From NCBI RefSeq assembly GCF_001447785.1, contig NW_015177013.1, positions 777,064 through 837,337 on the forward strand: a stretch of 60,274 nt of DNA, in the 5' to 3' direction. The notes beneath the pieces were generated by a model that saw only the letters and a list, made by a program, of their open reading frames with translations, ran no database searches and was not told where the DNA came from. Both the position numbers and the translations under genes were made by a program. Below, piece after piece: positions 1 to 60,274 of the stretch. Each line of letters opens with the position of its first letter. Within the stretch, counting starts at the first letter, position 1. The stretch comes from Gekko japonicus (taxonomy: Eukaryota).

Positions 1-186
1 CTGTCTCTGCTTCTCCAGGTCAGCTACCTTGGCCTCAAGGGAGCAAACACGTTCCCTGAGAACCAGGAGCTCCTTGCACCGAGCACACACCCAAAACTTC
101 TGTCCAGTGGGCAGATAGTCATACATGTGACACTCCGTGCAAAACACTGGATAGCCCCCAACCCTCTGCTGGCATTCTGGCTTCAT
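1..186 (-). mobile_element. 5' end of CR1 LINE ORF1 (zinc finger + leucine zipper), running off the window edge; 5' UTR probably extends to ~700
   Basis: Reverse strand from ATG at 186 reads MKPECQQRVGGYPVFCTECHMYDYLPTGQKFWVCARCKELLVLRERVCSLEAKVADLEKQRQ: CxxC-x15-CxxC followed by heptad leucines, typical of the CR1 ORF1p N-terminus. Confidence 0.8.
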
Positions 187-827
187 AATTCTTTTAAAAT
201 AAGTAAATATTACCCCCCTTTTAAAACCCTTTGCATTTATGTGGTTTTTCTTGTCGAAGTCAACTTACCTTACGGGAAAGACAAGGAGCCTAGGGCCTTG
301 GCTTTCTGGCTCTTCTTGGGCTTCTTATGGAGCCTCTAGGCTAAGACCCACAGGCAAAGAGCCCTTTAGCTCGCCCTTCGGCTCATGCCTCTGGCAAGGT
401 GCTTTCTTAAATACTGAATTACAGTCAATTACAGTCAAACAATGCCCCTTCCTCTCTCAAGCAGCCAGGACTCTGCATCAACTCTAATCCTTTGACACAC
501 TCCGAAACACAGTCCTCCCACACAATATCCTCAGCTGAATCCCCTCAGCTGAAAGCAAGTAAAAAAACACTCACCCCTCTAGCAGCTCTGTCTTCTGCTC
601 AGAGCTCAGCTGGGTCTGCCTACCAGGGATAGGGCATCTTAGAGCAACCTGCAGAACACAGAATCCTCAACAATAGGAAAGGGCTACCTATCTAGAGTGA
701 TCATCTTGAAGCAATTTTAAAGCCAGTAACAACTTCGGGGCCCCCATCCCTGCACAAACCTGTTAAACGTCTTTTAGAAAGAGAGAAAATGCAGTGCAGT
801 TAAAAATTCCAAAACAAGCCAATAGAG

Positions 828-1036
828 TAAAGGTAAAAGGTAAAGGTAAAGCCAGTCGAACTTTAGGGGGCGGTGCTTATCTCTGTTTCCAAGCTGAAGA
901 GTCAATGCTGTCCAAAGTCGTTTCCGTGGCCATGTGGGTGGCATGACTAAACGACAAGGCACACGGAACGCTGTTACCTTCCTACTGAAGTGGTACCTAT
1001 TTATCTCCCTGCAATTTCTTGCTTTCAAACTGCTAG
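828..1036 (-). mobile_element. Sauria SINE, 3' part
   Basis: (AAAGGT)n at 828-852 is the reverse complement of the (ACCTTT)n tail; body gcatgactaaacg...ggaacgctgttaccttcc...ggtacctatttatct...gctttcaaactgctag is characteristic. Confidence 0.8.
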
Positions 1037-1632
1037 AGAGAAACTTTTTTAAAAACAGTACAAAAGAAAACCAAGGAAAACTATTTTTAAACAGCCAGAA
1101 AAGGGGGAAAGGTGTTCTCCCCCCCAACTCACCCCCCAGACAAAAACAAACAAAAAACCGAGAAGAAATAATATTAAATGGTGTCCACTGTGGGAAAACC
1201 AGTCCTGAAGATGTCCAGGTACAGAAGAACAAGGAGGTATTTTTAGCAGCAAGCACCAGGATTCCAAAAAAATAAAAGAAAAATCTAGACCTGAATTGGA
1301 GTCGTGGGCCTGCTTTTAATCCTCTTTGTCCATGCTGAGAGAGCCATGGAGAGCTGTGAAACTACTGTCATGATTGGGCAGACAGTTCTTCTCCTCCCCT
1401 TAATGTCTAATCCATCTATTGCCCAGGAAACCTGTAAAAATGGAAGAAAGACAGGCCTTTTTTAAAAACAGACCCTATCTGACTATACATCCCAAACCAT
1501 GATCCTTTGCTATACTAGGAGACAGAAATAAGTGGGATGGACTCCTACATATGTGAATGCAAAAGAGGGAAGGGCCAGTGTGTTTTAGAAGAACTGCATC
1601 TTGGCTAATCTCCTTTTCTGAAAACTCGCTAG

Positions 1633-1749
<117 letters not shown>

Positions 1750-2485
1750 TAAAGAAATGGCAGCACCTTGGGGTGCCTGAGCTTTGGCAGCACTTCAGGG
1801 TAACTGACCTTCTAACTCTTTCTGTTAATTGTTTGAACAGGTTTTGAATGGACAGTAATGGGTGGCAAAGATCCTTAGATTTCTTTATTCTCATTTGAGG
1901 AGAGGAGGACATCCTGATGTTTGGGTACTCCACCCACAATCCCTGGAGGCAGATTATGAGGTAATCCTTTCCCACACCTGAGGAGAGGAGTACCTCCTTC
2001 TTCATTTCTTTTCCTGCCTCTTTCGCATGTGCAGGACTCCGGAGGATTGCCTTTTGGCCTTTTTTCTGCTGTGGAGTTCCCTTTTAGATAATCTTTTCTT
2101 ACTTTGTGTTTTTCTTCTCAATTGCCATTGTTGGAGGAGAGAGAAGGGGAGGGGACAATAACCCTCCTTGTTTCTCCTCCAACATCCACCTCTGCTCTGC
2201 TCAGTGACTAGTTGCCACTAGTCCCCAAGGCTCTTGGTCATCGAGTAAAACGTGCAAGAGTTTTGTGTTTTTCTGTCATTTGCATTTGAAATGACAGGCA
2301 CATTAGCAGATAATTTAGGGGTCATCATGCTGGATGACAGGGATGCAGAAGTAAAAGCAGAGGTGTAAATTGGCAGTTTCCACAGTTAAGCCAGCTGTGA
2401 GGAAATCTTTGGTGCTAAAATCCCTGCACCTTCTTGCAGCAACTGCCACTTCTTCTGCGGTACAAATGCAGACTGATCAAAAGGT

Positions 2486-2658
2486 GATTCAGGTGGGTAG
2501 CTATGTTGCACTGAAGCAATAGAACAAAGTTTGAGTCCAGTGGCACCTTTAAGACCAACAAAGTTTAATTCTGGGTATCAGCTTCTGTGTGCATACAGAC
2601 GAAAGTTTATACTCAGGATTAAACTTTGTTGGTCTTAAAGGTGCCACTGGACTCAAAC
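2486..2658. mobile_element. Penelope-derived short hairpin element
   Basis: ~49-bp inverted arms (2530-2578 / 2609-2657, gagtccagtggcacctttaagaccaacaaagttta); flanked by ctgatcaa(a/g)aggtg direct repeats (2473-2486 / 2660-2673). Confidence 0.7.
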
Positions 2659-2879
2659 GCTGATCAAGAGGTGGCGAGTGTGCACATCAATCCTGCTTCC
2701 CCGGGCCCCTCAGCTGCCAGCAGCCTGTGTTAGCTGCCACTTCCACTACAGCACAAATGCAAACTGATCAAGAAGTGGTGAGTGTGCAGGTCAGTACCCG
2801 AGCCCCTCAGGAAGAAGTGGAGATGTCTTTGTTGCCCCAGTGGGTTTTTCAGGAGTGACTGACCAACTTCTTTAATAAT

Positions 2880-5235
2880 GAGAGTTGATCAGAAGAAAGC
2901 AGTCTCAGGGCATAAAGATACATAGCTCTTTCTCATCAGCCTACATCCTGCCTAAAAGGCAGGCTACCCAAGGGGCCAAGGATTCGGATCACCAAAAATC
3001 CTCTTGGCCTACTAAATGTGGCACAAAAAAAGCTCCATTATTCTTTGTGCTTTGTTTTGAGGTAGGAACAATTGGTTGACGGAGGTGTCGATGATAACTC
3101 CCAGATATTCCAGTTGTTGAGAGGGAGATAGGGAGATCTTTTGTGGGCTGGCTATGAATCCATTATCTTGAAGGCACTGGATGGTCAACTTTGTGACTAG
3201 TTGGGTCTTGTTTCTGGTACTGGAGACCAAGCCCTATGAGGAAAGGCTGAGGGACTTGGGAGTGTTTAATCTGGAGAAGAAGAGGAGGTTTTGGGGGGGA
3301 TGTGATTGCTCTCTTTAAGTAATTGAAGGGCTGTCACTTAGAGGAGGGCAGGGAGCTGTTCCTGTTGGAAGCAGAGGATAAGACTCACAATAATGGGTTT
3401 AAATTAAATGTGGGAAAGTAGTGGCTGGATATTAGGAAAAACGTTTTTTACACTACGAGTTGTGTAACAGTGGAATCAGCTGCCTAGGGAGGTGGTGAGT
3501 AGTCTTTAACCAGTGGCTAGACAAACACTTGTCAGGGATGCTCTAGGAGGATCCTGCATTGAGCTGGGGGTTGGACTAGATGGCCCCTTTCAACTCTGTG
3601 ATTCTATGAAAATCAAGGCCAGGTTTCTGCCCAGATTCCTCTGGAAGATCAAAGATCAATGAGTGGACATTATACTAGTGACGCTATTTTGGCCATGTCG
3701 GTTCTCACAGATTTCATTAGAACCCCCCTGGATTACCAGTGTCCTCAGACATGCTACAACAGGGTCCCATTTGGCATCCCGACCCCACCTGGATGCACTT
3801 GACCACCTGGAGGATGAAAATAGGTGCTTCCTATGATTGGGATATGATCCTGTTATGACGGAGACTCTACTGGCATCCCAAAGACAATCCACCAACAAAA
3901 TACGCAATACGTCTTGGAAAGCCTTCATATGATGGTGCAGAAGAAAGGGGATTAACCCATTAAAACTATCGCTCACCTCAATTTTAGCATTCCTGCAAGG
4001 AGTCAAGAGAAAACTTAAGGCACACACACTGAAATGGCAAACAGCTGCCTTAGCTGCTGTTCTGCACCATACCAAAGGCATGCACATTTCCTGTCATCCC
4101 CACATCATCTGCTTTATTCGAGGCATGACTCTGAGGGACCACCACAAGCTCACAGATTTCTCATGTGGAAATTTCAAATCGTCCTCTCTGCTCTCACAAA
4201 CCATCATTTGAACCACTTCGGGATATCTGCATCTAATGGCTCAGAATGAAGACTCTGATCCTTGTTGCCATCACCTTGGCCAGGAGGGTGTTTGAAATAG
4301 ACTCACTTTCAGTCAAGGGAGACATTTTCATCTTCCATAAGGTCAAAATGGTCCTTAGACCTGATCCCATGTTTATTCCCAAGGTTAATTCTGTGTTCCA
4401 CAGGTCCCAGGAACTGCAACTACCATTCTGTCTGAAGCTAAGCATCCAAAGGAAAAGGCTTGGAACACTCTCGATGTTAGAAGAGCCCTAAAGTATTACT
4501 TACAGTGAACCAACTTCTTTAGAAAAACAGATGCTATGTTTATCTCCATATTTCCTCCAAACAGGGGCCATAGGATGTCCAGGGTGGCGATCAGCAACAC
4601 CATCAAGGCTTGCATCATTGAAGCCTACAAAGGCCATAATAGTCAAATTTCTTCAGGTATCACAGCTCATTCTATCCAGAGTGCTGCCACCAACATGGCC
4701 TTTGTTAAGCATGCTGCTGTCAAAGAAGTCTGTAAAGCAGCTACCTAGTCTTTGCTATCCACTTTCATCAAACTTAAAAAAAAATCAACACTAGAAGAGT
4801 GCTGCAGAACATTATAAGTGATGGTGACTCTAATCCACCCAATAATTGAAGACACTGTTCTGGGAGGTCACTATCAAGATGTCCTGCCATAGAGGAAGAA
4901 CAGACCATTGAATACTTACCATGAAGGGTCCTTCTCCTCTTGAAGTCATCATCAGGAAGACAATAAAGCAAGTTTTTCTTCTTGTCTCATCCTTTTGTTC
5001 ACTCACTTTGTATATGTATCTGCTGTTCCTCTGTTTTTTCTCCTACTGCAGAGGTAGTAGCTTAGTCTAAACTGCTGATGGAGTTGCCAAACTGGAGAGG
5101 GTGACTCCCATGAGGCTGAAGACAGGAAGCTGAAAATTAGTTCCTCCCTCCCTTGATTGGACAGTGGGAATCAAGATGTCCTCCGTTCCTCAGAAGAGAA
5201 GGACCCTTCACAGTAAGTATCCAGTGGTCTGTTTT
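2880..5235 (+). mobile_element. DIRS retrotransposon 'B': 3' part (MT end, YR, ICR, right end) plus an inverted RT/RH fragment, nested in DIRS C
   Basis: YR motifs KTLILVAITLARRV, LRPDPMFIPKVNS, ITAHSIQS, EVCKAAT. ICR ~4870-4940 is complementary to the end 5195-5235. Minus-strand 3012-3230 encodes a DIRS RT C-terminus (GFIASPQKISLSPSQQLEYLGVIID). Confidence 0.8.
3220..3609 (+). mobile_element. CR1 LINE 3' fragment
   Basis: PYEERLRDLGVFNLEK; ends ...ttcaactctgtgattctatga (CR1 tail). Confidence 0.88.
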
Positions 5236-6939
5236 GCTCCAAGAAACAGGATAGGCCACAGAAGGGGTTTATTCCCAGTCCTTTCACATCTACAGGACTC
5301 TTTCCAGATTCTGTACAGACTATAAAAAACTGACCTGGTCCAAGCTAAAGTCTTCCTTCAGGTCCAACTCTCAGTCCATCCAGGGCCCAAACTCCGGCAA
5401 CAGAGGCAACAAACCTTACCCACAGCGCTCCTGACATCAGGCCTCTACCAGTAGGGGGCAGACTTAGATTGTTCTGGCAGAAATGGACTGTATCAACATC
5501 CGATGCTTGGGTGCAACACGCCATCAGGCAAGGTTATGCCATTGAGTTGTCTCCCCGGCATGAGCCCTTCTTGCAGTCCCCTCATTCTAACTAATTTGTT
5601 GCATACAAAAAATGGTGACTCCAAAGTCAATTTCAGAGGCAATTATAGCAGGGAACTTCATGATATCCATAGACCTCAAAGAGGCCTATCTATATTTCCC
5701 AATTTTTCTCCATACAGAAGTACCTCTGCTTCACTTGGGGAAGGGATCACTACCAGTCCAAGGCCCTGTCCTTCAGACTAGCATCGGCCCTGAGGGTGTT
5801 CACAAAGGTGATGGTTGCCTCAGATCCCAGGGTATCCATGTGCATCCCTACTTGGATGACCTTTTCATCAGGTCTCTCTCAGCAGAGAAGGGGTTCGAGG
5901 ACATGCAGTCCACTATCCAGCATTTGTCATAACACTGCTTCCTCGTCAACACTGAAAAGAGTCTGTTGACCCCATCACAGGTTGTGACTCACTTGGGAGC
6001 AATTGTGGATGAAGTCTGCATGAAGCTTTTTCTCCTCCCAGAAAAAGTGGCAAAGCTAAAGAGTGCAGCAAATCTTTTCATTGCCTCAAGGTTGAAGGAC
6101 CTAATGGTTTTGACCCAGCTCCTGGGTTCCATGGTTGCAGCCATTGCCACAATCTCATAGGCTTGAGCACTCTCCAGGGACCTTCAGTGATTCTTACCTG
6201 CTCACCAGTGGTCAGTTGTCCTCAAGAGCCACTTGAGACTGAGAGTCTGTCCTCAGTTAAATATTTCCCTTTGTTGATGGACTGTCTTTTCACATCTGAT
6301 CAAAGGCAAAGAGATCCATCCAGAGATGGACCTAGTGATTATCACAAATGTAAGTCTTTTGGGCTGGGGAACCCACTGCTCTCTGGGCCAGAGCCAAGGA
6401 ACATGGTTGGTCTCAGAACAGACCGTGAGCATCAGTTTCCTGGAACTCGGCATGATTTTCCTAGTGCTAGAATTCTTCTTGAAAATGTATCGGCGCTTTC
6501 ATGTTTGCTTTTGAACTGACAACACCACAGCCAAGGCCCAAGTCAATCGCCAGGGAGGCATGTGATCCTGGAAGCTTTAACAGGAAGTGGCCTTGATAAT
6601 GAAGTGGTCAGAAAGACACCTAGCAGCTCTCCTGAGTGGAGTACATCAAAGGCATCTTCAGTATCCAAGTCGATTGGCTCAGCCAGACTCACTTGGACCA
6701 AGGGGAGTGGTCCCTGTCCCAGGCCCTATTCAAACAAGTGACTCATTGCTTTGATCAACCCTGTGTAGACCTTTTCACCTCTCCCTATAACACGGACCAC
6801 CCACTTCTTTTTTTGTTATAACTGTCCAGAAGTGGAAAAGACAAGGTCTTCTTCTCTCCAGGTGGCTGGCCGGCCTACTGTATGCCTTTCCTCCAATCCC
6901 AGTGGTCTCCAGGGCTCTGAAAAAACTTAAGCAGGAGAG

Positions 6940-7522
6940 AGAAGAAAAGAAGAAGAGATTGGATTTCTACCCCTCCCTTCACTACCTGAAGGAGTCTTAG
7001 AGTGGCTTACCTGTGAAGTAGCCAAGGAAACAAGACAAAACTGGGGCCAATATAGAACCAATAATACACTCTGAACCATGAGTAGTATGCTAGATACAAT
7101 TGCTTTATACTAGATAGTTACTATAAAGTATACAAAATTTCCCCAAATATTTACAACAATAAGAATACAATAGAATATCAGTGGCTGCCAACAGCCCCAA
7201 AATAACAGTGGAATTCCTAAACAGTTACTGTTGGCAGTCAAAAAAGTAGAAGGCTTAATGAGCTGATAGCTACTGGAGCTTGACGAAGCAGCCGGCTTAC
7301 ACTTGGTTTCGTCTAGTGACTTCCTCATAAGCAGCTTAACTGTTGTTGTATATAAGTTTTCTTAATATGTGTATTTTCTTGGTTTTTAAGATACTCCTCT
7401 AGAGATGCTACCTTTAATATAGGGACTAGCCCTTATTTCCTTGGACCATATCTCCTATGATTTCCTTGGACCAGTTCTCCCAGATTAGCGTCTGTGCTCC
7501 TAACCACTACACCAAACTGGCT
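6940..7522 (-). mobile_element. tRNA-derived SINE (Squam3-like) inserted in the DIRS C MT domain, itself interrupted by unidentified sequence ~7012-7470
   Basis: Tail gaagaagagattggatttctacccctccc at ~6945; head ...taaccactacaccaaactggc at ~7520; DIRS frame KKLKQER / AVIFLAPHWPR resumes on either side. Confidence 0.7.
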
Positions 7523-9440
7523 GCAGTGATCTTCCTGGCTCCACATTGGCCAAGGAAACCTTGATTTTCAGACCTGCTTGCATTGTCAGTCCAGCCTCCC
7601 TGGATGCTTCCAGTTCTTCCAGTCAGTCTGTCCCAGGGACCAATACTCACCAGGGCCTTACAGCTAGCATGCTCTGTATACGGGCAAAGGCTCTGGCCTC
7701 AGTTCTGCCAACAGTTGAGGGATGTCCACTATCACACCACCTACCTGTCAAGCGTTTCCTCAGAGAAGCAGCATTTTCCAGCCTGCCAGTGGTTCACTGT
7801 TTTCCTTCTTGGAAACTTCATTTGCTTCTTCAAGTACTTACCTAACCTCCATTTGAGCCACTGCAAGAGATATCACTCTTACAGCCATCACCTCTGCCAG
7901 ATGTGTCTGAGAATCGGGAGCTCTTATTTATAGCTAAAAGCCTCTACATTTTGTAGAAGGATGTGGGGGTTCTGTCTGGACCCTTTGCTCATACCAACAG
8001 TGAATTCTGTGTTCCATGGGTCTCAGGAGGTGTACCTCCCATTCTTGTATCCCAATCCATTGCACCTTAAGGAGAAGAACTGGGATACCTTGGATGTGTG
8101 AAGAGCCTTACATATGAACATCCAGTGTACAGCTTCTATCAGGAGATTAGATGTTCTGTTTGTAGCTTACCATCCTGTAACCAAGGGCAGAAAGGTGTCT
8201 AAAGTGTCTCTCAGTAGGTAGCTGAAAAGAGTGTTTTATTTTGGCTTATTCTCAAAGGCTTAAAAATCTGGAAGGAATCACGGCCCACAACCAGGAGGCC
8301 AGCCACCACAGCTGCCTTTCAGTCCAGTGGTTTTAGAGATCTGTAGAGTAGCCATCTGGGCAGCTATGTCTACCTTCATAAGCCATTACAAAATGGACTC
8401 ATATGCAGCAGCCGATGTAATCTTTGGGTGGCAAGTGCTTCAACAGGTGGTTTGAGAGGAATTGAAACACAGTGCTGCCCTCCCGTCTCAGGGGAAGTTT
8501 TGTGACATCCCAAACATCAGGATGTCGTCCTCTCCTCAAATGAGAAAGGAACTTTGGACTTACGTGAAGGTTCCTTCTATTTGAGATAGAGGACGATATC
8601 CTGGACCCACCCTGATATAGGGGAATCTGATTGCTTTCTGGATAATAGTTCTCTTGTCTCAATTATCTTAAACTCTTTTTTCACTCTTTTTTCACTGCTA
8701 CTGTCAACTGTTGAATGTTGTTTCTTCTTTGAAATGGGGTTGGCCCTCTGGCCTTGTCCTGTAGTTGTTTAATCTTCAAGTTATGTCCTGTTGGCAGCAT
8801 CAAACAATGGGTCCACTTTGTGGTTTTCTATGGAAAGCTCTGGAAGCCTCTGAACTGAAGAAGGAGGTACTCTTCTCCTTGGGGGGGTGGGGGAGGAAAT
8901 GACCTAATGTCCTGCCTCCAGGAATTGTGGGAGAAGGAGTACCCAGATGTCAGGATTTCCTTCTCTACTTGAAATAGAAGGAACTTTCACAGTAAGTCCA
9001 AAGTTCCTTTTGCAGTTATTTGACTATGATAAATGGATTTCTCTGGGATCCCTTCAACTCTGTTCTGTATGATTTGTATGAATGGCCTCCTGAAGGATAC
9101 TTGAAAATACAGTTTTAATGGCAACAAACTTTGTCATCAGGTAACTTGAAGAGCCGTATGTTTGTGTAACCAGTTTCTTCTTGTTTTGGAATAACAAAAA
9201 AGAAGTAGGAGGCTCTTTTACCTTATCAGATGGGCAGGGGCAGATTAGATCAGTGAAGTGCCAGTTACTAGTGGTACCATGTAGTCAAGTTAAACCTGTA
9301 CATTTTGGACCAGGCATGAAAATTAGTAGGTCCTTACTAGATCAAAGAGGAAAGATCACATTTACTGTCTTCTGTACACTTCTATATCTGTTCACTTCTG
9401 TGCTGATGGGTCTAGTTTACCACATTTTGAGTGTATGATG

Positions 9441-9535
9441 ATTATATATCATATATTAATAATTAATACTTATATATTAATAATTAATACTTATATATTA
9501 ATAATAATAATAATAATTATTATTATTATTATTAT
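9441..9535. repeat. AT-rich minisatellite (21-nt unit, ~2.5 copies) followed by an (AAT)n(TAT)n palindromic microsatellite
   Basis: atatattaataattaatactt repeated, then aataataat...tattattat. Confidence 0.9.
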
Positions 9536-9716
9536 CTCTGAGACAACTTCCTCCTAAATAAACATAAGCCTTCAGTTGTTGAGAGCATCTGAGAATGTTC
9601 TGCTCAAGTTTAAGGGCAGGTATTACACTGATGTAGTCTCAGCACTAATACATTTCACATTTAAGGTCTGTCAATATATCTTTACCCTCCTTTAGAAAAG
9701 TAGTGCACACTGTTTT

Positions 9717-10112
9717 AAGAACAAAGAGAAGCCAATGTCGGATCAGGCCAATGGCCCATCCAATCCAACACTCTGTCACACAGTGGCCAAAAATACCAGG
9801 TGCCATCAGGAGGTCCAGCAGTAGGGCCAGGACACTAGAAGCCGACCCACTGTTGCCCCCTCCCTCTGCACCAAGAATACAGAGCATCACTTGACCCAGT
9901 CTGAGAGTTCCTATCTATACCCTGTGGCTAATAGTCACTGATGGACTTCTGCTCCATATGTTTATCTAATTCCCTCTTGAAGCTGTCCATGCTTGTATCC
10001 ACCGCCACCTCCTGCGGCAGTGAATTCCATGTGTTAATCACTCTTTGGGTGAAGAAGTACTTCCTTTTATCAGTTCTAACCTGACTGCTCAGCAATTTCA
10101 TTGAGTGCCCAC
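9717..10112 (-). mobile_element. CR1 LINE 3' end (host of DIRS A; continues at 15709-16037)
   Basis: Reverse complement of the CR1 copy at ~35245-35640 (GHSMKLLS..RTDKRKYFFTQRVIN plus 3' UTR). Confidence 0.9.
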
Positions 10113-10477
10113 AAGATCTTCATCGTGGTCCCTGTGCAGTCCCACACTTTGGTTTTGGCCTGCCCACGAACCCGATCTCGGAGATCTGGAAGAGCTAGCC
10201 TCAGACAATTTTTGGCGGGCTTTTCTCCTCCACTCTGGGGAGCAGGCTGCTACTGCGCATGCCTGGAGCTGAGGAGAAACCCCGCCCCCACTCAGTTTCT
10301 TCTTTTCCGCCGTCATGTTCAGACCTCGTTGCGCTTCACTCCTCTGGTTTACCTCAGCTGCCTCATTTCTTTTACCTATCGTCTTTACCGCCGTTTTTGT
10401 CGTCTTTGTCTTAAAAAAAAATCTTCATTTGTTGTTTGTGGAAATTTTCCGTCTTCTCTCCCCCCCCCCCAATCCTG

Positions 10478-12341
10478 GCGGACTCAAAGAAGAAAACCAC
10501 CTTTTTAAAAAGTGCCGGGGCTGTGGAGCGAAATTACTGTCGATGGACGGCCACTCTCTCTGCCTGTTTTGCTTAGGAGAAGGCCATCGAGTTGCTACTT
10601 GTGCTCACTGCAGTAACTTTAGTACTCAAGCCTGTAAAAATCGCGCTGCTCGCCTCCGGAGTCATCTCTTGGAGGCCTCCTTCCACCCGCAAGTGTCGCA
10701 GGTCTCAACGACTCGTGCCTCGCCGCCTCCCTCACTACCAAAGGGAGATTCGGCTCAGTCAGCTGCTACCCCTGGGCAGAAGCATAAGTCCTACAAAAAG
10801 GGAAAGTCATCCCAAAAATCAACTATCTCGACTGTCTCTGATAAAGTCAAATGTAAGTCTGAGAAGGAGGCAAAGAGATCATCGGAATTGTCTTCTGACC
10901 CTCCGAGATCGAAAAAGTCCAAACAGTCTTCCTCAGCTGACATCTCCACACCGACAGTTGCTTCGGCACTGACGGCGGTACCGGCAGGGCAGTCGGATTC
11001 ATCAGGTCTACAGTCGGAAGAGGCTCAACTTCGACCACTCAGTGCCCAGCCAGCAGACATGCATCATACTCAGGTCGTGATGATCCCTTCCCATTCGCCA
11101 TCGGCTTACAGCCAACCGCCTTCTGATCTCCTTGACTCCGAGGAGCCTCGGGATCGAACTTTTCGATATTGTGAGGACTGGTTCTCGTCGGTTGTACTTG
11201 ACTACCTCACCTCGATGTTCTCGAAATCGTTCACATGGGCCTCACTACTACTCTGGGTCTCCCTCCCACCATCAGCCAATACCCTACTGTCAACACCAAT
11301 ACTCCTCGGATTCGAGATCTCCATCACCTCGTACATATGAAAGGTGCTACTATGCCTCCAGACGACATTCTTGCTCACAATATCGATCCTCAATGACATA
11401 TCACTACTCAGAGAGTCGAGAAAGTCACCGGGATCAGGATGACCCTCAAGATACGGACCTTCTCATGACACAATGCTCGTCTCAACAGCGGCCTTAGGGG
11501 CCCTTGGACTCGCCTTCTATGCAACCTCTGGAACCTCCTATCTACATGCCAGACAAACACCTCGAGTCCCCATCGGGTTCGTCCAACTATGACTCCGAGC
11601 ACTCGGATTCGGATTGTGAAGACCCCGTACCGACCCCTCCGAATTCAGATTTGGGACAGTCAGGTTCCCTCTCGCCATCGGATAGTCCTAAATCAAGCCA
11701 AACACCCGGCACCACCTGAGCGGGAAGGCAAAAAACCTGACACCCTAGCTAGAAAATTTTACTCCCTTACCACGACCGTGTCCAAACTTCACAACTATCT
11801 GGCCTACTTCTCAGCTTACTCCTATCATCTAGCGAACCAATTCAGGCCATTACTTTTGGAATTGCCTGAACCCTTGCAGAAGATAGCCTCTGCCATTGTT
11901 GAAGAATTGGACTTGTTGTCCCATCAGCAAATCAACACCGTGCATCATGCGGTCGCATGCTCCTCCAGAGGTCTGGCCACCTCCATAGCGCTTCGCCACC
12001 ACGTGTGTCTCTGGATGGCCTCCCTCCAAGATGATGTTAAGGCTAAAATAGAGGATTTACCATTTGATGGAGAAGGTTTATTTCATTCTACCACTGATCA
12101 ATATCTCTCCTTGGTGGATGACAGCAGAAAGCATGCCAAACGCCTGGGTGTCATGTCTACCTCCTTTCCACTGAAATTTAAACCTCATACCTGGACACCG
12201 AGGCCTACCCGACGTCAACAATCTCCCCGTTCTAATGACTCCTGTAGACAGAAGAAGCCCTACTCCAGATCTTCCTTTCAATCTAAGGGCAAGAATCAAC
12301 AGCCTAAACGATCTGACACCAACACCAAACAGTCTCTTTGA
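10478..12341 (+). pseudogene. DIRS A gag (N-terminal zinc finger; LAP2alpha-like C-terminal domain), frameshifted
   Basis: FKKCRGCGAKLLSMDGHSLCLFCLGEGHRVATCAHC; Ser/Pro/Lys-rich middle; ATSIALRHH..KIEDLPFDGEGLF; split over several ORFs. Confidence 0.88.
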
Positions 12342-14220
12342 CCTCTTGATTCTTCCTGTCACCCCCGGGCCATCCACAGTAACTCCTGGATGGGGCACCA
12401 GACTTCGTCCCTTTCTCCCCGCTTGGCAACTTGTTACAACAGACTCTTGGGTCCTCACCATAATTCGCATGGGATATGCGATAGAATTTCTTCACTCGCC
12501 TCATATACCTCACTTCCGTCGTACCCCTCTGAACCGTTTTTTGAGGGCTGATGTTTCCAACCTACTTGCCAAAGGCGCTGTAGAACCCGTACCCCATTCA
12601 CAACATCGATTGGGGTTTTACTCCCGATATTTCCTGGTCCCCAAATGGACAGGAGGAAAGCGTCCCAGTATGGATCTCAGGGGCCTAAATCGCTACATCC
12701 GTCGCAGAAATTTCCGCATGATTACTCTGCAGTCCATTCTTCCACTCCTACAAGAAGGTGACTGGTTAGCGTCTTTGGATCTCCAAGACACCTACTTCCA
12801 CCTCACTATCCATCCATCGTTCCGTCAATACCTCCGCTTCACCGTCTGGTCCCACCACTATCAGTACCGGGTCATCCCCGTCGAGTTGTTGACCGCCCCG
12901 AGGATTTTTACCAAATATATGGCAGTGGTAGCGTCCGCTTTGAGACATTATGCTATTGTCGTCTTCCCATACATAGATGGCTTCTAGTGACTCCCTCCTG
13001 CGAAGATCTTCGGAGAAGTATCACCCAGACACTCCGGTACTCGCTGCCCTAGGTCTTTCAGTGAACCTCTCAAAATCTCACCTCAAACCAACCCAGTCTC
13101 TCGTTTATAGGAGCCGACATAGATAGCATCAAACAACACGCTTGCTTACCTCCGAACAGGGCTGCCATGCTTCAATCCCTGGTCAACAAGTGTCTTTCCT
13201 CCCCAAAGCAAACAGCGGTGACTCTTCAGCACCTTTTGGGACACATGGTGGCCACAATGTCTGTAGTTCCCTATGCGCGGCTGCGCATGTGTCCTCTCCA
13301 ATTATGGTTTCTCTGCCATTTTCGATCTCACATGGATCCTCCGACAGTAGCTTTCGTCATCCCTCCTGCTGTCCTGACATCTCTGCGTTGGTGGCTCAAT
13401 GACACCAATCTCTTCCTGGGAATGCCGTTTCGTCTTCCACCTCCCACCGAACTCCTGACCACGGATGTGTCAATGTGGGGTTGGGGAGCCCACTACAACA
13501 ACCTAAAGCCATGAGGCGTATGGTCCGATTCCGAGAAGACCTTACACATCAACTACCTTGAACTCACAGCAGTCTGTCTAGCACTGCAGTCCTTTCTACC
13601 CAACCTATGGGAACGCCACGTCCAGGTAGCGTCGGACAATATCGCCACAATCTATTAAATCAACAAGCAGGGGGGCACGGTCTCCATTAAACTTTGCAAA
13701 CGTGCGCGCTCTCTCTGGGCTTGGTGTATCCTCCACAGTATACACCTGACAGCAGTACATGTCCCTGGGACTTCCAAAATCCAGGCCGATGTCCTCAGAG
13801 TGGTCTCTGACCTTGACCTACCTCGCAAGCGTGTTCAACCTCTTCGGTCACCCCAAGGTGGACGCATTTGCGACCAGTTGCAATGCAAAGTGTCCAATTT
13901 TCTTCAGCCGGGGAGCTCCGACTCAGGGCTCCAAAGGGGATGCTTTCCTACACAAATGGACAGGGAAACTATTCTTCATGTTTCCCCTGTTTCCTCTGAT
14001 CTCCTGGACTCTTCAAAACATTGCCATGGACGGCACCAGCTGTATCCTAGTGATCCCATGGTGGCCTCGGCAACCCTGGTTTGCAACACTTCTTCGACTT
14101 TCTTGTGGCATCTTTTTACGCTTCCCACTAGTCCTGGATATCCTAACACAATGCGAAGGGAAGGTGCTTCACCACAACCCATCAATCTTCCGCTTGACAG
14201 CCTGGAAGATCACTCACTGA
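12342..14220 (+). pseudogene. DIRS A pol: reverse transcriptase, RNase H and Dam-like DNA N6-adenine methyltransferase, disrupted
   Basis: GFYSRYFLVPK, MDLRGLN, LDLQDTYFH, PYIDG* (decayed YLDD); TTDVSMWGWGAH, HINYLEL; EWSL, VDAFAT, GDAF, ILVIPWWPRQPWF, LTAW. Confidence 0.92.
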
Positions 14221-15208
14221 TATTCTCACCACGGCTGCAACATGTGATTCTTAATTCGGGGAAACCTTCCACACGGCGTTCTTAACACTCTAAGTGGACT
14301 CGTTTTTCCAGTTGCGCCCACAATCGCAATCTGGACCCTGCGTCTGCACCCCTTTCCATGGTGCTATCTTGTCTTCTCTCCCTCAGTGATTCCGGATTGT
14401 CATATTCATTGTTAAGAGTTCATCTCTTGGCTATTTCGGCCTTTCATAATCCTGTTGACGGCATTACCATTTTTCCTCATCGTTGGTCTAAATTGTTTTT
14501 AAGAGACATGTTGCGGCTTCACCCACCAGTTAAGCCTTTCATTCCTGCCTGGAACCTTTCACTGGTCTTATCAATGCTGATGGGAAAAAACCGTTCAAGC
14601 CACTACACCTCCTCTCCTGGAAAACGGCCTTCCTAGTGGCCTTCACTTTGGGGTGATGGGCCAGTGACATTTGTGCATTCCGTTCCGATCCACCCTATAC
14701 CATCTTTCATAAATAAAAAGTGGTCCTCAGACCGGACCCAACTTTCCTACCCAAGATCGTTTCCACTTTCCACCTTTCCCAACCATCATCATTACCGACC
14801 TTCTTCGCAAATCCAACTGATGCTGGTCACACTCTGGTTGTCCGCCGAGCCTTAGACAGGGCACGCTCGTTTCGTCAGGATGTCCAGCTGTTCATAGCCT
14901 ACAGAGCCCCACGTCAGGGCTGTAAAATTTCTTCCCAACATTTGGCTAAGTGGGTTGTTGCGGCTATCAAACTTTGTTACGAACTTGCCCGTCAACCCTT
15001 ACCTGATATGGTCCGAGCGCATTCTACTAGATCAGTGGCCGCCTCGGCCGCCTTTCTGCAAGGTGTTCCTTTGGAAGATATTTGTTCTGCGACAACGTGG
15101 TCGACTCCATCCACCTTCATGACGCATTATGCCCTTGATGTTTGTGCTCGAAGGGACGCGTTTTTTGCCTGCTCGGTTCTGAACCATCTGTCATGGGACT
15201 CCGAGTAA
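14221..15208 (+). pseudogene. DIRS A tyrosine recombinase, disrupted
   Basis: LSYSLLRVHLLAISAFH, LRPDPTFLPK, RAHSTRSVAAS (HxxR), WSTPSTFMTHY (catalytic Tyr). Confidence 0.92.
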
Positions 15209-15330
15209 CTCTCTGCTCGTACGCTGGTACATGTTTTTGCCTTAGCGGTCCCATACTTGAGTGTTGACCATTGCTGTCGTCTTTCTGCCAGCGCCCACCT
15301 CCGGTAGTGTTTTAGCTGGTTAATCACCCA

Positions 15331-15420
15331 AGTGTGGGACTGCACAGGGACCACGATGAAGATAAACAGGTTGCTTACCTGTAACTGATTATCTTCAAGT
15401 GGTCACCTGTGCAGTCACAC
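15331..15420. repeat. DIRS A internal complementary region (ICR)
   Basis: agtgtgggactgcacagggaccacgatgaagat = reverse complement of the left terminus; aaacaggttgcttacctgtaactgat... = reverse complement of the right terminus. Confidence 0.95.
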
Positions 15421-15708
15421 ACACCCGCCCAACCTTCCCCGCTGCTGGCTTTCCTTCTCTCTCTATTTGCATGGTCTTGCTAGCGGTGGCTGGAAGAAAC
15501 TGAGCGGGGGTGGGGTTTCTACTCAGCTCCAGGCACACGCAGTAGCAGCCTGCTCCCCAGAGCGGAGGAGAAAAGCCCGCCAAAAATTGTCTGAGGCTAG
15601 CTCTTCCAGATCTCCGAGATCGGGTTCGTGGGCAGGCCAAAACCCAAGTGTGTGACTGTACAGGTGACCACTCGAAGATCATCAGTTACAGGTAAGCAAC
15701 CTGTTTTT

Positions 15709-16037
15709 CTTTTTTGAGGTGTGGTTACCAGAATTGTACACAGTACTCCAAATGAGGTCGCACCATCGATTTATACAGGGGCATTATGATCCTGGCTGAT
15801 TTGTTTTCAGTTCCCTTCCTAATAGTCCCCAGCATAGTGTTGGCCTTTTTTTATTGCAGTCAACATTTTCATTGAGTTACCTACTATGACTCCAAGAGAG
15901 TCTCTGCCTGGCTCCAATGTGAATCACTTTGCACTTGGCCACATTGCACCCCATTTGCCACGTTGATGCCCACTCGCCCATCCTTGACAGATCCCTTTGG
16001 AGTGCCTCACAATCCTCCCTGGTTGTCACCACCCTGA
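15709..16037 (-). mobile_element. CR1 LINE fragment (continuation of 9717-10112)
   Basis: Reverse strand encodes PLYKSMVRPHLEYCVQFW-type RT C-terminus. Confidence 0.85.
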
Positions 16038-16399
16038 GCATGCATTTGAGAAAGCATGTTTAATTCCCCACTGTTGTTTGCCTGGGACTGTTTCAGTCTG
16101 GTGCTTTTATTCTAAAGGGGGGAAAGTGCATATAAATATTTCAACTAAAAAAAATCAATTTAATGCTGTGGCAAATCTTTGAAGCCATTTAACTGTAGAT
16201 TAAAGCAGTGCTACTTCACTGTCAAAACTTTTGTCTTGTAACACCTTGACAGAAACAAAAAATCATAGTGCCCTTGAGAAGAACAAATGCCTGTGATACC
16301 ATTGTGCTAGCAGAGGTAGGCAATGGCAAAACACTTCTGAACACCTATTGCCTTGAAAACCCTCTGGTGTTATTGTAAGTCAACAGGGGGCGAAAGGCT

Positions 16400-16540
16400 C
16401 CTTAGGGACCAACAAGATTTTTGGGGTATAAACAAAGGAAGTCCAAGCTTCCTTTGTCAGATCTGATGGAGCTTGGACTCCCAAAAGCTTATACCCCCAA
16501 AATCTTGTTTGTCTCATAAGGTCCTACTTAACTTGAATTG
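16400..16540. mobile_element. Penelope-derived hairpin element
   Basis: Inverted arms caacaagatttttggggtataa / ttatacccccaaaatcttgttt around a central tcagatctga. Confidence 0.6.
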
Positions 16541-16730
16541 AGCTGTTATCCATAATATTGGTTGATAAGTGTTCAAAATTTCCAGAATAATAGCTGGTAG
16601 TTTGTAGGCAAAGAAGTTTTTCTTCATGGCAAGTAAACATCAGTAGTGTTTTAGTTAGTTCAGACATAACTATTTGAAGTTAGGGAACTGAACACACTGT
16701 AGAATTCAAGTAGCTGAAAGGGATAAATTA

Positions 16731-17920
16731 GAAGATCTTCGTCGTGGTCTCTGTGCAGTCCCACACATGGGCTGTGTGCCTGTGCACAACCTCGACCGGA
16801 GAAACTTCTAGAGCTTTGCCTCAGAAAGCTTTTGGCGGGCTCTCTTCCCGCCCTGGGAAGCAGGCACGTACTGCGCATACCTGGAGCGGAGGAGAGAGCT
16901 GCCTCCCACTCAGTTCTTCTTCGACCACCTATGTATTCACACCTCATTTCTGTCGCTCAGTACTTGCCTCAGCTAAGTATACATTTCTCTTTCTCTTTTT
17001 CATTCCCCATGCTGTGCTGACTTCAGAGATGCTGAAGGGTAGATTTCTTGCTGCTTTCAGTGTCTACAGTTTATGTAAAGGGAAGAGCACTTGCCCTTGC
17101 TCTAAGCTGTGGGAAGGGCTAGCTCCCATTGATGCCATGCTGAGGTATGGAGTACTTTGGAAAAGAGCAAGACTTCTTGCTGTTTACTCAGTGTTCTGAG
17201 GCTCACTGCAACAGAACTTGGGCAAAAGAGCATGGGTTTCCTACTTGGAATTGCGCTGGGCCTCAATCATCTACTGAGGCATCACATGCCATTTGAATTG
17301 CCAAAGCAAGCTTTCTGGATGGGGAGGAGGCTGTGTAATTTGTGTCAGTTACAATACTTAAGCTCAAACATGTTTCTGTCTGTGATTCCTATGAAAAAGC
17401 TTCAATTTAACTGTGTTGATAAATTATTATGAGTGTTTTAAGAGTGTGTAGACTTTAATAAGATGGTCAGTACACTCCTAAGAACAGTTTCCTGGGGTTA
17501 AGCAGGACTGAATGGACTTGAATAGGATTCTGAGTAGACCTGTTTAAGATGACTCTGCAGTGATTCAGATCTGCAGCGATTTTGGACAAGTCTCCATTGC
17601 TGAGGTTTGCAAAGAGGTGAATTGGTCCATGCTATCTACATTCATGAGGCACTACTTGATAGACAATTTCTGTGAGTGAGGCAGCTATGGGAAAAGCAGC
17701 TACAAGTGTTATTCCTCTAGGCAGCCCATGGATCTCTAGCTTCCATGGCAATGAGGGAAGGAGTGCCTCCCTCCAGTCACTTGTCGGTTTAGGCAGGAAG
17801 AGCCAGGCTGAACCAGGAAAAGCCCTTCTGGTGCTATGGAAGGTGCTAGAAGGAAAGGTTTTAAGTTCAGTCCTCTGCAGCAGGCATGTGCAGTCTCATG
17901 TGTGCCTGTAGTGACATCAG
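16731..17920 (+). mobile_element. Internally deleted DIRS remnant 'D'
   Basis: Left ITR 16731-16925 resembles that of DIRS A (atcttcgtcgtggtctctgtgcagtcccacac); decayed gag zinc finger ~17090-17230; YR C-terminus SIAEVCKEVNWSMLSTFMRHY at ~17590-17660. Confidence 0.7.
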
Positions 17921-18292
17921 TTTAGAGTCCTAGAGTTATAAAAGGCCTTACAGGCCATTTAGTTCAACTCCCTGGTCATTGGAGGAAATATTAAAGCTAG
18001 AGAATCCCAGATGGCTGTTCAGCTTTGACATGGGAGAACTCCCTCTAGGCTCCATTGCTGAGTTGATTTTACTCTTAGGAATTTTATTTTAATGTTCCAC
18101 CAAAATATTTCTTTTAATGTTCCCTGCTGTAACTTAAGCCCATTAGATCTAGTGATATGAGTATATGTGTGTATTTAAATAGAAAATATTAATAAAATGA
18201 ATTTTGGTCCAAAACGTCTGCTTAATTATTCATGTTTCAACCAGTTCATACAGCAGAGGAGTACAGAACGTCCACGGTCTGTTGTTTTTTGA

Positions 18293-18496
<204 letters not shown>

Positions 18497-19841
18497 TAAG
18501 TGAAAAAGTATTCTGATTATCCTGAAATATATTCCATATGAGAAGCACAATAGAAAATAGAATTTCTAGTAAAGTGTTCTGATTACCTTGAATGAAAACA
18601 GGTACTTGAGTTGCATAAGAAGTTGTGCTGTACACTGTTGAAACAGTGCAACTGTTTTTGGCTGGTATACAAATGTTTTAAATATGCACCCTTTCTCAGA
18701 TTCAAGTCTTATGGCTTTTGTATGGAATTGCGATCTTTTATAGAAGCTGAGTGATTGTGGAAATACGCTTGAAGAATATGCAGATATTGTTTGCCAGATG
18801 TTCACAAGTGTTCTGTACTCTGCATGAGTGACCTCTTTCCACTGTTTTCTGTTGTAAGCTGCTCTGGAAGCCTTACTTATATTTAGTCCACAGACTTCTT
18901 CTGGCACTGCATCACTGTTAGCCAGTCTCTTCTACCCCCACTCCATTCAAATATCTGACCCCCATATGCATCTCACATTCATCTCTTGTTACATTTGCCT
19001 CCCCTATCTTGCTTCTTACCTTTTGCTCCTCCTTTTCTTCCTTTTTCATTGTCTGATGATATTTAGAATGTAAGCTCCTCAGGGTTCATCATAGCATAGA
19101 AACGATTATGTGACAGGGTTGATCATACCATAGAAACAAGTATGTGACTGCTACTCAGTGTTGTAAATACATAGTGTATGGACTCTTATGTTCGTAATAA
19201 TTAACATAATTCTGCTGACCTGGAGATTGTAGTCATCTTCTGTTCAGTAACCTGAAAAGTAAAAAAGAAAACTTTTTTCAAACAGCTGACAGTTGTATGT
19301 TCACAATGTGGTATAGGGGTTAGAGTGTTGGACTAGGTTCTGGGAGACCCTGGTTTGAATCTGCACTTTACCATGAAAGCTTGCTAAGTGACCTAGTCAC
19401 AACTATTAGCCTAATCTACCTCACAGGGCTATTTTTGAGGAGAAAATGAAGAAGTATGTAAGCCCCTATGGAGGAAAAGATCCCCTAACAAAGCTTGTAG
19501 CAAAATGCACAGGGATCTAGAAGATCTAATAAAACTGTTCTACCTTGATACTTACCTAGAAAGGTGAAGGTTTGATATGCATGTGGCCCAAGTTCAACTG
19601 ATTGCATCTGAAATGGGGACATTCAAATCAATCCTGTTTACTTCTTATTTAGAGGCCAGCATTCCAGCACAAGGCAAGCCAAGCAATATGTGGGATAGAG
19701 TGTTGAGCTGTGAGGGTTCCATTGCCTTGCCAGCCTTCATTGGGCAGATGGGGGATCTTCTGTTAGAAGCCAGAAACATGCATCTATGTTTGCAGAATTC
19801 AAGCTTTGCTTATTTACTGTCGATATATAAACATAGAATTT

Positions 19842-20100
19842 AAGATTGGATTTATACCCCGCCCTTCACTACCCGAAGGAGTCTCAGAGCAGCTTACAAT
19901 CCCTTTCCTTTCCCCTTCCCTTACCTGTGAGGTAGGTGGGGCTGAGAGAGCTGAGAACTGCTCTTGAGAGAACAGTTCTGAAAGTACTTACGACCGACAA
20001 AAGGTCACGCCAGCAGCTGCATGTGGAGGAGTGGGGAGTCAAACCTGGTTCTCCCAGATTAGAGTCTGCGCTCTTAACCACTACACCAAACTGGCTCTCT
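19842..20100 (-). mobile_element. tRNA-derived SINE (Squam3-like), full length
   Basis: Reverse complement: gagagccagtttggtgtagtggttaagagc (A box)...ggtttgactccc (B box)...cagccccacctacctcacagg...gtataaatccaatc. Confidence 0.88.
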
Positions 20101-20982
20101 AACTATACATAGTATTAAATATATGACTTTATCAAGTATTTGTGGGGACAGTTAATGCAGAATGGAATACTGCATTTGCTTTAATACAAGGACAAGTGTG
20201 AGAACTCATGGCTGGGGGGAATCCTTTCCTTCCTCCATCCACTTGCCATGCCAACTGTTCACCTGCAGTGCCACCATCTGCCTGGCTCATGCCGCATGTG
20301 TGTGTGAGGGGGAGTCTCTACTCCCCTCATTTGCAGCACGTCCACTGGCCTGGCTCATGCAGCAGCGGTAGCAGCTTGGGTTTATGCTTCCCTCCAGCAG
20401 CACAGTTCCTGCTGCTGTCCTGCTTGCTCACTCTCCCCCTTCTCTGTCTGGTTGCCCACCTGCTACTCTGACTCCCCTCTCCACCCTATACTTATAGTAA
20501 CATTCATGGGGTGGGGGGTAAAAAGCCTCCCTCCATTCTTTTAATGTTCTTCCACAAACCAGGGTGGAGGGGTCACGACGATGCAGAAAAATATTTTTTT
20601 CTCTATACGTGGCCCCAGTTTCCAGAATTCCAGAGTCTGCAGCTTGGGGACATGTTGAGAATTAGATATAATGATTTAAATAGGTGGAATATTATGATAA
20701 TTGTGAAGAAAAACAAAAACCAAAGGAAGATCAGTTAATGCTGTTAAGTTTGAATCCTGTTCAGCAAAGTTTTAAGATATGTTAAACACATGCTTAATCC
20801 TTTACACACATCTAGGCCTAACATCGTATCTGGATACATTGTTTGTCTTCAGTGATGATCCTCAGGCTGTCTTTAAATGTGTTTTTCTTTTGTTGGTTTA
20901 CACAGTTCAATGAGAAGCAGGAACAGTTAGTTTGGTACTTGTGACATTGCTCAAGTTTTTTTCTGTTTCATGTAACTTTTAA

Positions 20983-21186
<204 letters not shown>

Positions 21187-23835
21187 TAAATATATTTTAC
21201 AAAACTTTTTGTCGTTCTTATTTCATGTTGCTTAGAATGCTTCAGTTGATTAAAGATTGAGGACAAATATGAGATGCAAGGGTTTCCTTTTAGTCTTCTC
21301 TGTGAGTCTCTTGAGCCCTTCCGCCTTTGTCTTTTCTATCTTTGCCCTCTTCAATTGATTTTTAGAATATCACTGACATCCCAGTTCACTCACTAGTGTA
21401 ATTCTTCAGTCCTCTAGGGTTCCTAGTACTGTCTGCACAAATGCTGGGAGATTTTGGGGGGGGATGATATCTGGGGGTCTGTGATTCAATTCCAGGTGAT
21501 GCTCTAGGAATTTCCTCTGATCTCAGTGGCAAAGAGAGCCTAGGGAAAATTCCTAGAGCATCACTGGAGGCCATTTGTTCTTTACTCCTCAATTTCTTGA
21601 GGGTGGGAAATCAGGCCTGCAAGTCAGCAGTTTCCTGTTGGACCTAGGCAGTTGGGAAGCCTACACCATCACTGCTTCAGATCAACCTCCCAAATTACTG
21701 CATTTAAGATTCCTCACTTCTTTGTGCCACCATCTTCTCTTACTGCCACAAACAAGTTTATCTTCTGTTTTAATAGTAACTAGCTCTCCGATCTCCATTG
21801 TTTAGGAGCATTTCCTATATGTTCTCATGAAATAATAACCAGAGCATGATCTGCACATACTCTGGGATGGGTCTTAATATCTTAGATTTTTGCCATGATT
21901 GTTGGCAAAACCAAATTTGAATACAAATTAATAGGTATAGAGTATAAAATACTAGGCATTTGGGTTTAGCTATCTCCAAGCATCCAGTAGTTGAAAATAA
22001 ATTGCATCATGCGCACTGCCTCAACTATGAGGGGGAAGAGGGTTCCACTTTCTACTGTACTAAGAATAGGTACCTAAATTGAATTTATGTACTTATTCTT
22101 AGTGCAGTAGAAAGTAGAACCTGCTATATCAAGTGTTTTCCTTTTCCTGATTGATACATTGTGAAGGATGTAATTTATTCTAAGCAGAAGAGCTGAGAAT
22201 GCCTTAAGCATTATTGCTGTGCAAAGATAGGCTTGACAGCATGTAAAGCAGTGCCTTGCAAAAACAGGGAATAAAAGCCAAAGATCTTGAAGATTAAGAT
22301 TTCCAGTGAATGGAGGATGTGGTAAGGTGGAATCCTACACAGATCTCTGTCTTTCTACCCCTAACAAGTAGAAGTTTTGCAAGATAAGCAAATATATAGT
22401 AGTGTGCCTAACTTCAGTAGACAGTTTGCCTTAGAATTATCTTCTTTTTTTGGTACAGACTGTGCACAGCCTTGTTCGTAGTTCCTCCTAAAGCCATTCA
22501 AGAGAAGTATCTTAAGATACCATACTCGTATGGTGCAGATAGTATACACGCTCTGTATCACGTGACCTTAGAATGTAATTACTTTTCTGAGCCTAGCAAC
22601 CTTTCCTGCACCACTATAGTTTCAGCTCTTCCACAGCTTTTGTGAACTAGCTCTTGATACTTACAGTTTCCTCTCTACTACTTTTATGTATCTTTCCCCT
22701 TCCTCTTCTTTTCTCTGGTCTGTCTAATGTAGATTGTATTTTTGCTAGGAGGGAGTGTCACACTTACTATTCTGTACAGAGCCTAAGGCCAGGAAATGCA
22801 AAAAGATGGGAAACTGTAGACTCTCACAGACTTTGTCCACAGTTAGGATTGAGTAAAATCTGCCTTTATCTTTGAGTCAGAAGGCAGTCACACTAAATGG
22901 GCTAGATAGAACAGATTACTCTTGCCAGAGTATCTGAAGATAAGAGGATGATGTGCAAAGATTGCCAGATCCATAATTTGCAAAGTATAATTGATCTCCA
23001 CTTGTGTACACAGATGGTCATGCCTTATACTGCTTCTTGGCAAATGCCAGGGAGAGTCACTGCTGATTTGTGAACAGGTCCATAGCCAGAATTTTGTGGC
23101 TTGTGGGGTAAATTTTTTTCTGGTGGGGCTGCCATTATTTTTATGTCAGTTCAATTCACCCTCAAGCTTGACTGCTGGTGGCCACCCCTCTCCCCCCCCC
23201 CTCCTGCAAGATCTAAAGGAGCATGTGGCCTGCTGATCAGCTGGAGGGCCTTTTAAATCTTGCAGGAAGGGGGAGAGAGGGGCACACGCCATCCCCCAAG
23301 TCTTCTCAGAAGCATTTAAAGGATCACTTCAAATGCTTTTGAGAAGAAATGGAGGGGCGTGCACACAGCCCCTCAATACTTCTCAAAAAATCTTTTTCTC
23401 AAAAAAAATATTCTTTTCAAAAACATCTTGTGGGGCTGGCCCTTTAAGGAAGTGGGCAGAGCCCCCAATAACCTTACTCTGGCTACAGGCTAGTTTGTGG
23501 ATGAGTTTTGTTGTTTGGTAGGCAAGGGAGTGATCACTCTGCAAGTTCCCATGTTCAAGGCTACTGGTTACAAAGTGGGATAGGAAGTTTTAAACAAGCT
23601 TTCATCATTCCCTCCTTCCCAAGTACAGCTTTCTCAGTTGTACCTTTTGAAAAAGCAACAGATCCCGGAGTCTAGATCCATCTGCAAGAGCATGGAGACC
23701 CATTAGGGGTCATGGGCGGTATATAAATGCAATGAAAAATAAAATAAATAAAAATAAAATGTCAGGGTGCTATGAGTTATTCTCAAAAGCTGTTCAATAT
23801 TGCACTTGTTTACTTTGGGGAAAAAAACACCATAG

Positions 23836-23976
<141 letters not shown>

Positions 23977-24053
23977 TAGATTGCTTTAATTGAGCATAGG
24001 TATGCTTTACCCATGACTATTTATCTTTAAATTCTTCTTTGTTTTTCTCTTAG

Positions 24054-24191
<138 letters not shown>

Positions 24192-25819
24192 TAATTTTTC
24201 AAGGCATTGTCTCAGTAACTTAATTGTCTTGTCTAATTTCTGTTTAACTAAATTAGCTGTTTAATGTCTGTTTTAAAACAAATCAGAAAGGAGGCATAAC
24301 ACCTGCCATCTGGCTTTATTGTACAAGCTCCCACAAAATATTCATTGAAAGATTTTTATGAAACTTAAACGTATAGAATAGTATCTTCAGAGTCACTCTC
24401 CTGTGTACGTGTCAGGATCTGTGTTAGAATTTTAATGCTTTTATTTAAAAGTACTACTTAGGTACAGAAAATGTTATGGGTTAGTTCTGCATTTCTCCAG
24501 CAGATCAGGTATAGGTATGCATCCTTTTGCTAGAAAAAAGGCAGTAGTTTAGAATGAAGCAGTTTCCATGCCTGATAACCACCTCATCTAAGATACTACT
24601 GGTTTGTGATTAACTGTCCCTCTCTTTATATCTAGGTGTGTGTGTTAAACATTCTGAAATGTCTCTGGTAGGCTACTTTTTAAAAATCCCAACTCTTATA
24701 CTGGATACCTGCTCACAGCTTGAAGGCTGCGGTTGACTTGTTTTTGTTCTGCCAAGGTCACCAAGTACATAACATGTGCCTGAACATGAAGAATTGTAGG
24801 ATGCAGCTAATGCATTTGTTCTTCCATAATGGTGTTTAGTCTATAGCTGGCATGTAACTAAAAGGTGTAGGAAGGTCTTATAGATTACCAAAGTTACTAG
24901 AATGAAAATGTTACTTCTGTTAAAATTATGTGCCAACATTGTACATATTACCTGCAGGTCAAGTGGTCCATACATTCACACCTTAGAGTCAAGTGAGCTA
25001 AGATTTCTCTTCCTGAGTCTGGAGCTTGAAGATGAAGTTCAAGGGTGAGGTAGGGTAGGGTGGCAGACTTCATTTGTCAGTCTTATTTTAATTGCCAGCA
25101 TCATGCGTTAAAGCACTGTTTTCTTTAAGAGAAATGGTATTTAATTAGTGTAGCATAGTTTTTCTGTTTTTGCCCATTAATTAGGCTATTTTTGAGTGCT
25201 AGGCTTGTTTTATTTTGGTGAATTCAAAAGTCTTCCTTGGAAGTGGCCTCTCTCTATCTTCAGTTTATAGGATGAGATAACACTGGAGAACCAATGTAGT
25301 TACTCTGGCTGAATGGAAAGAACCAGGTTCAAATCCATTCTCAGTGGGTAGCCTTGGACTAGTCTCTCTGACTTAGTTTAACTGAATCTTGAACCCTGTG
25401 AGAAAAGGTGGGATAGAAATGTGTTCTTTTTATGTTTCATTGATGTCATTTCCTCTGTCAAAATTCTTCAGCATTATATTTATAGCTGTTTTAGTTTCAA
25501 GGCCTTTAATGTTGTTGACTTAGGCTTGTTCCAGGGCCACTGTGTTTCCTTGAGTTCCAACATTTCGATTCATTGAGGTTTTATTTGCAACTTTATTTGC
25601 CCCCCATCACACACTGTAATTCTTGCCATGTTTTTTATTTTGATATGGTTCCTCTGCCCCTCAAAACACATTAGTGATTCTTGATGCTACTTTCCTCCTT
25701 AGTATCTCCATCCTTAACTGGAAGATGTTATCCCAAAGAGCTTACCCAAAAGTGCAGTTTTTTTGGTTACATGTTCTGCAGTGGGAGCAGTTCAAGTTAC
25801 ATGATGGACTTAAGCTATA

Positions 25820-26235
25820 CAGGCCCCGGGAACACGGGCCGGATATCGCGCATGGGGGTGGTGGCTAATTGCCCCTGCGCAGTTTGATCCGCGATTACAT
25901 GATCAGATGCGCCGGTGGCACAGCACAGGTCCTTCCCTCAGCGCCAGCGGGTAAACGAGGGACCAGAGGGGAATGCCACACGCCAGCGCGATCACACCAC
26001 GGGCATCTGGAGGCAGTCCGTGGCAAACGTTTACTAGTACCTTGGAGGTACTAGTTTTTAAATGCGCATTGTCGGCGGTAAGCCACAAGTGCGCTCCACT
26101 TCTCAGATGTTGGGGTGTGATCGTGCCTGGATAATCCGCCCACCTTCCGTGCCTCTCCTGCGGCAACTTTGCCATGTGACCGGGGCCATAGTGCTTTAAC
26201 CACATCGTATTTAATGCAATTAGTTTTCAGGGGGT
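25820..26235. mobile_element. CpG-rich unclassified insertion, probably a non-autonomous DNA transposon
   Basis: Abrupt GC/CpG-rich block in AT-rich intron, with no coding motifs. Confidence 0.4.
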
Positions 26236-26239
26236 ATGT

Positions 26240-26592
26240 CCCATGTGCCAACTGTAGTCATCAAGCTGCCACCTTCTGGCTGTTCCCCTACTTATGGTGG
26301 CTCACCTGTAATCTTCTAGAGCTCTGCCCTTTCCATCACAGCTCCCATTCTATGGAATGGGCTCCCTGAAGTGGCAAGGGAAGCCACCTCATAGAGATCT
26401 TGCAAGGAAGCTGCCAGGCTTATTTGCCAGGGATTTTGATTGATTGGGTATGGACAACAGGCTTCTTTTAGGGGGGATGGAAGGTATTTGAGGTTTTTAT
26501 TTTATTTTGTTTTAATCACAGGCTTCTTTTAGGGGACTTGTAAGGCGGCATGAGCCACGAGGAAAGGCAGGTGCAAATCCTTTAATAAATAA
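26240..26592 (+). mobile_element. L2 LINE 3' fragment
   Basis: Similar to the 3' part of 50171-50960; ends tgtaaggcggcatgagcc...aataaataaat. Confidence 0.55.
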
Positions 26593-27714
26593 ATATGGCT
26601 AGACTTTGAACAAAGTTGAAAGCTGTAAATACTTGGAGGCAGTAATGATAATGCTCAGGTGCTGAATCCCATGGTCCTGATGGCACAGTTACACAAGATC
26701 TTAGTTGTTCTGCAGAGCCTGTAAAACTAGTCCTTAATTTGGTGTGTGGATCTGCATGTATTATTTTTTTCTTGTATCTTCGAGCAGATAGATCTTGAAT
26801 TTCATGAATGAGGACCTTGCCCAATTGCTGTCATCCTCAAAGGCCCTTAAGTCTTACATTTGAATCACTGCATATAAGTAATAAATCCACTGAAGCTCCT
26901 GTGTAGGCAAGATGCTCTACTCCCCAGGATCAAGCAGGACTCACTTTCTCTTCAGTCATATTTTTATGGGGGATTTCTTTATACCTCCTCCTTCCCTAAA
27001 CAGTTCAAGGGAGGGGAAAGCTGTTTGTGATGGTTTGATGTGCCTACAGAAATGCAGCAGTAGAGCCTTTATGCAGTGAACGAGTGGGTTGCAGTAAGCC
27101 ATTCCTGTAGTTCTGTTAGACTCTCAAAGCTGCGAAATTGCTCTTCACTTTGGAAAGTTACCTACAGATGCATATGCCAGGGCTGATTTGGTTGGAAGAA
27201 TGGCATTTTTAAAAAATGCTAAGGAGTAAGACTTCTAAAGGACCATGTCACCCATTGAGATAGGTCCAATCAAACCTTTGGCATTTTGCTACTGAATTCT
27301 TTAAGAATGCACTGGCTACGAAATATCTGCTACTACAAGTATTAGTCTGCTTGAAGTCCTCTTTCAAGTGAAAGAAACAGTTCAGTAGTGTGAATTTCCT
27401 AAACAGAACTGTAGTGGACATTATAGTTCTCTTCATTTTTGAATGTATCCATTTGCTGTGTATCAACAGGTGAGCAACTTTTTGTTCTTCAAAAACATGC
27501 TTCTCCTTTTCCAGAAGTTTCCCCTTTTTTATTTGTTCTGCAGTAGTGGTTTTTGAAATCTTTCTGTGGTGCATTTGTGAGTATGTATTGGCACTTAAAA
27601 AGGTATATTAGTTCCTTCTTTCATCCAGCCAATAGCTGGAATAATACTCATTTAATTATTTAGAAATGACTTGGTGAAGCTCTAGTAATCTTATCTGTCT
27701 GTCTCTGTTGCCTG

Positions 27715-27830
27715 ATAGATCAAGATGGGTAGCCTGTAGCAGCAGAAAAGAGTAAGGGTCCAGTAGCACCTTAAAGACTAACAAAATTTGTGGTAGGGTA
27801 TGAGTTTTCGTGAGTCATTGCTCACTTCTG
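27715..27830. mobile_element. Penelope-derived fragment
   Basis: gggtagc...gtccagtagcaccttaaagactaacaaaatttgtggtagggtatgagttttcgtgagtcattgctcacttc. Confidence 0.65.
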
Positions 27831-28609
27831 TTGTCTGGTAAAACTGCACATTTGTGTGGAGTCTTTTTTAAATCTTTAGATGCTGCTGTCTGAATTAGTA
27901 TTGGGAAAACTTACTAGCACTTTCATGTTGGTTACCCTATAACTTAAGGGAATAAAGTGGACTGTTTCTTTTTTACGTAAGATCTTTCCTTTGGAAAATG
28001 GGATGCATGTATGCTACAAATATTCCTACAAAAGTGTAGCAGTACAGCCAGTAAATAAGTGGTTTGCTGTACCTGGCTATACTATCTTGTAATGTATTTC
28101 CTTTAAGGTTATTTTAGCTTAATTGCTGGGAAATTCACATTTGAATGTTTCTGTTTAATAGCAAATGTCTGAAGCGCTCTTCTATATTCTTTATCCAAAG
28201 TTGTTTGGCTATGGCAAAGTCTGCATTTACCTTTTCAAGCAGATCTGATCCTGTACTGCATGCAACTTTCTCAGATCAAACTGCGTTGTATTTTTTTCAA
28301 GAACAGGGCGTATGCCATGAGGGCTTCTGCTTGGAGTTAGAACTGAGGCTGAACCATAAGCCTCCTATCACTCTGCATGGACTTGAAACTTTTCTTTGCA
28401 GTCCTTCCCTGCAGTGTAGCTTGGGAATCAGGAGGGTAGTGAAGTTTATCCATGTTCTTATGGAAGTTGCAGTGGTTTCAAGATTCCTTTTTTCTAATTT
28501 TTTTATATCCCTGTTTCGTTCTCAATAAGTCATGAGGGGGAATAGTTCTTGTTTATTTCATGCTGTTAGACCTCAGGTGAAGTGCTTTGGGTCCTGAATA
28601 TTAAAAAAA

Positions 28610-28950
28610 ACTGTAGACAAATTGCAATGAGCTCTGAGGAAGAGGGCAACATGGGTGGTCTGGAAAAAATGTTGTGAGGAAAGGTTGAGGGAACTTGGTA
28701 AGTTGGAGAAGAGAAGACTCAGGGAAGACATTAGCACTGCTGTTACTGAGGACAAGACTAGATCTAATGGGGTTAAGTTATAATAGGTTAAATTTCTGTT
28801 GAACTTTAGGAGAAACTTCCCAAGGGTGAGAGCAGTAGTGGGGTCTCCCTCTGTGGAGGTGTGAAGGTTGCATAACCATCTGTCAGAGATGTGATAGCTT
28901 TGGATATCCTGCACTGAGTTGTGGGGTTGGACGTAATGGCCTAGAATTTT
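28610..28950 (+). mobile_element. CR1 LINE 3' fragment (old)
   Basis: CEERLRELG..LEKRRLRED; degenerate CR1 3' UTR. Confidence 0.75.
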
Positions 28951-29604
28951 CCTTCCAGCTTCATGTTTCTAAAAATCAGTTTGTTTATTTAAATAATTTA
29001 CTCTGCAGTGGAATCATAGCAATGTTTGCCCCATAGGCAGCAGTGTTTTCTGTGTCGAACATGTCATAAAATAGACCCACACATACCAAGGAGCTTGTGA
29101 GTATCTGTCATGAAAAATAAAAGCTTGAGTTCTGGCTGATGGTAGTGTGTATCTGATGTTCTATGGTTATGACATTTATAAATATTGAAAGTATTGTATA
29201 GTTACTGCTGTTGTTGGTGAGCCACCTCTGGAATTCATGAATTGAGAGCATGTAATAGAAATATTTTATTTACTTCTTACATAGACAAGAAAAATGGGCA
29301 ATGGTTTTAAAAGCAAACCCATGTATGACTTTAGTGGCAGACCTGTGTCTTTTCCTTCTTGGAAACTCTGTAGAACTAAATCATCGTGTAAATGAAAAGT
29401 TCTAACTTGGAGGTTGTTGCAAGTAATGAATAATCTGTTTCCCAACAATTTATTCCCTTTCAGAAGTGGGGAATGGAAAATGGGCTCTTAATGATGAAGT
29501 ATATTCACCTGTGTTGGTGTGCTTTCTTGACATTTTGCTCAGCACTGTTCCTTAGTTTCGATTTAAGGAATTAAGAGTGCTAAAGCATAACAGTTTTGCT
29601 TATG

Positions 29605-29762
29605 GATTCAGGTGGGTAGCTGTGTTGGTCTGAAGCAGCAGAACGAAGTTTGAATCCAGTGGCACTTTAAGACCAACTAAGTTTTATTCAAGATATAACC
29701 ATTCGTGTGCAAGCACGCTTCTTCAGTGTGCTTGCACATGAAAGCTTATACTTTAAATATAC
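29605..29762. mobile_element. Penelope-derived element with hammerhead-like core
   Basis: Same family as 2486-2658; flanked by ttttgcttatggat direct repeats (29594-29607 / 29763-29776). Confidence 0.65.
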
Positions 29763-31048
29763 TTTTGCTTATGGATACAGTTTTTAGAGGAGACGTTTCC
29801 ATTAAAGTTGCTTCTGAATCTGCATACAATAAATTTTACTTAACCTGGCCTGTTGGCTCTTTCTACTCCTCTTCATTCTATGATAGGTTTACCACTTGCT
29901 TTACCTAGCTTAGAAATGCACATTGAGATCAAAAGAATATTGTTTGGTGTGACTTTGTTTTGTGGGTTTGTGCTCCCCCTGCTGCTTTCTCAGGAATAGC
30001 ATAGAGGGTCAGTGTTCAGTCAAAAATGTATCCTACTATTTAGATTGAATTTTCCCCCTGCAGCTGATTTGAATATTAGTAACCATTAAATAGCATCTTG
30101 TTTTGAATAATTTCTTCAGTAACTGTAGATTTTAAGATGTTTATATTTCCAAAGATACTTATAGTCAAAAAGATTACTCACACTATACTAGAGAATTACC
30201 TCTTCCTCCTGGCAAGCTGCAAAATGGCCCATTACAGGGGCTGAATGGAGATAGTCTGTTGTTTCATATCTATAGTATTTTATATCTGTAGTCCAGATTC
30301 TCAAGTGATACTTCATTATCTATATTATTTAGTATTTGCTTTAACAATGAAAGAATATTTCCTGTTACTAAAAAGGGGGAGTTCAAACCTGGGAACTTGG
30401 AACATGGATTTGGAATAAACTTAGCTTGTCCATCTGTTAATATTGTTATCCTCTGGCTTCTTATTATTGAATGAAGTGACAACATTTCAAAGATCAAATG
30501 GCTTTACTGTGCTTGAGTTGTCCCTTTGGGGTACCAAGGAGTATAAAGCTTATTGTTAAACAACCTGATAGTAGGTTCTTGATTTTTTTTTTTTAAAGGA
30601 GCTAGGATTGTTTGTATTTTATTCTCTGCTGCATCATCTGAGCAAACCCTTCTGAAGGTGTCTCCCTACAGATGGGTAAGAGATGTAGTTGCACATATAC
30701 ATGCATTCTCTGATGTGGCCCTCCACCTTGTGGAATGGCTTGCCTGAGTAGTTCAGGAAGCCCCCCACATTTCTTTAATTCTGCAAAATACATAGAACAG
30801 AATTGTTCAGGAGGGCATTTTTATAAAGGAGACAGGACTATAGTTTATGCCATTATATATAGAATGTATTATCCTGCTCTTACTACATTGATTTCAACTC
30901 CTATAATACCATTTTTGTATTGTTTGACAGCTGTCTAATCATGTCTAATACATGTTGCATCATGTCTATATATTGTAATGCTAGTCCTTTTGCAATGAAT
31001 AGGTGGACTATAAATAAAGTAAATAAGTAATAAATGATTATCTTTTAA

Positions 31049-31198
<150 letters not shown>

Positions 31199-31274
31199 TA
31201 GTAATTTCAACATAAACTGAAAGAAATCAGGGCTTGTGAAAAAAAAGGTTGATATTGCTTTTTTTCCCCCCCAG

Positions 31275-31386
31275 TTTAACCCTGATGACAAATCTGCACA
31301 GCATCACAATGCCCACCATTGCTTAGAGATTACAGTCAACTGCAGCCCAATAATAGACCATTGTATTATTCGAAGTACTTGTACAG
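31275..31386 (+). CDS. FBXO11: FBXO11 exon
   Basis: 112 nt; [37 protein letters not shown]. Confidence 0.97.
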
Positions 31387-31527
31387 GTTAGTAAATTCTG
31401 TTAAAGCTATCATAAGGTAGTCCACTGCAATATTATTCTGAGATGCACAAAGCTCAGCTTCTTAAAATGTGTTCTGTTATAGAAAGTCGTGAGTTTCAAA
31501 TGTTTGTTAAGTGGTATCACAGTGATA

Positions 31528-32229
31528 CTCAGCATCAAAAAAACTAAGATCATGGCATCTGGCCCCATCACTCCTTGGCAAATAGAAGGGGAAGTCATGA
31601 AAACAGTGACAGAATTCACGTTCCTGGGATCCAAGATCACTGCAGACGGTGACTGCAGCCATGAAATTAAAAGACGCTGCTTCTTGGGAGGAAAGCTATG
31701 GCAAACCTAGACAGCATAATAAAAAGTAGAGACATTACACTGTCAACAAAAGCCCACATAATCAAAGCAGTGGTATTCCCAGTAGTAATGTATGGCTGTA
31801 AGAGTTGGACCATAAGGAAGGTCAAGTGCCGAAGAATAGATGCTTTTGAATTATAGTGCTGGAGGAGACTCTTGAGAGGCCCTTGGACTGCAAGGAGATC
31901 AAATTAGTCAATCCTAAAGGAAATCAAACCTGATTGTTCCCTGTAAGGACAGATACTGAAGCTGAAGCTCAAATACTTTGGCCACCAAACGAGAAGGGAG
32001 CACTTACTGGAGAAGACTCTGATGCTGGGAATGGTTGACAGTAACAGAAAAGAGAACGAAAAAAGATGAGATGGTTAGACAGTGTTACTGATGCAATGAA
32101 CATGAAATTGAGCAAACTCCATAGGACAGTGGAAGACAGGAGGGCCTGGCGTGATGTGGTCCATGGGGTCACAAAGAATTGGACTCGACTGTGTGACAAC
32201 AACAACTGTGTGACAACAACAACAACAAA
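31528..32229 (+). mobile_element. BovB (RTE) LINE, 5'-truncated
   Basis: KKTKIMASGPITPWQIEGE..FTFLGSKITADGDCSHEIKRR; (CAA)n tail; 12-bp TSD atcacagtgata (31516-31527 / 32230-32241). Confidence 0.95.
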
Positions 32230-34678
32230 ATCACAGTGATAAAAACTGAATTCTTTATAAACATGAAAATGCCAGCTAATGAAAATATTTTGGTTGTTCA
32301 AATTGTACCTGATGCCACCAGCTTTTTGGTCATTCCTGATTAAATTAAAGCCAGATGCTTATTGTTGTAGACTGCCCTGTGTCTATTTGCTATGCAGTTT
32401 TACCTTCACTTGCCTCTGTTTATCATCTTGGTACCTGTTCAGTCCCACATGGCTCCTGCGCATAGACAGGCTTGCCATGAAGAGGATTTTTTGAAGGTCA
32501 AAATACCTAGAGGTGCTCTGTCCCCTTCCCCCACACTGTTTCCCACCTTTTTCACTGTGATATAGAGGGGGTGGAGTGCCCTCCCCTCAGGTCTTTGTTG
32601 CTGCTGAGAGAGGTTCGTTTACAGAAGCTCTGTTTCTTCCTCAGCAGTGATTACTCCCGGTGAATCTAACTAATGAGCCTGTAGGTTACAAAGTAGCACC
32701 AAAAATGCTTTTTAAGAAATGCAGGTCTTGTGGATCAAAAACTTCCCACTCATATGGCCATGAGCAGTGCCTCTTATGCCTTGGTGAAGAGTACAACATA
32801 TGCTGCTCCATTTGCCACCGATTCACCCCAAAGGCAAGGCATGACAGAGCTTCCTGCCTAAAAGTGGCACGTTGGGAAAAAGCTGTTTCTGGTTCTGCTT
32901 GAGGAAAAAAACAAGCAGTTCACTGCCTTCTGCTTCCAAGCATCTTCACTTCCAAGACCGAAACTGGCCTCTGTGAACCCAACCAAAACTACAGGGAAGG
33001 CTACAGGCACGATCGCTGTGTCCCCAGAGCACAGCTCCTTAGAACCACCATTAATGAAGGCTTGGCACAAGCACAAACCCTTGGAGAAGTCTCCCAAGTC
33101 AAAGTCATTGTCCACCCCCTCCCACCTTCATCATAAGGAACCTGTCCTTCATAAAACATCCTAGGAACTGATCAAATGATCAGTATCAGTTCCCAGAACA
33201 CCTTCCCTTGCCCACTGCTCTCTTGTCATTACTTCTCAGAAGAAGTTATTCAGGACTTGGAGCTTTCTATCCTATGTTGCCAGCCCCCCCTCATCTCACC
33301 ATTTGGATCCACTTCCCCAGTTCATTCCAACAGATTTGTATTTGATTTCATCCCAGTTGCTGTTCAAAGACATCCAGTGTGACTATTATGACTAAGGCTG
33401 GGACCCATGCATTCCTTTTGGTTCTAACCAAGTGGAAGCAGACCCCTACCGTACAGATTACCAGGGTCTCCCACAAGATCCCAGGAAGAGACCATACACT
33501 AGGAGACTTGGATTGTGATTACGACCTTCCTGTTTATGAAGACGGAGAGCTGGATTACACTCCCGAAACCCCCTCCCCAGAGTGCCAGAATTGTCCATGT
33601 ACTTCCCCAGCAAAGACCTTCTCATGTACAATGAACAACTCATTTGAACGGTGTTCCAGATTGCAGTGCTCTCTGGGGAACATTCAAGGTAAGGCGGTCC
33701 CCCAGGTAGGCAGGCCCCTTACCATGTGCCCCTCCAAGGGCAATGGATCCAGTCTTTAGACTAATGCACCCTGAAAATATGGGTCAAGTCACATTACCAG
33801 TTATGGAAGATCTACTTGAAGTCACTACTGGCCCTTGGCTCCATCTGGCATTGGTGTTGCCTGCCTTCTGCTAGGTGTATTGAAATCAGCACAAAACCAA
33901 GGATGCCCTTTCCTCTTCCACCTTATGGCTAGCTCGCTGGTTATAGATTATACCCAAGGTAAAAACCAGGGCACCCAATTGAAGGCCAAAAACTAGATGG
34001 ATAGATGGAATACGCAGAAGAATCTATGCTTCCTCTGCCCGTGGCTTCAAAATTGCCAGTTACCAATGTATCTGAGCCTGCTATCAACTCTTCCTTTGGG
34101 ATAGTGTTGCACCCTGCCTGAGGACAAATGCAAGCTGACAAAACTGTTAGCCCTAGAAGCATCAAAGCTGGCTAGACATCAGATTTCTGCAACCAAGCAC
34201 TCAGTGGACTGCTCAGCCCACAGCCTAGCCATGGCTATAGCATTGCCATTCCTGGCTCAGGTCCATGGTGCTTCCACAAGAAACCCACAACAGAATCAAG
34301 GACCCACCCTTTGAAGGTACAGACTTATTCAGCATCAGTACTGATGAGATACTTAACAAGATGTGGAAAGACAAACTTGCGGCTAAGACACTGGGAGTGA
34401 TTCTCTGTACTCAGTCTACTCCAAAACCTAGGCCTTTCTTTGGACCATTCTACTCTGCATCCAGAGGAAGAAGTCAGGTAATGTTCTCACCCTTCGCATT
34501 CAAACAGGCATACTTAGATGCCTGTCCAGCAGGGAAGATTCCCTACTACGAGGTGCAAAGCCAGGTCTCAGTTACACAGACTCTAACCTGCGAAACAGGG
34601 TTTTTGACTGTTACAGCCCACACCTGGTGTATCTACCTACAGAGAAACTGACTCCTCATCAACTCACCTGGCAGGAAA

Positions 34679-34800
34679 GGGAGCCAGTGTGATGTAGTGG
34701 TTAAGAGCGACTGACTCTAAACTGGAGAACCAGGTTCAATTCTGCCTTCTTCCACTTGAAGCCAAGGGGGTGACCTTGGGTTAGTCACAGTTCTTCCAAC
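34679..34800 (+). mobile_element. Squam3-like SINE 5' half
   Basis: gagccagtgtgatgtagtggttaagagc...ggttcaattc...gtgaccttggg. Confidence 0.75.
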
Positions 34801-34859
34801 CCCCCAAAATAAGCCTAGCTTGCTGCATACTGCTAAAAAAAGTGCTAGAGCTTCAGGGT

Positions 34860-36648
34860 GCCAGACAATCCTAGGATCTCCTGGCTATACCACACAGAGT
34901 GCCATATGATACGATGGAGGCAGGCAAATGTCATCTTTAAGGGGGAAAAGGAGGATCTGGGTAACTACCAATCTGTCAGCTTGACATCTATACCTGGAAA
35001 AGTTCTAGAACATATCATCAAAAAGTCAGTCCTTGAGCATTTAGAAAGGATGGCTGTGATTATTAAGAGCCAGCATGGGTTTCTCAAGAATAAGTTATGT
35101 CAGACTATGATAACCATCTTCTCAACTAGCTTGGAGAAACGACGACTGAGGGGTGACATGATTGAGGTTTATAAGATTATGCATGGGAAAGAGCAATTAG
35201 AGAAAGAGGTACTTTTCTCCCTTTCTCACAATACAAGAACCCGTGGGCACTCCATGAAATTGCTGAGCGGTCGGGTTAGAACGGATAAAAGGAAGTACTT
35301 CTTCACCCAAAGAGTGATTAACACTTGGAATTCACTGCCACAGGAAGTGGTGGCGGCTACAAGCATGGACGGCTTCAAAAGGGAATTAGATAAGCATATG
35401 GAGCAGAGGTCCATCAGTGGCTATTAGCCACAAGGTATAGATAGGGACTCTGGGGCAAGTGATGCTCTGTCATCTTGGTGCTTGGGGGGGGGTCAACAGT
35501 GGGAGGGCTTCTAATGTCCTGGCCCCACTGGTGGACCTCCTGATGGCACTGGTATTTCTGGCCACTGTGGGATACAGAGTGTTGGACTGGATGGGCCTTT
35601 GGCCTGATCCAACATTGGCATCTCTTATGTTCTTATGTTCTTATCTTTTCTTTTTTAAAGAAAGTTACTACCTTGCTGGATCAGGGGAATGCTGTAAACA
35701 TAGTTTATCTTGATTTCAGTGAGGCTTTTGATAAGGTTTCACACAGTATTCTTGTTGACAAGTTGGTAAAATGTGGTTTGGATACTATGACTGTTAGGTG
35801 GATCTGTAACTGCTTGACATATTGCACCCAAAGAGTGCTTGTTAATGGGTCCTCATCCTCTTGGAGAGGAGTAACAAGTGGAGTGCAATATGTGACCTGT
35901 TTTGTTTAACACCTTTATACATGATTTGGATGAAAGAATACAGGCAATGCAAATTAAATTTGCAGATGATACTAAATTGGGAGGGGTAGCAAATACAGTA
36001 GAGGACAGAGTCAGGATACAAGATGATCTTGACAGGCTGAAAAACTGGGCTAAAACAAATAAAATGAATTTCAGCAGGGATAAACGTAAAGTTCTGCATA
36101 TAGTAGGAAAAATCAGATGCATAATTATAGGTTGGGGGAGAGTTGTCTTGGTAGTAGTATGTGTGAAAAGGATCTAGGGGTCTTTGTAGACCATACACTG
36201 AATGTGAGTCAGCAGCATGATGCAGTAGCTAAAAAGGCGAATGCAATTTTGGGCTGTATCAACAGAAGTATAGTGTCCAAATCACGCAAAGTGATGGTAT
36301 CACTTTCCTCTGGTTAGACCTCACCTTAAGTATTGTGTTCAGTTTTGGGCACCACAATTTAAGAAGGATATAGACAAGCTGGAATATGTCCAAAGGAGAG
36401 CAACAAAGATGGTGAGGGGTCTGGAGACCATGTCCTGTGAGGAAAGATTGAAGGAGCTGGGTATGTTTAGCCTGGAGAGGAGATGACTGAGTGGTGATAT
36501 GATAACCATCTTCTCAAGTACTTGAAGGCTGTCATATAGAGGATGGTACGGAATTGTTTTCTGTTGCCCCAGAAGGTTGGACCAGAACCAGTGAATTGAA
36601 ATTAAATCAAAAGAGTTTTCGATCCCTTCCAACTCTATTATTCTATCA
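34860..36648 (+). mobile_element. CR1 LINE RT region, interrupted by a second CR1
   Basis: NYQSVSLTSIPGKVLE, QHGF, YLDFSEAFDKV, KFADDTKLGG; ends ccttccaactctattattctat. Confidence 0.92.
35126..35643 (+). mobile_element. CR1 LINE 3' end of another subfamily, nested in 34860-36648
   Basis: SLEKRRLRGDMIEVYKI...RKYFFTQRVINTWNSLP; tail (ttatgttc)n. Confidence 0.92.
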
Positions 36649-37430
36649 TAATTTAATTCAACCTGACAGGACATTGCCCAAGACAAGTGGGTATTCAGTA
36701 TCATGTCACTGGGGAATGCGATAGAATTCGACTCTCTTCCAACATGTGTGCCCCCCCCCCCAATTCCCCCTTTCCTGCCCTCTCCCTAATGGATTTATTC
36801 TCTCTCTTACCAGTTGATACACAATTGGTAATGATCACTTCTCTTGGTACCATAAATGTTCTTTGCTCCTGCATGTGTGCCCCCCCCCCCCAATCCCACC
36901 TTTCGTGCCCTCTCCAGAATGCCTCATGGAAGTCAACACCCTCCTCAACAAGAAAACAATAAAGGAAGTGTCTGCAAAATATTAGCATTCGGGGTTTTAC
37001 TCCAGATACTTTCTGGTCAAGAAAAGGGTGTGTGTGAGAGCCATCCTGGACTGGAGAGGCCTAAACAAATTCTTGTCAACAAAATGTTAATCAGTTCCAA
37101 GTGTGCTTCCCCTGTTACACCAGGGCATATAGTTTGTAATACTTGGTTTACTAGATACATATCTCCGTGGCAAGATAAGGCCAGACCATCACAAGTACCT
37201 CCACTTTCAATGTGGCTCCTGCCACTTCCAATACACGGTCCTTTTGCTACAGCACCAAGGTGGTAGCGGTAGTAGTAGGATATCTAAGGAAATGGGGATT
37301 CAAGATGCACCCTTACTTAACTGTAGCTGATTCCAAGCCAAAACTCCTATCAGACCATCCTACCCGGCAGCTACTCCGAGCACGGCTCCTGAGAAAACAC
37401 TTCCAATAGACTTATTTGCCAACAGTTAAA

Positions 37431-37693
37431 AGAAGAAGAGATTGGATTTATACCCCACACTTCACTTGGAGTCTCAGAGCGGTTTACAAAGTACTCTCCC
37501 TTCCCCTCCCCACAACAGTGAGGTCGGTGGGGCTGAGAGAGCTCTGACAGAAACTGCTCTTTCAAGAACAGCTCTGACAGAACTATGGCTTGCCCAAGGT
37601 CATCCAGCAGCTGCAAGTGGAGAAGTGGGGAATCAAACCCAGTTCTCCTAGATTAGAGTCCGTGCACTTAACCACCACACCAAACTGGCTCTC
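37431..37693 (-). mobile_element. Squam3-like SINE, full length
   Basis: Same family as 19842-20100. Confidence 0.88.
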
Positions 37694-39189
37694 AAAAACA
37701 AGAAATACAGATCCTTCTGCTTCCTTGGTGCATGAGACCTATACTTGCTGGGAGATGCATTTTAAATCCAGTGGACAAGGGGCCTGTTATATACTTTCCC
37801 CTGTTGCCGCTGATTTCCAGAGTCCTCTACCAAATGAGATAGGAACACACATTTGCCATCCTGATAGCTCTCTTTTGGCTCAGATAATTGTGGTTCCCAG
37901 TGCTACTGGTTGTGTCCCACAGTAGCTACATCCCACTCCCACAGGAATAGAGGTTCTTTCTGTGGAGCTTGTTTCCACACCCAAACATTGGCAGCCTGCA
38001 TTTAACAGCATAGCTCATTCAGTACCAACAGACAATTTCTGAACCTGTCAAAGAAGTTCTGCTTAATGCCAGAAAACCTCCTAACTGGCATTCCTGTTTG
38101 GCCAAATGGAAATGTTTCTGTACACGGGCCACAGAACAGCATTTAGATTCAGTCCACTGCCCAACAGAGAAGGTTTTTGAATCCCTCATATACCTACTCA
38201 GAGGAGGCTGTTCATCTACCTCCATTCGAATCCATCTAGCTGCTATAGCGTGTTTTGATGTTCAATTTCATGGGAAGTCCCTATTCTCTCAAAGGGAATC
38301 CAGATTTTTCCTTGAGGGGCTATGGAATCCCCCCCCCCCCGTTCAGCCTCTGATTCCTCAGTGGAGCCTCTCACTCATGCTCTCACAACTTATGGGTAAG
38401 CCTTTCAAACAAATGGCCAGTTGCCACATTCCTTTGGTCACTGTGAAAACCTTTTTTTCTGGTTGAGGTAATGTCAGCCAAATGTGTCAGCAAACTACAG
38501 GTGTTGAGACATGACCCTCCCTTCCATCTTCTGCACTTCTTAACAGTTCCTGCCCAAGGTAACTTAGGTTCTGCGTGAACCAAGACATCACTTTTGGTTT
38601 GATTATACCCTCAATCACAAGATGAGAGAGAATGAACTCTCTATTCCTTAGACATTCAAAGGGCTGTCCTCTTCTACCTCGGTAGAACAAAATCCTTTTG
38701 AAAAGATGACAACTTATTCATCGTTTCAGTAGGCTCCAACTTGGGCAAAAAACTGTCAACCCAATCCATCTCTAGATGGATAGTCACGTTCATCAGACTG
38801 TTACAAACTAGTGAGTTGACTCTCTGCTGCAACTTCATGCCCATTCTACTCGGGCACAGTCTGCATCAGCTGCTTTTTGCCATGGTCTGTCTGTTGATTC
38901 CATCTGCAAGGCTGCAGTGTGGTGGTCCTCTTGCACTTTAGCAAGACACTACCTGATTGAGATGCAGCAGTGGGAAGAGCAGTCCTACAGTCTCTGTACA
39001 ACTGAAAGCTCACACCCACCTTTCTAAGACTGGTAAATCAACTCGCTAATCTCCCATGTGGGACCGCACAGGTATCATGATGATGAAAACAAGGTTGCAC
39101 TTACCTGTAACTGTTGTTCATCAAGTGGCCACCTGCGCTGTCACACAATCCTCCCTTCTGCCCTTCTTTGAGCACTTAACATAATCTGA

Positions 39190-40765
39190 AGACTTCCGGT
39201 CTATGGATTGGCGATGGCAGTCGCTCTCCCCAGAGCTTGGGGAGGCGATTAGCACACCATCGGCATGGAGGGGTGCCACCTCAAGTGGCACTCCCAAGGA
39301 GTCTTTGTGAAAGGCTCCAGGCCAGAGAGCTTTGAGGGTTAGCCTCTTCGACGGCTTGCTGCCAGAGAATTGAGGCTTCCCTCCGCTCTGAAGGTTCTAC
39401 CGATGAGTGGCCTTAGGGCACAAGCTAACCCGAGCGGAACAAGCGGGGGAGACCGAGCGGAACAACGATTGATGTGAGCGAGGTCAGGAATGTGACCAAC
39501 AATGAACGTGAGTTCTAAGTAAACGAACTTTGATAAACGGCACCCCCCTCCCCGTGGGAAAAGTGAAGTGCAAAGAGGGACACCTCTGAAGCACAAGGAC
39601 AGATAAACACAGCGAAGGGGGAGTGGGAGGAAATAGACAGCGTGTGTATTTTGAAAGACTTACTTGAGTGCGAATAGCGAATTGACGAGTGCTTCGAGCC
39701 CGGGAGAAGCAGTTTGAAAGTGTAAACAAAGTTGAAAAATGGCGGCATCACGAGGAAAGTTTAAAGCGAAGTCTCAAAGTCCGAGGCTGGAAGAGGGAGC
39801 TGACGTCATGAAGCTGTTAGCAGATATGCTCAAGCCAGTGATGGATCAGCTCGATGGTATTAACCAGCAACTGACCTTGTTAAATCAAAACTTCACTTCA
39901 CAACAGCGACAGCTGGCAGAAGCGGGGAAAAAAGTGGAGCTGGTGGCTGAGAAAGTTACAGAGATAGACACCTCAAGCAAGAAGATGAAGAAAAGAATGG
40001 GTGAAGTGGAAACAAAATAAAGTCTTCAAGAAAATCGTTTGTTGCAGCTGCAAATGGAAAAGGCTAATATGATTCTCAGGTTCCAGGGGGTTCCGGAGAC
40101 AGAAAAAGAAGATTTGAAGAAGACTCTGGGTGAGATTATCGCTCCAGTGACAGGCCAGAAGAGAAAGAGCTACAAGGAGTTAATTACTTTTCTTCAAACA
40201 AATGGTATACAGTACAGGTGGGCGATTCCTGAAGGTGTCATCGTTAAAATCAACGATAGAAGGGAGAAGATAGACTCCATCTTCAAAGTCAAAGAATTCT
40301 TGAGACGTCAGCTGGGATTGGGGGAAGACTCTAAAGAGGAAGAAACTAAATCAAGTGACTCAGTTGCCTCGGGAATGGATGAGAACTCCGCTGCAGAAGC
40401 GGGTGCGGGAGCAATGAAAACTGTATATGATTTTAGAGACAGAAAGCCGAAGTAAGGGCAGAAGGACTCTAATAAATGGCCCTTTGAAACAAAGAAGATG
40501 CTCAGAAAGTTCTCTCATAATAACTAATTTACTAATACAGAACAATGTGGAAAACAAGAACTCTACAAGTATATTGTTTTACTAACTCTTTTAATACTAA
40601 TATTAAGTTTAACATAAAGGGGGTCTCTCACTCTTGGGTTTTTAAGTTAGTGTGGGTATCTTTCCTTCATCCATAGTTGTAGTTCTCCTTCCTATATTTT
40701 TCTTTGTAGTTTGTAGTCATATTGAAAAAATAAAAATACCCCTCTGGGGGTTAAAAACAAAACAA
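39190..40765 (+). mobile_element. ORF1-only L1-derived element (half-L1/HAL1-like)
   Basis: 12-bp TSD aacataatctga (39178-39189 / 40766-40777); gacttccgg-type 5' end and CpG-rich 5' UTR; ORF1-like frame 39739-40455; AATAAA at 40729 and A-rich tail; no ORF2. Confidence 0.85.
39739..40455 (+). pseudogene. L1 ORF1p-like frame (238 codons) with one in-frame stop at 40018-40020 and most of the RRM missing
   Basis: ORFs 39739-40020 and 40039-40455 share a frame; coiled coil, then LRFQGVPE (RRM start), then directly RKSYKELITFLQTNGIQYRWAIPEG (CTD). Confidence 0.78.
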
Positions 40766-41157
40766 AACATAATCTGAGAAACTTGCCTCACTCCAATGAC
40801 GACAGAGAGGAATTGAGGGAAGGGCGTTCTTCCCCCTTTATATCATGTGGGAAACAGCATGGGGGAGGGGGATGGAGCACCTCTAGGCATTTTGAGCTTC
40901 AAAAAAATCCTTTCTGCAACAGGCTGTGTGTGTGCAGTACCCATGTGCAGCACAGATGACCACTCAAAGAACACTAGGTACAGGTAAGTGCAACCTGTTA
41001 TTTTGTATATGGGAAACTGTAAATAATTGAAATAACCAATTGACAGCATAATCTGAAAGGCTCAGTCAAGGTATTTTCCAATAGCTGTCCTAGCAGGTTT
41101 AGTTGGTGGTATACGTTATATATGTCCTCTTGTAAAAGCGGATCTCCCCTAAGCTAA

Positions 41158-41617
<460 letters not shown>

Positions 41618-42544
41618 TAGTCTTTTCTCTGACTCCAAATATAACACTAGAGGTATCCAAGCCAGGGTTAGGAGATTGGGAACATAACAGTCAGCTCACA
41701 TGCTGGCACCCATACAAATCCCCTTGCCCCCTCTGTTTAGCATTATGTTTGTACCACACTAACCGGTATTTGAGATGTTGGTTATAAGCTAGTTTCTCCA
41801 GACCTATTTGTGAATACAAGTTTTAGAGAAGTGTTCCCAAAGGGAGGGTACAGGCTACACTTCATCAGAAGCTCTCTTCCTCCTCTGCAGGCCACTAAAA
41901 TTCTAGTTCCAATATTTTGACATCTTAAAAGATTTCAGCACTTATGTTCCTTTGTTTTAAGCTTATCTTTGCAACCTTAAATGCTAGAAACTTTGTCACT
42001 GAAGTCTGAATAAATTATCAGAGCTCTGGTTATTGATAGAAATTGATTGCTTATAAATTGATTTTTTAAATGGTGTTTAGATTTCTGGCTGAAACCAAAA
42101 GTATAAACTGCTTTACATTCCCAAGAAAACTGATTTCAAATATCAGAAGTGCTTTGGGTCAAAAATTGACATGGAGCTAGCTCTTATTTTCTGATAGCTA
42201 TTGTTTTTTGCTTTGCGGCTTCTCTTTATGCATGATTCATATTCTTAAAAAGTATTTTGCAGAAACTAGTGCCAGAAATATTGTGCTTCAAGCCAAAAGA
42301 CTCATTAGTTGTTACCTCGAAAGATGTAGTTGTGTACTAAGAAACAGTTGGAAATAACGTTTCACCCATCTAATTTATGTTGCTGTCACAGGAACATATA
42401 AGTTCCTGCAGGAACCAAACTAGGTCTGTAGAAGTCAAATTGGGGAATGCTGATGCTGTAAGATGAAAGGGAAAAATTACGTGGGGTTTTTTGTATTTTC
42501 TATATTTTAATGTTGCAGCTTATGCTGTGCACTGTATCTCAGGC

Positions 42545-42808
42545 TAGCCGAGGTTCATTGGATCTTGGAAGCTAAGCAGGATCAGCCCTGGTTAATGGGA
42601 TGGGAGACCACCAAGGATCAGCCCTGGTTAATGGGATGGGAGACCGCCAAGGATCAGCCTTGGTTAATGGGATGGGAGACCAACAAAGAATTCCAGGGTG
42701 GTTATGCAGAAGCAGGCAATAGCAAACCACCTTGGAATATCTCTTGCCTTGAAAACTCTGTGGGGTCTCCATAAGTTAGCTGTGACTTGATGGCACTTTC
42801 CACCACCA
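42545..42808 (+). mobile_element. 5S rRNA-derived SINE with RTE/Sauria-type tail and an internal 36-nt triplication
   Basis: ggaagctaagcagg...ctggtta...ggatgggagacc (5S A and C boxes); tail aggcaatagcaaaccac...ccttgaaaac...ccataagttagctgtgacttgatggcacttt. Confidence 0.8.
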
Positions 42809-44921
42809 TATCTCATTGGAAACAACCACTGGTTATCACTGTAACTTCTTTTTACTGAAATAGTTTGCACATTTTCTTTTAACAGTTAACTCATTCCCTT
42901 AAATATTACAGAGGCAACAATTTTGCTTTATATTAAGCTGAAGGACATACAGTGGAGTGCAGACAGGGCAAACTTAGGATCATGTAAGATTAGTTTGCTT
43001 TTGATGTGAACTCTGAAGTTGTTCTTTCAAGTTATAACTAGATTTGGAGCTCTGTGCAGGATTTATATTGAATAATAATGCACAGTATCTTGCACAGTTG
43101 TCGTCATTGTAATAAGGTCAGCTTGAAAGGAGTTTCTTTTGTCCTTCAGTCTATGCATTTATATATGACCTGTTTAAAAAGTATTATCACCCTAGACTTC
43201 TCTGGACATAATTTGTTCCTAGGGATTTTCTACAGAATGCTTATTACATGCAAGATACTTGGTTTTTCAGCTAATTTTCTCATGTTGCTTCATGCCTCAA
43301 CACTTGTAGAACCTTTTTAAAACAAAAAAACCCCCACCCTTTTTTCCAGGGTTTCAATTAACGATGATTGAGCAGTTAAAGTATGTTGCCCTGCTGACTC
43401 TGATATTTCAAGCACTGGATGGTGTTGCCAGGTGCCTGATATGAGCTGCTGTGCCTTTACAATTTTTTGTATCTATTGCACACCATGAAAGATGCAGAAA
43501 CCATTCATTTACTAAGCTAATGCATCTGTAAAGCCTTTGGCAGTAGATAGCTCCTTCCTGCAGCATATTACTTCTGGCTTCTGAATGTTAATTTCTCTTC
43601 AGAAAAAGGCACCAGAGCATAAAATGCCATCTGAAGTCATGTTGAGACCTACCTTGTCAATATAAAATCCTTTGGGCCCAAATTGACAGCCCATTTGCTA
43701 CATTAGCCTATTGGGCAAGGTAAAATCCTAATATAGGTGAAGAGCAGGGATCACAAATGCTTCTCTTCTGTTAAATACACTTGGATATATTTCCTAGAGA
43801 TATGGGAATACACAAGAACATTACTTCATAAGTGCACCTCCAAATCCTGGGGCAAAGAGTATTTGGTCTGTGCTTGAATGGACACAGACCTGATCAGTAC
43901 CTCAGGAAGGAATTTCTGGTAGCAAACACTGAAGGAGACATTACTTGAGTTTTAGCTTTTATCGAACATATAAAAATAACAGCAGGAAAACATAGGTAGA
44001 TTGAAAGAGCAATGCAGAATACCAAGTTTGGGGAATTACTGAGCTACTAGTAATTAGATGGCATATAAAATCATATTAGAATATAGGGAATAAACAATAA
44101 TGAGGAAATCTGATGACTTGTAGTGGGAGCCATCCCATTTAAGCAGTGATACTCAGTGGCTCAGGATCCATGTGTGGCTCTTTCACATGCCACCTGTGAT
44201 TCTTCCAAACACTGTAGTGAAAATTCCCAGACTCTTTAGCCTTTCCTCATAGAAAAGGTGCTCAAACCCCTTAATCATCTTGATTGGTTTTTTCCAGAAC
44301 TGCGCACAGTATTCCAAATGAGGCTGCACTAGAGATCTATACAGGGGCACTGCAATATTTGCAATTTTATCTTCAGTCCCTTCCCTAGTAATCCCCGGCA
44401 TGTAGATTGCAAGCAGCAGCACAATGGGTTAACATTTTCATTAAGATACCCACTACAACCCCAAGATCTGTTTCTCCCTCTGTTTCAGCAAGTTCAGATC
44501 CTATTGGCATTTATTTTTTCAATATTTACTTTCTCAGTGAATTCCAAAAGACTGGTTGGGCAGGACTTCTCTTTGCAGAAGTCATTTTGATTTCTCTTCA
44601 GTGTTTGTGTGTGTATATATGTGTGTGTGTGTGCACACGCTTGTTTGTCTTGATGATGTTATCCGTTGGCTCCTCAGGTTCTCTCTTTGCCTATTAACTT
44701 ATACTTTTTTGCCAGACCCTGCACTCCCCTCTGTTTACATCATTTGGGCAGATCTTCAACTTTTTAAAAGAAGCCTCCTTACTTTTTATAGCTTCCTTGA
44801 CTTGTGTTGTTAACCACGTAGGCATTCTTTTAGACCTTACCTAAACTGGGGTGGGGGGGTGCATTGTATCTGGGCCTCAAGCAGTGCAGTTTTAGATAGC
44901 TTCCAAGTATCCTTGGAAGCT

Positions 44922-45169
44922 AGAGAGCCAGTGTGGTATAGTGGTTAAGAGTGGTGGACTCTAATCTGGAGAACTGGATTTGATTCCCCCACTCTTCCAC
45001 ATGAAGCCAGCTGGGTGACCTTGGGTCAGTCACAGTTCTCTCAGAGCTCCCTCAGCCCCACCTACCTCACAGGGTGTCTGTTGTGGGGAGAGGAAGGCAT
45101 GGCAATTGTGAGCCGCTCTGAGACTCCTTCAAGTAGTAAAAAGCAGGGTATAAAAACCAACTCTTCTTC
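44922..45169 (+). mobile_element. Squam3-like SINE, full length
   Basis: agagagccagtgtggtatagtggttaagag...cagccccacctacctcacagg...tcttcttc. Confidence 0.88.
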
Positions 45170-45329
45170 CTCTAGGGACCTGACTCCTTTGAGTTTCCCT
45201 ATCAGCTTCCTGTAACAAGCCCCCTAATTTTTGTAAAGTTCCCTATTTTGATATCAAAGATGACTGTTTTGACCTGGGGGGGGGTAACTTTTCATTGGTC
45301 TTGAGCTGCACAGAGAAACGAGTCTTAAA

Positions 45330-45533
45330 TACAAGAACTTGCTATATACTGAATAAGACCATTGGTCCATCACAGTCAGTATAGTCTACTCAGAGTGGCA
45401 GTGGATCTCCAGGGTCTCTGGCAAAGGTCTTTCACATCACCTATTACCTGGTCCTTTCAATCTGCAGATGCCAGGAATGTAAACTGGGGTCTTCTGCATA
45501 CCAAGCAGATGCTCTGCCATTGAGCTGTGGCCC
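45330..45533 (-). mobile_element. tRNA-derived SINE (Squam2-like)
   Basis: Reverse complement ggggccacagctcaatggcagagcatctgcttggtatgcagaag...; a related copy lies at ~58595-58790 (+). Confidence 0.7.
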
Positions 45534-46025
45534 CTACCCAAGATCACTACCCTTCTGGTTTGCTTCATAAGCAAGTGTGCCATCATTTATGATGTCTAGG
45601 AACCTCATTTCAACAGCACGAGTCAAGTACACATTTGCCCACTCAATGTGAGGGTAGTTGAAGTAACCTAGTATTGCAACACTTTCTGCTGTAGTCACTT
45701 CCCTAATTTCCTTCTCCATCTTGAGATCAGTTCAAGGGTTTGATCAAGGGTGTGTGTGATAGTATACTCCCAGTTTTAAGTAACCTTTTAGGGCCTGCTA
45801 TCATTATCCATAACCATTCTGTGGGGGAATTTATTCCCCTAATGTTTTTTAGCTTGTTGGCCTCTGTGGCCTCTGTGATATACAACAGAACATCTTCTCC
45901 AACATACTGCTCCCTATCCTGTCTATAGGATATATCTAGGGATAAGAGTCCCATTAATTTATTTTCCTCATTCCACCATGTTTCTGAAACACCCATTATA
46001 TCTAAATTGTGATTTAGTATCAATC

Positions 46026-46586
46026 TGTCATGGGCTGGGCTTGGGCTAAGAGGCAGAAGTCAAGTCCGGTCCGGGGTCGTTGCCAGGAGAGTCAGAGTGA
46101 GAGCCAAATCATGAGTCCGAAGCAGGGGTCAGGAAGTCAGGAATCCTAGCCAGAGTGGGGGTCTGAGGACAGGAGCCGAAGGTGGATGCGAGGCACGCAC
46201 GGAGGCGACTCGTTTCTTCCACAAGAGACCAATCCTGAGTGAGAGTTATATAGGCCAGGCTTCCTGTGGTGGTGCTCCTGCTAATACTCAGGACTCGGCG
46301 CTCACCTTCCCTGCCAGCGTGCATCTCAACGGTGGTGGCTAACTCTCTGCAGAGCCGCTCCCTTAGCTGAACCACCCATGGAGGTGAGTCAGGCGGGCTC
46401 CCCGATTTCACCTGTGCCTCCTTGGCCACTGCAGGACTAGGTGTGGGGTTTACAGGCTCAGGCGCTGGCAAGCTATCAACTTGTGAGGAGTCAGAGGGGC
46501 CAGCTTCTGGTTCTGGCAATGCTGGCGCCTCTGGCTGCGATGCCAGCTCGGGCGGGGACTCAGCGCCATCTCAGTCACTCATGACG
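46026..46586 (-). mobile_element. Solo LTR (561 bp, Gypsy/ERV-type)
   Basis: Termini TGTCATG...CATGACG (one change from CATGACA); 5-bp TSD caatc/cagtc; TATA (cctatataac) on the minus strand; interrupts the CR1 endonuclease region. Confidence 0.8.
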
Positions 46587-46667
46587 CAGTCTCTCCACCT
46601 ATTGGTTCAGAGGCTGTATAATCACAACTATAACATTTCTGTCTCCCAACAATCCTCGCCACCTGTA

Positions 46668-47178
46668 TAAGAACATAAGCCCTGCCAGATGAGACCAGGG
46701 GTCCATCTAGCCCAGCATCCTTTCTCACACAGTGGCCAACCAGTTCTTGTAGCGGTCCTAACAACAGGGCATAGATGCTGAGGTCTCCTGCTGATGTTGC
46801 TTCCTGGCACTGGTATTCAGAGGTTTACTGCCTTTGAACGTGGTTATCTTCCATCGCCATGGCTAGTAGACACTGATGGACTTATTTTCCATGAATCTGT
46901 CTAATTCCCTTATAAAGCTGCCTGTGCCTGTGGCCATCACTACATCCTCTGGCAGTGAATTCTACGTTTTAATCATGTGTTGTGTAAAGAGATATTTCTT
47001 TTTGTTTGTCCTGAGTCTGCTGCCCATCAGCTTCATTGGATGTCCTCAGGTTCTAGTATTTTGAGAAAGGGAGAAAAAGTTCCCTTTGTCAGCTCTTTCC
47101 ATCCTGTGTGTAATTTTATAAACCTATGCCATGTTCCCTCTTAGTCATTTCTTTTCTACACTGAAAAGCCCCAGACCA
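46668..47178 (-). mobile_element. CR1 3' end nested in the long CR1
   Basis: taagaacataag tail; reverse strand encodes the ..KRKYLFTQH..NSLPEDVVMA-type C-terminus. Confidence 0.8.
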
Positions 47179-48024
47179 CTGTGCACCACAACTGATGACT
47201 TCCCTCCAGTGCTATCCGTCATCCTATTTAAATGGCACACGATGCCCACAACCTTTGCACCAGACAGGCAAATCATCATGCAGTAAAAATGACCATCACA
47301 GGCCCCTGCTCTTTTTATGTTCCTAATGATCAAATCACCCACCTCCACTCCCAAAGGGGTCCTCAGTACAAGAGGATATCACTCCATCACCCAAAGAAGG
47401 AGTTCCAACTTAAGGGATCATACCCCTCCTCCTTAGCCTCATGTCCCTCCCACTTCAAGACCCTCAATCACTACAACAACAGAGAAGTTGTCAGCATAGG
47501 AGCGGCATGGTTCTAACAGGTTCCTGAAGGTCTCATCCATGTAACTCCCCCCCAAAATCTGTGCAGATTTCTGTAGGAAGAAGGATAATGTGTACTTTGC
47601 TGAAACTTGTATGCCCTCTGTCAAGGAGCTTTGACTTTGGGGTTTTTGAAGGTCTCATCCATGTAACTCCCCCCCCAAATCTGTGCAGATTTCTGTAGGA
47701 AGAACTTTGCTGAAACTTGTATGCCCTGTCAAGGAGCTTTGACTTTGGGGTTCTCTCCTGCTCCTTGTCAGCCTCCCTCACGGAACTCGCAATGTCTTCC
47801 CATTACAATTCCTTGGTTGCAAGCTCCCAGGAAACCTGTGTGTCTTCTTAGAGTTCAAACTCTTCATTTGGCAGGTAGCTTCCATTGTTGATGAGGCACA
47901 TTAAGCTGCTCCAAGCTGCATTTTAAACTACATCTGTTTTTCTCTTTCTCTCCCATTCTAACTTGGTAACCTTTCCCCTATCCTTGGTCTCCCTTCAGCC
48001 CATTTCTCTTAAATGACTTATCAC

Positions 48025-48556
48025 TAGGGGTGTGCATTTGGTATATACCAAGTTGAATAAATACATGAAAAATACCCTATCAGTATTTTGGGGGGTATTC
48101 ATTTAGCCGAATACAGATCAGAGATCTGTATTTTGCTACTGAACTAGCCACACCTGAATGAAAGCCAATATTATACAGCTTTTATTGGCTTTTATTTGGG
48201 TGCGGCCAAATGCATTCAGTTCACTGGCTAAGTTGTGCCACCACCACAGCACGACTCAGTAAACCAACTGAATGAATTTAAAGTTTAAATAGGTTCAGTT
48301 TGCTTGCTGAGTCAGGCCACTACAGTGGCGCAACTCAGCAACTGAACTGAACCTGTTTAAAGTTTAAATGCTTTCAGTTCACTTGCCAAGTTGTGCCACC
48401 AATGGTCCTCACAGGGTATAATGGATCTGAATAAATTTGGGTTTCCCAAATATTTACCTGAATGCCAATACTGGTATTCAGGAATACCAATATTTTCCGG
48501 GGCTGATAGACTCGAATTGGTAAAAAAAAAACACTTTTTTTTTTTGCACACCCCTT
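48025..48556. mobile_element. Non-autonomous hAT-type DNA transposon (MITE)
   Basis: TIRs taggggtgtgca / tgcacacccct(t); exact 8-bp TSD cttatcac (48017-48024 / 48557-48564); internal repeats. Confidence 0.88.
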
Positions 48557-49455
48557 CTTATCACCTGGGCTTTGTTCAGCTTTTGTTTTGTTGAAAATCT
48601 AGAATTTCCTGTTATCAGTGTTCCAGTCCATTGGCCTCTTAAAGGAAACAGGTGTGAGCTTCTGGCCTAACTTAGGGAACAAGGTATCAGAAATGTGTCC
48701 ATGCTAGGATGCCACCTTTATACATTTTTATAACTGAGCTTTTACTACTGGTTGCACAATTGAGTGCACTCTTGAATCCTCTCTGTCATTGGCCCAAATT
48801 TCAGAATTATGTCTGTGGGAGAATTTAGGATGATCTGTGCTTGAAGAGGTAATGGAAACCTTGTTCTTATTGGGGGATAAGTTAGAATCCTGGTTCTGAT
48901 TAGTGGATTTGAATTTTTCTTTGTGCAAGATGCTGGTAGAAGGAATATACTAGGTGATGTAATGGGAAGGGGAGATGGATCTGAGTAGGATGGCTGAATT
49001 ACTTGAGTGGCAGGTCTGACTAATGCCTTGTAATGAAGATCAGGGGATAGTTTGGGCGATAATCTTGATCACATTTCCAGAGAGGTCTGCCTTGTAAGGC
49101 AGATTCCTGGATGGTCCTAGAAGATTGAATATTGTCCTTGATTGCTTATCATAGGCTGAATTTTGATGAGTCCTCAGAAGGCCACAGAATAGAGCCATTA
49201 TTATAACCAGGCTACCATGGGAACCTGGCTGCTTCCTTATGCATTGACATTTTGAGGCATGTAGCCTGATACTAATTCCTCATATCAAACCTTGGCCCTC
49301 CTGCAGTCTCACACACCACAAAGCCTGAGAAGCAGGGTGGTGGTGTCTCATAACATGGCTCCTGCCCCTGGGGCCTTTTGTGGGGTAAGAGAGATCAGTC
49401 CAGCTGTTCACTGGTGCTGTTCTCAGCCTCTGAGGTAAAAGGAGTTGTGGTAGCT

Positions 49456-49590
49456 TTCTCAGCCCCACCTACCTCACAGGGTGTCTGCTGTGGGGAGGGG
49501 AAAGGAAAGGAGATTGTAAGCTGCTCTGAGACTCCTTCAGGTAGTGATGGGCGGGATATAAATCCAGTCTCTTCTCTCTTCTCTCTCTTC
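49456..49590 (+). mobile_element. Squam3-like SINE 3' half
   Basis: ctcagccccacctacctcacagggtgtctg...gggatataaatccagtctcttc. Confidence 0.8.
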
Positions 49591-50170
49591 ATCAGGGAAA
49601 CAACAACTATATTTATTGTTAACTGGAAACCCCTTACAGATTTTTTGCATGAAACAGAAAAAAATGAAGTGATGGTTTATGGTTTTGAAGATTAAGAGGA
49701 GGAAAAATAGATAAAGGAGAGGGCTTTTAAGTAGCTATAGAGAGAGTGAATAGAGAAACTAAGTTGTATTGGTCCTAGATGAAAATCAAAATATACTCCT
49801 TTTTTAACCATCGTATTATGTCTTCTCTTAATTCCATTCTCTGTGATTCTTTCTTTTTTGCCTTTTTATGTATCTCATTTAAATTTTTAATAAAATTTAT
49901 ATATATAAAAAAATAGAAACAGCCTCTCTGTCAGGCCTTCCCTTCAGCCCCGCTGCTTCTGTGGAAAGAAAGGAGGGATGAGAACTGGGGGTAGAGGGAT
50001 CTGGGAGAGACAGGCTTTTGTGGGTTCTCAGTAAATCAGTTGCTTTCACTGCTAGGAATCAATTGCTTTTCTTTGTATTTTGAGTAAAAATAATATCATT
50101 AATTAGGTTTGCCTGTGTCCTTTATAAAGTTTATATCTCCAGTACCTTGCATTACATTTTATGGTACACG

Positions 50171-50960
50171 TGGTCTGACCTGGGGCAGTTGGCCCCATAT
50201 CTCACTCCCCAAGATCTAGCAACAGTGATCCATGCAATGGTCACTTCCAGATTGGATTATTGTAACTCTCTCTACGTGGGACTGCCCTTGACTTTGCTCC
50301 GGAAGTTGCAGCTAGTCCAGAATGCAGCAGCACGGGTGTTGACAGTGACGCCTGTGCAGGCTCACATCCACCCAGTGCTACGTGAACTGCTCTGGCTGCC
50401 TATTGAATTCTGGATCCATTTCAAGGTGCTGGTGCTTACCTTTAAAGCCCTATATGGCAGGGGCCAGCATAGCTTCGAGACTGCCTCTCCCCATATGAGA
50501 CCCATAGAGCACTATGGTCGACTAATCAACATCTCTTGGTAGTCCCTGGCCCCAGGGATGTCCAACTTGCCTCAACCAGGGCCAGGGTCTTTTCAGCCCT
50601 GGCCCCTACCTGGTGGAATGAGCTCCTGAGTGAGATCAGAGCCCTGCAGGATCTATTACAATTCCACAGGGCCTGTAAGACGGAGCTCTTCCACCAGGCT
50701 TTTGGCTGAAGCGGCGGGCGCCGCGTCTTTGTGGCTGACCCCAACAGCGGCCTGGATCCTAACATCTTAAAATCTTCCACTACTGTTGATATAGTTCTAT
50801 TAGAGCTGACATGGTACTTAGGAGTATAGTATTTTAAACTGTTGTTTTAATCTGGTTTTAACTGTGTTGTATTTTATACTGTTGTTACCCGCCCTGAGCC
50901 CGCCCACAGGGAGGGCGGGACATAAATCCAAATAAAATAAATATAAAAATAAATAAATAA
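50171..50960 (+). mobile_element. L2 LINE 3' fragment
   Basis: LATVIHAMVTSRLDYCNSLY..LQLVQNAAAR..LWLPI..FKVLVLTFKAL; (aaat)n tail. Confidence 0.9.
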
Positions 50961-51239
50961 AACAGTATCTGACTTTTTACTTTTGACTGCACTGTAATGT
51001 GAGATACAGTCTTGGTGTTGACTGTGCAAGACTGTGACTGAATAACTGGTCCTTACTATGTAGCATGTAATATGGGGCTGTCTTTTTATTATTCTGTGCA
51101 GAACTATGGGGACTGATGGTCCTATATGTATAGTCCATATTTATACTGTCATCTTTAAAATAATGTCAACAAAGTGGGGAAGAAACCATTTCTTTGTTTT
51201 TCCTTACAAAAATAATCCCTTCTTCTTCCTTGTGTTTAG

Positions 51240-51473
<234 letters not shown>

Positions 51474-51817
51474 TAACTTGGAAGGGAAGGTTAACAAATG
51501 GAAGCATTAAGTAGTATGTATGAGTAACATAAACTAACATTTGGAGTTGTTTCAAACATTTGGGAATTGTGTAGTTCTAAACTGGTCCAGTAATATGCCT
51601 GGATGGGAGACTACCAGGGCTAACTGTATATTAGCCACTTTTAGCTCTTTGGGTGAAAACTTGGGGCATAATAGGAAATAAGATAGGAAGTGGGTGTTTG
51701 CCACAATGCTGAAGAATTTTTCCTTCTAAAAATAAGAATTTATTCATTTCTTTTGAATGCATATTCTGTATACAGTTTGTTGTATGTGATAACTTCATCT
51801 TTGGTTTTGCATCTTAG

Positions 51818-51903
51818 GGGCAATGCAATTTTTAATGGGAATCAAGGTGGTGTCTACATCTTTGGTGATGGAAGAGGCCTTATTGAGGGAAATGACATTT
51901 ATG
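51818..51903 (+). CDS. FBXO11: FBXO11 exon
   Basis: 86 nt; [28 protein letters not shown]. Confidence 0.97.
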
Positions 51904-51940
51904 GTAAACAACCAAATGTTTGCTGTATTGCACTTGATAG

Positions 51941-52108
<168 letters not shown>

Positions 52109-52129
52109 TAACTTTATTCTCTAGCTTCT

Positions 52130-54295
52130 CAGTCTTGGCCCAAAAATCAGATGGATTTTATCTCAGAGACATTATGGATAATATCTGCAAAACAATTAAT
52201 ATTATTCAGTATGCTGGAAGTCACGGTTTGCCCTCAACATTCATCTTAGCTATTGACATAGAGAAAGCATTTGATAGCCTTGGAAAAAAGTACTTGTCAC
52301 TGTTAAAGCATATGAATTTTGGCCCTAGATTTTACACTGCTGTTTCTGCTTTATATTACTCGCCTTCAACATGTTTCAGGATTAATGGTTGCAACTCAGA
52401 AGATTTCTTTTTGGGTAGGGGCACAAGACAGGGTTTTCCCCTATCGCCACTGCTTTTTGCCCGATCCCAAAGTCACGTTCCCTGCAGTCTTGGATCTCTT
52501 GACACAATTTGGGAGGGTTTCTGGTTTGAAAGTTAATGCAAAGAAAACAACCCTTTATTCAATGTCTCTGTCAGAATTGAATAAAACTTATTTTAATGTT
52601 AATTTTAATTTTGTTTGGGCCAACAACAACTGGAAGTATCTCGGAGTGATTGAGTGATTATTCCCTCAAAGCTGACTGATTTTATTAAATACAATCATTT
52701 GACTCTAGTGATGTCTATTCAGTCTACAATACAGAATTGGAAAACAATGCCATTATCTTGGCCTGAAAGAGTCTCTCTTATAAAATCCATCTTATTTCCA
52801 AAGTTGTTATATATTTTAAGGACCTTACATGTCAATATACCTAAGTTATTGTTATCAAAATGGCAAGCTTTATTACTTCAATTTATGTGGAATCATAAGG
52901 CTTCTAGGATTACTTTGAAGGCATTAAGACAACCAATAGAATCAGGAGGAATTTGTCAATTCCAGATATAAAAACTTACTATGAGGCCATTATTCTCACA
53001 AATATACTTAAATACAATGAGTTGGGATGTACACTGTCTGGAAATATATTGAGGAAATCTGTGGATACCATATAGTCAGCGACCGAAGCTAACTAATGTG
53101 AATCCATATCTAGGGACCATTTTGCAGGTGTGGGATAATTTCAGAAAAAGATACTTACCAAGGTTGTCCTCTTGCTCTACTTTTACCAGCCAGTTGTGGT
53201 TCCCTCCTACGCTGGGTAGTATTTCTTGTATGCTCTGGAAAAAAGCAAATAACATTAGATTTATTGATATTGTTAAAAATTGAATAATATGCAGTAAATT
53301 GCAACTAGAATCTAAAATCCAGGAGCCAATCCCCTGGATAGAATATTTCCAATTACAGCACTTATGTAACACACCAGAGATTAAGAAAGACTTGCTAAAA
53401 TCTGTCACCCCCTTTGAAAAACTGCTTACTACTCTGTAGACTTCTTTAAAAAGTTTGATTCTGAAAATTTATAATATTTTAATTTGCTATGGCAGATCCA
53501 CTTCATTATCTTTTCATAAAGCCTGGATGCTTGATTGTGAGAATTCTTTAACAGATCAAACTTGGGAATGTATTTGGTTCTCTGATTCCCTCCATGCCAC
53601 CTCTTTAAACTTCGTATACCAGACATATAAATTTATCACCTGGATGGTACTCTTCACCAACTAAAATAGCATGTATAAACTGGAAATACAGTTCTCATTG
53701 CTGGCGAGGATGTGGAGGAGAAGGAACATACATTCATTGTCGGTGGCTTTGCCCAATGGTTCTTAAGTTTTGGAAAGATATTGTGCAACAAATAATTTAC
53801 AATTCCTTTTACAATACACTCAGTACTGTTGAATGTTTGGCCTGACTTAGAAATTCCCGACATCCAAAAATTTTAATTGCAATGCTATTATTGGTAGCTT
53901 AAAAAGTGATTGCTTCTCATTGGAAGGCCTCCCAGCTACCTGGGATAAAGGACTGGTATATGTCTCTGTGGGACTATATAATTTTTGATAAAATAGCAGA
54001 TGTTGAGGTCTAATGAGTGTCCTTTGTTTGAGTCAAACTTCCTGAATAAGTTGTACCCGGTATTGGAAAAACTTTTAAAGAATGTAAATTCCCCGTATTC
54101 TTTTAGCAATCATTGTTATTTCAAATTTATTTTGTAATGTAACAATTAAGTTTTGTATAAGGTAGTATTGAAATCTGCCTTGTAGTACAGGTATTTCAAC
54201 TCTGTTGTTAATGTTTTCTTGATGTTCTGTTACTGGTTGATGTTTTGTCACTGATTGATGTTTTTTTGAATATTTAAAATAGTTTTTTTAAAAAG
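52130..54295 (+). mobile_element. L1 ORF2 3' fragment (RT to C-terminal Cys domain), degenerate
   Basis: DIEKAFDSL, RGTRQGFPLSPLLFA, SGLKVN, KYLG, CWRGCG..GTYIHC; A-rich end. Confidence 0.88.
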
Positions 54296-54794
54296 AAGGA
54301 TTTGTAATTATATGCAGGATATGTACTGAAATTTCCTATATCTTGTAAAACAGACTTCACTGTAGTGTGATTGGTGTTTCTAATTATGAAAAGGGTGACA
54401 ATTCTTAGCAAATATAATGCTATGCTGTCTGGTATAAGTAACTGAAAAAGATTAACTGGATTTTGCTAGCTTATCTGGAAGGTTTTCTTTTTTCACTTGC
54501 AATTGTTGACAGTTTGGCATATTGAGTGTGAAATTTGCTCTGTGTTACTTGGACACTTTTCATCTCATGTTGCTTCCAGTTTCCTTGCCAAAAACAAAGC
54601 AAAACTGAGATTAGGCCACAAATGAGAGAAAGGCCATTGAACTGTTGACATTATCCTTTTTTTCTTGTGTTCTAAATGTGCATTCATGGCTATATGTTTT
54701 GGATATAGACTTTTATTGTTCTTTCATTGCAAAGTTATATCCCACTTTTCTGCTCTCATCACAGCCACCAAAGCAGTTAATAGATTAACAACAG

Positions 54795-55855
54795 CCCTGT
54801 GGCCGTTGGCCTGTGGGGTTCTGCAGGGTTTGAGCTTATCTCCAGTGCTGTTTAATATCTATATGAATCTACTGGAAGAGGCCATCAGGAGATATAGGCT
54901 GCAATGTCACCAATATGCAAATGATACCCAGCTCTACTTTTCCACCAAATTCCAAGGATATTATTGATGTTTCTGAACTGGTGCTTGGAATCAGTAACGG
55001 GCTGAATAAGGGTGAATAAGCTGCAACTTAATCCTAACAAGACAGATGTTCTCTGGGTGAGTAGAAAGGCAGGCAGACTGGGGACTTGAGATATGTCCTG
55101 TCTTAGATGAAGTTATATTCCCTTTTAAAATCCAGGTTTGCAGCTTAGGAGTGCTGCTTGATGCAGTGGACACCTTGGAAAATCAGGAGGCAGTGGTAGC
55201 TCAGAGCACTTTTGTCCTAGTCCAGCTGGTGTGTCAGTAGACTCCATTCTGGTTCAGTCAGAACAAGCCACAGTGACCCATGCCTTAATTACATCTAGAC
55301 TGGACTATTGCAATATGCTGTACTTAGGACTACTCTTGAAGATTGCTCATAAACTGTAGCTAGTGTAGAACACTGCAACTATTGCAGAACACTGCAGCTA
55401 GACTACAGGTCGGGGTCAGCTACCAGGAACCTGATACCCCAACACTACAGCAATTCAACTGGTTACCGATCTGCTTCCAAGCCCAATTCAAGGTGGTGTT
55501 CTTGTTCTTTAAAGCCCTACATGGCTTGCGACTGGGGTATCTTGATGGACTGTCTTCTCCCATACATTCCTGGCCAGAAATTAAAATCACAGGGAGAGGC
55601 CCTCCTGACTGTCTTACTAATAAAAGAAGCTTGTGTGGTGGGCACACACGAGAGGGCCGTTTTAGTGGCAGCTCCATGGTTATGGAACTATTTTATTTAG
55701 GACGTCATTTGACTGATTTAGTTTTTTATTTATTGGCAATTTTAATTGAAAGTTTACATTTTAGGATTTTTTATCATTGTTGTTTTATTTACATTGCAAG
55801 CTGCCTTGAGTTCCACAAGGTAGAAAGGCAGCTAATAAATGTCTTAAATAAATCA
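54795..55855 (+). mobile_element. L2 LINE RT/3' fragment
   Basis: CGVLQGLSLSPVLFNIYM, HQYANDTQLY, SRLDYCN. Confidence 0.88.
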
Positions 55856-55859
55856 ACAA

Positions 55860-57005
55860 TAAAACCACATCTTAAAAAACATTAAACTGAACAAAAACTT
55901 ATCATTCAAATAAAACCAGTTAAAGTACACATACAATACAATGAAATACACATCAAAATGGTTAAAAACAGGACAGGAAGAAGGGATCACCCAAACCAGA
56001 GTCTCGGATGATGACTGTAGCTGTTGGGTGGAGAAGGTGGTCCTTCAAGTATGCTGGTCCCAAGCCATGTAAAGCTTCAAAGGTCAGCACCAGCACCTTG
56101 AATTATTCCCAGAAACAGATTGAGAGCCAGTGTAGATGGGCCAGGACTGGAGTGATATAGCCCCTATGACCCACTCCAGTTAAAATCCTAGAGGCAGCAA
56201 TCTGTACGAGTTGAAGTTTCTGAAAACTTTTCAAGGGCAGCCCCATGTAGAGTGCATTGCAATCTAGATGTAACCAGGTTATGTACCACAGTGACCACAT
56301 CTTTTCTTCCCGGGAGAGGCTGCAGCTGGCTAACTAGTCAAAGCTGGTAAAAGGCAGTCCTGGCCACAGCTGTCAACTGCTTATCCAGCAGTCGGCCTGG
56401 GTCCAAGAGCACCCCCAGACAGCAGATCTGTTCCTTCAAGGGGAGTGCAACCCAATCCAGAACAGGTGACATAATAAGTCCCACATCAGCCTTTCAGCTC
56501 ACCAGTAGCACTTCCACCTTGTTATGACTAAGCTTCAGTTTATCAGTTTCACATCCACTCCAAAATTGACTTTAGGCAGTGGTTCAGGGTCTCTACAACC
56601 TCTCTAGTATCAATCTGTGTATTGGTGACAATCCAGGCCAAATTTTCAGATGACCTCACCCAGCTGTTTCATGTAGGTGTTGAAATGCATAGGGGACAAG
56701 ATGGAGCCTTGTGGGATTCCACAGGCCAAAGGCTGAGGAGCTCCATGCCAGTCCTACGATGCCACCTTCTGAAATCTACCCTCCAGGTACAACCAGAACC
56801 ACTGAAAAACGGCACCTTCCAGTCCCAACCCAGAAAGGCAATCCAGAAGTATACTATGATCGATGATATCGAATGCCACTAAGAGGTCCAGAAAAATGAA
56901 AAGAGCTACATTCACTCTGTTGATCTTTGGTGCAGGTCATCCACAAAGGCAGCCAAGACTATTTCAGTCCCATAACCAGGCCAGAAAACAGATTAAAAAG
57001 GATTC
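55860..57005 (-). mobile_element. L2 LINE fragment, tail-to-tail with the preceding copy
   Basis: Reverse strand: LDCNALYMGLPLK..LQLVQ, CGIPQGSILSPMHFN. Confidence 0.85.
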
Positions 57006-57173
57006 AAAGCTCTAAACAGAATTAAAGATTCAGATTTATAAAAATACAGGGTTTAATAAAGGGATGTTGTTAGTATATACTTGCTAGAAGTGTAAATGGC
57101 AGACGTAATCAGGTGGGGGAATGAAGTGAATTATGCTTTTTCAAATGTAAAATAGTCTGCTTTGATCATTTAA

Positions 57174-57329
<156 letters not shown>

Positions 57330-57355
57330 TGATCATTGTATAGATAGCAGGATGA

Positions 57356-57487
<132 letters not shown>

Positions 57488-58594
57488 TAAGAATGCCTTC
57501 ATTTTATTTGCTTTTTGATTTATATCACCTGTTGTCCTGGTCAGAAAGTTGTTCTCTTTACCTTCTGAGCAGTTGTTCTGTGTCTGGATGTTTAATGTGA
57601 CGGCTGTTTATGTTAGATAATTTTATTGCTAGAAGGACCACTGTCATGCAATTAGTAGTCTTGTGCTTGGCCTGGAAGATGCCCTTTAGTTTGAACAAGC
57701 GTAAACAACTAATGCAGGTATATAAAATGACGAAATGCTGGTATTCTGCATTATGTCTATGATAATGTTGATTCGGCACAAAAATATCCAAAACTAATAT
57801 ACAGTATAAACATGTATACTATCAAATATATGATGTATAGTTTGGAGCATTGATTTTTATGTTGTAGATTTGGATTTCTGGAATCCAAAAGACTGCACAG
57901 GTTTTCTAAATCTTTACTGAGACTCTTGTCTTCCCTACTCCCAGAGAAACTACTCTTGAGGGTCAAGGAACCTTCAGAGTGGTATATGAGGCAGTGAGAA
58001 ATTCCATCTGGAAGGAAAGAAAATCAGTAGTGTGTGCACAGGCATCATTTTTCTTTTCCTAACTTTAATCATGCCCGGATTTTGAAGGATTTTTCCACCA
58101 CACTAATAGCCGAAAGTTGTTTTAAAAAAAATTACTCCTTTAGTGCTGTACTCCGTATTTCAGTGAAAGAAGAAAAGCTGAGTCAAGAGAAATATAAGCA
58201 TGCTTGTCCCATTAAAACAAGTAGTACTTCATAACACTGTTCAGTGAAACTGGGCGAATGTTAAGACAAGCTGTACAATTTCAACTAGTTTCGAAAAGTG
58301 TCTGTTTTAGCAATTTTTTGGTTACTGCTTCAAAAGGGGATAAGTGTTTTACCTATTTAGGAACTACTCTGAATGGGCTTTATTTTGTTTGTTCTCAGCA
58401 CACAACGAAATCTGGCTATATAGTATTTGATGTGATCCTTAAATGGCTAAGATTATACATGGGAATAATTGAGGAAGCAGGTTAACTTGCTCTAAGCGGT
58501 GCCTGCACATATGCAAATCAAATTCTCAGGCTCTTGTCTATGAATGGAGGCATGGGTTTCAAACCCTATTTCTCAAAGCCTGGAGTTTGTTCGG

Positions 58595-58790
58595 GGGAGG
58601 GGTAGTTTAGTGGTAGAGCATATACTTTGTATGCAAAAGTTTCCAAGTAGAAACCCTCGTGTTTTTGTTAGAGGATCAGAACTGGTGAGTGCTAGGAAAA
58701 CCTTGGTGTGCCTGAGATCCTGAGGAGCTGCTGTTCCCATCATAGTAGACGATAGTGAGCTAGATGTACCAGAGGTCTAACTGTGATTGG
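58595..58790 (+). mobile_element. Squam2-like SINE, degenerate
   Basis: tagtttagtggtagagcatatactttgtatgca head; body resembles 45330-45533. Confidence 0.55.
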
Positions 58791-59276
58791 TTCTTTAGTT
58801 ATATATATTGAATAATCTCAGCCAATTACGGAAGATGTCCTAACAATGAAAATGCACAAAAGTTGCAATAGATGAGAGAAACAAATGGAAATGAATGGAG
58901 TTAAATAAAGATGAACATGGTTTCAATTAAGGGGCTTAGTGGGGAGAACTATCCCCCCAGCAGTACTTTAACCAGTCTTGAAACAAGACGACACTTGGTG
59001 TCACTTTTCTCTTACACTATTGAACCTGTCATGTGCCAGAATGTTTCCCGAACTCTTGTTTGGATCATGGCATTAGTGAGGTAGTGTTCAAATAGGGGAT
59101 CTCACAATTTATACAAGGGGAGGCGGTAGGAAGGCAGCACATGAAACAAAGTCATGTTCCCAATCTTGCCTTGAATGTGCTTAAATTCTTATGGGTGCCA
59201 TCCCAAATTATATGGTTCTGATAATACTTCCCCTTTTTAAGATCATTTTAATTTACCTGCATAAATTTTCTTTTGA

Positions 59277-59399
<123 letters not shown>

Positions 59400-59409
59400 T
59401 AGAAATTAA

Positions 59410-59703
<294 letters not shown>

Positions 59704-60274
59704 TGATCACCTTTACTCCCCAAAGTACAGACAGGGCACATTTAGCCATATCTGCCACATTTTGTTAGAGAAGGGATGCTGTAATTCTCTATTCAGCCAC
59801 CCAGAATGAGGCTGCATTGCAGTATGAGAATTTCAGAGGGTAAACTACGGTTATTCTGAGACTGCCAATTGCAGCAGAAGAGTGAGAGTGAATATAGAAC
59901 AGCTTTGCATGCATCTCATCAGAGCTTTTCAAATTAAAATAGCTTTTTAGACTTTGGCAACAACCATGTTTATGGATAATGTTGTTCATAATAATACTTG
60001 GATTTGGTTGCATGGGTCGAGCATTACAAGGCCTTTCTGTGTATGTTATTTATCTTCGATGTGGTCTCTGTGCTTCACACCCATGGGATCTAGTGCGCAC
60101 ACGCTGGATCGATTGGCATTGTATTTATTTATTTATTTATTTATTTATTTGTTAAATTTATACCCCGCCCTCCCCCGTAGGGCTCAGCAAGCTCTTTAAC
60201 GGATTTTCGCGCCCAGTCCCTCGGGCATGCGCAGGAACCCCACTGCACATGCCCAGAGGGGTGGGTGCGGACAT

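Follow-up and report, generated by a model that had tools for sequence, protein, structure and literature searches.

A candidate U1 snRNP site at the right end of DIRS1-like retrotransposons

At the right end of DIRS1-like retrotransposons, we found a short sense-strand motif whose cross-lineage consensus is complementary to the 5′ end of U1 at every base. The same element, G/GTAAGTAT or the variant GTAGGT (the slash stands before the GT), recurs in about 16 deep lineages, in the sense orientation and at the place where the right terminus templated by the ICR begins. Judging from the sequence, the likeliest reading, which we consider somewhat probable, is that the motif is an RNA-level U1 snRNP site, that is, a 5′ splice site, on sense read-through transcripts. 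The analysis covered the window, meaning the whole stretch of 60,274 nt of Gekko japonicus DNA in which elements A, B, C, and E are located, together with DIRS-like loci from metagenome contigs and RNA-seq reads of the same species.

Results

DIRS elements in the window

Element A (10116-15710, plus strand) was delimited by its ITR pair, by complementarity to its ICR, and by the loose ends of the flanking repeat. It has the makeup of a DIRS1-like element, with ITRs, an ICR, an RT, and a tyrosine recombinase. The left ITR (10116-10302, plus strand, without a left extension) is paired with the right ITR (15493-15680, plus strand), and the two are 93% complementary in inverted alignment (10115-10302 versus 15680-15493). 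The right ITR is followed by a right extension (rE) of 28 nt (15681-15708, plus strand), which pairs with the ICR only. The ICR itself (about 15330-15425, plus strand) is complementary to both termini, and its reverse complement reads as the right end followed directly by the left start. This layout is the circle junction of the classical DIRS model; a model of the DIRS circle and ICR is said to go back to Cappello in 1985. The coding part comprises an RT ORF fragment (12235-12987, plus strand; Pfam RVT_1, 3e-08) and, as the last ORF, the C-terminal part of a tyrosine recombinase (14720-15208, plus strand), which aligns to the Phage_integrase ORF of the metagenomic locus L053 (33% identity, E 6e-12); the ORFs of A are interrupted by stops. 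With its ITRs, its two-terminus ICR, and its 28-nt rE, A is close to AcDIRS1/2 of Anolis, in which the rE measures 26/28 nt (Piednoel et al. 2011, PMC3266345).

The right end of A was placed at ~15706-15710 on the basis of ICR complementarity and the loose ends of reads. In reads from other copies of a high-copy repeat, the match stops at 10120 and resumes at 15711, and these breaks fix the borders of A. Putative crossover microhomology is present at both joints (ATCTT at 10116-10120 and TTCTT at 15707-15711), and a target-site duplication test, made on this one copy, sets ATCTT on the left against TTCTT on the right. The flanks of A (9716-10120 and 15711-15835) are pieces of this very high-copy repeat, with an RNA-seq depth in the thousands, and more pieces lie at 35235-35635 (inverted), 44291-44401, and 46860-47146. 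Because the reads of other copies continue differently at 10120/15711, the two flanks are not contiguous in the repeat, which reflects either a deletion or two separate repeat fragments. A longer element A, drawn from the extension of repeat I5 to 15720, was rejected as a chance extension in the TCTT-rich flank.

Element E (32422 to about 40999, plus strand; ICR 39047-39147) belongs to the A family. Element C (~1890-9010, plus strand; ICR 8545-8582) contains a nested B-type fragment, element B, which is 5′-truncated (~4076-5233, plus strand; ICR about 4866-4936; right end 5233) and whose own left end is not present in the window. Amino-acid identity between the A/E and B/C families is about 30-50%. 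A further, truncated DIRS was observed 1 kb downstream of A, with an A-like left ITR (16732-16990, 77% to A) and a 151-aa ORF (16744-17199) and without an ICR or right end. Several tRNA-derived SINE-like repeats are scattered in the window (e.g., 20010-20102 and 37604-37696), and a tRNA-like Rfam match lies at 45471-45526 (minus strand, 35 bits). A ribozyme at the element 3′ end was discarded as a candidate, the Rfam scan of the window having given only a tRNA.

A splice-donor-like motif at right ends and in ICRs

The preliminary description had reported GTAAG just inside the terminus of every DIRS element with an intact right end, and all four intact right ends in the window indeed carry it, with the GT 15-21 nt inside the terminus. 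On the plus strand, the motif reads CAG/GTAAGCAA in A (15689-15699, GT at 15692-15693), CAG/GTAAGTGC in E (40981-40991, GT at 40984), ACA/GTAAGTAT in B (5210-5220, GT at 5213), and ACA/GTAAGTCC in C (8989-8999, GT at 8992, right end 9010); the core hexamers stand as CAG/GTAAGC, CAG/GTAAGT, CA/GTAAGT, and CA/GTAAGT, respectively. The sites of A and E have the GT and the extended U1 complementarity of a 5′ splice site, matching the U1 complement at 9/11 positions each, and by match to CAGGTAAGTAT they rank among the best 0.3% of all 6402 GT sites in the window. The four elements had been presented as four different carriers. All four do carry the motif, but A/E and B/C are two deep families, and the four ends therefore amount to two independent cases.

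As had also been claimed, every ICR in the window carries the motif complement. By ICR complementarity, the minus-strand copies were located at 15371-15381 in A, at 39097-39107 in E, at 4912-4922 in B (ATG/GTAAGTAT, 9/11 match), and at 8556-8566 in C (CAC/GTAAGTCC, with the CpG kept). The right end of B (CACA/GTAAGT) and its ICR copy (CATG/GTAAGT) had been read as alternative products of CpG decay, which is plausible, since the ICR copy of C retains the CG (CAC-GTAAGT).

Five of the window's 20 best U1-complementary GT sites (at least 9/11) are antisense and lie in or adjoining DIRS sequence: at 15002 in A, at 7841, 7650, and 6197 in C, and at 5334 between the right end of B and the coding part of C. 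These antisense sites may be due to chance.

The motif in metagenomic DIRS-like loci

By alignment of RT fragments, 80 DIRS-like loci were fetched from metagenome contigs; their RTs are 33-50% identical to that of A. The RT search for A-like elements also matched Pleurodeles and Gadus, and no DIRS relatives were found among viral contigs. ICRs were located without reference to the motif, either as inverted pairs formed with the right end or as hairpins at a distance of 2.2-3.5 kb beyond the RT match; the arms of an ICR mirror the ends of the two ITRs, which makes the ICR itself a hairpin. The metagenomic loci yielded 28 candidate ICR junctions, some of them surely false.

GGTAAGT was found in the sense orientation at 9 of the 28 junctions and GTAAGTAT at 8, compared with 0.17 and 0.02 expected from element bodies, and neither was found in antisense. 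The preliminary description had made its proposal depend on enrichment of the motif across DIRS families, and at these junctions the motif is enriched. Furthermore, the sense strand shows the motif complement most often at 2.5-2.75 kb beyond the RT match, which is the location of the ICR. The motif also stands at the true right ends of L011, L017, and L053, and that of L011 (TTACAG/GTAAGT) is like those of A and E. L053 is an intact element, in which ORF1, RT/RNase H, and the Phage_integrase ORF are followed by the ICR and the right end. Five further loci have the variant G/GTAGGT, whose +4 G can still wobble-pair with U1.

The carriers are scattered over deep branches of the RT tree, at 0.3-1.4 substitutions per site. 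The lineages without the motif are the L066/68/70/74/80 clade, L037, L065, and L003; L037 is the sister of the carrier L062, indicating that the motif can be lost. Some additional sequence features were observed in these loci. In one family (L041 81-720 and L047 81-717), four sense GGTAAGT copies lie in the first 720 nt, the 5′ leader. When the loci are taken together, the region 2.75-3.25 kb upstream of the RT end is likewise somewhat rich in sense GGTA[AG]GT. At the junctions of L046, L062, L063, L005, and L058, the motif is followed 10-20 nt downstream by a TATA-like CTTATAAA or TTCATAAAA.

Extent of conservation and complementarity to U1

Sixteen lineages were anchored at the GT, and bases were counted per position over 36 nt around the motif. 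In these counts, conservation is confined to positions -1 to +8, and the flanking bases are not conserved. Positions -1 to +5 had served to pick the sites, and the positions that were left free are T in 14/16 lineages at +6, A in 13/16 at +7, and T in 12/16 at +8. From -3 to +8, the consensus reads CAG/GTAAGTAT and is complementary to U1 nt 1-11 (5′ end AUACUUACCUG) without a mismatch, and conservation ends at +8, where U1 ends. The likeness to a U1 site that had been seen at the window ends thus holds for the whole conserved block. Even distant algae share this U1 5′ end (PMC3033335). Sites of an element's own fast-evolving proteins would drift, suggesting that the motif is read by an invariant host RNA rather than by element proteins.

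Position of the motif and structure of the termini

The motif is located where ITR-ITR complementarity yields to sequence matched by the ICR alone. The distance from the GT to the terminus is 15-21 nt in the window elements and L011 and 43-54 nt in L017, L053, L062, and L072. In the left ITR, the counterpart of the motif is broken in L017, L022/L053, L024, L039, L063, and L064, at +2, at +5, or by an indel (GGTTAAG, GGGAAG, GGTAAT, GGTAAC, or a 5-nt gap), with pairing retained in the adjacent arm bases; both ITRs of L062 and L046 have the motif intact. The reverse complement of the ICR has an intact motif in every lineage. Between ICR and right end, mismatches counted by eye in old copies amount to about 25/156 upstream of the GT and about 4/93 downstream, and the few mismatches after the GT fit a part that is re-copied from the ICR in each cycle.

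A small hairpin in the rE of A (ACAGGT..ACCTGT) includes the GT of the motif (MFE -6.7, z -2.7). The rE hairpins of C (z -4.4) and L017 (z -3.9) also stand out, and those of E, B, L011, and L053 are weak. Their registers differ: A, E, L011, and L017 have the motif in the stem, and B and C have it in the loop. In addition, the motif can pair with the ICR of the same RNA over about 60 nt, and this pairing together with the local hairpin would hide it from U1.

Neither AATAAA nor ATTAAA was found from the ICR to the motif and on to +150 in 6/7 elements, nor from the ICR to the motif in A. The canonical poly(A) signal that suppression of polyadenylation by U1 would act upon is thus missing near the site in those six elements, as far as canonical signals go; the weight of this absence is small because absence by chance is likely. 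A crude simple pattern scan detected no Sm site upstream of the donor in the seven elements.

RNA-seq reads and candidate acceptors

Reads from three raw RNA-seq runs of this species, together with one contig set, were mapped on 10000-15900 with at least 88% likeness. The depth inside A was 0-6 reads, and the ICR and right terminus of A gathered about 150-340 reads in both orientations, likewise in the contig set. The read depth at 15340-15415 and 15650-15710 was 50-100 times that of the rest of A; by this far higher depth, the ICR/terminus segment of ~75 nt is the best conserved or most abundant part of the family in this genome.

At the interior depth of 0-6 reads, no splice joint leaving 15691/15692 was detected in the three runs, no loose ends at 15691/15692 were among those listed, and no pile of RNA ends was listed there in these libraries, which are not of the 3′-end type. 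The data have little power for sense RNA, and sense splicing at G/GT is neither excluded nor demonstrated by them; the specific uses put forward in the preliminary description, a TER1-like RNA end and splicing to host acceptors, find no support in them. Splicing of antisense RNA through the ICR, a third proposed use, was rejected: no skip joint across the ICR was seen in the three runs at a depth of ~300 reads, and such splicing is unlikely in these samples. In one run, three reads contained a joint that goes back from 15672 to 10120, with a 40-nt variant rE and unspliced TTACAGGTAAGT. These reads stem either from the transcript of a circle or tandem junction or, in antisense, from the ICR of some diverged copy.

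The left ends of A, E, and B contain a pyrimidine tract with CAG at 15-24 nt from the start. Downstream of the motif, no conserved acceptor or pyrimidine tract was found in 18 junctions (mean shuffle fraction 0.44), and in the search for a branch point, pyrimidine tract, and acceptor, the best junction acceptor was no better than shuffles. A junction mini-intron or back-splice was therefore rejected, the acceptors of the 18 junctions being like shuffles and no joint going back from 15691 to ~10141. A tRNA-type primer-binding site (TGG...) was rejected because position -2 is T in just 7/16 lineages, and U1 as a primer because its complementary part is the capped 5′ end and not the 3′ end.

Discussion

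Because the right-end motif matches U1, DIRS RNA probably comes into contact with the splicing machinery at its 3′ edge. Sense transcripts would run through the right ITR, which is without a canonical poly(A) signal here, and U1 snRNP would bind this read-through RNA at the edge of the element. In the course of events that we prefer, the RNA would be cut at G/GT and joined to a downstream acceptor and poly(A) site; the replicative RNA would then be without its last 15-54 nt, and the ICR would restore them. Taken on its own, true 5′ splice site use on read-through RNA is a tentative proposal that we hold to be rather doubtful, and binding of U1 without splicing, for example, with suppression of nearby cleavage and polyadenylation, is unlikely. 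It is also conceivable, although we lean clearly against it, that the host spliceosome is part of DIRS replication, with U1-defined cleavage at G/GT making the 3′ end of the replicative RNA and the ICR re-templating the removed bases. The replicative RNA would then be a 5′ exon, left free or joined to an exon borrowed from downstream, and a freed 3′ end could anneal to the ICR and prime cDNA synthesis.

Several observations count against a U1 site. The motif-bearing reads joining 15672 to 10120 keep GTAAGT unspliced, neither a splice joint in the three runs nor a conserved acceptor in the 18 junctions was found, ICR pairing and hairpins compete for the motif, some lineages are without it, and L062 and L046 have it symmetrically. 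Furthermore, a splice junction downstream of the ORFs exposes an RNA to NMD.

Selection might instead act on the ICR copy in antisense RNA, with the right-end copy as a by-product of ICR templating; transcripts from a mirrored right-ITR promoter would then reach the motif after about 100-250 nt, and it would serve there as a U1 site or donor close to the promoter. Dictyostelium DIRS-1 has antisense transcripts from its right LTR, A has a GC-box/initiator-like ITR end ~120 nt from the ICR motif on the antisense strand, and the intact ICR copy in every lineage would fit as well. However, the ICR skip joint is missing at ~300 reads, the junction "intron" would measure only 34-43 nt in the window elements, a conserved acceptor is absent, and stabilised antisense RNA has no obvious benefit for the element, which together make such selection quite unlikely. 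If only a terminal RNA or DNA hairpin in the rE mattered, for example, for self-priming, GTAAG would be just a part of the stem or loop. Poulter and Goodwin reportedly proposed a self-priming hairpin for DIRS-1. PMC7192593 cites a 3′-terminal hairpin in the mRNA of DIRS-1, and A, C, and L017 have rE hairpins with the z-scores given above; nevertheless, the stems vary in sequence and register, the scores in E, B, L011, and L053 are weak, and structure-only selection predicts covariation rather than the fixed 9-mer observed, so we judge this explanation very improbable.

A different possibility is that the motif is a DNA or cDNA signal read by element proteins, such as an accessory recombinase site, a start or stop mark for ICR-templated synthesis, or a minus-strand priming site, and that its likeness to a splice donor is coincidental. 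At the boundary between the conserved part of the ITR and the divergent ITR plus rE, both ITRs and both ICRs keep a common stretch of at least 10 nt, with a suggested role in circle formation (PMC3266345), and the motif lies at this boundary. The ICR of DIRS is essential for retrotransposition, and the primer of the minus strand is stated to be not known (PMC7192593); the symmetric copies of L062 and L046 and the lack of spliced reads are likewise in keeping with a protein-read signal. The published conservation is within elements, with splicing unmentioned, whereas here the same sequence recurs across deep lineages and is the U1 complement. On the other hand, protein-read sites normally co-evolve and drift, but 9-11 nt are kept here over the divergence of the carriers, conservation stops exactly at the end of U1, the left copy is often broken, and the motif was lost in some lineages, including the sister of L062. 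A recombinase core site, moreover, has fixed short spacing and symmetry, in contrast with a distance to the crossover of 15-54 nt, unconserved flanks, and a frequently broken left copy. These features weaken the recombinase binding site that the preliminary description had offered, and a coincidental likeness in a protein-read signal seems to us unlikely. A chance sequence or a neutral relic shared by descent, without function, would accord with the lineages that are without the motif and with the window ends being two independent families; it is extremely hard to reconcile with an enrichment of more than 50-fold over background, strict orientation and position, and retention of the motif while all flanking bases diverged.

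Known systems offer partial parallels to the favoured U1 site. In S. pombe TER1, the 3′ end is made by spliceosomal first-step cleavage, with a defined branch point, an acceptor, and an upstream Sm site. As in TER1, the 3′ end of a functional RNA that is not mRNA-like could be set by a 5′ splice site at its 3′ edge; unlike in TER1, no conserved acceptor was found in the 18 DIRS junctions, no Sm-like site in the seven elements, and no pile of RNA ends among those listed for the three runs. U1 sites also control polyadenylation, as in the HIV-1 major splice donor acting on the 5′ LTR poly(A) site, the BPV-1 late 3′UTR element, and U1 telescripting. What these cases share with DIRS is an unusually long U1 complementarity (up to 11 nt) that lies close to the 3′ end of a long, unspliced RNA derived from the element, but no canonical poly(A) signal was found adjoining the DIRS motif, and for DIRS the likeness is one of sequence. 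Self-cleaving ribozymes trim retroelement RNA, as with the HDV-like ribozyme of R2 and the hammerheads of Penelope-like elements and retrozymes. There, too, the element has no end-forming signal of its own and has to release its RNA from a longer transcript; in DIRS, by contrast, the cutter would be the host spliceosome, and the window contains no ribozyme by Rfam.

A right-end U1 or splice-donor motif of DIRS is not described in the full-text literature searched, a scope outside which the main DIRS reviews lie. For annotation, sense intronic DIRS copies carry a near-perfect donor at their edge and can create chimeric host transcripts. The 3′ end of DIRS RNA, the RT primer, and the extent of the ICR have been open questions since 1985, and priming by a freed 3′ end via the ICR, if true, would answer that of the primer. 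A signal complementary to a host RNA across distant DIRS lineages gives these questions a concrete, testable handle, and the motif would be the first cis-element of this transposon order to be tied to a host machine.

Follow-up and report, generated by a model that had tools for sequence, protein, structure and literature searches.

A probable dead copy of an abundant ORF1-only, HAL1-like LINE-1 derivative in Gekko japonicus

The stretch of Gekko japonicus DNA analyzed here, called the window (60,274 nt; assembly GCF_001447785.1, contig NW_015177013.1, positions 777,064 to 837,337 of the forward strand), contains a 1.58-kb unit between perfect target-site duplications (TSDs), whose only reading frame resembles the ORF1 protein (ORF1p) of LINE-1 (L1) elements with most of the RRM missing. 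The RRM is required for RNA binding and retrotransposition of L1 ORF1p, and a sequence-only reading had proposed that the unit represents a family encoding an RRM-less protein; the question is whether the gap belongs to a family or to this copy. The reading favored here, with a probability of about 0.9, is that an abundant ORF1-only (HAL1-like) L1 derivative of about 1.8 kb, whose copying was likely the work of ORF2p from a different L1, inserted here at full length, that this insertion is now dead, and that the missing RRM is a deletion of this copy only.

Anatomy of the unit and its surroundings

The features of the unit and of its insertion site are given below; the domain limits of the ORF1 pseudogene (coiled coil, RRM parts, CTD) were read off the intact sister copy L007.

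39092..40996, no strand: older repeat into which the unit inserted, with arms of 49 nt (39092-39140 and 40948-40996) in inverted orientation; presumably it is one end of a DIRS-like element that has decayed
39178..39189, + strand: left TSD, AACATAATCTGA, preceded by TT; perfect 12-bp copy at 40766-40777
39190..39738, + strand: CpG-rich 5' UTR of 549 nt; GACTTCCGGT starts at 39191 and resembles the 5' terminus of lizard clade-1 L1
39739..40455, + strand: ORF1 pseudogene; it retains the N-terminus, the coiled coil, the first RRM strand and helix, the CTD, and an acidic tail
40018..40020, + strand: private nonsense codon TAA at codon 94, in the coiled coil and upstream of the deletion (24-copy alignment)
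40155..40156, + strand: breakpoint of the 210-nt, in-frame deletion private to this copy, which takes away codons 140-209 and with them RRM strands 2-4, the second helix, and the first part of the linker helix
40456..40765, + strand: 3' UTR of 310 nt with a T-rich tract and an A-rich tail to 40765 (sequence reading)
40729..40751, + strand: AATAAA at 40729-40734, then the hairpin ACCCC-TCTG-GGGGT at 40738-40751 (5-bp stem, 4-nt loop), before the tail; family-wide
40766..40777, + strand: right TSD, AACATAATCTGA, 100% match to the left one

The anatomy given by the sequence-only reading (12-bp TSD, CpG-rich 5' UTR, ORF1 frame with one stop, 3' UTR of about 310 nt, AATAAA, hairpin, A-rich tail, and no ORF2) was confirmed by the sequence. 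The 5' UTR has a GC content of 0.53 and an observed/expected CpG ratio of 0.73, versus 0.25 in the remaining window; the ORF1 frame has the single internal TAA and no frameshift, and tblastn with an L1 ORF2 from the same genome as query detected no ORF2 inside the unit.

Regarding the surroundings, the insertion lies within the inverted-repeat end of a decayed element (window 37750-41000) homologous to another one at 13659-15709. The frames of both contain an H-S-T-R...W...Y motif, which we take to be that of a DIRS-type tyrosine recombinase; Pfam gave no match on these flanking frames. Further fragments occur near 4345-4769, 7979-8449, and 17590-17664. An 11/12 match to the TSD at 41045-41056, 279 nt downstream of the right TSD, is probably due to chance, and a decayed L1-like reverse-transcriptase fragment at 52060-52953 (RVT_1, E 1e-7) is unlinked to the unit.

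The missing segment of the RRM

The loss of most of the RRM from the frame of this copy, already noticed in the sequence-only reading, was borne out: relative to the sister copies, 210 nt (70 codons) are absent between 40155 and 40156, and with them residues 140-209, or three of the four RRM strands plus the second helix. The true breakpoint follows GACAGGC (40155), and is not at ACAG|G near 40153 as formerly placed. The deletion is in frame and codon-aligned, with the coiled coil and the CTD retained; its ends have no microhomology to the majority allele, and at most 2 nt with a minority allele.

A DNA search of the same genome, with 40 places scored out of 6,422 candidates, returned 36 copies whose alignment broke at the junction and four, the window included, that aligned through it. 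Most of the 26 junction-breaking copies examined had about 210 extra nt; in the rest, the sequence was interrupted by deletions, gaps, or unrelated insertions. Besides the window, the copies that aligned through were L002, L003, and L004; these were candidates for sharing the junction given their continuous alignment, and were rejected, each having a separate deletion of its own (200, 186, and 208 nt, respectively); since this search favors copies of the length of the window unit, the share of deletions among these four is not a deletion rate.

Over the whole 2.49-Gb assembly, the deleted junction was found once, in the window itself, by each of three patterns: an exact 20-mer, a gapped pattern tolerating shifted breakpoints, and a 24-mer with 2 mismatches; exact patterns overlook mutated copies and a handful of old descendants could escape, though the 24-mer search tolerated 2 mismatches. 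The intact junction had 92 exact matches, and the control 0. Because the deletion junction occurs once versus these 92 matches, the proposed RRM-less family is not supported; no set of copies sharing the junction and bearing independent TSDs emerged, the window copy being the only one. As for codon 94, it was compared in the 24 copies that remained of 30 loci once 6 truncated or interrupted ones were set aside: it was CAA in 22, AAA in one, and TAA in one, the window copy. Production of an RRM-less protein by this copy, also suggested earlier, is not supported because this private stop ends the frame within the coiled coil. The window copy differs by 2.7% from the majority of the aligned copies (1.8% outside CpG), the same as its sisters. 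The missing RRM is damage seen in no other copy, a case of single-copy decay.

Three other explanations of the gap were weighed. It is extremely improbable that the RRM-less form is a mobile subfamily whose ORF1p can still form trimers and acts as a parasite or a dominant-negative partner: in its favor, the deletion respects the frame and the codon boundaries and spares the coiled coil and the CTD, yet a deletion falls in frame about once in three by chance anyway, and the three junction patterns, the private stop upstream of the deletion, and a constraint on the deleted segment equal to that on the remaining ORF1 (pN/pS 0.20, next section) all argue against it; so do the RNA reads over 40018, none of which carries the letter of the window copy (0/57; 55 from X21 and 2 from X22). 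Splicing of the element RNA prior to insertion, which the sequence-only reading had raised together with a check for GT-AG bounds, is equally improbable. CAG does adjoin the 3' breakpoint and ACAG|GC the 5' one; however, joining ACAG|GC to CAG would yield a junction 3 bases shorter than that observed, and the removed segment is not an intron because it begins with TT and ends with GT, matching neither GT-AG nor GC-AG. In addition, no RNA joint was seen on the full-length copy L007 (5,927 + 3,129 reads; about 3% and about 12% of two runs).

It is unlikely, finally, that the 210-nt gap is a repeat assembly error hiding a full-length allele. The assembly is fragmented (191,500 contigs), and in the contigs of two DNA runs labeled as the same species neither the junction nor the letters of the window copy at 40022 and 40095 were found; however, contig sets drop rare variants, so that absence proves nothing, and the sequenced animals may lack the insertion, while the window has no N and its copy has substitutions of its own on both sides of the junction. 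Preferred to all these is a private deletion in one dead copy of a family with a complete RRM, the very outcome that the sequence-only reading had set against its own proposal; but the parent is a full-length HAL1-like element, and not a full-length L1.

The ORF1-only family and its protein

Unbroken ORFs occurred in two of the 24 copies, L007 and L024 (308 and 310 aa, respectively). The L007 protein could be aligned to human ORF1p over residues 58-240 (E 2e-4). Its AlphaFold model, built on a 33-sequence alignment (pLDDT 77) and used in place of a first model from a shallow alignment (pLDDT 50), which was set aside, predicts a helix at 18-109 and RRM strands at 112-116, 149-155, 168-173, and 196-202, followed by the CTD; Foldseek ranked the human ORF1p trimer first for this model (E 1.4e-10, identity about 20%), and the nearest Atlas clusters were L1 RRM proteins (score 0.94). 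Pfam Transposase_22 had no match at E 0.01, and Pfam gave for the window frames and the intact copies only weak matches under the curated cut-offs, mostly to coiled-coil families. As modeled, the ORF1p of the family is a complete coiled coil-RRM-CTD protein of the L1 type; the sequence and structure comparisons upheld one half of the earlier proposal, the L1-type ORF1p, and not the RRM-less architecture, the sister copies having a complete RRM. In six copies (L005, L011-L013, L029, and L030), the loss of 1 nt in one A-run within the RRM, near codon 161, shifts the frame; either the homopolymer slipped repeatedly, or these copies stem from one defective source.

As for the size of the family, a protein search of the genome scored 150 of 29,109 candidates (lineage A). 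Forty of these 150 matches, most of them picked because their frames are open and together covering the range of 75-93% identity, were inspected, and all aligned to one unit of about 1.8 kb, a few of them partially. In a set of 5.8 billion proteins, the only relative was P0002, 48% identical (305 aa, encoded on a 1.5-kb public contig); used as query, it retrieved a second lineage, B, with 129 scored matches, and the 20 lineage-B loci inspected were likewise units of about 1.8 kb. Because the best of these 129 scored matches in the genome is only 65-67% identical to P0002, this protein probably belongs to a different species; the lineage would then predate Gekko japonicus. No L1 ORF2 N-terminus followed ORF1 in any of these 60 loci; matches to reverse transcriptase only, all outside the unit, occurred in 8 of the 60. 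One locus has, just downstream of a family copy and outside its TSD, a 1,008-aa open frame that is reverse-transcriptase-like and of another LINE clade (L068:2607-5630, in the ORF1 orientation).

Lineages A and B share about 48% amino acid identity, and a third lineage is represented by two copies in L085, nested within an L1 locus, so that at least three deep lineages coexist. ORF1-only elements inserted in autonomous L1 loci were seen at L074, L077, L085, and L090. In an ORF1 tree of 34 rows, every ORF1-only element fell on one side of a long branch (100/100) from 12 L1 ORF1s; the tree is midpoint-rooted, and the side of a branch does not amount to monophyly of these elements.

Regarding selection, parsimony counts, uncorrected for multiple hits, on 43 ORFs chosen for open frames (leaving out 10 loci that had no start-to-stop frame by the filter used, L064, L112, and 7 copies whose protein is the same as that of L093) gave a pN/pS of 0.20 on internal branches and 0.28 on terminal ones. 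By part, the internal values were 0.17 for the coiled coil, 0.21 for the RRM, 0.20 for the segment deleted in the window copy (codons 140-209), and 0.12 for the CTD. ORF1 of the family has thus evolved under purifying selection, also in the segment that the window copy lacks. Among the 24 copies, which had been selected for similarity in DNA, the changes private to single copies had instead a pN/pS of 0.67 (0.73 outside CpG), near neutral; together, the constrained internal branches and the near-neutral private changes argue that source elements retain the RRM, and that inserted copies decay.

In lineage B, 28 of the 129 scored matches share one identical score, and the eight inspected (L093-L100) encode the same 308-aa protein; seven of them have 99.2-99.9% DNA identity to L093 with different flanks (e.g., L094:603-2456). 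A 22-mer from this near-identical subfamily had 71 exact matches genome-wide. This suggests very recent or ongoing movement, with the proviso that short-read assembly can homogenize young repeats.

Mobilization, kinship, and meaning

The family moves as a unit, with many copies having common ends, independent TSDs, and poly(A). An exact TSD of 9-20 nt (median 16), mostly starting in A-rich sequence, was detected at 35 of 90 loci; at the other 55 the detection failed, 36 being without a recognizable end motif and 19 without an exact repeat of at least 9 nt, and some TSDs are visible there by eye. The length of the TSDs, the A-richness of the targets, and the poly(A) suggest mobilization by L1 ORF2p acting in trans. 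The non-autonomous, TSD-flanked, ORF1-only family foreseen by the sequence-only reading is real, and it is HAL1-like and of the lizard L1 type. The ORF1 identity to the sampled autonomous L1s of this genome is 27-39%, in alignments over the RRM and CTD; among 20 L1 loci sampled from 29 Pfam matches, neither an autonomous parent nor any similarity in UTRs or 3' ends was found.

RNA reads from related copies span the element on both strands, mostly at 90-95% identity, and are compatible with own-promoter transcription and read-through alike. In the proposed course of events, source copies would be transcribed by Pol II from the CpG-rich 5' UTR and would make a complete ORF1p that coats its own RNA in cis; L1 ORF2p in trans would then nick an A-rich target and copy the RNA from the poly(A) tail by target-primed reverse transcription. 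The window copy would have lost its 210 nt at a blunt break, after or during insertion, either because the reverse transcriptase jumped or in repair by end joining; before or after that loss, a C-to-T change would have created the nonsense codon; it would have left no descendants that the junction searches could find.

The 3' end has a further trait: at 71 of 90 loci, a motif search recognized a stretch resembling a stem-loop, placed after the AATAAA-like signal and before the tail, and it folds in nearly all 71. In lineage A, a C-G pair is swapped for T-A between subfamilies (8 of 30 rows); lineage B has a different stem, and the third lineage, read by eye, a longer one, which in one of the two L085 copies precedes the poly(A). 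The covariation is statistically weak, with one compensatory pair and 12 of 500 shuffles scoring as high, the sequences being related and nine lineage-B rows partly out of register. No hairpin was seen by eye at that place in the sampled autonomous L1s, whose 3' UTRs are short. The hairpin may have a role in 3'-end formation or in ORF2p capture.

Half-L1 elements (HAL1) of mammals were reportedly described by Smit in 1999 and by Bao and Jurka in 2010. In the accessible text of the sources cited here, HAL1s are ORF1-only elements that arose several times in mammals (PMC5753468, PMC13756887); the guinea-pig HAL1 retained its ORF1 coding capacity for about 29-44 Myr, and from this long-kept capacity a need for its own ORF1p has been argued (PMC3627910). 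Like mammalian HAL1s, as far as those texts describe them, the gecko family is L1-derived, encodes only ORF1p and no ORF2, has TSDs and poly(A), and has long kept its coding capacity (pN/pS 0.20); set against them, it has at least three deep coexisting lineages, one of them with near-identical copies, and a conserved hairpin between AATAAA and the tail. Unlike them, it comes from a lizard-type L1, with about 20% identity to human ORF1p versus 27-39% to the L1s of its own genome. Most likely, the gecko family works like HAL1 and arose separately from the mammalian ones.

As for lizard L1s, the part of PMC5381506 consulted gives the clade-1 5' consensus GACTTCCGGTGN8ATGGCG and an ORF1p with coiled coil, RRM, and CTD; the window unit is alike in starting with GACTTCCGGT...ATGGC and in the make-up of the family ORF1p, and differs in being without ORF2 and in its 5' UTR of 549 nt versus 792-1,465 nt. 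The terms "HAL1" and "non-autonomous" do not occur in PMC5381506. No reptile HAL1 was found in the literature searched; Repbase, Dfam, and the primary HAL1 paper lay outside that scope, so absence from print is not implied. Analogues of HAL1 in other LINE clades are also on record, in the available portion of PMC5786205: like the gecko family, the LINEs HeT-A (Jockey clade) and Ag-Sponge (CR1 clade) are non-autonomous but retain ORF1, and they are believed to act together with an autonomous element; unlike theirs, the gecko protein is of the L1 type by fold.

A broader view can be offered only tentatively, as one that we consider possible but less likely than not: the family may be a half-L1 lineage of reptiles that is old and yet still mobile, its parental L1 having died out before it. 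At least three deep lineages would have preserved the complete ORF1p, and the stem-loop that separates AATAAA from poly(A) would serve in cis to attract the ORF2p of distantly related L1s. If this were true, the youngest subfamily would be a natural active HAL1, suited to asking what an element with no other gene needs an ORF1p of its own for.

In conclusion, a parasite of L1 with an RRM-less ORF1p was the surprising prospect, and the evidence shows single-copy decay instead. The near-identical subfamily with its intact ORF1p would allow the need for a cis-encoded ORF1p and for the 3' hairpin in trans mobilization to be tested. The ORF1-only lifestyle, known for L1 from mammals in the sources available here, also exists as a large, long-lived, and apparently active lineage of the lizard type.
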